A DNA stretch of 64,000 nucleotides from Antechinus flavipes. Taxonomy: Eukaryota. Both the position numbers and the translations under genes were made by a program. Shown here one piece after another: positions 1-64,000 of the stretch (within the stretch, counting starts at the first letter, position 1; every line of letters begins with the position of its first letter). The notes beneath the pieces are model-generated. The model ran no database searches. It saw nothing but the letters and a program-made list of their open reading frames with translations, and was not told the origin of the DNA. The stretch is from contig NC_067402.1 in the NCBI RefSeq assembly GCF_016432865.1, positions 63,674,001 to 63,738,000 on the forward strand, in the 5' to 3' direction.

Positions 1-411
1 ATTTTTGCTTCTTAAATCTGTATTTTTCAAGCTACAGTCCAAGGAACTTCTATGTTTCAAAAGAGATAATTAAGGAGTTTATAGATCAGAGAAATGTCCT
101 TTTAGAAATGGAATGGAACTCAGTGGTTATCAAATACATCCTCTTTCTTTCTAATAAGGAAACTGAGGTCAGAGTGGGGAGGAAGGACTTTTTATGTTCT
201 GTGGTAGAGTTAACATTAAATTAATTAGGTACCATTATTCAAGTTCAAAGTTAGTAACATTGATCAAGGTTAATTTGCATACCTTATCCCTCTTCTAATA
301 TATATATATTCCTGAGAAGGGGAGGAGGAAATGAGAGGAATTGGACTATATATAAATTTATGTTGGACATTAAATGAAATATTGATATGAGATTTGTGCC
401 TTGGAAAGTCA

Positions 412-423
412 GTGTGTGTGTGT

Positions 424-469
<46 letters not shown>
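412..469. repeat. (TG)n microsatellite
   Basis: About 29 TG units with one interruption; source of the THTH ORF at 270-479. Confidence 0.95.
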
Positions 470-471
<2 letters not shown>

Positions 472-698
472 AGATACACTTACTTTTACTAATCAGCCAG
501 TAAACCTAATTTAAAGTAAGATATACATTTAATGAAATTACCCAGAAAAATAACAATGGAATATTCCTCCCATAACTCTACTATATACCCTCCTACAAAT
601 GCCCACACCATCAATGCGAAGTGTATTCATGCATAGGGATCACCTATATGGGCAATGGTACCTAATAATAAGAACATATAAATACCTAAGATGACAAA

Positions 699-1250
699 TT
701 TTTTTAATTAAAGCTTTTTATTTACAAAACATATGCATGGGTAATTTTTCAACATTGACGCTTGCAAAACCTTTTGTTCCAAATTTTCCCCTCCTTCCCC
801 ATCTCCTCCCCTAGCTGGCAGGTAGTCTAAAACACGTTAAATATGTTAAAATATATGTTAAATCCAATATATGCATACATATTTATACAGTTATCTTGCT
901 GCACAAGAAAAATCAGATCAAGAAGGAAAAAAACTGAGAAAGAAAACAAAATGCAAGCAAACATCAACAGAAAAAGTGAAAATGCTATGTTGTAGTCCAC
1001 ATTCAGTTCCCCTGATCCTTAAACAAACATTGTTACAATGTGAGTTTCTTTTCCTCCCTTAAGATCTCTGGGATATAAGCCCAGGAGAAACACTGCTGGA
1101 TCAAAAGTATGCACAGTTTGATAACTTTTTGAGCATAGTTCCAAATTGCTCTCCAGAATAGTTGGATCTGTTCACAACTCCACCAGCAATACATCAATGT
1201 CTTACTCCAGACTTTTCAGATGTGAGGAGATAGGTTGTCAAATTGGAAAG
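699..1250 (-). mobile_element. Marsupial L1 3' end (3'UTR plus ORF2 C-terminal remnant), internally deleted
   Basis: Begins with T-tract then AAAGCTTTTTATTTACAAAACATATGCATGG, matching the L1 termini at 37293 and 19318; the ACACTGCTGGATCAAA ORF2-end motif is also present in the 37293 copy. Confidence 0.85.
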
Positions 1251-1413
1251 AATGTTTTCAAATCCCACTGAATAAAATATCAAATAATAAATATAGACTA
1301 GACCCTGAATCTGTGAGTATCCAAAAGTCCTGCAACCCAACCCAACTCCCTAGTTTCTTTTTCATAATTGTGTGTGTGTGGGTATATATATATATTTCTG
1401 TTAGGGAAGAATT

Positions 1414-2265
1414 CTAGGAAGATGGTGGAGTAGGTTAGAAAAATCCAAGCTCTCTAGATTTCCTCTACAAACAAATAAAACTGCAAAACTGCTCTCCAGA
1501 GTGAATAGGGTGAAAAACACACAAGACTTGGGGCAGAAAAAGTGTTCTCCTGGAACAACCTGAAGAAAAACTCCAGGAATTAGGGAGGTGTAAATACTTC
1601 CAGGCTAGCTCCACAGAAACAGCACTGGGGAGCTCTGGGGCTAGTGGATTTGAGGGAGCTTCAACCACAGGAATTTTCATCTACCAGATAGCCTAGAGTC
1701 TGAGTCCAGGAAGACTGGGCTAATTAGTAATGCCAGCCTCAGCTATTCCATAGAAATAGATCCCTGGAGAAGATGAACCAGCACACCCCATGAGTGCAGA
1801 GACATTGCTGGCTGACCACCTTGCAGAAGGGTGAAGCTTTTGGCTTGGCATTCTAGGTCAGAGGGGAGAGCTGAAGTGAAGCTAGAGGCACCATTCCTCT
1901 ACTCTCCCCATGATTAGAAATGTTTACATTAATAATTCTCTTTTTAAAAATGAGCAGGCAAAGAAGAACGCAAACATAGAAACTTACTATGGGAATAGGG
2001 AAGACTGGGATTCATCTTAACAGCACAGTGAAGTAAAAAAAAGTCTCTTCTACCCAAAAGAATAATATTAAATGACTACCTGCCCTGAAAGAATTTATAG
2101 AAGTATTTTTAAAAGTCTTCAAAAATTAAATGAGAGAGACTGAGAAATTTAAGAAAAAATAAAAATGAAAACCATTCAAGAAAAATAAAATTATGAAAAA
2201 AAGTTTACCAACTATAAAAGTAGATATAGAGTTTTAAAGAAGAAATTTTTAAAAATTTCAGGAAA
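1414..2265 (+). mobile_element. Old L1 5'UTR and degenerate start of ORF1
   Basis: Starts AAGATGGTGG (CpG-decayed AAGATGGCGG L1 start motif), then ATGAGCAGGCAAAGAAG and A-rich ORF1-like sequence with stops. Confidence 0.6.
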
Positions 2266-2269
2266 ATAA

Positions 2270-3060
2270 ACCTATGCAACTTATTACATATAATATTCCA
2301 CAAACATTATCCCTCTCTCTGTTCTACTTCTAGAATAAAAGGAAGAATGCTCATTCTCCCCCCCCCCCTTCTTAAGCTAAGTTTGGTCAATATAAATAAA
2401 CTACATCCAGTTACATTGTATTATTCTTTTTATTTACATTGCTATAGTCATTATGGATAGCATTTTTCTGGTTGTACTTAACTTTGCATTAGTTTGTATG
2501 AGCCCTCCCATCATATTCTGAATGGTTCATATTTATTATTTTTTTAACAGCATAGTAATATTTCATTGCATTCATGTACCACAATCTGTTGTGCCATTTC
2601 CAATCAAAGAGAACTCAATTTTTCCCTGTTGTTTGCCAACATAAAAAGTTCTGCTAGGATTAGTTTAGTGCATATGGGATCTATCATGATATATTTGACT
2701 TTCTTGAGGGTATAGCACTATTTTTGTGTCAAAGGGCATGGAAATTTTAATCACTCCTCCCCCCCCCATTTAATTTTTCCCTCTAAATGATTAGACCAAT
2801 TCAGAGCTTCACTGGAACTTTCCCATCTTCCTACAGTTTCTTTAGTACTGACTATTTTCATATTTTGTTACCTTTGCCAATTTTCTGGGCATGAGATGAA
2901 ACCTCAGAATTATTTTAATTTGGATTTTTCTTATTATTAATGATTTGGAGTAATATTTTCATATGGTTATTAATAGTTAGGAATTCCTCTTTTCAGAACT
3001 ATTTATTCATTACCTTTAATCACTTATTGGAAATCATTTTCTATAATAACATTTTCAAAA
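2270..3060 (-). mobile_element. Old L1 ORF2 3' end / 3'UTR fragment
   Basis: Antisense L1 motifs such as CATAGTAATATTTCATTGCATTCATGTACCACAAT and ATGAGATGAAACCTCAGAATTATTTTAATTTG. Confidence 0.75.
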
Positions 3061-3779
3061 TGGTCCTTCATAGAATCTGAGGACTAAAAGAAACTATAAG
3101 AAGACACATAATCTATTCTGAAGCAGCTGGTAGGGAAGAGAATAGAGTACCATAAACCTGGAATCAGTTTCAATATTTAACAAAGTTAGGTTGCAATATT
3201 TGTATTTGGCATAGCAGATAAAATGACACACCTGAATATTCTCCATTATCAAGCCGCTGTGTTTCCTTTTAATCAGCCAAATAAGCACAGCACAGGAAGA
3301 GATGCATTTCAGAATCTGAGAACTAAACTTTTCAAGAGTGATGATAATCTTCATGGAATGAAAATTGATTAATACAACAGATAAACTGTGTGCCATGGGA
3401 ATTAATATAGATTATATTTATCTATATGTCAATCATTTCCCATACTGAAAGAAAACATTAAGCAAGCACATCAAAGATATACAGACATAGGCAATAATTT
3501 GAATTGAACTTTCTCGATGGATTTCTAAAACTAGATTCAAACAAAATAAAAGGATTTTAAATTGGCACAAATATTGATTCTTAATGCTTGAAAAACAACT
3601 AAGGGGGATTCCCTTCCACTAAAAGCAAAATGACAATTCTAAACAATCACCCAGAGCTTTTGCTACTCGTTGGGGGAAGATCTGCACCTCTCTCTGATGC
3701 CGTAATTCTTCAGGCAGTATAGGACATGTCAAAGGAGTAATAGGAAGATACAGTTTTATCTCCTCACTAACACAGCTAC

Positions 3780-4030
3780 CATTTTCATTTAGATCCTTAT
3801 CATGCCTCATCTGAAATAATGCAATAGTGTCCTAACTGGACTCTGGGCCACCAATCTCCACTGATTCAATCTATCTTTCACGTGGATACCAAAACTAAGT
3901 CATGGTCCAGTTTAAGCATCATCAGAGGGTCCCCATTGCCTCTCAGATAAAATAAAAACTCATTAGCTTAGCATATAAAGTTCTTCACATCTGGCTCTCG
4001 CTTAAGCCTCTACATTTATTGCAATTATTC
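3780..4030 (+). mobile_element. L2 LINE fragment
   Basis: L2 3'-region motifs (AATAGTGTCCTAACTGG; CCCCATTGCCTCTCAGATAAAATAAAAACTC). Confidence 0.7.
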
Positions 4031-4109
4031 CTCTTCAAATACTCTTAGTTTTTTGCCCATAAGATTCTTATTTTGAAAAATATTTTGATAACTGTTTAAG
4101 ATAATTATT

Positions 4110-4285
4110 AACAGTGTAGGAAAGTCACTTAACCTCTGTTTGTTTCTCCAGCTGTAAAATGGGGGTGGAGTGAGAAAAATAGCACTTACCTCACAGGGTT
4201 GTTGTGAGGAGCAACTCTGATAATGAATGTAAAAAAATACTTAATATGGTGCCTAGCACACAGAAGGTGCTATATAAATGCTTGT
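4110..4285 (+). mobile_element. MIR SINE
   Basis: CORE motif AAGTCACTTAACCTCTG...CTGTAAAATGG and tail CCTAGCACACAGAAGGTGCTATATAAATGC. Confidence 0.85.
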
Positions 4286-4440
4286 TCTCTTCTCTTCCCC
4301 TCCCCTTCTTTTTCTCCCCTCTCCTACTTCCCTCTCTTCCTCTTCCCTCCCCTCTCTTTTCCTTCTTTCTCCTCTATTCCCCTCTCCTCCCTTCCCCTGT
4401 CCTCGCCTCTCTTCTTCTCTTCCCTTTTCCCTTCCCCTTC
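4286..4440. repeat. CT-rich low-complexity tract
   Basis: Almost pure pyrimidine; explains the P/L/S/F-rich ORFs at 4204-4505. Confidence 0.9.
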
Positions 4441-4609
4441 AGACTGTCTTAAAAAGATTAAGAATTCTTGTTCTAGCTAAACTGAACTATTTACTGGTTT
4501 TCTGAACTCAGCACTTCATCTTTCATTTCCATGTGTTTTGTCAAGTTTTTTCCCATGTCTACCATGCATTCTGCCATTTCTTCTTTGTCTTTTATAATCA
4601 GTAGGGTTA

Positions 4610-5015
4610 TTCAAGGCTCAAGTGTTATGTAATCTCTTATGGGAAGTGTTCTTGAGCCTCTTGGTTACTAGTGTTCTTGCCTCGGAGAATTACCTTTTTT
4701 TTCCCCTGAGGCAATTGGAGTTAAATGACTTGCCCAGGGTCATACAGCTAAGAAGTGTTAAATCTCTGAGATCAAATTTGAACTCAGGTCCTCCTGACTT
4801 CAGGGCTGATGCTCTATCCACTGCACCAACTAGCTGCCTCTCCTAGAATTATCTTGCATTTACTCATCTATTCACATGAGCCATTCTCCCAGGAGAGAGT
4901 AAATTCAATGAGGTTCTAGGGATATTTTCATTCTTGTCTTTGTAGTCTAAGAGCAAAGCCTAGCACAGTGCCTTACATATAGTAACCTTTTATAAATGCT
5001 TGTTGGATTTGATTG
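4610..5015 (+). mobile_element. L2 3' end interrupted by a WSINE1
   Basis: L2 terminus CCTAGCACAGTGCCTTACATATAG...ATAAATGCTTGTTGGAT. Confidence 0.65.
4695..4840 (-). mobile_element. WSINE1 (marsupial short CORE-SINE)
   Basis: Reverse complement of the head GAGGCAGCTAGTTGGTGCAGTGGATAGAGC, box B GAGTTCAAAT, CORE and A tail; imperfect flanking repeat AGAATTA. Confidence 0.9.
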
Positions 5016-6179
5016 GATTAGAAGAAAGTATAAAATTTAATAATAGACACAAAGAATTTCTCAATTCAGAAAAAAATCCATTTGCATCTCCAATTTCATC
5101 TATTAGCATAACTGAACATAAAATGCAGCTTTAAAAGTGAACAAGACTTCTTCAAACATGAAAATCCCTTAAATTAATTTTTCTTTTGCCTGGGTAGTCA
5201 AATGATATTGAATTTATGGGACAAAGCATACAGATTTTGTCAGAGTACATTTAGAGATGGAATAGACATTGAGGCAAATGAGTTCATTCCCATTATTATT
5301 TCATTATTCAAATGAAGAAAATGGAGCCCAAAGAACTTAAATGACTTCATAGAAAAAGAACATTTAAAAGATTAACCTAACAACCAAAGTTGGTAAAGTG
5401 TGATCAAGCTTAAGGGAGACTCAAAATTTGAGCTTCCTAAGTCCATGAATCAGTTTATATCAGCACTCAGATAAGAATGGGAAAGTCACAGGCTCTGCAA
5501 TCAGCTGACCAAAACTGACCTCAGAATAATGTTCAGAAGAACTACCATCCTCCACAATCAGAATGAAAGAGGACAGTCTGAAGTCTGGAAATAGTCAACG
5601 ATCTCACTAAAGAACCCTATAGAATAAATCTTAGAAAAAAAGAGAAAAGATTGTGTTGGCTATCACAGTTGCAGATTATAGTTCCAGTGGATTCCTTTAG
5701 TATGCAAGAGGCCATTAAAAAAAAAAAAAGTCTTTCTTGATTGGAAGTATATAATATGAAGAGTTTCAGATGATGTACATATGATGTACAGCAAAATGCA
5801 CCCTCTTCTAGAGTGTCATTTTTTCATGTGACTCCATGTTAACAAGTTCTCTCAGACTTGGAAGAAACTTGGGAGTTCCTTTGTACAGTTTTTATAAACT
5901 GCCCATAAACCTAGACTCTCTAGTCATATGGAATATTGCTGTCAATTATTCATTGGTTGGGAATATCCATTGAAACCTTGAATCATACATTAAAACCATC
6001 AATCTTTCTATGTTTATTTAAATTGAGCTATGGGAATTTCCATCCTCTGTGTTTAGGTAGACAACTCCAGGTAACCAATGCTTGAAATAAGGATTATATA
6101 TCATCATTCCATGTGTTATGGGATAACAAAATTGATAGAAGAAAAATGCTGATTAGAAACAGGGAATCCATAGTTTCTA

Positions 6180-6450
6180 TTCTCTTTTCCCTTTCCCTCC
6201 CTTGTATTTTTCTTCTCTCTCTCCTTCTTTCTATTCTTCCTTCCTTGTTTTCTCCTTTCTTTCTCCCTTCTTTCCTTCTCTCCTCTTCCTTTTTCCTAAA
6301 AGAACTGGACTCCACCCTGATATCCTGATGCAGTATGATTTTGGGGCAAGAAAAAAATAGTTAATAATTATATATAAATATGTATATATATATGCATATA
6401 TATATACACACATATACACACATATACACACATATGTGTGTGTCTATGTG
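6180..6450. repeat. CT-rich tract followed by (TA)/(CA) microsatellite
   Basis: Direct inspection. Confidence 0.85.
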
Positions 6451-9379
6451 TATCACAGAAGGGCTTTGTAGGCATCACATAAGATCATACATATAAAGTA
6501 CTTTGTAAACCTTAAAACTTGTTGGAAGTAGAGTGTCTAATGCAATGTAGCCCTTTCCTGTTCAAAAGCCTCTCCTGTAAAAATTGTTAATATCTCTTTG
6601 GCAAAGTATCTAGGAATTTTACTTGTAAATGTCACTCTATATGATACTTCTCTCTGTAGAATTAGAGAATATGAGCTTGAATTTGATCTGTGAAAAGAAA
6701 AGAAAGATGAAGAGAAGTTTCTTTCATATTGGAACTCAACTTTTATTTATGAAGAAATATTGTTTTATGAGGAGTGAACGTAGAGAGGCACTGTTTTTTT
6801 AGGAGTGAGAATTTGAGAGAAGCTGAAAACAAAATTTTCATGCAAGGATTGAAGAAAAATAGAGAGAACAGAGACAAAGAAGATGGGAAAGTTTTCTTTC
6901 TTTAAACTTTTGCTAACAAAAAAAAAAAAAAAGAAAATCCTTGTGAAGAGACCATATTTGTTTTCCTGAATGAACTTAATGGTATGAGAATGTGTTCTCA
7001 GAAGTAAAGAGAAACCATCTATAGTTACAGAACGAATTTGAATTGTCTGTGCTAACTCTTAAAATTAAAATATAGGAAAGAATTACTTGTTTTATTATTT
7101 ATTTCACTGATAACAAATTATATATTCAACAACTTTAGTGTTTATTTAATCCTAAAAGATTAAGGGATTTAATGATATATAATAACTACTACTGGAGAAA
7201 AAGATTTCTCTAGTTTGTTAAGTAAAGACTAGTTGATAAACTGGGGTGGGGATACTGAACTTCATTGATTTATTTAGATATATGTTGAAATTTTAGTAAT
7301 TGATATCCAAATATACTCCTGGATTATGCTAGTATGATGAGATTAAGCATGAGAATGATTAGAGGAGCACATGGGGGGTTGAGGGGAATGACCAATCAAT
7401 GAGATTGATTGACCCTTTGTAATCTTGCCATACATGATTATATATGGTGGTGATACTGGGAGTTGGGTGTCCTTTAACCTGCTAAAATTGTAAGAACTAG
7501 ATATTAAGTGCTCACCCTAGAAATCACTTTGGAGTCTCAGTTCAGCTTTTTGTGACTCCTTTCTCTATAAATCTAAAGGGAGATACATTGCAAATTTTAT
7601 CAGTAAAAGGCAGGTTCTCCACAAGTCCCAAGGTCATTGCAAAACCCTGGAGGGATCAAGGACAGTAGCCCTGGGGAATTTCTGCCTGAAACCAGCACAA
7701 CATCCATCCCCAGAATCCTATTCTCTTTAGAGATATTTGAAGGACACATGGCCAAAACAGGAATATATTTTAAAAAGAGGCTTTCCCATTTTGGATTCCA
7801 AGATTTAAAAAAAAAAAAGACTTGAAAAATGACCGAGGCATTCAGTGAAACTGGAAGGAATCCTGCAAATCCATCAGAGGCCTTGACATTTTCGAATCAG
7901 GGAGCTCACTATTTGCAGTTTGGAACTTTTTCAGATAGTTCCTGTGAGAGGGCACAACCCTCACTGATGACCTTGCAGGTGTAGATAGCAGTTGCTTCAA
8001 CAAGGGCAAGAGAGTTTGTTGTGTAACAAAGGATGTGAAGAAGTGGGGGAGGAGTGGAGAGAGAAGATCCAATTTTATATGTGCCATAACAGCCTTGATA
8101 AAATCATGGGCTTTTTCATTTAAATTTGTGACAGGATCACAATATTTTTGAATATTCATCTAGACAAAATAAATGGGTTTCCCTTTTTCCCTTTTACAAA
8201 GACAAAGAAAAGAGGTACCATTTCTTTCTCCTTTCCTGGAATGCTGATATGATGCTCAAAGGAGTGTTTACTTTCTGCATAAACTGACCAAAGTAAACCG
8301 CCTATGATTTGTAAGGGGGAAAGGAATCAAAATCAGGGATTGCTGTATTCTACATATGTAGGTCAAATAAATCCACTTGCAGCCCAACAGTATCATCTTA
8401 CTTTCTGGGGTTTTTTTTTATGACCTAGTTTCTTTAAAATCAATTCAAGCATTCAAGATGTTTATAGCAACCTGGTGTGAAGACAGTGGCTGAGATAAAT
8501 ACTAGCCTTGCTACTTTTGTGAAATACTTTAATTTGTTATGCAACATCAAAAAACTCTCCCAAGAATTAAGTGATTTGATTAAGGTGCTTCCAAAGTTAT
8601 ATATGGTTGAACATTTTGCAATCATTCAAAAACAATTACAGGATCAACATATAATTCATTTAAAGAGATAAGTGTGGTAAAGTGGGATGAATCAGTTGTT
8701 TATATAATCTCAAAATAGGAGTAGGAACAGACCTTTTGGTTTCATTTGGATATGCTCTTGATGAATGCAGATACAACCTTGTTACACTTTTAGTCTTAGA
8801 GAATTGACTAGTCTTTGGAGATGAGGTGATTTGCTTGCTAGGTAATTCGACAACTATGTCAAAAGCAGTTCTTGAACCCAGGTCTTCTCTCTTAGAATAA
8901 TTACTAGCCTTTTGATATCATTGATAGGAATATTATAATTGTCCTCACAATATAGATCGGAATGAGAATGTGCTATTGTTGGCAGAAAATTTATATTTAA
9001 ATTTTTATTGTTCTGTTAATGTTTTATGGGGATAGAGACTAGACCTATAATTTTGTTAGTATAGGCAACTATAATAGAGGGAGAAAATTCTCTGCATTAT
9101 TTCAGGTCAACTTGCTGTCCAAGGAATAAGATTCTAGACTTAACTTTTTATCTCAGTTGCTGTGTGACTGGGGACAATGATGGAGTTGATGGAGATGATA
9201 TCTAAGGTTACTTCCAGATATAAAAGAGCTAAGCAGGGATATTGAAACTGAGCCTTTCCAATTATGAAAGAGAATAATTTGCCTTCTGGGTAAAAAAAAA
9301 AAACGAGAAACATTTTTTTTAAAAATATAATTCATAGCTTATAATTATTATTTTATCTTGGCATATTAAAATTTTAGAG

Positions 9380-9660
9380 TTGAAAAGGGCCCTAGGGACC
9401 ATCCAGTGCAATTTTATCAGATTGGACACAACCCCTATATTTCCCTGAGCTGTGTTTTCCAGCAGCTGCCCTTCGTAAACACTTCCATTACAACTCTAGT
9501 GCCCACAAGTCAGGTCGCCAGGAACTCGTGAAAGATCATATTAAGACTACCTATTCCACTTTGGCATAGTTCTCTTTTATCAGGAAGTGTTTTCTGTCAT
9601 TGAGATGAAAGCAGTTTATTTACCACATTCATACAGTGATCTTAGCTCTATCCCTGGGGC
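9380..9660 (-). mobile_element. L3/CR1 3' end
   Basis: Antisense CR1/MIR3 tail AGAGTTGAAAAGGGCCCTAGGGACCATCCAG and downstream L3 motifs. Confidence 0.6.
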
Positions 9661-9679
9661 CATACAAAACAAATTTGTG

Positions 9680-9905
9680 GTGTGGTGAAGAAAGTGCTAG
9701 ACCTGAGCCTGTAAAACTTGATTTCAAATCCTGCTTCACTCCCTTGATAACTCTGTGAATCTAGGCAAGTTGCTTATTCTCTGTTTGCCTCACTTTGCTC
9801 ATCTGTAAGATGGTGAAAATAATAGCACCTACCTCTCAGGGTTTTTGTTGAGGATCAAATGAGATAATGTTTGTGAACCTTCCAAACTATGTATTAACCA
9901 TCATT
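9680..9905 (+). mobile_element. MIR SINE, near full length
   Basis: tRNA-like head, CORE CCTCACTTTGCTCATCTGTAAGATGG, tail GAGGATCAAATGAGATAATG. Confidence 0.9.
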
Positions 9906-9999
9906 ATTACTGTTGCTTATTTATTCCTTCACTTTCCAGGTCATTCTCCTATAAAGGCACTTAATTTTTCTAAATCTCATAAACTATTAGATCCAGAAC

Positions 10000-10480
10000 T
10001 AATCAACATACCCTCCCAATTATCTTACCAGGGCAGAGTGCAGAAGATATCTATGCAACTGAAGATTTTGGTTGTTATTTTATATTATTGTCAAATGTTG
10101 ACTTTACAATCTTTTTTAAAAAGCCTCACATAATTATTCAGGTCTTATTCATATGTAATTGAATTTTTGAACCTAAAATGTACAATTTTACATTTAGTGG
10201 ATTTCATCTTGTGCAATTCAGCTTATCATTCTATCCTGTTGTAATCTTTTGCCATACTGATTTTGTTAACCAAGGTATTAGCTAGTCCTCTGAAATTTAT
10301 CATCCATGAATTTGATAAGTACTCATTATGGTTTTATCCAAGTTATTAAGAAAAAATTTTGCACAAAATAGGGCCTAGAATAGAGAACCATGTAGTACTC
10401 CATGAGAGATCACTCAAGTTGATATTGATGCACTAATCAATTATTCAGTCAGTTTTGGATCTAACTGTATAACCTACTTG
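10000..10480 (-). mobile_element. L3/CR1 ORF2 fragment
   Basis: Antisense CR1 motifs (GAACCTAAAATGTACAATTTTACATTT; TGAATTTGATAAG); continues after a 500-bp interruption. Confidence 0.7.
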
Positions 10481-10984
10481 CTGTAGTTTAGGAGTGGATA
10501 TCTGTCCCCCTCCCTCACCACTCCAACCCCCCATGGTAACACTGGTGCCAGCAGGGAGCTGTCCAGCTCTGAAACTCTTTTAGGAAATACTGGAAGCTAG
10601 AGGCCAGCTTCACATGCCTGGGCATGCAAATAACAACAAAAGCAACAACGATAAAAACAACTACAGGATAATGAGTATGGGAAATTATCTGGGAGTCTGT
10701 CAGATTGTCCTGGCAACTGAAAATTCTGTTTCAAGCTAGACAACATCTCTCCATTTACTCCTTGAGAATCATGGTATTTATATACACTTCTGATCTAGAT
10801 TCTTTCTCCTGTCTCTGGCCCCTCTGCTTTCCCCCCATTTCTCTGGCAACAAATCCACAGCTTTGTGAAAATGACCTGGAACTTCTGAGCCCAATATAAA
10901 GAAGCTTCATTCTAAATCAATTCTCAGCCTGTGCGCATAGCTTATGCAAGGACCCATTGATAGCCTTGACACTGGATGAAGGTG

Positions 10985-11470
10985 GGAAGAATACTACAAT
11001 ATCATTCAGTTCACATCTCTTCATCTTCTCTGCAAATATTTCATTAGAATCTCTGCCTAATGCCTTGAAAATTTTCAAATATAATATGTCTATAGCATTT
11101 TCCTTATTTTCCAATCTCATAATCCATCAAAAAAAAAAAAGAAAGAAAAAGGAGATTAAGCTGGTATGATTTGTTCTTCATACTTACAGTTTTTGGGCTC
11201 CTTATGATTACACTTTCCCTTTCTAACTGTTCATAACCCATCTAGTAATAATACATTTGAGAATTTCCCCAGGAATGGAAGTCCTCACCAACCTATAATT
11301 TGAAGATGCTCCCTGTTCCCATTTCTTTCAGAATCGGGACATAGTCTTGTCTCCAGGCTTGCATGATTTTTTTCAGAGATAGCTGACAGCAATTTAGCCA
11401 TCCCCTCCACAAGTTTATTTAATGTCTTGTGATATAGTTAGTTTGTCTGGGCTTGGTGCCTTGAATTCAT
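10985..11470 (-). mobile_element. L3/CR1 reverse-transcriptase remnant
   Basis: Supplied ORF 10917-11120 (-) reads AIDILYLKIFKALG...EIFAEKMKRCEL, resembling CR1 RT 'VDVVYLDFSKAFD...ILxxKL'. Confidence 0.75.
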
Positions 11471-11709
11471 TGAGAGCAACTAGTTGCTCTTATTTATCTT
11501 TTATTTCAAGTGCCTGCCAACCATTTTTTGCTTTCAAGATGAAAGCTCATTTTCCTTCTTAGAGAAAACAGAAGCAGATAGACTTAAGCAATTCTGCCTT
11601 TTCTTTATTATTCATTATCTTTGTCATATCTTCCCTATGCAATGGAACAAAGCATCTTTGGATCACTCTCTTACTCCCCAAATGAGTAAAATAATGCTTT
11701 TTAAAAGAA

Positions 11710-11850
11710 CACTGGACTTCAAATCAGAAAGAGCCAGGTTTGAGACATATCTCTGATACTTACTAATTGTGGTATCGTGTTTTTATCACTTCATCTTACT
11801 GAGTCTTAGTTTCCTCCTCTATAAAATTGGGATAATGTATATTAAGTGTA
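11710..11850 (+). mobile_element. MIR SINE fragment
   Basis: ACTGGACTTCAAATCAG head and CTTAGTTTCCTCCTCTATAAAATTGGG CORE. Confidence 0.75.
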
Positions 11851-14800
11851 ATTCAAAAGGATCTATACCTATTCTTTGAATTATTCTTCAACTTCAGCTT
11901 ATTTTGCCCTTTATCCTCCCTGATATCATTCCTATAGGTCCATAGTATTTTGTGTGTGTGTGTTGATACTATTACTTCTTGCTTCATCTTATATCCATGT
12001 CTTTTTTTTTCATTGAGTTTATTGATGGTAAGAATCTGAATATCAGAACCCCACAACCATGTTTCTAATGAAGATTTTTGTGTAACAAGTGGTATAAATG
12101 ACATTATGGAGGTTGGGCATGACCATTAAAAAGAAATAGGTCATGAATGAAGTGAGAATGCAAGACCATATAAAGAGATTTTAAGGGCTACAGTGACAGC
12201 TTCAAAAAACAAATATTGGATAGATCTTCTTCAGAAGACTCCTAGGAAAACAGACAATAATTGCCCCCCCAAAAAAGGAAAAGAAGACCTGTAATCTGGA
12301 CATTGCTAATATCAATGAAATCAAGAATCTTTCAAAATACAAGTTTTTTTTTAATACTCAAAGCCAGCTTTGCAAATTCATACCTTCTGTGTTCCAGCTA
12401 AACTTCAGGAAAGGTGGTAATCAGTAGGAAGAGGAGGTTTCTTGTTTTCTTTATTTCAGTTAGTAATATGATCAAAAGGGAGGATAGTCTCAACATTCAT
12501 AGGGCAACAAGTCTGTAATGTGCCAAAATTCCAAAACAAAGTTGTGATTTCTCCAGGTCCCCAGATCATATCAAAGCACCTTTGTCGGTTCATGACATTT
12601 TTTATAAAGTAACAAAAATGTATCTGGTTACTCAGATCAGGAGCCAGCACAAATTTGGGGGTGTTGAAGGAGAAAAGGCAAGTCTGAGAGGCCTTTTATT
12701 TTGGTTTCTAGGGAGATAAACAGGATTAAAGAGAAGTCTGGGTAGACTAGGAGAAAAACAGACAAGATTATTGAATAGGTTTATGGGGGTTTTCAAGTTT
12801 CTAGATTTTCTAAGCACTAGTGGTAGCATAACCTGTGCATTCAGTTTAATTCCTTTCATATCACATCTTATCGTTTATAATGACATTTTCATGGTTCCCT
12901 TTTGAATAGGCCATCATCTTTACATTATCTGCTGAAATGACAAATTCAGGGAAATAAAACACTATCTAAATAAAGATGTCATTTAGCTACGATGAATATT
13001 CATGTATTCCCTCAAGAATCTCCAAACACCTTATTGATTGCTGATCTGGTAATAGGAAACAGTTTTGCTGTTTTATTACACATTCACTCAGCTACACTAC
13101 TTCAGTCTCATTATTTTGCAATGCTAATATCTTCAGAGAAATTTAAACATTGGACATTTTCAAAAGCAGAAATTGAAGTAGAATTCACTTTCTAAGTTTT
13201 GTTAAAGTTAGATTATTCTTAAACCTGTTAAAACTAATTATTAATCGGATTGGGTGGTTGCTTTTAGAAGAAATAGAACCACCAGGAAGGCAGGGACTAG
13301 TAAATTGACAAGAGCATACATTTATTAAGCACCTTAAATGGGAAGAAGGTACAAAATTCAGTTAAGACATTGCCCCTGAGCCAAGGAGTTGAACCATAGT
13401 AGAATATGCTTTCACATATCTGACAGTATGATAGATAAAATGTTGATAGTGTTAATACACTTAGCTTTCAGCTCCTGTTCAATGACTTTTGCTCCCCCAG
13501 GCCCTCTTTGGCCCTTTTAGATACTATTCCTTTCCCTTCCTACAGAGTTTACATTCAAAGCTTTCAGCCACTGGATTCTTTTCCTTTTCCATCTAACTGC
13601 ATATTCTCTATTAATTTTTCTTCACATGCATCTCAAAATAAAGTAATTTTTGAGAAAAGACTGAAGATAATATATCACCCAGATGTTTTAGAAAGCTCTT
13701 TGGGGGTTTTGTCCTTGCCTTCTTGGGAGCCCAGCTATTGACCAGATATAGAGCAGATGCCAGCCCCCGAGGACTGATGTAGCCGAACTCTTTCACAACA
13801 TTAGAAGATAAAGGAAGGAGGTCAAAAAGATTCAGAAGTCTCATCTTGTTGGAATGAACAAATCAGAGCATCTATTGCAACATTCCATGGCTTCCAAAGA
13901 CTTGCTATTTTTTCTTCCAGACAGCAGAGCTGTGCTTGGTATCTGGATGTTAAAGCCAGAGACTCACGGAGGCTGCTTATTGGATCCTGTAACCCATGGT
14001 TGGAAATAAGAGTTTAATGTTTACTGCATCAATTTCACAGCACAGCTGTGGGCATACTATAGGAGAAAGATGGAGCAACATGATCTTTTGAAGCTTGCAA
14101 AATGCTGATGCATAGCCAGATACTTAGAACTGTTTGCTTGTTCAAGAAGAAACCTATTTCAAGATTTAATTACCACAAAATCAGACAATGTTTTCATCAC
14201 TAAATCCTTTCAATTCCACATCATGTGTTTTCAATTTCATCAGCATTTATAACTTATTTTTGTTAAACTTTGCTGTCAAAAACAATGTGGAAATCCCAGG
14301 TTATATAATGGGGGTCCTGGAGAGCCAACGTTGAATTAGCCAACCAAAATGAAATGACTGTTGTGGAATGTGCACATGAAGAGCTCATTCTTTCTCTCAG
14401 CCCACAGACCCAATATGTAAATTTGTGACTCCTAAGAAAGCACTGAGAGGCAAAAATGTGCTTCGTTTTATATATCAATAAAGAATGCTATAGACCACCT
14501 AGACAGAAAGAGGAAATAGATGTGATCAGGTGTAAGGTCAGTCTTTGTCATCTGGACCATTTGTGAAAACTTTTGTGTTTCCACAGAAAGTCTATTGTAA
14601 TAAAAAGAAAATTTACTCTTTTACAGTGTATCTCACTATCAGGAACTCAAATTGTTCCACTCATTTTCTCCTAACGTAGGAAATTATAGTCATACTCATT
14701 TGACTGATAGGAAAATGCCTTGTTTCTCTGAAAGACTCAATCTGGATATGCTCATTAAAAACTCGTAATAGTTCATTTTCTTGTACTGAACCATATGTTG

Positions 14801-14944
14801 TACATATATTGACTTATGCAGGAATCATTTTCCTTCATCTAACATTACTTCTTATTCACTTTATATCATAATATTTTAAAATTCATAGATAGTGAGATAG
14901 AAACTCATGAATCATAAATGGAGTTGATCTTAATGATCATTTTA

Positions 14945-15097
14945 TTGGGGGCTTATTAACCAGAGGTTCCATGAAATTTATTTTTAAAATATCTTGATAA
15001 CTATATTTCTATAGAATTAATTTGCTTTGTAATTCTTATATTTTATGCATTTAAAAATACTCCCCAGATTGCCACACAAAAAGATTAAGATGCCTTG
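14945..15097. mobile_element. Non-autonomous hAT-type DNA transposon (MER5/MER20-like MITE)
   Basis: Degenerate CAGGGGTTCTTAAC-like ends (GGGGCTTATTAACC ... GATTAAGATGCCTTG); related to the copy at 31929-32093 in opposite orientation. Confidence 0.55.
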
Positions 15098-16191
15098 TCA
15101 TACTCCAACACCTTCATTTGAATGTGGGAACAAATCCAGGAGATTTAAATTATTTGTCTTAGGTCAGTCACACAGCTACCATTGGCAATGCCAGACTAAT
15201 CGTGGGCTCTCCTGAGTAGAGCTGTGGTCCAAAGTTCTTTTGTGTACATGTTGCTGCCGTGGGGAGATTGTCAGTGAACAGGGCTTCCCAGCTGGTGACA
15301 TAATTCATAATCAAAATGACCTAGTTTGCAATTGTTGATAAAATATATACAGGGAGCGAGAGAGAGGGCAGTGGGGAAATCTTTTCCAATGGTCATCTTG
15401 ATAAGGTCAGAAAGATTACTTTTCTGAGTCATAAGGGAATAAATAGTGAAATTAGCTATTCCTGGATTGGAAATTTATGTAAAATTGTCACTTAATATGC
15501 TAAAGAGAATATTAAAGGATCTGGTGGAGATCCCATGAATACATTAGGAAGCAAAAAACCCACAAGGAAAGGAGAAGCTAGAGGGAAAACTTTCCCCAGT
15601 TGATGTTGAAGCAGTTGAGTCCGCTGATGATGTAAAAGGCCCTCGTATCCTTTCCCTATCAATATCAATGTTATGACTGGGAAATGTGTATATAGGGAGT
15701 GGCTGGCTCCAGGTTGAAAGGCCAATGAATAGCCCCATGGGAGTTTTTCAGTCAGACAGAGGCCAATAATTTTAAATCCTTCTAAAAAGATTTGCTCCAA
15801 GAATGCTTAAGCTTCCATCACTGTTATGTAGATCTTTCTATTTCAGATAGTGTTTGGTGGATTAGACTAAAAAATAAAATATAAATCCTATATATTAAGG
15901 AAGTCTTTATAATATGATATTGATTATTCAATTTAATCCAACAAATACTTATTAAATGCCTACTATGGATACTATATACTTGAACTGATCAACCTTAGGG
16001 TTAAAGAAGAAGGGGGGGGGGACATCCAGAGATAGATTGGTAGAACAGGGAAAAAGATAACAGAGCAGCTTAGCAAAACTAAATAACACATTAACCAAGT
16101 TCAACATTCTATAGGGTGTTACACATTCATTGTCCCTTCTTTCTGCAGAAAGGAGGAAGGATGTCCTATCTTACACAACTTCTTTAGAAGC

Positions 16192-16632
16192 AAAGTTGGC
16201 CATTACAATTGCACAGAATTTCATTTGCATTATTTTGTTGTTGTCATTCTTTAATTTATATTTTGGCAAAGAAAAGATATAATATTTATTATCTTCAAAT
16301 ATGTGAAAGGCTGTCTTTCCCTGTCTCATATGACTTTTTTAGGACCAAAGTTGACTATTACAATTGCGTGAAATTTCATTTGTGTTGTTTTGTTGTTGCC
16401 GTTCTTTCATTTACATAGTGGCAAAGAAAAAACATAAATATTATATTCAGGGGCAGCTAGGTGGTGCAGTGGATAGAGTACCAGCCCTGAAGTCAAGAGG
16501 ACCTGAGTTAAAATCTGACCTCAGACACTTAACACTTCCTAGTTGTGTGACCCTGGGCAAATCACTTAACCCCAATTGCTTCAGCAAAAACAAACAAACA
16601 AAAAGTTATATTCAAATATGTGAAAGGTTGTC
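16192..16632 (+). repeat. Diverged direct (tandem) duplication of about 125 bp; second copy split by WSINE1
   Basis: AAAGTTGGCCATTACAATTGC...TTCAAATATGTGAAAGGCTGTC (16192-16315) versus AAAGTTGACTATTACAATTGC...[SINE]...TTCAAATATGTGAAAGGTTGTC (16348-16632). Confidence 0.9.
16450..16605 (+). mobile_element. Full-length WSINE1 with 9-bp TSD
   Basis: GGGGCAGCTAGGTGGTGCAGTGGATAGAG head, A-rich tail, TSD TTATATTCA at 16441-16449 and 16606-16614. Confidence 0.95.
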
Positions 16633-16729
16633 ATGTGGAAGAGGGATCACACTGGGGGTTCACTCTCTTTCACTACCCATATCCATGGAGTTGCCAGGTC
16701 CTAATATTTCTACTTTGTCATATCTTTCA

Positions 16730-17640
16730 CATGCAGTCCCTTTTCTCCTCTGACCGTGGTACCATTCTGGGGCAAACAATCATCACCTTACTTGAAGTCT
16801 GCTGGTTAGTCTCCCTTCCCCAAGTCTTCACTCCCATTGATCCATCAATGATCTCCCTAATGCACAGATCTGACTGTATCACATACTCCCCATCCTATCC
16901 CCATTTGTTAAACTCTCGATGGCTCTCTGTTATCTCCAAAATCAAATACAAAGTCCTCTATTTGTTTTTTAAAGCTTTTTACAATATGGCCCTTTTCTAC
17001 CATTCCAGCGATTTTATATTTTATACTCTTTCACATAGTCTTTGGTACAGTGACACCATTCTCCTTGCTATTTGTTGGAACTTGACACTCCATTTCTCTA
17101 CTCCAAAAAATTTTTACTGTCTGTCTACCAGGTCTGAAATTTTCCCCTCATATCTGCCTGATAGTTTTTCTGGCTTCCTTCAATTAATTCCCAGCTAAAA
17201 CATTACCTTCTGTGAGAAGCTTTCCCATTTCCCTTAATTCTAGTGCCTTCCTTTTGAAATTACCTCCAATTTATCCTATGGGGCAGCTAAAACAATGGAC
17301 CTGGAGGCAGGAAGATAGCTCTTCCTAAGTTCAAATCTAGTCTCAGATACTTCCTAGCTGTGTGACTCTGGGAAACTCACTTAACCCTGTTTACCTCAGT
17401 TTCTACATCTATAAAATGAACTGGAGAAGGAAATGGAAAACCACTCTATTATTTTTGCTAAGAAAAACCCAAACAAGAGTTTGAAAGAGTCAATTGTCAC
17501 TGAAAAATTGAACAATCACCGATCTATCCTGGATATATTTTATTTGAACATAGTTTTTTCCATGTTTTCTTACCTATTGTGACAATGTACATATGACAAT
17601 GCACATACTAAATCCTTAATAAATGCTAGTTGACTGATAC
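16730..17640 (+). mobile_element. L2 3' region, interrupted by a Mar1-type SINE
   Basis: Multiple L2 motifs ending CTTAATAAATGCTAGTTGACTGA. Confidence 0.8.
17281..17520 (+). mobile_element. Mar1-type CORE-SINE (BovB/RTE-like tail)
   Basis: GGGCAGCT head, CORE, tail CTGGAGAAGGAAATGGAAAACCACTC...AAGAAAAACCC. Confidence 0.85.
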
Positions 17641-17664
17641 ATTTAAAGGGCAAAAGTATTCAAT

Positions 17665-17880
17665 TAATAGACAACATAGGAAGAATTTTTGATGAGATGG
17701 GGTTGTATAACAGTCAAATGCCACATCTCAAAGTAACAAAACCCTTATTACTAGAAGTATTTGAGCAGAGGCTGGATCATATATCACTAATGATATGGAA
17801 AGGATTACTACATTGTGAAGGTGGTAGTATTAGAATATCTTCAAAGAACCTTTCTTATCCAAAAAATTATGATTTTTGAC
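17665..17880 (+). mobile_element. L3/CR1 3' end
   Basis: GAAGTATTTGAGCAGAGGCTGGATCAT motif and MIR3-type tail. Confidence 0.7.
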
Positions 17881-17889
17881 TCCAAAATT

Positions 17890-18290
17890 CTTAGTAAAAT
17901 ACACAGAGGCACAGCTTCAAAAATTTTTCTTGTGGCATTTTACATAATACAAACAAAAAAGTACATCAAGAAGGAGCCTAAGTGCTTAACAATAGAGAAA
18001 TGATGAAATAAATTATAGTACATTAACTAATGGAATACTTAATTCTATAGGCCTTTAAGATAATTAGGTGTGAGTAAATACAAAGAAAATTGGATTGCTC
18101 TTTCTTTATAAACTATTACTAAGGGGAATGAATATGACTATTTAAGAAGATAAATGAATGAGAATCAATAGATAATGCCTTGATGGGAACATGGAGTACC
18201 TAAAAAGTTTAATAATACTTTATGTCTTGAAATTAGATAATTTAAAATAAGAACCTATTAAGTAAATTTTATTGATTGCATTGATATTCA
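17890..18290 (+). mobile_element. Highly decayed L1 ORF2 3' fragment
   Basis: CCTAAGTGCTTAACAATAGAGAAATGATGAAATAAATTATAGTACAT resembles the L1 ORF2 end. Confidence 0.45.
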
Positions 18291-18443
18291 GTGTTTGGTT
18301 TTAAAGAAAAAATTAATTTAAAAAGAGGTGATGAAATTCAATGTTCTTTAACCTACTAATTCTAAAATTCTATGCCTCTAAATACATAAATATATTTGTG
18401 CTTGTATATGTGTATATATCTCTGTGTGTATATAAACATTCTG

Positions 18444-18446
<3 letters not shown>

Positions 18447-18481
<35 letters not shown>
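18447..18481. repeat. (TG)n microsatellite
   Basis: Direct inspection. Confidence 0.95.
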
Positions 18482-18484
<3 letters not shown>

Positions 18485-19317
18485 AACATAATACTACATT
18501 CTCCCTTATCTATATTTTCTTCTTCAGAGATTTGCTGTACACTGTTTCTCAAAAACAAATGGTTATTGGGTATTTCTTATGTCATAAATACTTCCTAATG
18601 GTTTGATTTCTCTTTGATCATTTCTTCCCATTTTTAGTTTGATTTTCCACTTTCCCATAACAGATAGAGATTTTTATCTGATCACAACTGTGTTTTTCAT
18701 CAAGACAAAATGTTTTAAACTTTTGGCTTTTGAAATAATTGATTTTCAGTTTTCTCCTTGAACTTTTGAGAAGGTGTGGAGTTTATCTTGCTCCTCCCTT
18801 TTCTCCTTAAGTTACAATGGTTTTCTTCATTTTCCTTTTGGTGGCCCTGGAACTTCATCTCTCGTCTTGCTGTAGTACCCTTGATGTAGTCCCTTGAGCA
18901 TTGTGTTCTTGTTTTGTATTTCTCCCTTCTGACCTGACCAAATTTCCACTTCTAGTGGTTTTCCTATTTGCCTTTCAGGTCTCTGTCCAGTTTTCTCTTT
19001 GGCCAACTTGGCATCTAGTTACCTTCCTGTTCTTCCCATGCACTGAGTTTATTTCTGGGACCAAAATACTCTTTGTTTAAAAAGCATTTAATTTGCAGGA
19101 ACTCCTTTGTCTGAAGACTTTCTTCCCCTGGGGTCTAGAGTTGTAAGCTTGTGGAAGTCTGCTTTTCCTGAAGCGGATTTTCTTGTCTACTTCCTTTCTC
19201 TGGAATCCTGAATGTTGGTCTCTTGACGAGAAGCATCTCTCTCTTGGGTTCTTTAACAAATTTACCTTGGTAACTTTAGTACCAGATAATTAATCTCAAA
19301 ATAAAAGTTGCTCCATG

Positions 19318-19546
19318 TTAATCATACACTATTTCAAAGTCTGATTCTTTTTGTGCAGCAAAATGGCTGTATGGACGTGTATACATATATTGTATTTGAC
19401 TTATACTTTAACATATTTAACATGTATTGGTCAACCTGCCATCTAGGGGAGAGGGTGGGGAAAAGGAGGGGAAAATTTGGAACAAAAGGTTTTGCATTTG
19501 TCAGTGCTGAAAAACTACCCATGCACATATCTTGTAAATAAAAAGC

Positions 19547-19579
<33 letters not shown>
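19318..19579 (+). mobile_element. 5'-truncated young L1 with (TAA)n tail and 14-bp TSD
   Basis: TSD AAAGTTGCTCCATG at 19304-19317 and 19580-19593; L1 terminus TTGTAAATAAAAAGCT(ATA)n. Confidence 0.95.
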
Positions 19580-19582
<3 letters not shown>

Positions 19583-19656
19583 GTTGCTCCATGGCTTGGT
19601 TTGATAGTTTGAAAGGCAGAGTATTGTAAAGGTATCCAAGAGTTAGCTGACCATGT

Positions 19657-19851
19657 CAGAGGACTATAACACTCCTAAGTATGGCCTGAACCACATTCAA
19701 ATGTAATTGGCAAATATGTAATAAAATACATGAAAATACAATAGAACATAGATAATGTTCATTTGTAGTTTTCTACAGCAATGTACAGCCCACAGGACTC
19801 TTTATTTACCATTTAGGGGCCCTTCCTCTCTTTATGAGTTTGATGCCACTG
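19657..19851. mobile_element. Non-autonomous hAT-type MITE
   Basis: Right end GAGTTTGATGCCACTG is TIR-like; left end CAGAGG..AACACTC is degenerate; AT-rich core. Confidence 0.5.
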
Positions 19852-20399
19852 GATACTGGGGGACAGGAAGACCTGAAATCCCACTTCTGATACATACTGA
19901 TCAAGGTTCTTAACTTTTCAGTTGTCTCGGACATCCTTATAAGACTATTAAGTTACAGAGAAAGCATTGGTACAGGGAGTTATTATCTGAGACTTCTCTC
20001 TACCAAAGAAATTACAGTTTCCAGTTCCTCACTCCTTTGACAGTTTGTAGCCTATCACATTTTCAGCAGCAGTTCATCACCATTGTGAATGACTATTAGT
20101 GTATGTGCTGTAACCAAATAAAGAAAGCCCAAAGGAACATTTTGGAAAGGTTTTTAGTGGCATGACAAATGTCTGAAAGTGTGTGTAACAGCAATACACT
20201 TCAGCTTGGACATCACAAAAAGAAATCCTTATGGCTAAATTCTGTGTTGATCATAAATTTGGAGTGAAGATGGAAAGGAGAAATGACAGAAAATATTTAC
20301 AGTTGAAATTGGAGCAACAGTAAAACAAAGGAAAACACAGCTGAGCAACTGCCCAAGGGAGGATGAACTGATTTCCCAAACTTCCGGAAAACTGATAAT

Positions 20400-20600
20400 G
20401 GGAGTAGGAAGAACTTATAGGGAATTGAACAATCCTAGTTTTAGAGCTGGGAAACCCTAGGTCCAGTGAATCTTGCTTCATATATGAGAGGCAACAAGAG
20501 CTCAAATGATTTGCCTAGGATCACAGCTAAATAATTATCTGGTAGTGGATTTACACCCAAGTCTTCCTGACTACAAGCTCAGTGCTTTATCCACCATATG
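20400..20600 (-). mobile_element. MIR/MIR3 SINE
   Basis: TTTTAGAGCTGGGAA, GATCACAGCTAAAT and GTCTTCCTGACTACAAGCTCAGTGCTTTATCCAC. Confidence 0.7.
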
Positions 20601-20759
20601 AAACTTATAGGATGAGGGATGGTAGATGGGGAGTCCATTGAGCTCAATGATGCATTTCTTTTAAGAACTAACAGCTGAATACCAACTTCTTGCAAGTTTA
20701 GGACCTGAATGTGTGTGTGTGTCTTGGAATATGAAGATACTCAGGGAGAAATAGTGGGG

Positions 20760-20990
20760 AAAGTAACATAGCTAACTATAACATAAGAAAGTGTGTATTG
20801 TAACTTGAGAGGTACAAAAGATGTCATCAAAATTTAAGTGAGAGAGGGATCAATAGCAGCATGGGAATTCATGGAGAAAGTTGTATTTTATCTAAGCTGT
20901 AAGGATAGATAGGATTTTGATAGTTAAAGATAGGTAGGGAGGTATTTCAGGGTGACATACAGCATACAGAATCCCAGTGGTGGGAAATAT
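20760..20990 (-). mobile_element. L2 fragment
   Basis: Purine-rich antisense L2 pattern. Confidence 0.45.
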
Positions 20991-21140
20991 GGTATGCCCA
21001 GAAAATCCATTTTGACTAAAGTTAAATCCATTGGACTAGGCTAGGGAGTTTCTCCAAATACATCTGCTTCTTTTTGGGATGGCACTGGGATGTTATCAAG
21101 ACCCTGGATACCTCATGGTTTCCTTAAAATAGATTGGCCA

Positions 21141-21246
21141 AGCACCATACCTGAAGTCAGGAGGACCTGAGTTCAAATCTGGATTCAGACACTTAACATG
21201 CCTTAGCTGTGTGACCCTGGGCAATCATTTAACCCCAAGTGCCTCA

Positions 21247-21277
<31 letters not shown>

Positions 21278-21282
21278 CAAAC
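21141..21282 (+). mobile_element. 5'-truncated WSINE1 with 12-bp TSD
   Basis: Starts at AGCACC, lacking the GGGGCAGCTAGG head; (CAAAA)n tail; TSD ATAGATTGGCCA at 21129-21140 and 21283-21294. Confidence 0.95.
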
Positions 21283-21450
21283 ATAGATTGGCCATCAATT
21301 CAAACAAGAGATAAAAATCAAAATGATTAGGAATAACTAACCACAAATGATTTTATTACTTAATATTGTTGAATTTCACAAGTCCTAGGAGGCCCTCTGT
21401 TATATCTTTAACACATACATCACTCAAGAAGGCAATATGCCCTTTTTCTT

Positions 21451-21926
21451 TGTCATGTTCTTAGTTTGATTTTCTGGAGGTCTCTGGGAGTAACCTTTGT
21501 TTCAGTTCAGTAATCACCACAAGAACAGCCCTTTCAAAGTCTTTTCTCCTTGCTTGGGACTTCAGCTAGTTTTCCTAGAGGGCTTCCGGAGTCTTGGTTT
21601 CAGGGGAGAAGTGAAGGAGGAGAGCCTGCCATCACGGGGTGTGAGATGGGATGAATCTATCTGAGTCCAAGGGCTTGTGCTTCAGCCTCCAGTCCATTGT
21701 CTTCCCTAGCTCTGAATGAATCTGGCTGAGGCTCCCAGTTTATATGTTCTACACCAATCATTATATCACTAGGAAACCATTATTTGTTGTAAGATTAAAT
21801 CAATTATACTAAACTTAGAGAACTTTCAAGCACTATGTCAACTAGACAACCATTGTCTCATCAATTGCACTGAATTAGCACCTTGTAAGAATACTTGTTT
21901 CAAGTTGAGAATTCTGGCCCATAACA
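21451..21926 (-). mobile_element. Solo ERV LTR (476 bp)
   Basis: TG...CA termini (TGTCATG / CATAACA); near-TSD TTTCTT / ATTCTT; TATA-like CATATAAA on the minus strand; no internal gag/pol. Confidence 0.7.
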
Positions 21927-22494
21927 ATTCTTCCTGTCATATTGACACATACCCAACTCAAGACTCCATTGTGGGAAGTTACCTCTTCCCATGATTTCTC
22001 TTTTGTCTGTTTGATAGCTTCTCTCTGGGGAGCATCTCTGGATCCTTGATATCATGCCTTGGAACACAAACTGCTTCTTCCTCAGTGATTTCTATCTTAT
22101 CCTATTTTTATTTCTATGTAAAGCCCCAAACTGTGACCTCTTTCCTTTTCTCTGTTAAACTTGCCTATCCTCCCACCTCTTGATATAAGTTATTTCATTC
22201 CCTTGTGACCTTCTCCAATGCATTTTTGGGGACTCTTCTGACACACAGAGTCAGAAAGATGACTTTCTTCACATAAGCACTACCAGACCCTTCTTTGTTC
22301 TCTATTCCAAGGCACATTTTCATACTTTGAACAACATTTGAAATTCTTCTCCAGGCTACACTTTGAACTATCATGCCTCATCTATTCATCCTGAAACCTT
22401 TCTCTAATCCTGGAATCTATACACTATATCTACTTTTGTGGCCTCATGGTCTGCTGAAACTTGCTCTTATAGAATCCCATGAGCCAATTTTTAA

Positions 22495-22690
22495 TTTTCT
22501 GTGTGATCATTTGCATCTTGGAAATCAGCAAATGCTACAAATCAGGGTTTGATTTATTGCTTTGTTGATTATCTAGACTTAATGGAGAAAACAATAATTC
22601 AAATTAAATTTTAAAGTATGCAATGCAGAGATTCTCCCCTACTACCAGTAACTAATATTTGTTGTTAAATATTTACTAGTATACTACATT
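22495..22690. mobile_element. hAT (Tip100-like) DNA transposon end fragment
   Basis: GGAAATCAGCAAATGCTACAAATCAGGG and terminal TTGTTAAATATTTACTAGTATACTAC motifs. Confidence 0.5.
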
Positions 22691-22739
22691 TGCCTCTCAC
22701 CCCTAGAATCTCCATTTGAAGTGGGCTCCTAAGCTACCA

Positions 22740-23210
22740 ATGGCTCATTTCTCACTATCATTGGACTGTCTCTACTATGTTTTTTGTCCTAATCCTTTGT
22801 ATTTTCCTGTTATGTATTGATTTCTCCCATTGGAATATAAGCTTTTTGAGGGTAGAGATTATCTTTCTATTTTTATGTGTATTCCTGACACTTAGCCAAT
22901 ATCTGACTTTTTGTTGTTATTCAGTCATTTTTGTTGTGTCTGATTCTTCATGACCCCCGTTTGGGATTTTCCTAGTAAGGCTACTGGAGTGGTTTGCCAT
23001 TTTCTTCTGTAGCTTCTTTTACAGAAAAGGAAACTGAGGCAAATAGGGTTAAGTGACTTGCCCAGAGTCACACAGCTAGTAAATTTCTGAGGCCATATTT
23101 TAGAGGGCAGAAGAGTCTTCCTGACTCCAGGCCAGGTATTCTAGCCACTATTCCACCTAGATGCCCCTGCTTGGCTTATAAATGCTTAATAAATATTTGT
23201 TGACTAGCTA
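22740..23210 (+). mobile_element. L2 3' end split by a Mar1-type SINE
   Basis: TATAAGCTTTTTGAGGGTAGAG ... CTTAATAAATATTTGTTGACT. Confidence 0.75.
22908..23167 (-). mobile_element. Mar1-type CORE-SINE
   Basis: Antisense BovB-like tail CTGGAGTGGTTTGCCATTTTCTTCT, CORE, and head end CCACCTAGATGCCCC. Confidence 0.9.
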
Positions 23211-23249
23211 GCTATCTGCCTAATTTGATTATAATATCCCAAATAGGTG

Positions 23250-23990
23250 CTTATAGTTGTCACCCACTGACTTTTTTTGTCATTCTTCCTTTATCAGTGG
23301 ATTCAAAATCTTGCAGAGCCTGCCCTTATTCTTGTTGGCTTCAACCCTTTCAATGCCAGGGCCTCCTAAATCAATCAATATGCTAACTCCTATTGCTTCC
23401 TAATTACTCTATTTCAGTCATATAACACAAAACACTTCCAAGATTTGAACCTTTCATTATCTTATCTGATCAAAGACCCCTTACTTAGACCTTATTCCAT
23501 TGCTTCTCTCAAGCTAAAGTTTCTTCCCTCCCTGTTCTTACAGTTCCCACCCTATCCTGCCCTTTTCTCTCTTTATAGCCTTGATCCTACAACTAAACAG
23601 TTCAACAATACACTATTCTTTATCCTTCAGTCCTTGTTCCCTTGTCATTTCACTACTCATGCCCTACTAATCTTTAATCCTCACTCCCAAATCACCTCTA
23701 ACTGCTTTCTTGGCTCTTGTTCTCAAGGCAGTGAATGAACCTAGAAGTCAAAAAATCAAGGGAATTGGATCTACTACTAATTCATATCTGACCACCAATG
23801 AGTCCACATCAATGGATAGCCGTTCTTTTATTTTATATAATCTCCTGACTTCACTACTTTTCATACTTGCTGTAATTTTTCCCTCTCAAAGTCCCCAGTT
23901 GTACCCCCTTTTCCTATTCTCTCTGCAGATGACCTTACTGGCAAAACTAAGTTATTACCCTACCTTTGGAAGCAATCATGAAACATGGAT
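23250..23990 (+). mobile_element. L2 ORF2 remnant
   Basis: Pyrimidine-rich L2 ORF2-like sequence (TTGGCTTCAACCC; CAATGAGTCCAC). Confidence 0.55.
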
Positions 23991-24575
23991 TTTATTCTGA
24001 ACCACTAGTGTACTTCTAGAGTCTAGACTACAGTTATTTGATATATGATAGCAAAATACTCTTCTTGGAGATGGAAAAGTGAAGGAGAGATCACTGAGCC
24101 ACAATGGTCTTTGATTATGCCTTCCCTACCCTGCTAGGTGACTGGTAGATCAGGTACGACCCTCCTCTTGATTATCACAAAGAACAAAATTACAGTTTTC
24201 CCTGGAGATGGGATAGGTTTAATCCCAGATATTTATCCAAGCTAATCTGGGCCATCTGTAACTTTATATTAAATAACAACCAATCACATGTTACTTTATA
24301 TTTGTGTCATCCTAGATGTTCATATCATAACCATACTTTATCTCCAAAAGAATGGAGATCTGTGCCTTTGTAATTAAAAAAAAAATTATTCTGGATTTAC
24401 TAAATACCACATTAAAAAGGCATTTTCCTATATATAGTAGAAAAGAAAAATAGGATTGTTCATATCGCTATTATGTACACATTCCTTAAATATATTAGTT
24501 ATTTAGCTTGCAGCTTTCAAAATTGTCCAGTTTGTCTGTGCTTATTTCTGTCTTTCCTTCTGTTTCCTTCCACAA

Positions 24576-24726
24576 TTTTTTTTTTTTTTTTTGCTGAGGC
24601 AATTGGTGTTGTGACTTGCTCAGGGTCACACGGCTAGGAAGTGTTAAGTGTTTGAGACTAGATTTGAACTCAGGTCCTCCTGACTTCAGGGTTAGTGCTC
24701 TATCCACTGTGCCATCTAATTGCCCC
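24576..24726 (-). mobile_element. Full-length WSINE1
   Basis: T-tract, antisense CORE, head end CCACTGTGCCATCTAATTGCCCC; flanking repeat CCTTCCA. Confidence 0.93.
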
Positions 24727-26329
24727 CCTTCCATGAATTCTTAAAATTAAAAAAAAAATGCTTCAATGGCCACTTTTTCTTATTTTTCTTTAAAATTTTT
24801 TTTCTTCATCACATTTTCACCTTTCTCCCTTTAAAAAAAAGTCCTTGAAGCAACTATGTATAGACCAGCAAAAAAAAAAATTCTATCATTAACTGTGATT
24901 ATCACTTTTTAGTCTTTATATTCCCTACCCAGCCACCCAGGAACTCAGCAAAGTTTTTGACCTGCATAGTAGGTGCTTAATTAGTATTTGTTGAAGTTTT
25001 CTTTCAACTTCACAGGCTTCAGACACCATTCCATTGTTACCTCTCCACCATTTTACCACCAATATCTTCCCCTCCACTTCCCCCCAAACTTATATGGCAG
25101 AGGAGAGAAGCAGACACCTTCTTCTCTATTTTTCCCTCAAAAAATGATTGGAGATCCTTGAGTTTCTGGGATAAATTTAGGCAGAAATGGAACTCTTCAT
25201 TATCTAGCCACAAAAGGTCCTTCGTTTGACACACAAATTTGACACAGATTCTCTTTCAACATTGGTCTCTGAAAAGTAATTTTTCAGGTTTTCAGAATTG
25301 GGCTTTGCTCCTCCTTACTTCGTGATCCCTCAGGTCACCATCTCAGTTATTAGAAGTCTTGAAAAGCCTGGGTGGCATTTTCCTGAGAACCTGGGATGCT
25401 GGATAAAAGCTTCAGGGGTGAAGCTTTTTCCATCGCTGCCAGGGCCCCCTACAATCCCTTTTATTCTCCCAAAACCCAGATGTGTAGGAACTCTAACCAG
25501 CTCTCATTCCCACAGGCTTGGTCAAATAGCAGAAGACTCATTCTTCTTGTTGCAATGATTTCTTCATAAAGATCAAGAAAATAAGAAAAAAAATCCAATA
25601 ATTGGGTGAGAATTGACTACCACCAGCAAGAGCTACAGAGATACAAGTATGTTGTATGGCTCTGGGGACTCTCTCTGGCAAGTCTCTCCGGGTGAGCCAG
25701 ATGCTCTCCACTTCCCCAAAACTCACAAAGAAGAAGAAGAACCTTTCCTTTCCTCCTTTTAACCCTACAATTTGTTATTTTAAGCTATAATCTCTACAGT
25801 TAAGGGAATATTCCAAACAAAATGGGCCTCAGCGATTGAAATGTGTTAGCTTGCCTTCTGTTTTAAATCCTTGTCGGCAGCTGTTTATTGCTTTAAGTAA
25901 CACAAAGCAATTGCAAAGATCCCTTAATTATTTACACCTGGCAACTTAGGCTTATAAAATATCATCAAGACTAAAAAAAAAAAAAAGAAAAAAGAAAAAA
26001 GAAAAAAGAAAGAAAGCACCAATAATTCATTTGGAGGAAACTCCCAGAGTTAATCTCGGGGTCCTCCCTTTGTATCCCCATTCAAGTTACAGCAAGAAAA
26101 AGGTGTGTCTAAGACCAGGATTTCTTTGTAGATGCAAGAGAATAAACTGAAAATAGAAGCTTTTCCAGAGGCAATGGAAAGCACAGTGCTAACCACAGGA
26201 CTTAATTTCTAGACTAAAGAGTTTGATTATACTGGAATCTATGTTTCTCCTTGGATATAGGGCTGGATTGCTTCAGTCATGTGAATTGGTCTGGTTTTCA
26301 TGTCTGTAGAGAATTGAGCTGAATAGTCA

Positions 26330-26860
26330 GAAGTTGGAGGAGAGGAAGGACAAGAGAAAGAAAGGAGGGTAGAGAAAGGAAAATGAAGAAAAAGAGAAGA
26401 AGAAAAAGGAAAAAGAAGGGTTAAGAAAAGGAACAGGAGGAGGAAGAGGAAAGGATGAAAAGAAGGAAAAAAGCAGGAGGAGGAAGAAGTAAAGGAAAAG
26501 AAGGGAGAGAATGAAAAAGAGGTTGAGCATCAGGAAGAAGAGAGGAACAACAAGATGAAGTGAGGAGGAAAGGGGAAAGAGAAAGAAGAAGAGATGAAGG
26601 AAAAGGAAGAGGAGAGAAGAGCTGAAGAAAGAGGAAAGGGAGGAGGAGATAAAGAAGAAGGGGGAAGAGAAAAAGAGATGGTGGAAATAGAAGAAAAGAT
26701 CTGGAGGAAGAAGAAGAGGAAAAGATGAAGAAGATAGGAAAAAAAAGTAAGAAAAGATGGAATAAGAGGAGGAGGAAAGCAGAAATAGGAAGGAATGGAG
26801 GAACAGGTAGGGGAGAAGAGAAGACCTGAAAAAAGAAGAGGAGCAGGAAGAAGTTCAGGA
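26330..26860. repeat. Polypurine (GA-rich) tract, about 530 bp
   Basis: Overwhelmingly A/G on the + strand; source of the F/L/S/P-rich minus ORFs at 26327-26925. Confidence 0.95.
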
Positions 26861-27464
26861 AGCCCATCATGGTATAATGACTTAGTGGATAGAGAACTGG
26901 CCTTAGAGTAAATCCCAGGGTTCAAATTCTGTCTGCCACATGTGAACTAGTAGATATGGGGACCCTGGATACATAGCAACCCCTCAGGCTTCCAGGTAGC
27001 TCTGCAGTAGTTGCAGAGCAGTTGCTGATCTGAATTGGTAGAACTAGGAGTGCCATATACCAATGAAATCACAGGTTCTGTTTTAAAAACAGCAGCAACA
27101 TAGTTCTCATTTCTATCACACATTAAGCTTTCTTACATCGTCATTTGATTCTCCAAATAGCCCCACGAAGAAGATGCTATTATTATCCACATCTTATAGA
27201 TGAGGAACCAGGGTGAGAGAGTCTAAGTGATTAGCCCAGAGCATCAGGGATTCCTGGGCCACAGCTAATAAGTTCTGCAACTACTGCAGAGCTACCTGGA
27301 AGCCTGAGGGGTTGCTATGTATCCAGGGTCCCCATATCTACTAGTTCACATGTGGCAGACAGAATTTGAACCCTGGAATTTACTCTAAGGTCAGTTCTCT
27401 ATCCACTAATTCATTATACCATGATGTGCTTCCTGAACCTCTTCCTGCTCCTCTTCTTCTTTCA
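26827..27464. repeat. Long inverted repeat: 191-bp arms (26827-27017, 27274-27464), 256-bp spacer
   Basis: Manual base-by-base alignment of the arms: 6 mismatches, no indels; inner 103 bp identical. Confidence 0.97.
26865..27080 (+). mobile_element. Marsupial CORE-SINE with ...ATACCAATGAAATCACAGG-type tail
   Basis: tRNA-like head GTGGATAGAGAACTGGCC...GGGTTCAAAT and tail TTGCAGAGCAGTTGCTGATCTGAATTGGTAG...CAATGAAATCACAGG; exact family uncertain. Confidence 0.6.
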
Positions 27465-27515
27465 ATATTTGAACCCAGGTTTGTTTCTGGGTCTGGCACT
27501 TTATCCACTTACTAC
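27125..27515 (-). mobile_element. MIR split in two by the right arm of the inverted duplication
   Basis: Antisense MIR ...GATGAGGAACC...CACAGCTAATAAGT stops at 27273 and resumes ATTTGAACCCAGGT...CACTTTATCCACT after 27464. Confidence 0.75.
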
Positions 27516-27646
27516 AGAGTGAAGAGTTGAAAGACCCTCCTGTCCCTAAAGTATGAGATGTATCTTTTGGAATGTCCAACTTAGACCCAAGAGAGTCATT
27601 TATAAATAGAAGGAATGTGTCTCACCTGGTTTTAAAATAAATGACT

Positions 27647-27679
<33 letters not shown>

Positions 27680-28129
27680 CAAACCAAAACCAATGATGAG
27701 GCTATTGTCTGTGATTGTGAAATTGCTGTGATACTCCAAAGCCAGACCTCCCTGGTAGAGAGATTCTTGTGAGTGTATCTAAGGCTCTAATGCCTGTTGG
27801 GTAGAATTTCCCAGACTTCCCCTCTTTGGCCCCGGAATTGAAGAGTCAGATTAAAAAACAGGCAATCTGCACCCAAAAACACAATTCAATACAGTCTTTG
27901 TAGGATGAGATCAAACAGATGAATCACACTGGAGCCCATGTAAATTTGGATACAACATACACCTTGCCAATGGAAACTGCAGGAATCTGAGATATCTGGC
28001 CAGAAGAAAAAAATCTCTAGGGCAAAATGGCTGCTTACTTGGCACTGCTCAGAGAAAGAGAGGAGGAAATTCCCTTGACTGGGTCCAGAAATCTGTCAGC
28101 CAAAATGCAGAACAGAAAGAGTTAGCCAA

Positions 28130-28290
28130 AGTTCTGGGTTCAAGCCCCAGCTTTCCCACACTAGAAAATCATTTTGCTGTTCTAAAGTCTCATTTTCTTC
28201 ATATGTAAAATGCATACATGATTATCATTATTACTGAGTTGTCATGAAGACTAAATAGTATACTATGAAATAGATTTGTCACTGCAAATT
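28130..28290 (+). mobile_element. MIR fragment
   Basis: GGGTTCAAGCCCCAGC, CTCATTTTCTTCATATGTAAAATG. Confidence 0.65.
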
Positions 28291-28404
28291 GTAACCTAAA
28301 AGCGAATTATGTTAGTCCTATTCATGGAGATCTGTGATCCAGCCTTATCTGCTCTTTTCTATTCTGTAGTCCATCTGCGGAGACTGAATGACCAGTGTGT
28401 ATTT

Positions 28405-28765
28405 ATATGTAATATATATGTGGTTGTGTATTTTATATATATGTAGATGTGTGTGTATATATAGAGAAAGAGAGAAAGAGAGAGAAAAAGAAAGAAAGAG
28501 AGAAAGAAAGAGAAAGAGAGAGAGAGACTAATTTAAGATGAGTGGGTGTTTCAATACTCTACACATGTATATGACAGCTAATTTAAACTGATTTAGACTA
28601 TTTCATATACCTTCATATATATGTACATACACACATACATATAGATATATAACTTTCATGTGTATCAGTTGGGAACTTTGGGAGGTCCATTTCCTACTTT
28701 GGAAGGGCATTAATAAGGAATTTCAACTGCACAGAATGGTATAGTAGAAAATATGTAAAATATTG

Positions 28766-28819
<54 letters not shown>

Positions 28820-28870
28820 TATTACATTTACTGTTATTACTGCTACTATCACCACCACCACTACTACTGG
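28405..28870. repeat. Cluster of (TA)/(TG)/(GAAA)/(TA)n/(CAC-TAC) simple repeats
   Basis: Direct inspection; long (TA)n at about 28768-28822. Confidence 0.85.
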
Positions 28871-28874
28871 CTAG

Positions 28875-29110
28875 CTAGAATTTTCATAGTGTTCACTATG
28901 TGCCTTTACAAATATTATCTCATTTGATCCTCACAACAACTCTGAGAAGTAGATGCTGTTATAATCACCATTTTACAGTTGAGGAAATTGAGACAAATAG
29001 CGATTAAATGACTTATTCAGAGTCACATATAGTAATTTTCTGAGGCCATTTTTGAACTCAGATCTTCCTGACTCTAGTCTCAGTGCTGTAACCACTATAC
29101 CACTTGGATG
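28875..29110 (-). mobile_element. MIR-family SINE
   Basis: TATCTCATTTGATCCTCACAACAAC, TTTTACAGTTGAGGAAATTGAG, TTTGAACTCAGATCTTCCTGACTC. Confidence 0.9.
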
Positions 29111-29859
29111 TCTTAAGAAATATATATTTATGCAAAGTCATAATTGGCCAATTACTTATCATAGTCTGTATAAATTACCTTTTTTATCCACATTATTTTT
29201 TTCAAGTATGGTTTAAATGATGTCATCTGGATTATAATAAATTTTTGTAGTGTTCCAGCATGGGTTGAAGTATCTCTATATAGGAGCATTTGGAGAACCT
29301 TGCCATCTATATGATGTTCTGCTTCTTTTTGGATTCTCTGTGGATCAATCTTTATTAAAATGGCAGACGTCACAGGTGAACATGTATTTGGCAGTTTATT
29401 GCCTTCATGATATCTTACAGTGAGTTGCTGAAGAAAATGATCTCCATATTCACATGCCATAAAACCAAGAATAATTTGAATGGGGCGTATTTTATTTGAG
29501 GGAAGTCTTTAAAATGCTATTTTTTCTGAGTTGAATGCCTCTTTAAAAATCAACAAGCACATTACTTTAAAATAATAAAGAAGTATTTTAATGTGAAACC
29601 AAAGAAGAAAAGAATTTGAAAGGAAATGCTGATTGGAATAGGTAGGATAATGACAACTGATGGCATAGAGAAGGCAAAGAAAGTTGGCCTTCTTATTTTT
29701 ATTCTTTTTTCTTTGCCAGGGAGCATAACCTGTAGTTTACGAGAAATAGAACAAAAATGACTTATTGGGAATTGATACCCAAATGATATAAAAAGAGAAA
29801 AAATAAATAAACCAATAAAATAAGATAAAAAATAAGATCCTGTAAGGAGAGCATCTTTG

Positions 29860-30830
29860 GTAAGTTCAAGTTTCTTTGATCAAGCATATATCTTCAGGCA
29901 TTGAAAGAACTAGCAAATGTTCTAGTAGATGAAGTAAGTCAATGATCTCTGAAATATTGTAAAGTACTGATTGTTACAATTTTTCTTTGCTCATACAGCA
30001 CAGTGTCTTATTTGGTGTGAGTATGCTATGCTCACTTTGCCAGTGTTTTTCCATGTCTTATAATTGATTCCTAACTGAAACTGAGGAATTAAGAGGCATA
30101 AAGAAGGGCAAATATCCCAATTTTCAAAAATTAAAGAGAATGGAGTAAACAAACTACTTCACTTTGAATTTGAAAAACATTTTGGAGTCAGAATATGTGG
30201 GTTCCACCTATGACTCTAATACTGGCTGCATGACCACAGGCAAGAAAATGTTTTACTGTCTCAGCAACTCTCTAAGACTTATAAATTACTACGGATTTGA
30301 ATCAAGAAAAGGCTTTTCCATACCAGGAGCTCCATATGTTAATGAAATCATTGGAACATGTCATTATCCTTTAAAACAAACAAATAAAATCCAAGATGGC
30401 TAAGTACAGTATATTATACTTGGGTTGCAAGTATGAATTGCACAAGTATAGGGTGGGCATGAGAGTTATCTAGAAGAAAACTTGTAATCTATTGTGAATT
30501 TAATAAAAGTAAACAGATCGATGTGAGAGCCGGGGATTGTGATTGATATATGATTGATCTCAGAATGTGCTGGAGAAATAGACTATCCAGATTGATAATC
30601 TCATTTTTCTCTGCACTAAGCAAAAACTATCCAAAGTACTGTATATAGTTAAGGGTACCACATTTTAGGGAGGACATTGATGTGTTCATAGAAGGATAAT
30701 TAGACTAATAATAGGACTTGGATTTTAATCTAAGGAAGAAAGAATATAGAGAGCATATGAATACCATCTTGAAGTACTTAATGGGCCATTATGTAGACGA
30801 ACAAGTAGTTTTATGTAGCTTAAGAAGCAA
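29860..30830 (+). mobile_element. Fragmented L3/CR1 ORF2 (with a MIR piece at about 30170-30300)
   Basis: CR1 motifs TTGAAAGAACTAGCAAATG, AAGGGCAAATATCCCAATTTTCAAAAA, CCACATTTTAGGGAGGACATTGA. Confidence 0.65.
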
Positions 30831-30835
30831 GTAGT

Positions 30836-31080
30836 ACAATGGATAGAGTGGTAAGTCTGGAGTCATGAAGACTTGAACTCAAATATGGACTCAAACATTT
30901 GCTAGCTGTGTGACCTTAAGCAAGTCACTTAACCGGTTTGCCTCAGTTTTCTCAGCTGTAAAATGAAGGCAATGATACCATCTACTTCCCAAGATTATGA
31001 ATACCAAATGGGATGTTTGTAAGGGACATAGCATACTGTTTGGCATATGATAGGCACTTAATAAATACTTGTTTCCTTCC
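30836..31080 (+). mobile_element. MIR-family SINE, near full length
   Basis: Head GGATAGAGTGGTAAGTCTGGAGTC, CORE, tail GGCATATGATAGGCACTTAATAAAT. Confidence 0.9.
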
Positions 31081-31139
31081 TCCCTCCTTCCTTCAGATAC
31101 TAAGAATAAGGAGATGGGTTTAGCTTGGCATAGTAAAAA

Positions 31140-31275
31140 ATTGTCAATGAATAGAAATAACCCCAAATGGAAGGAATGGGCTTTGTTGTAAAGCAATGAG
31201 GTTCCCGACACCAGAAGCATTTGAGCAAAGGTAAAAAGACCATCTTCTTGGAGATGTTGTGATGGACATTCCTGT
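31140..31275 (+). mobile_element. L3/CR1 3'-end fragment
   Basis: CCAGAAGCATTTGAGCAAAGG...GACCATCTTCTTGGAGATGTTG. Confidence 0.55.
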
Positions 31276-31928
31276 GCAGTTGGACCAGACAATGCTTCAA
31301 GTTCTCAAAACTACAATTCTGCACACATATCAGACAGAGGGAAAAAGCTAAAATATACCTGACCCTTCTGACAAATATTAACTCTAAACATCATCATCAA
31401 CTAATTATGTAATTCCTAGAGGATATCTTTTGTTAAGCAATCCATCCTGCTACCACAAAATATATAGTAAAAGCATCCTTGTGTGTTGATAGATGGAATG
31501 AACAATTTTCCATTCATGATTTCTTCAAGATTCAGTTAGGAAATATATGTACCAGGAGGTGAAAGATTCCAGCTGTTGAGTGATTTCACATCAGCCTTGA
31601 CAATGATGCACAGGCAACGCAGCAAAATGTCAGCCTAAGTTCTCATATTTGTGGCCATTAAAGAGCACAGAGTATTTTAAAAGGTAGAAAATGCAATGAA
31701 TATTTGCCAAAGGGAAAAAAAAGCCGAGGCTGGAAAAGTGATTAGGGGCTTTGAATTAAAGAAGAAGAAAAACAAATGGTAGATTAAGGGAGGGGGGAGG
31801 TGAAAGGAAGACACAACAGAGCAATTAAAGGAAAATGAAACAAAAGAAGGGAAGGAAAAAGAAGTTAGAAGTCCAGATTTTTTACTGTTGTAATTTATGG
31901 AAATTAGGGTGCAGGGAGGTGTTCTAGA

Positions 31929-32093
31929 GCAGTATGTTCTGGACTTCTTTGGCAATCTAGTAAAGATTATGGATCTCTTTTCAGAATAAAGTTGCAAAGG
32001 CATAAAACAAAGACATGGGATTACAAAAGTAACAAGTTATAATAAAATAGTTTTTTTAATTGAAGTTCATGAACCCTCGTTTAAGAATCCCTG
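31929..32093. mobile_element. Non-autonomous hAT-type MITE (MER5/MER20-like)
   Basis: Ends TTAAGAATCCCTG (TIR-like); related to 14945-15097. Confidence 0.55.
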
Positions 32094-32659
32094 GTCTTAA
32101 GACCAGGGTATTATTTGGTATTAAATATTAAGTTTGGAAATCATGGAACTTGAGTACTAATAAATGGTACAGAAACTGGAGAATCAGAAATAATCTTTTC
32201 TCCAAACACAGTAAAAATTTCTGAAAAAGGAACATTCACCCAGCACTGATATTCCTGAGTCCATTTAATTTTTCTCTGATTTTCCTTGAAGTTTTTTTAG
32301 TACTGTGATGGCAGATGGAAAAAATGGGAAAAATATTCAGGATCTGAGTGAGCAAGCAGATTGTAGGCTACTTAATCAATAAACACTTCTACTATTTGCT
32401 AGTCGGTTTTGGATACCCAAAGACAAAATCAAAAGAACTTTTCTTCTTAAAGAATATTTAAATGGGGAGAAAGTGTACACATATAAAATAACGATGATGG
32501 TGATGGTAAGGGTGATGCTTAGCTTTATATAGCTTTTTAAGGTTTGAAAAAATCTTAATAAACTCTGGGAGGTAGGACCTATTATGATATCCATTTTACA
32601 TTTTATTTCTTTCTCCTTTTCATACTTTTCCTCCTTACTTCTGTCCAGTCTGCTGTAGG

Positions 32660-33690
32660 CCTAAGAATGAGACCAGTTTGTGTATATGTAGCTATATGCA
32701 AAATAAATACAAACATTCAAAGTAACCTTGGAGAAGGAGAAGCCTTAGTATCTGGGGCAGGGGGTAGAAAAAGTACATAGGCCGTGATACTTTGGCTAAA
32801 TCTTAAAGGAAAGTAGAGATTCCAAGAGAGGAAGGAGACCAAGGAAGACATTTCAAGTACTGGGGACAGCCAGTGCAGTTAGAATATACTGTTTGAGCAA
32901 TAGGAATAAAGTCAACGTGGTTGAACCACAGAGAGAGCAGAGAGAATAGAGTGTACTAAGACTGGAAAGGTAAGATAGTATCATGTAAAAAAGAGCTTTA
33001 AATGGATTTTGGAAGTATTAGGGAGCCACTGGAGTTTATTAAATAGATGGGGTGAAACAGTCAGACCTGTCCTTCAGGAAAATTACTTTGGCAGCTGTGT
33101 GGATTATGCATTAAAGTGGGAAGAAACTTGTAGCAGGAGAAAGAAATTAGGATATTGTAACAGTCAATTTTTTTTGCAATAGATATTATAATTTTTGCAG
33201 TGATACTGCAAAAACTGAATTAAGGTGGTAATTATGAGTTTAAAGAGGGGAACAAATGCGAGAGATGTAGAGATAGAAGGGACAAGATTTAGCAAATAAT
33301 TGAATAAACAGATTGACTGAAAGGGAGGAGTCAATGACAGCACTGAGGTTTTAAAGCTGGGTGGCTTAAAAGGATAGTGATGTCTTTGATAGAAATGGGG
33401 AAATTCAGAAGATGGATGGGCTTGGGTGGAAATATGATGAGTTGTGTTTTGGACTTCTTGGATTTGAGATGCTTTTGGGACATTGGAAATGTCCAAGAGA
33501 CAGATAGTGATATGGGACTAGACCTCAGGAGAAAATAGTTCAGAAATAAAGATCTGAAAGACTAGATGCTTCATCATCACAGAGATGGTGATTGAACCCA
33601 TGGGAGCTGATGAGCTCACTAAGTGAAAGAATATAGAAAGAGAAGAAAAGAGGGCTCAGGACAGAGCCTGAGAGCTCTGCAGTTTGGTGG
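32660..33690 (-). mobile_element. L2 fragment, about 1 kb
   Basis: Antisense L2 motifs (GGAGCCACTGGAGTTT; GATTTGAGATGCTTTTGGGACAT; AGATGGTGATTGAACCCATGGGAGCTGATGAG). Confidence 0.85.
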
Positions 33691-33737
33691 CCTGAGGAAT
33701 GATTTGTATACCATGTGGTAGAGACACAATTTAAGAT

Positions 33738-33980
33738 TTTTTTGTTGCTGTTCAGTCATTTTCAGTCATGTCCAACTCTCTGTAACCCCATTTCGGGTCT
33801 TCTTGGCAAAGGTATCTTAGTAGTTTGCCATTTCCTTCTGCAGCTCATTTTACAGATGAGGAAACTGAGGCAGAGTTAAATGACTTGTCCAAGGTCACAC
33901 AATTAGTGTCTGAGGCCAAATTTGAACTCAGGAATATAAGTTTCTGGCTCTGCTCTTTCCATTGTGCCACTATCTACCCC
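33738..33980 (-). mobile_element. Mar1-type CORE-SINE
   Basis: TTGTTGCTGTTCAGTCATTT...TTCTTGGCAAAG...TTTGCCATTTCCTTCT tail plus CORE. Confidence 0.9.
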
Positions 33981-34653
33981 AATCAAAAGACTAAGAAAGA
34001 GTATTTTGAAAGCTGAAGTATTCATTTCTAGAAGGTAATTGTATCTGCATTGCCCATTGCCATTTTCATAAAAACCTATTAATGTTAGATTATCCTGCTA
34101 ACCATTTTATTTGATGTAAATAATAATAGATCTGGTCATTGAAGGACAAGGTTAATACTTGCTTTAACAGCTTTTCTACAGCTTTAGTAAATGAAATGCA
34201 CTTTCTGTCACCAAGTACTCCGTGGGCACTGATTAGCTTGATGACATAAATGGATCTGAATAGTGAGATATTCCTGGAATGAGACCTTGATGTACTTTTT
34301 ATAGGCTTAAAGAAGGCATATAGCATTCCTAGGGGAATAATGCCTGATGATATTTTCAAAGCCCTTCAGAGGAGCTTGATCCATCCTCAGTTCTTTCCAT
34401 CATTAAATACAGGGCATTTTCTTGGTAACTTGTCTTTCTGTGAAAGAAAGACAAAAAAGTGATCTAGCTGTGTGGATTTTAGATCTATGTGGACAACAGA
34501 ACCTCTCATTATACTGCATTCTTATTTCTCAATTTTGTGCAAAAATTGTTGATGGATTATGGATTTATATTTATAGGACCTGGCAAATACCAGTTTGCCT
34601 TTTTGGTGACCATGTGCAAGACTTTGGGCTTGGTTTCTTCATTTCTAATATGG

Positions 34654-34896
34654 GAGAAGCAGCTAGGTGGCACAGCAGGTAGAGTGCTGGACCTGAAATC
34701 ATGAATATTAATTTTCCTGAGTTCAAATCTGGCCTCAGAATAACTACTTGTGTGATCATTTCACCCTGTTTGTCTCAGTTTTCTCCTCTGTAAAATGATC
34801 TGTAGAAGAAATAGCCAACCATTCCAGGTGTCTTTGCCAAGAAAACCCCAGATAGGGTCATAAAGAGTCAGCTATAACTGAAAAGTCTGAACAACA
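34654..34896 (+). mobile_element. Mar1-type CORE-SINE
   Basis: GCAGCTAGGTGGCACAG head; TCTTTGCCAAGAAAACCCC tail. Confidence 0.9.
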
Positions 34897-35059
34897 GTGA
34901 AAAATGAGGGGAATAAGATTTACCTCTGAGGTCCCTTCTAGCTCCACATCTATATGCCTATGTGAACTGCCAGACAAATACAGACAAACAGACTTGGAAG
35001 AAAAGCTTAGACAATTATCTAGTGACAATGCTATTTATTGGAATGATCAGACCAACCAA

Positions 35060-35700
35060 AAAAAGTTCATTCTTCCCATTTTAATGAACTCTTAGAGCAT
35101 AACATATTTATACAAAAATATTTTTAGTAGCTCTTCTTTGTGATAGTTAAAAATTGGAAATCAAAGGGATGTCCATTAGTTAGGGAATGGCTAAACAAGC
35201 TGTGGTCTAAGACTGTAATGAAATATTAATGTGCTGTAAGAAATGACAAGCTGGATGATTTCAGAAAAACCTAGATAGACTTACATTAACTGATGCATAG
35301 TGAAGTGAATGGAACAAGGAGAACATTGTACACAGCAATATTGTTTGATGAAGAACCATGAATGACTTGGGTATTCACCGCAGTGGAATGATCCAAGACA
35401 ATCCCAAAGGACTAAGATGAAGTATACCATCTGTCTCCAGAAGAAGAACTGACATGGATGGAAAACAGCATGAAGAATACTATTTTTCACTTTCTTTCTG
35501 TCTTTCATTCTTTTTTCTTCTATTCAAGTCTTCTTGTACAAAATTACTAATATGGAAATTTTACATAATTGCACATGTATAATCTATATCTTATTGCTTA
35601 TTGTCTCAAGAAAGGGGGAAAGAAGGGAAAGTAAAAGGGATAGAATTTGGAATTCAAAACTTTAAAATGTTAAAAAAAATTTTAAAGAAAATAAAAAAGC
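35060..35700 (+). mobile_element. Older L1 3' end
   Basis: CCATTAGTTAGGGAATGGCTAAACAAGCTGTGG, GAAGTGAATGGAACAAGGAGAACATTG, TAGAATTTGGAATTCAAAAC and A-rich tail. Confidence 0.85.
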
Positions 35701-36689
35701 CCAAACAATAAAAAAGAGAGAATTCTTCCTCCCTGAAATACTAAGCCAAAATAGCAGCTGCTGGAGTAAGATCTGTGGTTTAAAGGAGCACAAGTTCATG
35801 AATCCCTGGATATCTTGGGGAATAACAAAGTCTGAGAACTTCCAGAGCTGCCCTTAACTTATATGGAATTAATTTTAAGGCTCTCAGTCCCAAGCAGGAC
35901 AAGATGATACACATTGTACACAATATCCATGCACATAGTCCCGACACCAAACAGTGGAAATAAAAAAATAATAATTGAAAAAATATGCCTGGACTAGCAA
36001 TGGGATGGATGAAGAAATGGTGCCGTCCTCCATATGTATGTTCCTTGGCTGCTACAGGTGCTTTCATTGGCTTGGAAACCTCTGCTAATCAGATCATTAT
36101 TTTCTGCCATGCCATTTCATTAAAAATAAGCATAAAATTAATGGAATAAAATCCAATAAACTAGCTTACTTCTAAAAGAACTTAACAAAAGACAGACCTT
36201 GTTGACCTAATCACATTCTACTGAGCTACTATGTTCCATTTTAAAAAGCTACCAACAAATTCCTGGAGGTTAAGATTCTTTTTTCCATTCTTGGCAAGGC
36301 GTATGCAAGATTATCTTCATACCAATTTGCTCTGAATCTTTCGAAGAGGATTCTTCCTGGTTTCCTTGAAGTGGGACATTGATATTCTTGGATCTATGAA
36401 TTTGTTGAAGATAAAAATGAAAATACCTAGTTCCTTCCATTAAGAACAATATTTTTTTGGTGACAACTCCCCTCCTCCCTTCTTTCCACTATCCCCTCAG
36501 CTAAATTCCAGGAAATGTTTAGAATCTAAGAACAACTGGAGAAGTTAAAAAAAAAAAAAACACACATACACATACACACTAACTTTAATATAATGGCAGC
36601 TTCAAATTTAGACCTAGAAATGCTTTTTTCTTCCTATTTTAAAAAATTAATCTTAGCTGGAGTAGGAAACACCAATTCTTTATTTTTAC

Positions 36690-38650
36690 ATCTTTGTTCC
36701 CTTTTTCATTATCAGTTGCTATACAAGTAATCATAATCATTAATTTACATTTTTCTCTCTTTCAAATCTTCCCATCAAATCAGTTGCCAAGTCTTGTTTA
36801 CATTGCTTCCAAAGCTTCTTTCCTAGTATCATCTCCTCTTCTCTATTCTAATTCAGGTCCTCATTTTCTCTCACGTGGATAGTGCAGTGTAGCTCTTTAG
36901 ATACTTGTATCTGTAGTCAGAAGACTGAGTTCAAATTGCAACTCTTTCACTTATCAACTATGTGACTTTATACGTCATTTAACTTCTCTGGGCCTGTTTT
37001 CTCTTTTATAAATAAGAATATTAGACTAGATCTCTAAATTGATGTCCTTGTATCATCATACTATCTATAAAAACAATGATGAAACAGTCTTCTCTTAGTG
37101 GAGTTAGTGCCCAAATTAACGGTCTCATTCATGACTCTAATTGGTCTTCCTGCTTCCAGTCTCTTTCCTCTTCCATCTGGCCTCTCAAGACTAACAAACT
37201 GATCCCTAAGACACAGAAATGATCATGTCTCTTCCCTACTCAAAAATCTTCACTAGCTTTCTATTACTTTTAAGGATAAAATGCAAACTTTTTAAAATTA
37301 AAGCTTTTTATTTTCAAAACATATGCATGGATAATTTTTATCATTCACTTTTGCAAAACTGTGTTCCAAAATTTTTCCCTCCCTTCCCTCCACCCCCTGC
37401 CCTAGAGGGTAAGTAATCCAATATATGTTAAACATGTGCAATTCTTTTATTTCCATAAACATCATATTGCACAAGAAAAATCAGATCAAAAAGAGTAAAA
37501 AAAAAAATGAGAAAAAACAACATGCAAACAACAAAACAACAAAAAGAGTGAAAATACTGTGTTGTGATCCACACTCAATCCCCACAGTGCTCTCTCTGGG
37601 TGCAGATGGTTCTCTCCATCACAAGATCATTGGAACTGGTCTGAATCATGTCACTGTTGAAGAGAGCCACATCCATCAGAATTGGTCATTGTATAATCTT
37701 GCTGTTGCTGTGTTTAATGATTTCCTGGTTCTTCTCATTTCACTCAGCATCAGTTCACGTAAGTCTCTCCAGGCCCCTCTGGAATCACCTGCTGCTTGTT
37801 TCTTATAAAGTAATATTCTGTAACATTCATATACCATACTTTATTCAGCCATTCTCCAATTGATGGGCATCCCCTAAGTTTCCAGGTTTTTGCCACTATA
37901 TAAAGGGTTGCCACAAACATTTTGCACAAGTGGGCTTCCCTTTTTTTATAATCTCCTTGAGATACAGATCCAGTAGAGACACTGCTGGATCAAAGGGTAT
38001 GCATAGTTTGATAGCCCTTTGGATATACTTCCAAATCACTCTCCAGAATGGCTGGATCTATCTACTAACAATGCATCACTGTCTCAGTTTTCTCACATCC
38101 CCTCCAACATTCATCATTATCTTTTCCTGTCATTTTAGCCAATCTGAGAGGTGTGTAGTGGTATTTCAGAGTTTTCTTAATTTTAAATGCAAACTTTTCA
38201 ATAAGGATCTCAAAGCCCTACATAGACAGACTCCTTAGTTGTTCCAAACTAATGTAAACTCATCTTATTCACATTCATGGACTCTCCATACCAGTCAAAT
38301 CAGCTTCCTTGATGTGTCTTATATATGATGCTCCATCTTTTGCCCCTGTGACTTTTCACAAATGGCCTCTCATATCTAGAATGTATTTCCTCTTTACCTC
38401 TATCTTGGTAAAATACTTCACATCTGTCAAAGCACACTCAGATGGCACTTTTTAACACAGATTTTTTTGGTTCTGCTAATTATTTGCATTTTTTGTCTCT
38501 TTAATTGTGTGCATATCATACCACCCTAGTAGAATGTGAATTCTTTTAGGACAAGATTCTGTTTTCATCTTTATATATATATTTTTGTCTCCATCATCCT
38601 GTAATATGTCTAGCACAGTGTGAGTGAGTGCTCAGTAAATGGTTGTCAAA
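36690..38650 (+). mobile_element. L2 interrupted by a MIR (about 36865-37060) and a young L1 (37293-38184)
   Basis: L2 motifs are collinear across both insertions and end GTGCTCAGTAAATGGTTGTC. Confidence 0.75.
37293..38184 (-). mobile_element. 5'-truncated young L1 (892 bp) with 14-bp TSD
   Basis: TSD AAATGCAAACTTTT at 37279-37292 and 38185-38198; L1 3'UTR and ORF2-end motifs. Confidence 0.95.
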
Positions 38651-38699
38651 TTGAATTAAAACTTGGAAACCATGTAAAATATTGGCTATTAATCCTTTT

Positions 38700-39005
38700 A
38701 AGTTGACATCTTTTAAAATACAGTGTACTTCAATCTAGATTCTTACATCCCCATGTCTAAATGTTTACTGGATATCTCCACTTGTATCTCAATGTCACTT
38801 CAGACTTAATTTATACAGGATTGAATTCTCTCTCTTTGCTCCCTTCCTTTCCTTTTTCCTTCCCTTCCCCTCTTTTTCTCTCCCCTTCTCTCCCCTCTTT
38901 TTCTCTTTCTCCCCTTGCCTCTCCCTCTTCCTTCCTCTCTCTCACACACTATCTTTCTCTCTCTCTCTTTCTCTTTCACTCTGTTTCTGTCTCTATTCCT
39001 GTCTT

Positions 39006-39036
<31 letters not shown>

Positions 39037-39340
39037 TTGTCTGTCTGTCTGTCTCTCTCTCCCTCTCTCTCTCTGTCTCTTTCTCCTTGTCTATATTCCT
39101 GTCCCTCTCTGTGTATCTCTATCTCTTCTATCTCTCTATCTGTATGTCTGTCTCTTTCTCTCCCACCCCCACTCTGTCTTTGTCTCACCAGTTGCCTCTC
39201 CTAACTCGCTCCCTCTTTGACTCATACCAGTATTTTCATCTCCAAAGCTAGTTCAATCCTCTGGTTTCCTTGTCTAGCAATGACAGTGCCATCTTCTAGT
39301 CAACTGGATCCAAAACACTGTAATTCTTGACCCTTCTCCA
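38700..39340 (+). mobile_element. L2 fragment containing an expanded CT/CTGT microsatellite (38826-39205)
   Basis: ACTGGATATCTCCACTTGTATCTC...[CT-rich]...CCTGGTTTCC L2 motifs. Confidence 0.7.
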
Positions 39341-39949
39341 TGTTATTTTAAAATTGCAATAATATAAATGAAGTTCAATAAAGTTCAGCAAATTTAGCAC
39401 AAAAATACTACTTATGGAGGGGACTTGGATTCCAAGACTTAGTACCTATATAGCCTTAAACCATGTGAGACTCAGATACCTCCTCCTTAGAAAGATTGGA
39501 CTACATGGCTTTGGCAGTCCCTTCTTGTTTTATATCTATGATCCTACATATGTAATCCTGCCCTGAAGTTTAATCTTTTTCTTCATAATGATGTCATCAT
39601 TTCTCATAGTCTATATACTAGTACCACAAGCTCTGGCTTGTAGATAATACCAGAAAGACTCTGTAGATGAACTTAATGATAGACTTTGATCCCATCACTT
39701 GAAAAATAGTCTGATTAAATTCAGAGATGCTTGATATGGAAAGCTTGTCTGCCAGGCTATGAATTATTTTTGACCACAACAACTTGGAAGTAACAAACAG
39801 TGGTGGAGGTGGATAGGTAACTGATAAAATTGGAGTCGGACAGTGAGTTCAAATCCCATTTCTATCTTTTATTTACCAATATGCCAGTTATTGCTCTGAA
39901 CGAATCACTCTCCCTGCGGTTGTTTTTGTACAAAGGAAGCATTTTTGAT

Positions 39950-40195
39950 GGTTAGTCATTTTTCAGCCATGTCCAACTCTTCATCACCTCATTCAGGAGT
40001 TTTCTTGACAAAGACACTGAAGTGGTTTGCCATTTCCTTCTCCAACTTATTTTATAGATAAGAAAACTGAGGCAAACAAGGATAAGTGATTTGTAAAAGG
40101 TCATACAGCTAGTAAACTGAGGCCAGATTTGAATTCACAAAGAGGAGTCTTTCTGACTCTAGGTCTGGCATCTATCTATTATCCACCTAGTTTCC
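39950..40195 (-). mobile_element. Mar1-type CORE-SINE
   Basis: GTGGTTTGCCATTTCCTTCTCCAAC tail, CORE, head end ATCCACCTAGTTTCCC. Confidence 0.9.
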
Positions 40196-40454
40196 CTCTC
40201 ATGGGAGCATAGCATCAGATTACTTCTAAGGTTCCTTCCAGCTACAAATCTATTCCAGATACAAATCTATGAGGCTACATAATTAGATCATCCACAACAA
40301 CAAAGGTGAAGCAGGAGTCTCTGTTAGTAGAAGGATTTTACAAGCTGATAAAGTTATTCATCTTTGGAAATGGGAGTGGAAAGATAGCTGCCAGGATCCA
40401 TGACTTTAAGAGGTATTATTTTAAAAGAAAAAAAAAAACACATACCAAGACCAA

Positions 40455-40660
40455 AGTCAGGAAAGCTTGTCTTCTTGAGTTCAAATTCAGGTTCAGACAC
40501 TTACGAGCTGTGTGATCCTACTCAAGCCACTTAACTGGGTTTGCCTCAGTTCCTAGTCTATAAAATCAGCTCAAGTAGGAAAAAGCAGAACCACTCCTAT
40601 ATATGTGTTAAGAAAACCACAAATGGGGTCACAAGGAGTTGGACAAGACAAAATGACTCA
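40455..40660 (+). mobile_element. Mar1-type CORE-SINE
   Basis: GAGTTCAAATTCAGGTTCAGACACTTAC, CORE, AAATGGGGTCACAAGGAGTTGGAC tail. Confidence 0.85.
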
Positions 40661-42400
40661 ACTGTGTACTTTTACAGAAAGATAGTACGAATACTGTGTA
40701 TGTTCAAAGATCCAAAGCAGACTTCTTGCCAAATCATGGGTAGGTTCTCTACATAGGATTTTGAATGAGGTCTGGAAAAGAATTGCAAAGGGGGGAAAAA
40801 AAAAACCTGGAATCATAAGTGATCTGGATCAATGGAAGGGGCACTCACAATTGCATGATCTCAAACCCCTCATAGTATTAAATTAGTCAAGGTTGGGCAT
40901 GGTACTTTAAATAGCTGCTATTTTAAGTTAAAGGCCTGGGATCATTTCATTCCAAATGAGCTTTTTCTATCAATCCACTGACAGAAATAGTATCTGTAGA
41001 GTTAGACTGAGTTTTTCAGGACCAGGTGCTAGGCAATCAGTCAATAAACAGATAAAGATGGTGCTAAATCTTTTCTGGAAAATAGATATTTTGCCAAGAA
41101 AAAATGGTTCCACTTGCTGAATTACATTTTTTTTTATCATGCTATGTGTTGGGACTACATGTTCATATTAGAATTGCATAAAACTTTGGCACTTATGAAT
41201 GGAATGATACTCTATTTGCCGAGTTCCAGTCAATTTTTATATCATTAAAACTCTCAGCTTCTAGGCTGAGGTGTGCAGAGTACACGGCATTATTTTAATA
41301 AATAATTCTCATCTGACATGACATGAAGGCAGATGGATAAAGCAGGTAACCCTTTACAGGCCTCATCCATACCTCTAATTCTAAGCTGGAACATTTGTAA
41401 ACCTTTTTTTTTAATGATGATATTGAATTTTGGATACCAGACTCTGTGGTCAGCACTTCCTTATTGTGAAGATTAATCAGCTTTATTTTATAAACACCAA
41501 GAAATTCTTAAAGGCCTCTTGATATCTTTTCATCATATATTCCACTGGTATTATTAACTCATCTTGTTGAAGCTGTCCTCATCCTTCCCCCCAATTTGTA
41601 CAAATTGTTTACATTTTAATTCAATTAAGCTCATTATTTGCTCCAACTTATGACAAATATACACAGTCCTTGCTATTATTCAATAAAAACTGCTAGTCTG
41701 TTCTTCAAAGCAATAAATGAGACTTGTCAGTGTTGTAAGTCTGTTTCCTGAATTGATATGTACAAAGCAATTTTTTAGGTATTAGTTGCTGGGTACAGTT
41801 AGTTCCCAAACATTTAGTGCACTGAGTTTACATATGGGATTCTTTAAGTGGGTTCTAATGTTTCTATAATCTGGTAAAATGCTATTAATCTTTTGTGGCC
41901 ACTTTTTAAAAAGTACTCTGTGTGCTGAAAACAGGTTCAGAAATTCAAACTAATTTTATGTGGAGTCATACACTATCATTACACCAGCATAATTAATTGT
42001 CTTAATAAAAGGATTGGTGGATCCTTATAAGGAACACAGCACTCTTAATTGTTTATGTTGTTAAAATTCAAACAAAAATAATTATTCATTGCTTATTTGT
42101 TCATGTTTTGCATTACCTGATACAGTTACGATTATGTGGCATCTTGTTAGATGCTTGGGAGTATTTAGGAGAAATTTGGGGTGACCTTGAAATGATCTCT
42201 ACGGTTCCAGCTGCTTACTCTAAACTCATACAATACCAGATGTGAAATCAGTGCATCTGCATTCAAACGCTCTCCTGTGGATATCGAGTGATGAAACAGA
42301 CAAGACCATAATGACAGGCTGATTAGACAGGTTTGGCAGAAAGGGAATTCTGAAGACATTCATGAATCATTGTAGACCTGCATGAAATGCAGGCCACATC

Positions 42401-42406
42401 TTTATT
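42401..42406 (-). terminator. Candidate distal polyadenylation signal (AATAAA) of ODAD2
   Basis: TTTATT on the + strand, about 330 nt downstream of the stop codon. Confidence 0.35.
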
Positions 42407-42574
42407 TAAATTACAGAAATGTAAAAGCATCACTGAAATAATTTTTTTTAATTGGGGTTAATTTCTGGGGAAATCACAAATTTTTAATAGGGATATATTT
42501 TGTTAATGATATACTGGAAAACACTAAATTATCTAAAAGGATCCATACAATTTTTAAATTAAAAAGCACCTTTT

Positions 42575-42734
42575 GCATATTTAATTTGTGTGTTTTTATT
42601 TAAGTATTTGCTTTTCCTTCTTCTTCTTAAAAAAAAAATTACTAATAAATGCCTCCCTATTTATGCTGCCTGGCCACGAAATCACATGTTCAGTGTCACA
42701 TAAAATTTAGTACCTAGTAAAATCTGTTCAGACT
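42575..42734 (-). other. ODAD2: Minimal 3'UTR of ODAD2 (may extend to about 42380)
   Basis: Lies between the stop codon and the first AATAAA; inferred, no transcript data. Confidence 0.5.
42595..42600 (-). terminator. Candidate proximal polyadenylation signal (AATAAA) of ODAD2
   Basis: TTTATT on the + strand, about 135 nt after the stop; followed on the minus strand by ATTAAA, a CA at about 42575 and a GT/T-rich element (GGTGCTTTTTAATTT). Confidence 0.5.
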
Positions 42735-42848
42735 TCAACTATATCTTGCCTTCTCTGTGGCTAGAGCCAGCCTGCGAATGTTTGCAATACAACCAGCTGC
42801 CGCTTCTTGGAGCACTTCATCAGGCGAGCCAACCATATCCAGTAAAAG
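42735..42848 (-). CDS. ODAD2: Terminal coding exon of ODAD2/ARMC4 (outer dynein arm docking complex subunit 2, armadillo repeats)
   Basis: Long polypyrimidine tract ending T-run-GCCCTAG| then phase-0 CTT TTA CTG GAT ATG...TAT AGT TGA = [37 protein letters not shown]. This matches my recollection of the human ARMC4 C-terminus ([37 protein letters not shown]). Absent from the supplied ORF track. Confidence 0.95.
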
Positions 42849-43619
42849 CTAGGGCAAAAAAAAAAAAAGGGGGTGGGGGAGAGAAAAGGAGAGAGAAAAG
42901 AACCAAAAATTAATCTCAAAGTTAAACACAATGAAATCATATGATTGAAACAGTTCCAAATCATGTAGGGAAATCATGGACAAGGGTTAGAGTATGATTT
43001 TAGGCAATACAGTAAGTGAAAGTAGACTTGGTAATGATGACTTGAAGGGTTTGAGGGCTGAAACGACTTTTTGTTATTAAGGGTTCTGCCAGGTTCTTGA
43101 GTTTTTTCCCTTGCCTTTGAATATTTCCTATCCCTTTCAGTAGGTAGCTAGGATAAATCAAAGTTCTGATTATTTTAATTCTCCAGAAGCTTTCTCATTT
43201 CTAACCCTCGTTCCCTTTTGAGTACTACCTCCTTATTTCAGAACCTTAATAACTCTTTTCCCCCCATTTATTAGAGCTTACTATATGCTTTTCCCCCACG
43301 ACCATCCCTATTAATATAGTCACTAAAAACAAATTTCCACAACAACCATACCTCCCCTCCCCCCAAAAAGTTTGTCTCCTACATCTTTCTATTATGAGAT
43401 AGACAGCATGTTTAATCATTAGTTCTCTGGAGTCATGAGTGGTTATTACACTGATTAAAATTCAGTACAATAGTATTCCATCATGTTTCTATACCACAAC
43501 TTTACACATTCTCCAACTTATGGACACCCCTCCAATTTCCATACTTTGTTTCTTTAGAGTCATAATTTTTTTTTTTACATTCTTAGATTTTTGTTTAGAA
43601 GTAATCCTTCCCTTAATCT

Positions 43620-43845
43620 TTGTTGTTCAGTCGTTTGGGTTGTGTCCAATTGTTTTGGACTGCATTTGAAGTTTTCTTGGCAAAGATATTGGAGTGTCCA
43701 GCTCATTTTACAGATGAGGAAACTGAGGCAAACAGATTGAGTGACAGGATCACACAGATAGTAAGTATTGGAAGCCAGACTTGAATTCAAGAAGATGAAA
43801 CTCCATGTATGGTACTGTACACACTATGGAGCCATGTAGCTGCTC
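43620..43845 (-). mobile_element. Mar1-type CORE-SINE nested in the old L1, with 11-bp near-TSD
   Basis: TCCCTTAATCT (43609-43619) / TCCCTTAGTCT (43846-43856); BovB-like tail and CORE. Confidence 0.9.
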
Positions 43846-44024
43846 TCCCTTAGTCTGCCCTCCCTCTTAATTCCCACAATCCCCTTCTCCTCTTCCCCTC
43901 CTATTTTCCTAGTAAGTAAAATATACTTTTGTACTAAACTCAGTGTGAATGCTCTTTCTTCTTTTGACCAATTCATATGAGAATGACATTGAAGTGTCAG
44001 CAGCTTCCCTCCATACTGTATTGC

Positions 44025-44055
<31 letters not shown>

Positions 44056-44881
44056 TTAGGTGTGTGTATGTGTATATATACTTGTGCATCCTCATTACGT
44101 AAGATAATTTCCCCTAAATTTTCCTTTCCTGTCTCCCATCCTTACCTCTAATGAATTATTCTTCTGCTCTTTTCCCATTTTTCTTTTTAGTCATCAAGAT
44201 CTAACAGAACCACATTCAAGCCTTGTCTAAATGGACTTCCTTTACAAACCCTGATGATTAAATAGAATTCAAAGACAATACATATATCATCTGTCTGTAT
44301 TAGAATGGAAGCAGTTTGTTCCTTGTTTATTCCTTTATCACATTGTTTATTTGTGTTTACTTTTTGATCTTTCTCTTCATGTCTGTGTTTGAACTTTAAA
44401 ATTTCTCCAAAACTCTGGTCTTTTCATTAGGAATGCTTGGAAGTCCTCTATTTCATCTAAGATCCATTTTCTCCCAATATAATTATACACAGTTTTGTTG
44501 GACAAATTATTCTTGACTATAAGACCCCAATCCTTTGACTTCTGGCATGTCATATTCCAAATTCTCTACTTCTTTATAGTGGTGGCCCTGACAGTGTCTT
44601 GCTAGTACTTGAATTCTTTCTTTTTGGCTATTTGTAGTATTCTCTTTTTCTTTGAACTGGAAGTCCTGGATTTTATTATGAGTTTTCTGGAAGTTTTCAT
44701 TTTAGAGTTTCTTTTAGGAGATGACTGGTGGATTTTTTTTTATTTCTACTTTACTCTTTAGTCATGAGATCTGGGTAGTTTTCTTTTTAAGAGTTCTTGA
44801 AATATAATGACTAGGTTGTTTTGTTTTTGTTTTTGTCTTTTTGGCCATGGTGTTTGGATTTGAAAATCCAGGTCTGTTATT

Positions 44882-45029
44882 NNNNNNNNNNNNNNNNNNN
44901 NNNNNNNNNNNNNNNNNNNNNNNNNNNNNNNNNNNNNNNNNNNNNNNNNNNNNNNNNNNNNNNNNNNNNNNNNNNNNNNNNNNNNNNNNNNNNNNNNNNN
45001 NNNNNNNNNNNNNNNNNNNNNNNNNNNNN
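44882..45029. other. Assembly gap (148 N)
   Basis: Run of N within the L1. Confidence 1.
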
Positions 45030-47319
45030 CTTTGTTTTCATTATTCTTGTTGCTTCCTGGAGTGACTGGCTTCTATTTGGTCCATTCTATTTTTCAGGGA
45101 CCTTGTTGCTTGGTCAAGGTTTTATATCTCTCATCCTAAGCTGTTAATTCCCTTTCCAATCTTTCTTCAGTAGCTCTCATTTCCTTTTAAAATTTTTCCC
45201 TTAAGTACTCTCATTTCAGTTATAAAAAGCATTTTTAATCTTTTAAAACTCTTGCTTTTTCTCTTGCCTCTTCAGGATTTCTAGTTGAGTTTGTGCCCAA
45301 GCTGTGTTTTCCTCTGAGGCATTGTTAGTAGATGTTTTGGAGCCATTTTCCCCTGCATTTGTTTCTTGAGTGTCCCTGTCACCATAATAGTTTATTGTGG
45401 CGTGCCCATATTCCCAGTCTACTTCCAACTTTGGATCTAATATTAGAACTAATATAGGACTAGGTCCTATGACACTTCTGTAGGGAATTCTCCAGTTGTT
45501 GCTTTTTTTTTAGGGTAGTAAATATTATATCATTCCAGTATCTCAGGGTCAGGCTGAGGATCTCCAAGCTTTCAGGTCTTTTAATAGTCTGAAAGTCTTA
45601 TTTCTGCCTCCTTGTCTGAACTGCACAAATTTCTGACCTGATTTTGGGTCTGTGTGAGTTGGACCATTGTTGGACTTGACCCCTATCTTCCAGCTGAGAA
45701 GATCCATTGGTTCAAAGTAGCAGAACTATGAGCTCCTTTTTGGTCAGGGATTCCTGCCCTGGTTATTCCTCTGCAGATTGGGTCAGATGCTGGAAGTACG
45801 AATGTTCTTTGTATGTGAAGAATGAGCCACATCACTGTGGCTGCTGCTGCTGGCTTCTGAACTTTCTCCTACTGAAAACACTACTCCTCTGATCAGATCC
45901 CTTTCTCAGTCTGTTGCAGATTTGTGACTCAAAACTGGAGAGTGGGCAACAAAGTTGCCAACTCACACCTGTCCCTATCTCAGTGAGCCATGAGTCTGGG
46001 ATGTCTTCTAGCCCTGGCTTAAAGCCCCGTTTTAGGCAATGGACTGTTCTCCTGTCCTGTATCCTTATGATGAACTGGACTGGACAAATGACTCACTGTG
46101 ACTTTTTCTGGATTTCTTTGTCAGGATTCAATCTGGTGGGGTTTTTTTTAGTTCTGTTTGGAGGAGATTTTGGAGAAGAACTCACTATAGTATTTTTGAT
46201 AATTTTGCAATCTGGGATCCCCCTGACTTTATTAATAACCTTCTCTATTTCCAACACATTCCCCATAGCACTTTCTTAAAGTAGATTACTTACTTTGCAG
46301 AGTTAATGAGAGGATCAAAATGGCAAACTTAGAATTTGAACATCGATCCTTTTATTCTAAATTCCATGTTCATCCTACTGTACCATGATTCAACACAACT
46401 TTCTGGATTTATTTTACATTATTCATCTTCCCTTTTTTGGTTGTGATTGGAAGTAGATCCAGGATATTCCCAAGGGAAGAAGGCAGTGGTGGTAAAGGGG
46501 ATTCTCCTGTTATAGACATAGCTGTTCTAATAGGAACCTATCTGTGGGGTAATTGTGGGGTGGGAAAGGAGATATGTTTAGAAAGGGGCACTATGGTGAA
46601 AGAATCCTGGAGGTGAGGCTGAGTGAAGGAGCAGGGTTCCTATCCATAGTGTAGACTGTTGGAAGATCATGAGGAGAGCTGAAGCACATATGCAGATTGC
46701 CATAGGCAAGAAATATAGTTGACTTCTAGGAGAAAAAGTATGTCCCTACTAGAAGCCAACAGCCTGGAACATAGCTCCAGAGACTTTGCTCTAGTTATAT
46801 ATAAGGATACTTGATAAGTGATTTTTAACCTGAAATGCATTAATGCCCATCTAATCCCATAATTAGCACTTAAAAAAGAGTTAATGAAATCCATTTGTAT
46901 CCTATTTGTTTGTAAATGTTTTTTATACTAAAATTAATTTGCTAAAGGAGGGAACAGAAGCTGCAGTCTCCACTCTATGCAGTCAGTGTAATAATTGAAA
47001 AAATATTCTTTGTACAAAATAGGACAACAGCTACTAGTCTGTTACTATCCCATAATTTCAAAATGAAAAAAATGATGGCACTAATCCTTTGAATTAAAAA
47101 AAACCAGTATCACAATGATAGCTAATATTTAATTACTTTTATAAACTAGTATAAACTAATATAAAACAAGGAGTTTACAAATTAGAATAAAAGTTTAATA
47201 CCTCATTTGATTTTTTTAAAAGATCCTTATACTAACAAGGGATAGTTTACCTCACAGATTAGATTTGTGGAGAAGGAGGGAATTTATGGTCAAAGAAGAA
47301 TTAGAGAACAGCATGAAAT

Positions 47320-48520
47320 GAAAAATGGATAATTTTTATTATATTAAATTAAAAAGCTTTTGAATGAAAAACCCAAAATTAGAAGGGAAGCAGAAAACGG
47401 GGGGAAATTTTTATATTCAAGGGTTCTGATAACAGCCTCATTTCTAAAACATATAGAGAATTGACTCAAATTTATAAGTACACAAGCCATTCTCCAAGTG
47501 ATAAATGGTCAAAGGATACAAATAATTTTCATATGAAGAAATTAAAACCATCTTTAGTCATATGAAAAAATGTTTTAAATTACCATTGATTAGAGAAATG
47601 CAAATTAAGACAACTCTGAGGTAGCACTACACATCTCTCAGATGGGCTAACATGACAGGAAAAGATAATAAAGAATGTTGGAGGGAATGTGGGAAAACTG
47701 GGACACTGATACATTGTTGATGGAATTGTGAATTGATCTAACCATTCTGGAAAGGAATTTGGAACTATGCCCAAAGGGTTCTCAAACTCTCCATACCCTT
47801 TGATCCAACAGTGTCTCTACTGGGTTTGTATTCCAAAGAGATCATAAAAAAGGAAAAGGACATGTATAAAAATGTAGCAGTCTTTTTTGTAGTGACAAGG
47901 AATTGAAAACTGAATGGATGCCCATCAATTGGAGAATGGCTGAATAAATTATGATATGTGAATGTTATGGAATATTATTGTTCTATAAAAACAATATCTA
48001 TAAAAGCAAAAAAAGATCAGCAGAGTGATTTCAGAAAGGCCTGAAGATACTTACATGAACTAATACTGAGTGAAATGAGTAGAACCAAGAGAACATTGTA
48101 TACAACAATAAGATTAAGTACTGATCAACCGTGATGGATGTGACTTTTCAACAGTGAGGTGATTCAGTCCAATTCCAATATACTTTTGATGGAGAGAGCC
48201 ATCTGAACCCACAGAAAAGACTGTGAAGACTGAATGTGAATCACAACATAGTATTTTCACCTTTTTTGTTGTTGTTTGCTTGATTTTTTTTCTTTCTTAT
48301 TTGTTCTTTTTTATTTGTTTTTTCTTGTGCAGCATGATAAATGTGGAAATATGTATAGAAGAATTGTACATGTTTAATATAAATTTGATTACTTGCTCTC
48401 TAGGGGAGAAGGTGAAGGGAAAGGAGGGAGGAAAATTTGGAAAACAAGGTTTTGCAGGGGTGAATATTGAAAACTATCTTTGCATATATTTTAAAAATAA
48501 AAACCTATTATTAAAAATTA
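47320..48520 (+). mobile_element. L1 3' fragment (ORF2 C-terminus plus 3'UTR, about 1.2 kb)
   Basis: GAGAAATGCAAATTAAGACAACTCTGAGG, TTGGAACTATGCCCAAAGG, GAATGGCTGAATAAATTATG; ends at AAAAATAAAAACCTATTATTAAAAATT. Confidence 0.93.
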
Positions 48521-48569
48521 AATTTTTTATACCATCCATGTGAGGTAGCTACTATTTTCATTTTGTTAT

Positions 48570-48800
48570 TTGTTATACCTGTTCAGCTATTTCAAGTATC
48601 CTATTCTTCATGATCCTATCTGGGTTTTCTTGGCAAAGATACTGGAGTGGTTTGCCATTTCTTTCTCCAATTCATTTATAGATGAGGAAATTTACAGGGT
48701 AAAGTAACTTGCTCAGAGTCACACAGCTGTTAAATATATGAGCTGAAATTTGAACTCAGAAAAACGAATCTTCCAGACTCCAGGCCTGGCACTCTAGGCA
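48570..48800 (-). mobile_element. Mar1-type CORE-SINE
   Basis: GGGTTTTCTTGGCAAAGATACTGGAGTGGTTTGCCATTTC tail plus CORE. Confidence 0.88.
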
Positions 48801-48896
48801 TGATGGTGCCACTTTACAGATGAAGAAATTAAGAATAAAAATTCACTGCTCTTGTCACTATACCTAGCTGCCTTAAATAACTTTGCAAAATATTTT

Positions 48897-49199
48897 TAAT
48901 AGTACCTTTTCATTTTTGAAATACATGCAAAGATAGTTTTCAACATTCACCCTTGCAAAACCTTGCATTCCAATTTTTTCACCCTTCTTTTCCTCAACTC
49001 CCTCCCCTAAACAGCAAGGAATCCAATATATGTTAAACATACGCAATTCTCTCTATATATTTCCACATTTATTATGCTATACAAGAAAAATCAAATCAAA
49101 AGGGAAAAACAAATGAGAAAGAAAAAATCAAACAACAACAACAAAAGTTGAAAATACTATGTTGTGATGCACATTCAGTCCCCACAATCCTCTTTCTGG
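48897..49199 (-). mobile_element. 5'-truncated L1 (303 bp) with 17-bp TSD
   Basis: TSD ACTTTGCAAAATATTTT at 48880-48896 and 49200-49216. Confidence 0.95.
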
Positions 49200-49289
49200 A
49201 CTTTGCAAAATATTTTACATACATCTATACACACAAACATATGTGTATGCTCACATTCATAGATATTTTCATATATTTATAGACACATA

Positions 49290-49470
49290 TATGTAATTTG
49301 AGCTTCATAACAACCCTTTATTACAACCTCCATTTTAAAGATGAATAAGATAAAGATGAGCTTTAGAGATTTAATGCTTTGCTCATAATCATACAACTCT
49401 TAAGCATCAGAATCAGGATTTGAATCCAGATCTTGCCTGATTCCTAGGCCAAAGTTTTTTGCATTACGCC
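49290..49470 (-). mobile_element. MIR SINE
   Basis: CCTCCATTTTAAAGATGAA, GGATTTGAATCCAGATCTT. Confidence 0.75.
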
Positions 49471-51291
49471 ATTCTGCCTACACAATCGGATACCATTTTA
49501 TTAGGACGACTACAAGCATAGTTATTTCAATGTGTTTTTATGAAGTGAGTCTTGTTTGGAGGAAAGATTAGTCATCTAAAGTTTGGAATGCTGTCAAAAT
49601 GTTAATAGGAAACAAATCACTAAGTTTATGTGTTTAAAATATCCTTTATCACTAAGCAATAGAAAAAGAATCATTATCTGACTTGGGGTGAAGCTTTGAG
49701 GAGTAAGCATTTTCAGTATTTGGAATTATTTTAAGATTCATTTGAAAGATGCTGCACATTCTGAAATCACATTAAAACATACCATTTTAAGTCAAGTCAT
49801 TCGACCCAAGTCCATTTTTGTTATACCAAAGGATTTTTACAGATGGGTACTATATGATATTAAATATAAATGCTTAAAAATAAATGCCATATGCCCCTCT
49901 CTTCTCTTCTCTTGGTCAGCAGTATAATCTATTCTTATTCATCTGTGATTGTGTGTGATTCCTTCAACTTAGACATTTAAGATGATCATAGTCTGTATTG
50001 TCTGAGAGTCCAATAAATAGACTTGCTGCTTAATAGATGTAAGATGGTATGTGCAAAGTGCTTTGCAAATCTTAAATGTCAGCTATTATTATTATTATTA
50101 TTATTATTACCTTGTTCTCATCTTTTTGATGGAGTTCAGGTATAATTGGTTGTAAGACAAATCAATATCCTGCTATTATTTTGTACTTAATCATTTAGGA
50201 ATTATTAAATAGTAGTAGATCAAGTCACTGCTCTGTAGAGCTGAATAAAAGTATTAGGACATAAACTGTTCTATAAGTTCACTGAAAGCATACTTGATAC
50301 AACTCCAGTATGAGACAGGATGACAAGATTGATATTTACCTCATGCTGTTGCTCTCTGATTTGGGGCTGGAAAATTGTTTTGCCCCATCTTTTTGTGTGT
50401 TATGTTGCTCCCAGAATTCGTTTAAAGCATTATTTAGAGGTCTTTGGAGGGGCTTGGGGAAATCCCTGCCTTTTCTCTGCCATCTTGATTTTGTCTTCCC
50501 TGCTACCTGATTTTGATTTCATCTTCTTTATCTCTGTATTTTGAAAGTTTTTCATTCCATGTTGTTTGAAGACAATGAGTTTTTTGTATGGTGATATCTA
50601 TTAAAATGTTGTTCTTAAGTTTTTATACACCATTGTTATATATGGATAAAAATGAGCACCAGGTTAGTATGTGATAATGCTTCAATACAATTTGTTGATT
50701 AAAAAATTAAGAATATTTTGAAGAAATATTCGAAGAAGAAAATGGTCAACAACTCCAGTGTCTTTACCAATAAAACCCCAATAGGGTCTGATAGAAATGA
50801 CTGAACAACAAAAAGGAATTTTATAAGATGGGATTTGCTATCTCAGTCTGTGAAATATCCCAAGTGTCTCTATATAATTTTATCCCCCATTATATGCTGC
50901 AAAATATTCTTTAAGTGTGAACTTATAGACTATAGGGATTTGTTGCTCCATTTCTACATTTTATTGCACAATCATTGCATTGCAAAGTTCAGGCTCAACT
51001 GTGTATAATTTCTGGTGGCAATGACTTGATTCTAAATTTACATTATAGGGTCTTCCATTCTACAAATTCTCGTGATTCTGACAAAATTATCTGATACTTT
51101 GTTGATATGGTGATAGTTGAGTTCATGGAGACATTGCCTATTGAGAGTCCTTTAGTCTTTCCTTTGGAGTCTTGCCACTTCTTAGTTTCCATCTTATATT
51201 TGGCAAATCCCATGGCATATACCTGTTGTTACTATAGCTTGGTGAAATATGTCTACTTGCTCCAAAAGTATTTCTATAGATTTTACCTACA

Positions 51292-51550
51292 GATGCTTCT
51301 AGGTGGTGCAGTAGACATGAGTCCAGGCAAGAATCTAAAAGATCTGAATTAAATTCCAGCTTCAGACACTTACTAGCTGTGTGACCCATGGCACTTAACT
51401 TTTGTTTGCCTCAGTTTCCTCATCTGTAAAATGAAGATAATAAAAGCACCCATCTCCCAGAGCTGTTGTGAAGATCAAATGAGATAATAAGTGTGAAGCA
51501 CTTCAGGGTCTGGCACATAAGGCTATGTAATTGTTAGATATTATTGTTAT
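51292..51550 (+). mobile_element. MIR-family SINE, near full length
   Basis: CTAGGTGGTGCAGTAGA head, GCCTCAGTTTCCTCATCTGTAAAATG CORE, GATCAAATGAGATAATA tail. Confidence 0.92.
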
Positions 51551-51879
51551 TATTCTGACTTCTTTATCATGTACTCTTGAAACATATAGCAATCTTCTTC
51601 CTCTTTTTCAGCAATGAAGTGTCAACCTCTTTATATATAGCTAGCTAAGGATGATGGACACTATAATTTATTAATATTTTATGGGTTCTTATTAGAATAG
51701 CTTTCCAGATATAGTCTTTCATAGATAGTCAATTATATGAAGTTTATAGTTCCAAAAGAATATATCAAAACTGATATTGTGTTATTTGTTTTTGTTGTTA
51801 TTCTGTTATTTTAATAATATAATAAATACATGATACAATTAATAATAATAATTGAATGTATATGAAAGCATTTCTATCA

Positions 51880-52330
51880 TTTGCTCATTTTAGTTTTCCC
51901 TTTCTGGACCTTTTCCAGCTATATCATATGTGTTTTGTTTCCAATTTCTTTCTTGATGATGTCCACATTGAAATTTTGTTGGACTTCTTGGGCTATTGGC
52001 TTCAACCGAATATCACACTGATGTCTACTAGGAATGTATTACAAAGACACCTAGGATGCTTTTCCTGGATCGGTACTGATAGCTAAGAGTTCATAATTGA
52101 ATACAGTTTGGATTATTTCCTCCAAATGCATTACCCTATATTTCACAATGATATTAATCTGTGATATTTCTGCCCACTCTTACAGCTATGTGAAATCTTT
52201 CTCCACACTATCTTCATTGACTTAGTGTTTTAATTACCAGAAACATTTAGTATCCCATACAGCTCTAGAGATTTTAGTCTTTCAGATCATTAATCAAGGT
52301 GGAAAATCAGAAGGCATGCTAGTTTATTTA
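51880..52330 (-). mobile_element. L3/CR1 ORF2 fragment
   Basis: Antisense CR1 motifs (GCTATTGGCTTCAAC...CACACTGATG; TTCCTCCAAATGCATTACC). Confidence 0.55.
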
Positions 52331-53284
52331 GATTTCCAGCAGAATCCATAGTTAGCACTTCTCTGACCACCAAAGTCAGTGCCTATTTATCTCTCCCTGT
52401 CTATATTTTCCTACTCAAATCTGGTACTTTATCCATGACAAAACATTACCACAGTCCTATTCATAATAACATTTTTGCCTTTAGGTGTGCAATCTAATCT
52501 GAAGTTTTTCTGTATATTTAAATACCATTGAGGAACAATCCTCGCCCACATACTTATTTATCTGCATTCTGAAAGAAAAATCAATCATCATTTCCCCTTT
52601 TAGAAGTTATTTTGCCTCTTCCCTGCAAGTGGCTTATGTTGCCACAAGGGATTTCCGAAAAGTCTTATTTTTATTATAGATGTTACCAGCTCACCAGCTA
52701 TGAAAGTGAAACTCAACAGTCTATAAGCCTCAGGGTCTTGTCTAGAGTGATTTTCTGACCTAACTTCTTATTTTTTTTTCTTACTGTAACTTGGGCATTA
52801 CATTTAATCTGGATGTAATGACTTCTCCATGTAGAAATGCTCCAATTTTAACTTTTCAATCAATTACTCAATTACTTAAACAATAAACATTTATCAAGTG
52901 CCTACTATGTTGCAGATACTACATGCAGATCTAGATTTCTGAGAACAAAAATTTAATAGTTCTTGTCCTTGAGAAACTTATCTTCTAAAACCTTAATAGA
53001 ACTTTGTAGAGATCCTAAAGCTTATGCTTCACCTTAACACTCTCTTGCTCAGGAAACTCCAGTGGCTTCCTCTTATCTTTAAGATTAGATTTAAAAATTA
53101 ATCAAACCCCTTTAATTAATTAAACCAATTAAAAACACTTTATTAATTAAAAATTAATTGCAAAGTTTTGCAATTGCAAATTATTGGAGTTTGGGATTAA
53201 AAAAATCTTTTGTTTTTTTCACCGAGTCATCCCTTGCTTTCTCATGTCTTCATGAAAAACTGAGATCTGCCTTAGTTTTAAAAG

Positions 53285-53510
53285 GCTAAGATGTCCTGCA
53301 ACATCCACGGCCATCTCCAGTCATCCTGTTCTATATCTTGCCACTGGATCCAGATGATTCCAGAAGTGAGACAGGTAACCTTGTACAACCCTCCCTCATT
53401 CAATTCCAGTTCACTTGCATGTCACAGTATCACCTCCCTTTTTGAGAATCATGGTCTTTTTGAGAATGAAGGACACATAACAACAATAACAACAATGTCC
53501 TCACATAAAT
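53285..53510 (+). mobile_element. RTE-mobilised marsupial SINE (WALLSI-like)
   Basis: GGCCATCTCCAGTCATCCTG...CCACTGGATCCAGATG...CATGGTCTTTTTGAGAATGAAGGAC with (ACA)n tail. Confidence 0.7.
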
Positions 53511-54029
53511 GTCACTGCAGAAGAAACAGCATGTAAAAGCAACATTACCATTAATCAGTCAACAAGCATTTATTAGGTTCCCATTATTATGTACCTGGAA
53601 CCAGTCAAACCCATTGAGCTCAGAAAATGAGAGGAGAAGAAAAGAAAAGGGTGAAAGGTAGTTGCTGCTCTCACCAGCAAATGTTATATTTTCTCTGAGG
53701 GCCTGTGGCCCTGGTGAACTGTCAGATGAAATGAATTCCAGAGACTGGGACCCTGGACTTCAGTCTAGCTGCTGCAGAAGCTACCCAACAGTGACAGCAG
53801 GAATGCAACCAGACTGGCTGGCTAGCTGTGATGGGGCTCTAGGAGATAGAAAGAATTCCAATGCAATTCATGTTTCTGTGTTGTGGATTAATGCTCCAAC
53901 CACAATTGCAGTGCCCTATAAACTGGAAAATAGAAAAATTGTGCCCAGTTCAAATCAGCTCCAGGAACTTGAGATATTTTCTGAAAAACTGCCAGTCTTA
54001 ATGTGAGTCCAGGTACTCCCCAGCTCACA

Positions 54030-54620
54030 CAGCTCTAATTAAAGCCTGTATTTGCAGCCGGTATTCACCCAAACAAAGCGGAGTCAAACCACGAGAAAAT
54101 CTGTTATCACTCAACTCTGTGCATAGTTTTCATGCAAGTAAAATATTACATAAAATTATGAACTGCTAAATATAAGAGCAGAAATTGAATGCAGGCATCA
54201 GGTTCACATGCTACCTTTCTCTAACCTTCCAGGGAACGCTAAGTATGGGTCACAGCTGTAGGCAGATGGCATGTGCCTACAGAGATCAAAGGCCTTCTAT
54301 ATTGGAGGAAGGATGTGTGTGTGAGTCTGAGGCAGAAAGCAAGCATCCCGCCAGCCACTTGTACTACTTGACTCCAACACTGTAAAAAATGGTCGATGGT
54401 GTGCCTGAGTATTGTTTTCTTTTTTAAAAGTTCCATAAAATATTAAGGGGGTGGAGGCTAGCTGGTTTTCCATGTATGCACAAAACTCCCCATAAATTTA
54501 AAGGGCACCTGCAGACATGCAGATTTATAAAGGGAAACACTTTTTCAAGGAGCAAAAACTTTATAAACCTGAAGCATTTTCCCCCTCTAAAACAATAATG
54601 ATTTCTTTATAGTTAAAGAA
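54030..54620. promoter_or_regulatory. Candidate intronic developmental enhancer
   Basis: Repeat-free; 6 CpGs in 54059-54395; TCF/LEF site AGATCAAAGG (54283-54292); E-boxes at 54253, 54263, 54270; four posterior-Hox-like CCATAAA/TTTATAAA sites at 54433-54567. Confidence 0.4.
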
Positions 54621-57559
54621 AAAAGTTTTGGGGGAGGAAATAATGAAACCATATTCGTTCCATCTTGACTTATGCCCAACATCCCTTTTGCTTTTCTAAG
54701 ATTTCTTTCAAATAAATCTCTCACAAGATTTCCAAAATATTTCTATCACACTCTGCTCATTAGTGATTTCAAAAATGCTTCCTTCTTCCTTTTCGTTAGC
54801 TGCCTGTTTTGCTCTAAGTCTCAGTTATGTGGATGTTTGTATTGGTTTTAGGGGGGAAAAAAAGGTTCCTCTGGCATGTCCCAGTTGCTTATGAAACTTG
54901 TAAGAAAAACAAGAATGCATATTTCAGAACCTGACTCCAAACCCCAGACATGTATATACAGTACATGCAGTACATATGGTGGTTTGGCCAAGACAATATT
55001 TATTTATTTATTTGATTCATAAAACATTCAATTCGTGGCCTCTGGGTGCATAACAAAGCAATGACTAACCCTCATTGATGTTTAAGCAAAATAAAATAAA
55101 ATGCAGGAAGCAAACTAAGCCCAGCTAAAATCTAACCAAAAAGATGGGCTGAGCCTATATTCCAAATGTCAAAATATTCAAACTCTGAAAGAAAACCCTC
55201 AGCTTCCAACAATAAACCCTCAGCTGAGTTTGGCTCAAAATGCAATTTTGAAACAGTTGAGATTTGTTTTTTGGTGCCTCCTACTGGTATGGCTGAGATT
55301 TTCACCCTCTTTCCCCCCAATATCATATTCCCATGCTGCCCTTGGGCTCCTCCAGTAGTGAATCTAACATGCTAATTTGCACTAAGGTGTTAGTGATTTC
55401 TCTGTCACATGTAGCCTGATAACTGATTCAATCTTAAAGTTACAATGTTTCTATCATCCTGATCACTTTTTCTTGAGTTCATTTTGTATCATGCTAGAGT
55501 TCATTCTGTGATATCTTTATATCTTGTGTCTAGGTCTCCACAAGTGGATACAAGGATGTACAGCTTCTGTAATTCTGTAATTCAGGGAGAAAATGTGTAG
55601 CAGTTGTAAGACAGCTTTTATTTTACACCCACAAAACATGAAAAAAACACACATAAAAGACTCAAAGTAGCTCATAAGCAAACACTCTGATTTTCAGCTC
55701 TCTCCAGGGAGTCTCACCTTTCTCTCTATGACTTGATATAGCCCTCCAGACTAATGGCACCACACTGTGGTTTGGGTTTCCTTCAGAAGAGAAATGAACG
55801 TGGAAACTCTCTGACAGTTCACTGAATCCCACTTTTACCTCAGGGACACGTCAAGGTCTATTCTAAAACTATTTATATGGGGGTAAATCCAGCACAAAGG
55901 GGTTCCTTCAAGTTACAACTGTCTAATTGCCCCAATCACAAAGACTCAATCACTCATCCCCAACAAGGGGATCCCATTATTATGTGCCTGGATATTATAG
56001 GGATATTGGTCTACTATTGGTATAGCTGGGACAAAGAAAAAACATAATTTGGAAACTTTTGAGGAATGGTTCCAAATTGCAATGGCTCTTCTAATTCAAA
56101 GTTTTACCAACAGTTTATTGGTATGTTTCTTTTCCTGCAGCCTCTACAATATCTGAATTTTTTTTGTCATCTTTTCCAATCTTATGAGTACCTCCTCCTA
56201 TTCTTCCTTTTTCTCCTCTTCTTTCACTTCCTCTTCCTTCTTCTTCTTATTGGTCCTTTTTTTTCTTCCTCTTCCTCTTCCTCTTCACCTATACATCCAG
56301 TACTTTTGAGGTCATGAAAGTGCATTGCTGTTGCTCTTTTTGGCCTAAAGAAGTTACTGAACCTGGAATTCTATTGCATATAAAAATAAGCCAGGCAGTA
56401 AGTCCCTAAAAACCAAGCATGCCATCTTCCTAAATAAGTCTTAACTGATTGGACTGTTGATGAATCTAGCTTTCCAGCAAAGAGAACTGGACATTCTGAT
56501 GAGCAGAGACAGAGGTAATTATAGAGAAGTGACATATGAAAGAAATTTTTGCAATATCCCTACTAAATGAAACAGAAATAAGATTGGGAGAGGTCAGAAA
56601 CCATAAATCGGTCCCAAGACAAAAGCTTAAGAGCCAAACAGAAGAGAACTAATCCTAGTACCATAATGTTTTCCAGATATTTTCCCTGTCTACCAATCTC
56701 ACTTTCATTGAACTAATTCATTTGGACAAGACATTGTTAAAAAGTGCCACCCTCTATATAAGATGAAAGGGAAGTAGATTCTCAATGTTTTCACAGCAAA
56801 ATTTCATATCAAATGGAGCAACTTCAAGTCTTGCCTCAATTTTTATTCTAATGAAGCACAAAGTATCTTGTGAATAACAGCTTCTTGAATGAGGCACTAA
56901 GAAAAAAAAAAAAAAGGCTTGCCTCAGGATGGATAAAGAGATAAATGGGGATGGAATGCTTTTAAATTTTGTTCTATTATATAATATGTAAAAGTGCCAA
57001 TGCAAATTCTCTAAAAATATCATTTCAAGACTCCATAAGATTAACTTCTGGTTGTTTTGAATCGGAGACAGCTTAATGTTGGGTGGAAAGAGGAATTAAA
57101 ATGAAATCTGCTATCAGCCTATTTTGTCTGCAGGAGCTCCTGTTGGACTGGCCAAAACAAGCTAATTCAGCCCAGTTATATTTAGAATGAATACATTAGT
57201 AAGAAGCCTGTGGTGTCCATTTAAATGGTGGGGGGAAAAAAAAAAAAAAAAACATTTACTCAAACTTTCCCAAGTGCGTTTCTAATAGGTTGCTTTGCCA
57301 TCTTTATTCTAGTTACTTATTCCATTGTATAGGCATGGGACCCCATATATAGATAGAGAAGACATTGCATATTTGCAATTTCTTTAGGGGTGTGGTACAA
57401 AGTAAGTGGAGAATGAATACTACTTTTAAATATTTTAAAAGATAAGGCTTATACATCCTTATCCATTAAAAATGGATTTCTAGATGAATGAGAGGTAGCC
57501 TTCTTAACACTTGAGTTATTAAATTAATTAAAGCAATGCAGCATATTTTTAAATTTAAG

Positions 57560-58500
57560 GCAAAAGAGTTATATGTTTTTATGCACACCATTCTCTCCAC
57601 TCAGAATACCTTTTCTAACCACCCAGTTCCAATCTCCCTAATCTCTGACTACAGAAATCTTAATTATACAAATTCTACCTGCTTCAGGCAGTCTTCCCAG
57701 ATTTCCTCAGCTACAAGTGACCTCTCCTTTCTTTGAGATTTGATGGCATTTTGTTTGCATTTCCCTTCCAGCACAAATCATATTGTATAACAGTTTTTTG
57801 GATACATATTTGATCTTTCCCCCAGGAGGAAGTATGGCATACTATCTGGCACTGGAGCTGGATTTCAATCCTGCCTTGTGCCATTACTATTAGCCATGCG
57901 ACTCTTGGCAAGTCACTTACTTATTTGATTTCTGTAAACTTTCATTTCCTCATCCAAAAATTAAGATAGTATTAGCACCTACTTCACAATATTGAAGTGA
58001 GGAACAATTAAAATAATATTTGTAAAGTAATTTGCAACATTTAAAATTGCAATATAAACGTAGGTTATTATTGTCATTATTATTTGATTTCTTTTAACGT
58101 TAAAAAATATTAAGGTACTCCTATGTGTAATACAAAGATATTAAAAAACGACAAATAAAGCACCAATTGATGCCTTCTGGTTCTGATTATTTATTTATAT
58201 TTAGATGTTGATCATATTAGGAATGCTTTCCCTAACATTTTCATCATTTGCTTTAGTAGGAGTCCTACAATCCTTCAAGATTCATCTTAGAAGCTAACTC
58301 CTCCATTAAATCTTCCTTGATTCTCCTACCCAGTGATGATCTTTTCCTCCTGAGAACACTCATAGCATTTTCTTTATATGACTTTTATGTACTTAGCATG
58401 TTCTATTTAACTCATAGTTATTTGGGTATATTTTATCTCCCTGATCAGTAGCCTAATTAAGGGCAAATAGCAATTCTTATTTATTCTTTGCATCCCCCAG
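57560..58500 (+). mobile_element. L2 3' region with an inserted MIR (about 57825-58085)
   Basis: L2 motifs flank a MIR containing TTGGCAAGTCACTTAC and TTTCATTTCCTCATC. Confidence 0.65.
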
Positions 58501-61431
58501 AAAGATAAAAATGCAAAAAAAGAATAAAAACAAGAAAAAAGATCTAGAATGAAATTAAAAGTTTCTATAGGACCTACTTAAATCATTTGACATGAAAATG
58601 GGAAATGGATGGAGAAACAGATATTGATAAAAATTAAAACAATTTCCCCAAAATGTCTATCCACTGACAATATTGCCATATGACCATATTACCATATCTA
58701 AAGTGTCTAGAAACCATCTCAGTCAACAAATACTCAATGTGCTTATCAAATGGATAAATACAGTATTTAAGGGCAACATTCGTTTAAAATATAAACTCAT
58801 TTGTAAGTCTTGGGATAATGGTGGAAGATTATGACCAATACTGCCTCATAAACAGAGAAAGGCAATGGAAGGAGAGGGGAGAAGAAGCAGGAAATCAAAT
58901 TTAAAGAAAATTTGGCAAAAGAACAATCTTAGCAAAATTATCCTGAAGGTATTTAAGGATGAAACTGGAAAGAAAAAAAAGATGAATAAATAAAAACATC
59001 TCTAAAGAAACACCAGCATGTTCAGTAAAGCCATCACTTTTGGATTCTAATATTGGATGACCCAAAGTATTTATAGATGAAATACAAAATGTGGTATAGA
59101 AAATAAGAATTGCATGCAAGCATATAAATTAAAAGGCAACAGAAACCCCAAAGTAGGCTAGAGTAGGCTGCAAACAATAAAGACAAGAAATTATATAAGA
59201 AAAGTAGCATAATGAAGGCTATCAAAACAATATAATGGAAAAAAGATGAGGGAGTCATGTAACAAGAATAAGATATACATGCAATTTACATGTAATTTCA
59301 GGAGATCATAAATAGGAGACCTAATACCCAGTAGATAGATCTTCTATGGTGAATCTCATGAGACATATAGATGAAAGTCACATAGAGTATGCATGAATAA
59401 ATTTGTTTCTGCATAGTTGCACATCTGTGAAATCATAGCTTCATCATAGTACTGGAGAACATATACTGGAATATAGCACAATGCTTTTTGTATATAATAG
59501 CTGCTTGATAAGTATTTACTGAATAAATGGAATGAGGAAGTATGAGGAAAGTCAAACAACATGAGTAAAGTGCCCAATCAACCATTCAGTAATCAAGAGC
59601 TGACTATTGCAATGAGCAGGGCAATTTAATCTGAATTGTCAATTTCATGTATTTCATATACAAATATGTGTTGTACGTTTTCTATGGCATAATTATATCT
59701 CATTTCTAATTGTACAATGCCCCAATCCAAAGGAACATTTCTTACATGCTTTTTATAAGTCTAACCTAAAAAAGAAAAAATGCTTGAAATAAAAAGCATA
59801 TGGTAGAAGCATGTCAAAAAAAAAAAAGTATGAAGTTCTATGTAGCCAATATATTGCTAACTTTCAACACCAAAATACTCACCAGAAAATGCTGAAGTGC
59901 CTGGTTTGGACTCTCCATTATACACATAATTTATTCTTATGAAATATTTCTAAAACAAATTATTATGCAGCACATACTAAAAATTTAAAAACATAATGAG
60001 CAATATGGATAGTAACCTTTTTGTTTTTATTAAAATCTAAGTTGTTGAATTCTCTCTTCAACTGAGCATAGAACTCAGAATTTGCATATGGAATATTATG
60101 AAATAGACATGCTATAAATTTTTGAAATATGAATGAATGCAACAATTTAATGAAAATGGCAAAGTAACAAAATATTAACAAAATTTGTGGCTATTTTTAT
60201 TATTATTCAGCAAAACACCTGAGCATTAAGAACTCTCACTTATTTGAAATTCTAAAAGCATGCTGTTATGATGTTCTGAGCTAATAAAAAGTATTTTTCA
60301 AAGATTTGTTAATATTCCTCCATTCTTTTAAAAATTGTAAAACTCTAAATGAGTGTTTGCTTTTTTTAATAGAATAGGAAACCAAATGAGTTGATAACAC
60401 TTGAATACATTCCAATTTGTGTCTCTTTCTTCTCTATTGAAAATGCTGTTGAAATATCAACTTTTTATGTATTTTCCTGTTTATTTTTTTCTAGCACACA
60501 GTGGAAAGATAACAATGATTGCAATGAAATATTCTTTGTAAATTCTGAGTGAACTCTATGATCATCTGAAGAAAAGTGAGTAAGATGAATGGACAAGGGA
60601 TCTTGATGGGTACTTAGACTGAAAACATGCTTTGGTAATTTACATGTTGAAATTAATGGATTTAAATACAAATCATTACTAGACAAGTATATAGTTGTAT
60701 TATTTAATCTCATTTATAATAATTTATTTTTTAAAATACACTGTGAAACATGCAAGCATATTTCTTTCCCTCCTCTCTTTTACTGTTCCCCTTTGTTGCT
60801 TTTTTAATTAGTATGTTCCCTTTTCATTTCTCCCCTGCATCATACTGACTACTACTCTATTTAAATTATTTCCAGTAGAGCTGATGCATTTCTTTTTCTT
60901 ATATCCTTGGACTATCACAGGAGAAAACTAAAAGGAGAATCTTAAGGACTATAGTGGGGCACATGAAAATTCAGGAAAGAGCGATGGAAAAATCATCAGA
61001 AGACCTTACCTAGCACTTACATTTTTATACCTACTTTACTCCTACTATATGTGAAATCCAGATGGTATTTTGTTAAAAAGCAAGATGATTACAAACATGT
61101 TTGGGCTTTTGCTTCAATAGGGACAATCCAATGTACCCATGCTATTAACAAATTATTAATGCTGTGGTTCATTGGATAGTGTCCAGTCAAACAGGTGTGG
61201 AGGCTTCAGAGAAAGCCTCAGTGGGAGCCCTTCAGTGGAAGTCTGTTATTCAGCTGTTTCTCATAAAAGATAAAAGTCAATTAAAGGACTAAGCCAAGAT
61301 TCACCTCTCTTTCTTACCTAAGGTTGATGATAGCTCTTTGGGATGGGATTAAGTCATACTTAAGTGGTAAATCTAATGAGAAGGTACAACTACTTGGCCA
61401 ATAGAAATTATGCAAACATGATCTTAAGTGA

Positions 61432-61942
61432 TCAGAAAGGAAAACGGGGAGGGAGAGAAAAGAAGAAGAGAGATGAGGGAGAGTGAGGGGAGAGGCAAGG
61501 GAGAAGAGAGGTGTGGAGGGAAAGAGAAGCAGGTGGGGGAAAGGGAGAGAGGGAGAAGAGAAGGATGAGGGAAAAAAGAGAAGAGAAAATAGAAAGGAGG
61601 AAAAAAGGGGAATTGGGAGTTAGTTGGGAGAGAAGAAGGGGGAAGCAGGAAGGGAAAAAGAGGATGATGAAAAGAGGAAGGAGAAAGATAAAGGAAAGAA
61701 GGAAGAGAAGGAAGATAGAGGGGAGCATTAGAGAGGAAGGAGGGGAAAAGGGAAGCAGGAAGAGAGAGGGGAAAGGAAGAAAAAGGGAAGGTGGGAGAGG
61801 AGGTGAGGAAGAGTGAGATACAGAGACAGAGACAGAGAAAGAGAGGGAAGAGAGAGGGAGAGAAAAAGAGAGGGGGTGGAAAAGGAGAGAGAGAGTGAGA
61901 GAAAGAGGGGGAGTGGAAAAAGAGAAAGAGAGAGAGAGAGAA
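61432..61942. repeat. Polypurine (GA-rich) tract, about 510 bp
   Basis: Overwhelmingly A/G on +; source of the 198-207 aa P/S/L/F ORFs at 61424-62069. Confidence 0.95.
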
Positions 61943-62849
61943 ATTTGGAAGCACAATAGTTTGAGAATGTGAAAGAGAGAAGGGGTTCGGAAGTTTGTGG
62001 TACAAAGAGATATATGACTGGAAACCAAAAGTCAAAGAAACAGCCAAGTAACAATTCTGAGGGATACAATATTAAGAAAGTATTTTGGCCAAGAAGGATG
62101 AATCACATTATTTTTTTCTACTTAAATAAGATTAGTTGTTAGAATTTTCTTCATTATGTAATTTTTTTGATGGAAGGGAATTTTTAGATTTAGAATTTTA
62201 TCCTAAAAACATTCAAAGAATTTTTAAAACTCTTAATATCGTCTGCTACATGTTAATTTCTACTACATATTAATTCCCATGGCTCTCTAATGTAAACCTT
62301 TGTCTCATCTATCTAAGGATATGTACATAGGGAACTGAAGTTTAAGAATGAACAGACCACAGAAATATCTAAGTATCACATCAATAATATAGGAAAAGGC
62401 AATGGGCGTTGCCAATTTTCTTTAATATTAAATGGAGTCTCCATTTTTACACAAGAAGTTGTTTTTCATTCAAACTAAACTCTAATATTCAGAAAGTATT
62501 CAAAACCAATAACATTCCAAAATGCAAAGCCTTAAGAGTTAGGATATTCAGCCCCTGCAAGTAGGGAGACTTGCTAATACAGCAAATATGAAACCAGAAT
62601 TTTGGAGGACACTTTATTTGAACCACTTTCTCAGTTTTATTTTGATTTCATTTAATTTTTTAAAGATTTTGAATGCAGAGAGTGCACAGATAGAGAGGAA
62701 AGCCACAGAGGCACGTGCCTTATCATTGTAGGAATTGCTTTTTCTTTACTTTTAAAATTGGAGTTTAGCACATAAAGATGAAAATACAATGTCCTGTTTT
62801 TATGCAAGAAGGTTCAGATAAAAGGTTCTTTTGATAAGAAGGAGGAATA

Positions 62850-62970
62850 GATTAATAAGCATTTATTAAGCACTCACTAATTGTCAGGCACTATGCTAAG
62901 CTCTGGGTCCAAAAAGAAAAAAGGCAGTTCTTGTCATCAGGGAGCTTACATTTTGAAAGGGAAGACAGCA
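62850..62970 (-). mobile_element. L2 3' end
   Basis: AAGCATTTATTAAGCACTCAC...GTCAGGCACTATGCTAAG. Confidence 0.8.
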
Positions 62971-63719
62971 GAAGAGGGAGGTTTTGGTAACAGATAAATA
63001 GGGCAATTGATTGACATGTCCCTTCCAGGAATGGTAGTGTTGCTTTGATTTGATGGGGAAGAGATGGCACTCAGCCTCGTGGCACTCAGACAGCATGGAA
63101 GCAACAGCTGGTTAGATATGGTGAATTTACACCAATCAGAAGTCCCATTGGCCCAAGTGCTGGAGTTAGATTTCTAGGTCAAAGGTTGCTTTTCTTGTTT
63201 GATTTGACTAGTTGTGCAGTTGTATACAAACATTTTTTAATAAACATTTGGTGACAACTTTGAATGAGAGGCCATTGGTTATGCAGTGACAGACTACTGG
63301 GCTCAGCATCAAGGAGACTGGAATTCAAATCCAGACACTTAATTACCATGTGACCCTGGGCACAATCCCTCAAGGGACCTATATTTTACTACTACCTAGG
63401 TGGGAGCATGTGGTTATACAGGTCTATACTCTGGAGTATCCTGCTTGGCTTGTTCTGTCTTGAAGTTGCCTCATATTCCCAAATTAACTCTCCCTCTCAG
63501 ATCCAAGTCATGATGCTCTAAGGAATTAAGTGATTTCTTAATCTGGTAATGTTATCGTGCATTATGTACTGTGCTGAATGCTCTGTGATTATTATCTCAT
63601 TTGATCTTCACCATTACAGTAGAGGGTTAAGTGTAGAACCTTGGAGGTTTTCTTGGCAAAGAAACTGGAATGGTTTGCCATTTCCTTTTCTAGTTCATTT
63701 TACAGATGAGGAAATTGAC

Positions 63720-64000
63720 AATCCTTGAAGACACTCTTTGAAGACACTCCAAGTATTCTCTTCTATAGGTTAAACTTCTCTAGTATCTGCAATCAATCTT
63801 CAATCAATAAGGTCTCAAGGCTTTTTCATTTTCATGGTCATCTTCTTGATTTATCTTTACTGAAATATGACATCCCCTTCCCCAAAAAGCAACAACTAAG
63901 TACCACACTCTATGTGTAGTCTTACCAGAGCATAGTGGGACTATCACCTCCCAGTTCTGGACCCCATCCTGAGCTTGTAGTCCCCTCAGGTCTCTTTGGA
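63720..64000 (-). mobile_element. L3/CR1 fragment (runs off the window)
   Basis: CCAAGTATTCTCTTCTATAGGTTAAAC and CTTACCAGAGCATAGTGGGACTATCACCTCCC antisense CR1 motifs. Confidence 0.65.

What the first reader, a model, noticed from the sequence alone, without database searches (positions are those of the whole stretch)
26827..27464. 191-bp templated inverted duplication pasted into a MIR, forming a potential long hairpin/cruciform
27274-27464 is the reverse complement of 26827-27017. The copied block crosses element boundaries (polypurine tract end plus the 5' part of a SINE), so it is not two independent SINE insertions. The right arm interrupts an antisense MIR exactly: CACAGCTAATAAGT | arm | ATTTGAACCCAGG, replacing roughly a dozen MIR bases, with no TSD or poly(A). 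This fits local fold-back template switching or break repair from a template about 260 bp away, possibly seeded by the oppositely oriented SINE homology. It would extrude as a stem of about 190 bp in DNA, or as dsRNA if transcribed.
Basis: partly seen in the sequence, partly recalled or inferred. Interest (0 to 1): 0.72.

Follow-up and report, generated by a model that had tools for sequence, protein, structure and literature searches.

The report
Local inverted copy pasted into MIR
A 191-base stretch of this marsupial genome was copied backwards into an old MIR repeat 256 bases away, which looks like an ordinary scar of DNA copying that switched template and returned, with no sign of a function.

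Summary
Arms 26827-27017 and 27274-27464 are reverse complements: 191 nt, 185 matches, no gaps, 256-nt spacer. This is the only inverted pair in the window above 88% identity.

The left arm is the source. It holds the last 35 nt of a 529-nt purine-rich tract and the first ~150 nt of an RTE-tailed CORE-SINE that continues to ~27082. The right arm sits inside an antisense MIR. Other MIR copies in the window show about 11 (±2) MIR bases missing at that site. There is no target-site duplication, no poly(A) and no SINE 3' tail, so retroposition and a mobile fold-back element are excluded.

The layout is the known "3-2-1-4" template-switch mutation (Löytynoja & Goldman 2017), only longer than usual. 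The six differences are all substitutions (4 transitions, 2 transversions), which argues against an assembly artefact and suggests an age of a few million years.

Not obtained:
- An orthologous empty site.
- Evidence of transcription.

The idea that SINE homology seeded the event is not supported in register. Verdict: real, and a long member of a known mutation class. Interest is low to moderate.

The parts
26333..26861 (+). Imperfect purine-rich (GA) tract, 529 nt, 91% purine on the + strand. Its last 35 nt lie inside the left arm.
   Evidence: purine fraction 0.909
26827..27017 (+). Left arm, the source (template) of the inverted copy. It is continuous with the GA tract on its left and with the rest of the SINE on its right.
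26862..27082 (+). CORE-SINE with a MIR-like head and a LINE (RTE)-type tail, of Mar1 type by the literature description and my recollection. The 5' end is placed to within about 5 nt. The arm ends inside it at 27017.
   Evidence: Alignment to five WSINE1/MIR-like heads and to two same-architecture copies at 30120-30365 and 8715-8960. Family description in PMC3403934.
27018..27273 (.). Spacer of 256 nt: the SINE tail (to ~27082) plus the first part of the antisense MIR (~27090-27273).
27274..27464 (-). Right arm, the inserted reverse-complement copy of 26827-27017. It has 6 substitutions and no indels.
27465..27530 (-). Remainder of the interrupted MIR (head part, antisense on +). About 11 (±2) MIR bases are missing between 27273 and 27465.

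Best explanation
This is a real germ-line structural mutation in a non-coding, repeat-rich stretch of a marsupial (dasyurid-type) genome.

During DNA synthesis, at a replication fork or in break-repair synthesis, a growing strand left its template inside the MIR at 27273. It copied 191 nt from the opposite-sense template 256-446 nt away, running from 27017 back to 26827 and ending 35 nt into the purine-rich tract. It then returned to the MIR about 11 nt downstream of where it left. In the four-point model this is a 3-2-1-4 event (mirror 1-4-3-2), the type that creates a new inverted repeat with a spacer.

Shown: the structure, the direction of copying (left is the source), the loss of MIR bases, and the absence of retroposition hallmarks. 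Inferred: the polymerase switch itself, which strand switched, and that the purine tract ended the excursion.

The product is most likely neutral. It can form a hairpin or cruciform of about 186-188 bp, but nothing indicates that it is used.
For: Structure:
- The inverted repeat has 185/191 matches, no gaps and sharp ends, and is unique in the window at this identity.
- The left arm is continuous with 529 nt of GA tract on one side and with the rest of the SINE on the other, so it is the template.
- The right arm is flanked on both sides by halves of one MIR. Other MIR copies carry 11-14 nt between the two junction motifs.
- There is no TSD, no poly(A) and no SINE 3' tail.

Fit to a known class: the switch-point order 3-2-1-4 is a described class that creates inverted repeats, 31% of high-confidence human-chimp events together with its mirror (PMC5453318).

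The differences between the arms:
- They are 4 transitions and 2 transversions with no indels, as expected of real mutations rather than assembly or long-read error.
- 3.1% divergence at 0.0045 substitutions per site per Myr (PMC3403934) gives about 3.5 Myr.

Other data:
- Short-read contig sets of two samples of organism A hold 0.90-0.92 of the sampled words of 25800-28800. This is compatible with the assembly but is not localised to the arm.
- Other unchecked notes on the same genome describe similar local inverted templated insertions.
Against: - No read-level or orthologue evidence was obtained, so neither the arm's presence in independent data nor the empty ancestral site is shown.
- The present sequence shows no microhomology at either junction. 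A 4-nt (TCTG) match at one junction and a 2-3-nt match at the other are possible only if the lost MIR bases resembled those of other copies.
- 191 nt is longer, and the net gain of about 180 nt larger, than the short-range events for which the four-point model was developed (PMC5453318, works with fragments from 14 bp and short mutation clusters).
- All six mismatches lie in the outer 88 nt (P about 0.02-0.06). A single clean event followed by uniform neutral decay does not predict this.
Confidence: 0.72

Rival explanations
1. End-joining capture of a free DNA fragment. A piece of about 190 nt, displaced or excised from the neighbouring region (for example a flap or Okazaki-sized or nucleosome-sized fragment), was ligated in inverted orientation into a double-strand break in the MIR that had lost about 11 nt.
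For: The junctions are sharp, with no demonstrable microhomology and a small target deletion. The insert is of Okazaki or nucleosome length (191 nt). The source lies only 256 nt away.
Against: The source copy is still intact in place, so the fragment would have to come from a sister chromatid or from extra synthesis. Fragment capture does not predict such a close source as naturally as a local template switch does. The two models give the same product and cannot be separated from sequence alone.
Confidence: 0.12
2. Assembly artefact: a chimeric fold-back read or a mis-join created the second arm.
For: No read evidence could be obtained. The scaffold has a 148-N run 17 kb away. The inner 103 nt of the arms are identical.
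Against: - The arms differ by 6 substitutions and no indels.
- Sequence continues collinearly on both sides as the two halves of one MIR. A fold-back chimera gives a spacerless palindrome that runs on in reverse.
- Two samples of organism A hold 0.90-0.92 of the sampled words of the 3-kb stretch.
Confidence: 0.07
3. RNA-mediated insertion: a second retroposition of the SINE, or reverse transcription of a local read-through transcript into a break.
For: The block contains SINE sequence. Endonuclease-independent LINE-mediated insertions can lack a TSD and delete target bases (general knowledge).
Against: The copy lacks the SINE 3' tail that the RTE machinery recognises. It carries 35 nt of upstream non-SINE flank, has no poly(A) and ends in mid-SINE. 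This is the opposite of the 5'-truncated, 3'-complete copies that retroposition gives.
Confidence: 0.03
4. A mobile fold-back or TIR element of 638 bp with 191-bp terminal inverted repeats.
For: Long terminal inverted arms around a spacer.
Against: No TSD flanks the unit. One half of the split MIR lies inside the unit and the other half outside it, and the left arm is continuous with its flanks. An inserted element cannot give either. There is no other copy in the window.
Confidence: 0.01

Closest known systems
Template-switch mutations, four-point model type 3-2-1-4 / 1-4-3-2 (Löytynoja & Goldman 2017, PMC5453318; Walker et al. 2021, PMC7954356)
   Same: A fragment is replaced by the reverse complement of a nearby fragment in one switch-and-return event. 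This creates a new inverted repeat separated by a spacer, with dissimilar flanks and an indel at the site.
   Different: The copied fragment (191 nt) and the distance (256-446 nt) are much larger than the mutation-cluster-scale events those studies target. The net gain is about 180 nt. The ancestral state is not available here.
Template switching that creates RNA hairpins and de novo miRNA genes (PMC8794818; bioRxiv 10.1101/2023.04.19.537475, listed, abstracts only)
   Same: A single mutational event creates a ready-made perfect stem.
   Different: Those stems are of miRNA or rRNA hairpin size. Here the stem is about 190 bp, there is no Rfam match and no evidence of transcription.
FoSTeS/MMBIR and fold-back inverted duplications; ODIRA (PMC10766183, listed)
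   Same: A switch between leading and lagging templates at a fork produces inverted copies.
   Different: Those act at kilobase to megabase scale, often produce copy-number change of genes, and usually show junction microhomology or pre-existing short inverted repeats at the switch points. Neither is demonstrable here.
Polymerase-theta end joining with snap-back templated insertions (general knowledge; not checked in papers here)
   Same: A small deletion at a break plus an insert templated from nearby sequence, sometimes in inverted orientation.
   Different: To my knowledge such inserts are typically a few to a few tens of nt and are bounded by microhomology. 191 nt would be exceptional.
Inverted SINE pairs (e.g. 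inverted Alu or MIR pairs) as dsRNA / A-to-I editing substrates (general knowledge)
   Same: Two nearby arms in opposite orientation, partly SINE-derived, able to pair if transcribed.
   Different: The arms here arose by one local duplication, not by two retropositions. They are therefore 97% rather than about 70-88% identical.

Membership tests
Template-switch mutation, type 3-2-1-4 (four-point model) | The inserted fragment (2->3) is the reverse complement of a nearby stretch of the same locus | tested here: met
   185/191 matches with no gaps, source 256 nt away
Template-switch mutation, type 3-2-1-4 (four-point model) | The fragment between points 1 and 4 of the original sequence is replaced by the copy | tested here: met
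   Three other MIR copies in the window carry 11-14 nt between the two junction motifs that are missing here. This is an inference from paralogous copies, not from the ancestral allele.
Template-switch mutation, type 3-2-1-4 (four-point model) | Order of switch points along the reference is 3-2-1-4 (or its mirror), giving an inverted repeat with an uninverted spacer | tested here: met
   Points are 3=26827, 2=27017, 1=27273 and 4=about 27285 in ancestral terms. The spacer holds the SINE tail and the MIR in their original continuity (definition).
Template-switch mutation, type 3-2-1-4 (four-point model) | A closely related sequence keeps the unmutated state (this is how such events are called) | not testable with these tools
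Protein-indexed and metagenome look-ups were blank.
SINE retroposition (independent second insertion) | The copy keeps the 3' tail or poly(A), is bounded by a TSD and holds element sequence only | tested here: not met
   The copy lacks the tail (27018-27082) and includes 35 nt of non-SINE flank. There is no TSD and no poly(A).
Fold-back / TIR DNA transposon | A unit bounded by TIRs and a TSD, inserted so that the target flanks it on both sides | tested here: not met
   There is no TSD. One MIR half lies inside the unit. No other copies were found in the window.
Polymerase-theta (TMEJ) templated insertion | Microhomology at the junctions | tested here: inconclusive
   None is visible in the present sequence. 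Up to 4 nt and 2-3 nt are possible if the lost MIR bases resembled other copies.
Polymerase-theta (TMEJ) templated insertion | Short insert (typically tens of nt at most; from general knowledge) | tested here: not met
   The insert is 191 nt.
Fold-back chimeric-read assembly artefact | Identical arms, no spacer, and reversed sequence continuing beyond the joint | tested here: not met
   There are 6 substitutions, a 256-nt spacer and collinear MIR flanks. Read-level confirmation is still missing.
Known structured RNA / miRNA family | Match to an Rfam covariance model at the gathering score | tested here: not met
   No hit on either arm at E<=1. The only matches are sub-threshold hits on simple repeats at 28604-28831. 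Places 27172-27207 were left out.

The most novel reading that the evidence does not exclude
The locus is one instance of a recurrent, size-specific class of about 200-bp local inverted templated insertions in this dasyurid genome. It is 191 bp here; other unchecked notes on the same genome report a 218-bp inverted templated copy and a two-piece inverted insert. Such a class would point to a distinct mechanism, for example mis-incorporation of Okazaki- or nucleosome-length synthesis products near structure-prone purine tracts. It would be a steady source of near-perfect long hairpins that could seed hairpin-RNA, endo-siRNA or A-to-I editing loci.
Probability: 0.08. Interest if true: 0.6.

Novelty: new member of a known kind. 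Interest (0 to 1): 0.25.

Why it matters
In itself it matters little. It is one probably neutral rearrangement in repeat-rich, non-coding DNA. It is a clean and unusually long example of a single event that creates a near-perfect stem of about 190 bp from nothing. The source, target and both junctions are readable, and it lies next to a 529-nt purine-rich tract that may have ended the copying. Two uses follow. Related species at about 1.4-4.5% divergence appear to exist in public data (rough estimate), so the locus could be a dated presence/absence marker. A genome-wide count of such events could show whether template switching reaches well beyond the tens-of-bases range on which current detection methods focus.

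Tried and rejected
There is therefore no read or contig evidence. After it, they were used only in a local ViennaRNA fold.

2. Orthologues through the protein index. An ORF crossing the outer junction found nothing. Two ORFs from the GA tract and left arm are not on record. A 26-mer from the unique right flank has no match in metagenome contigs.

3. In-register gene conversion or quasipalindrome correction between the inverted SINE and MIR. Rejected: the homology (30/44 nt) maps to the middle of the arm, 77-100 nt from either junction, and the copy includes non-SINE flank.

4. Two-ended invasion of the homeologous SINE by both break ends. Rejected on paper: it would place the two halves of the copy in the opposite order to the one observed.

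5. Retroposition and a fold-back transposon. Rejected.

6. Rfam. Nothing on the arms.

7. Coding context. Seven of the longest ORFs in the window have no Pfam family, and no gene was identified. Whether the locus is transcribed is unknown.

8. Mismatch clustering.

Full report
**Observation**

The region was read directly and scanned for repeats. Arms 26827-27017 and 27274-27464 are reverse complements over 191 nt with a 256-nt spacer. An ungapped comparison extended 40 nt beyond each end gives 185/191 matches and no indel. Identity collapses at once outside both ends.

The six differences are at left/right positions:
- 26832/27459 (A/G)
- 26852/27439 (A/G)
- 26864/27427 (C/A)
- 26881/27410 (C/A)
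- 26900/27391 (G/A)
- 26914/27377 (C/T)

That is four transitions and two transversions. A scan of the whole window for inverted repeats lists 47 pairs. This one is the longest and the only one above 88% identity; the rest are the usual pairs of oppositely oriented interspersed repeats at 70-88%.

**What the pieces are**

The window is AT-rich (32-41% GC). Seven of its longest ORFs have no Pfam family, and no gene was recognised. It contains several copies of a short poly(A)-tailed CORE-SINE (16449-16594, 4696-4841, 24611-24726, 21141-21224). These are of the kind described for marsupials (WSINE1 / SINE1_Mdo; PMC3403934). Other unchecked notes on this genome call it an Antechinus.

- **Purine tract.** The left arm begins 35 nt before the end of a 529-nt tract that is 91% purine on the + strand (26333-26861).
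- **Source SINE.** From about 26862 the sequence aligns to the tRNA-like head of the CORE-SINEs. Two other copies of the same long architecture, at 30120-30365 and 8715-8960, share its head, its middle and a LINE-type tail. The element therefore runs to about 27082. It matches the literature description of RTE-tailed Mar1-type SINEs. That name rests on the description and on my recollection, not on a repeat library. The arm ends at 27017, in the middle of this element.
- **Which arm is the source.** The copied block crosses one element boundary and stops inside an element, so it cannot be a second insertion of the SINE. The left copy is continuous with its surroundings on both sides, so it is the source.
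- **The target.** The right arm is flanked by 27208-27273 and 27465-27530. These align as adjacent parts of MIR copies elsewhere in the window (9670-9800, 28975-29090, 51320-51430). Those copies carry 11-14 nt between the two motifs that abut the arm here, so about 11 (±2) MIR bases were lost at the site.
- **Junctions.** A programmatic check finds no direct repeat at the arm's flanks or at the flanks of the whole 638-nt unit, and no A-run.

**Exclusions**

- **Retroposition** gives copies that are complete at the 3' end, truncated at the 5' end, and carry a tail and a TSD. This copy lacks the 3' tail, includes upstream flank and has neither feature.
- **A mobile fold-back element** would split its target into two outside flanks. 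Here one MIR half lies inside the unit.
- **In-register conversion between the inverted SINE and MIR.** The SINE and the MIR are distant relatives in opposite orientation. The MIR stretch just right of the arm matches SINE positions 26884-26927 at 30/44, above all 300 shuffles. That point lies in the middle of the arm, 77-100 nt from either junction, and the copy also includes non-SINE flank. The old homology may have brought the strands together, but it did not set the switch points.
- **Invasion by both break ends** would put the two halves of the copy in the wrong order (my reasoning on paper).
- **An assembly chimera** of the fold-back kind gives a spacerless palindrome that runs on in reverse. 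Here both flanks continue collinearly and the arms differ by substitutions only.

**Mechanism**

The + strand of the right arm is what a polymerase would make by copying the + strand of the left arm from 27017 down to 26827. Projected on the ancestral sequence, the four switch points lie in the order 3 (26827), 2 (27017), 1 (27273), 4 (about 11 nt after point 1).

In the four-point model of Löytynoja & Goldman, type 3-2-1-4 (mirror 1-4-3-2) creates an inverted repeat. It accounts for 31% of high-confidence human-chimp events. The model does not decide between intra-strand (snap-back) and inter-strand switching (PMC5453318).

I therefore read the locus as one switch-and-return event during replication or break-repair synthesis. 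That the excursion ended 35 nt into a long purine tract, a likely obstacle to synthesis, is my inference.

The present junctions show no microhomology. If the lost MIR bases resembled those of the other copies, up to 4 nt (TCTG) at the inner junction and 2-3 nt at the outer one would have been shared. Only an empty-site orthologue can settle this. Blunt capture of a free fragment of about 190 nt at a break gives the same product and remains the main rival.

**Age and the pattern of differences**

Divergence between the arms is 6/191 = 3.1%. With the local marsupial rate of 0.0045 per site per Myr used for WSINE1 (PMC3403934) this is about 3.5 Myr. With a slower generic mammalian rate of about 0.002 (my knowledge) it is about 8 Myr.

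Two details suggest caution:
- All six differences lie in the outer 88 nt (P = 0.02 two-sided; P = 0.06 for an identical run of 103 nt or more).
- At the three SINE-internal differences where the related heads give a polarity (26881, 26900, 26914), the right arm carries the derived base.

Both would fit error-prone copying at the time of the event, or later conversion of the inner half.

**Consequences**

Folded locally, the two arms alone give -227 kcal/mol with DNA parameters and -364 kcal/mol with RNA parameters. The whole 638-nt stretch folds with 186-188 arm-to-arm pairs on either strand. The potential for a long hairpin or cruciform is real. No Rfam family matches either arm.

Whether the locus is transcribed is unknown. 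Three RNA-labelled or possibly-RNA runs of other organisms hold 7-11% of the sampled words of the 3-kb stretch, but I could not locate which part.

**What could not be done**

The look-up of sequencing runs found a useful series. Two samples of organism A hold 0.90-0.92 of the words. Organisms B-D hold 0.57-0.65, E holds 0.42 and F-I about 0.21-0.24. If these shares reflect divergence, they correspond to roughly 1.4%, 1.8%, 2.8% and 4.5%. This is a rough inference, because coverage also matters.

The cap barred a second call beside them.

Attempts to reach orthologous DNA by ORFs across the junction or in the left arm, and by a unique 26-mer in metagenome contigs, were blank.

**Comparison and verdict**

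The closest known kind is the template-switch mutation that creates inverted repeats. It is documented for mutation clusters, for RNA hairpins and de novo miRNAs, and at larger scale as FoSTeS/MMBIR/ODIRA. This locus meets the structural criteria of the 3-2-1-4 type. It differs mainly in scale (191 nt copied, about 180 nt net gain) and in lacking demonstrable microhomology.

Two unchecked notes on the same genome describe similar local inverted templated insertions (218 bp, and a two-piece insert). That is a lead for a genome-wide count, not evidence. I rate the finding as real (about 0.9), explained by a known mutational process (0.72 for the template switch specifically), probably neutral, and of low to moderate interest.

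Noticed in passing
window 48230-48518 and 48892-49180: A second local inverted repeat: two LINE-1-like end segments of about 290 nt at roughly 80% complementarity, facing each other around a 373-nt spacer that holds a MIR-like element. It could be two independent L1 fragments or a much older inverted duplication of the same kind.
   Followed up: partly
window 26333-26861: A 529-nt imperfect purine-rich tract, 91% A+G on the + strand, with loose 6-31-nt periodicities. It may form triplex or H-DNA, and the copied tract ends 35 nt inside it.
   Followed up: partly
window ~27540-27678: An AATAAA signal followed 8 nt later by a pure 29-nt A run (27649-27677). This looks like the 3' end of a poly(A)-type retrocopy just right of the interrupted MIR.
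   Followed up: no
window 16449-16594, 4696-4841, 24611-24726, 21141-21224: Four copies of a short poly(A)-tailed CORE-SINE, 84-86% alike pairwise, WSINE1/SINE1-like. They mark the genome as marsupial.
   Followed up: partly
window 28395-28527 and 28764-28831: Simple TG/TA and AG repeats that give sub-threshold Rfam matches to mir-297 and mir-1277 (32.9 bits or less against gathering scores of 81-90). These are low-complexity hits, not miRNA genes.
   Followed up: no
   Followed up: no
window 25800-28800: Three RNA-labelled or possibly-RNA runs of other organisms (X18-X20) hold 7-11% of the sampled words of this stretch. Which part they hold, and whether it reflects transcription or a shared repeat, could not be determined.
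   Followed up: no
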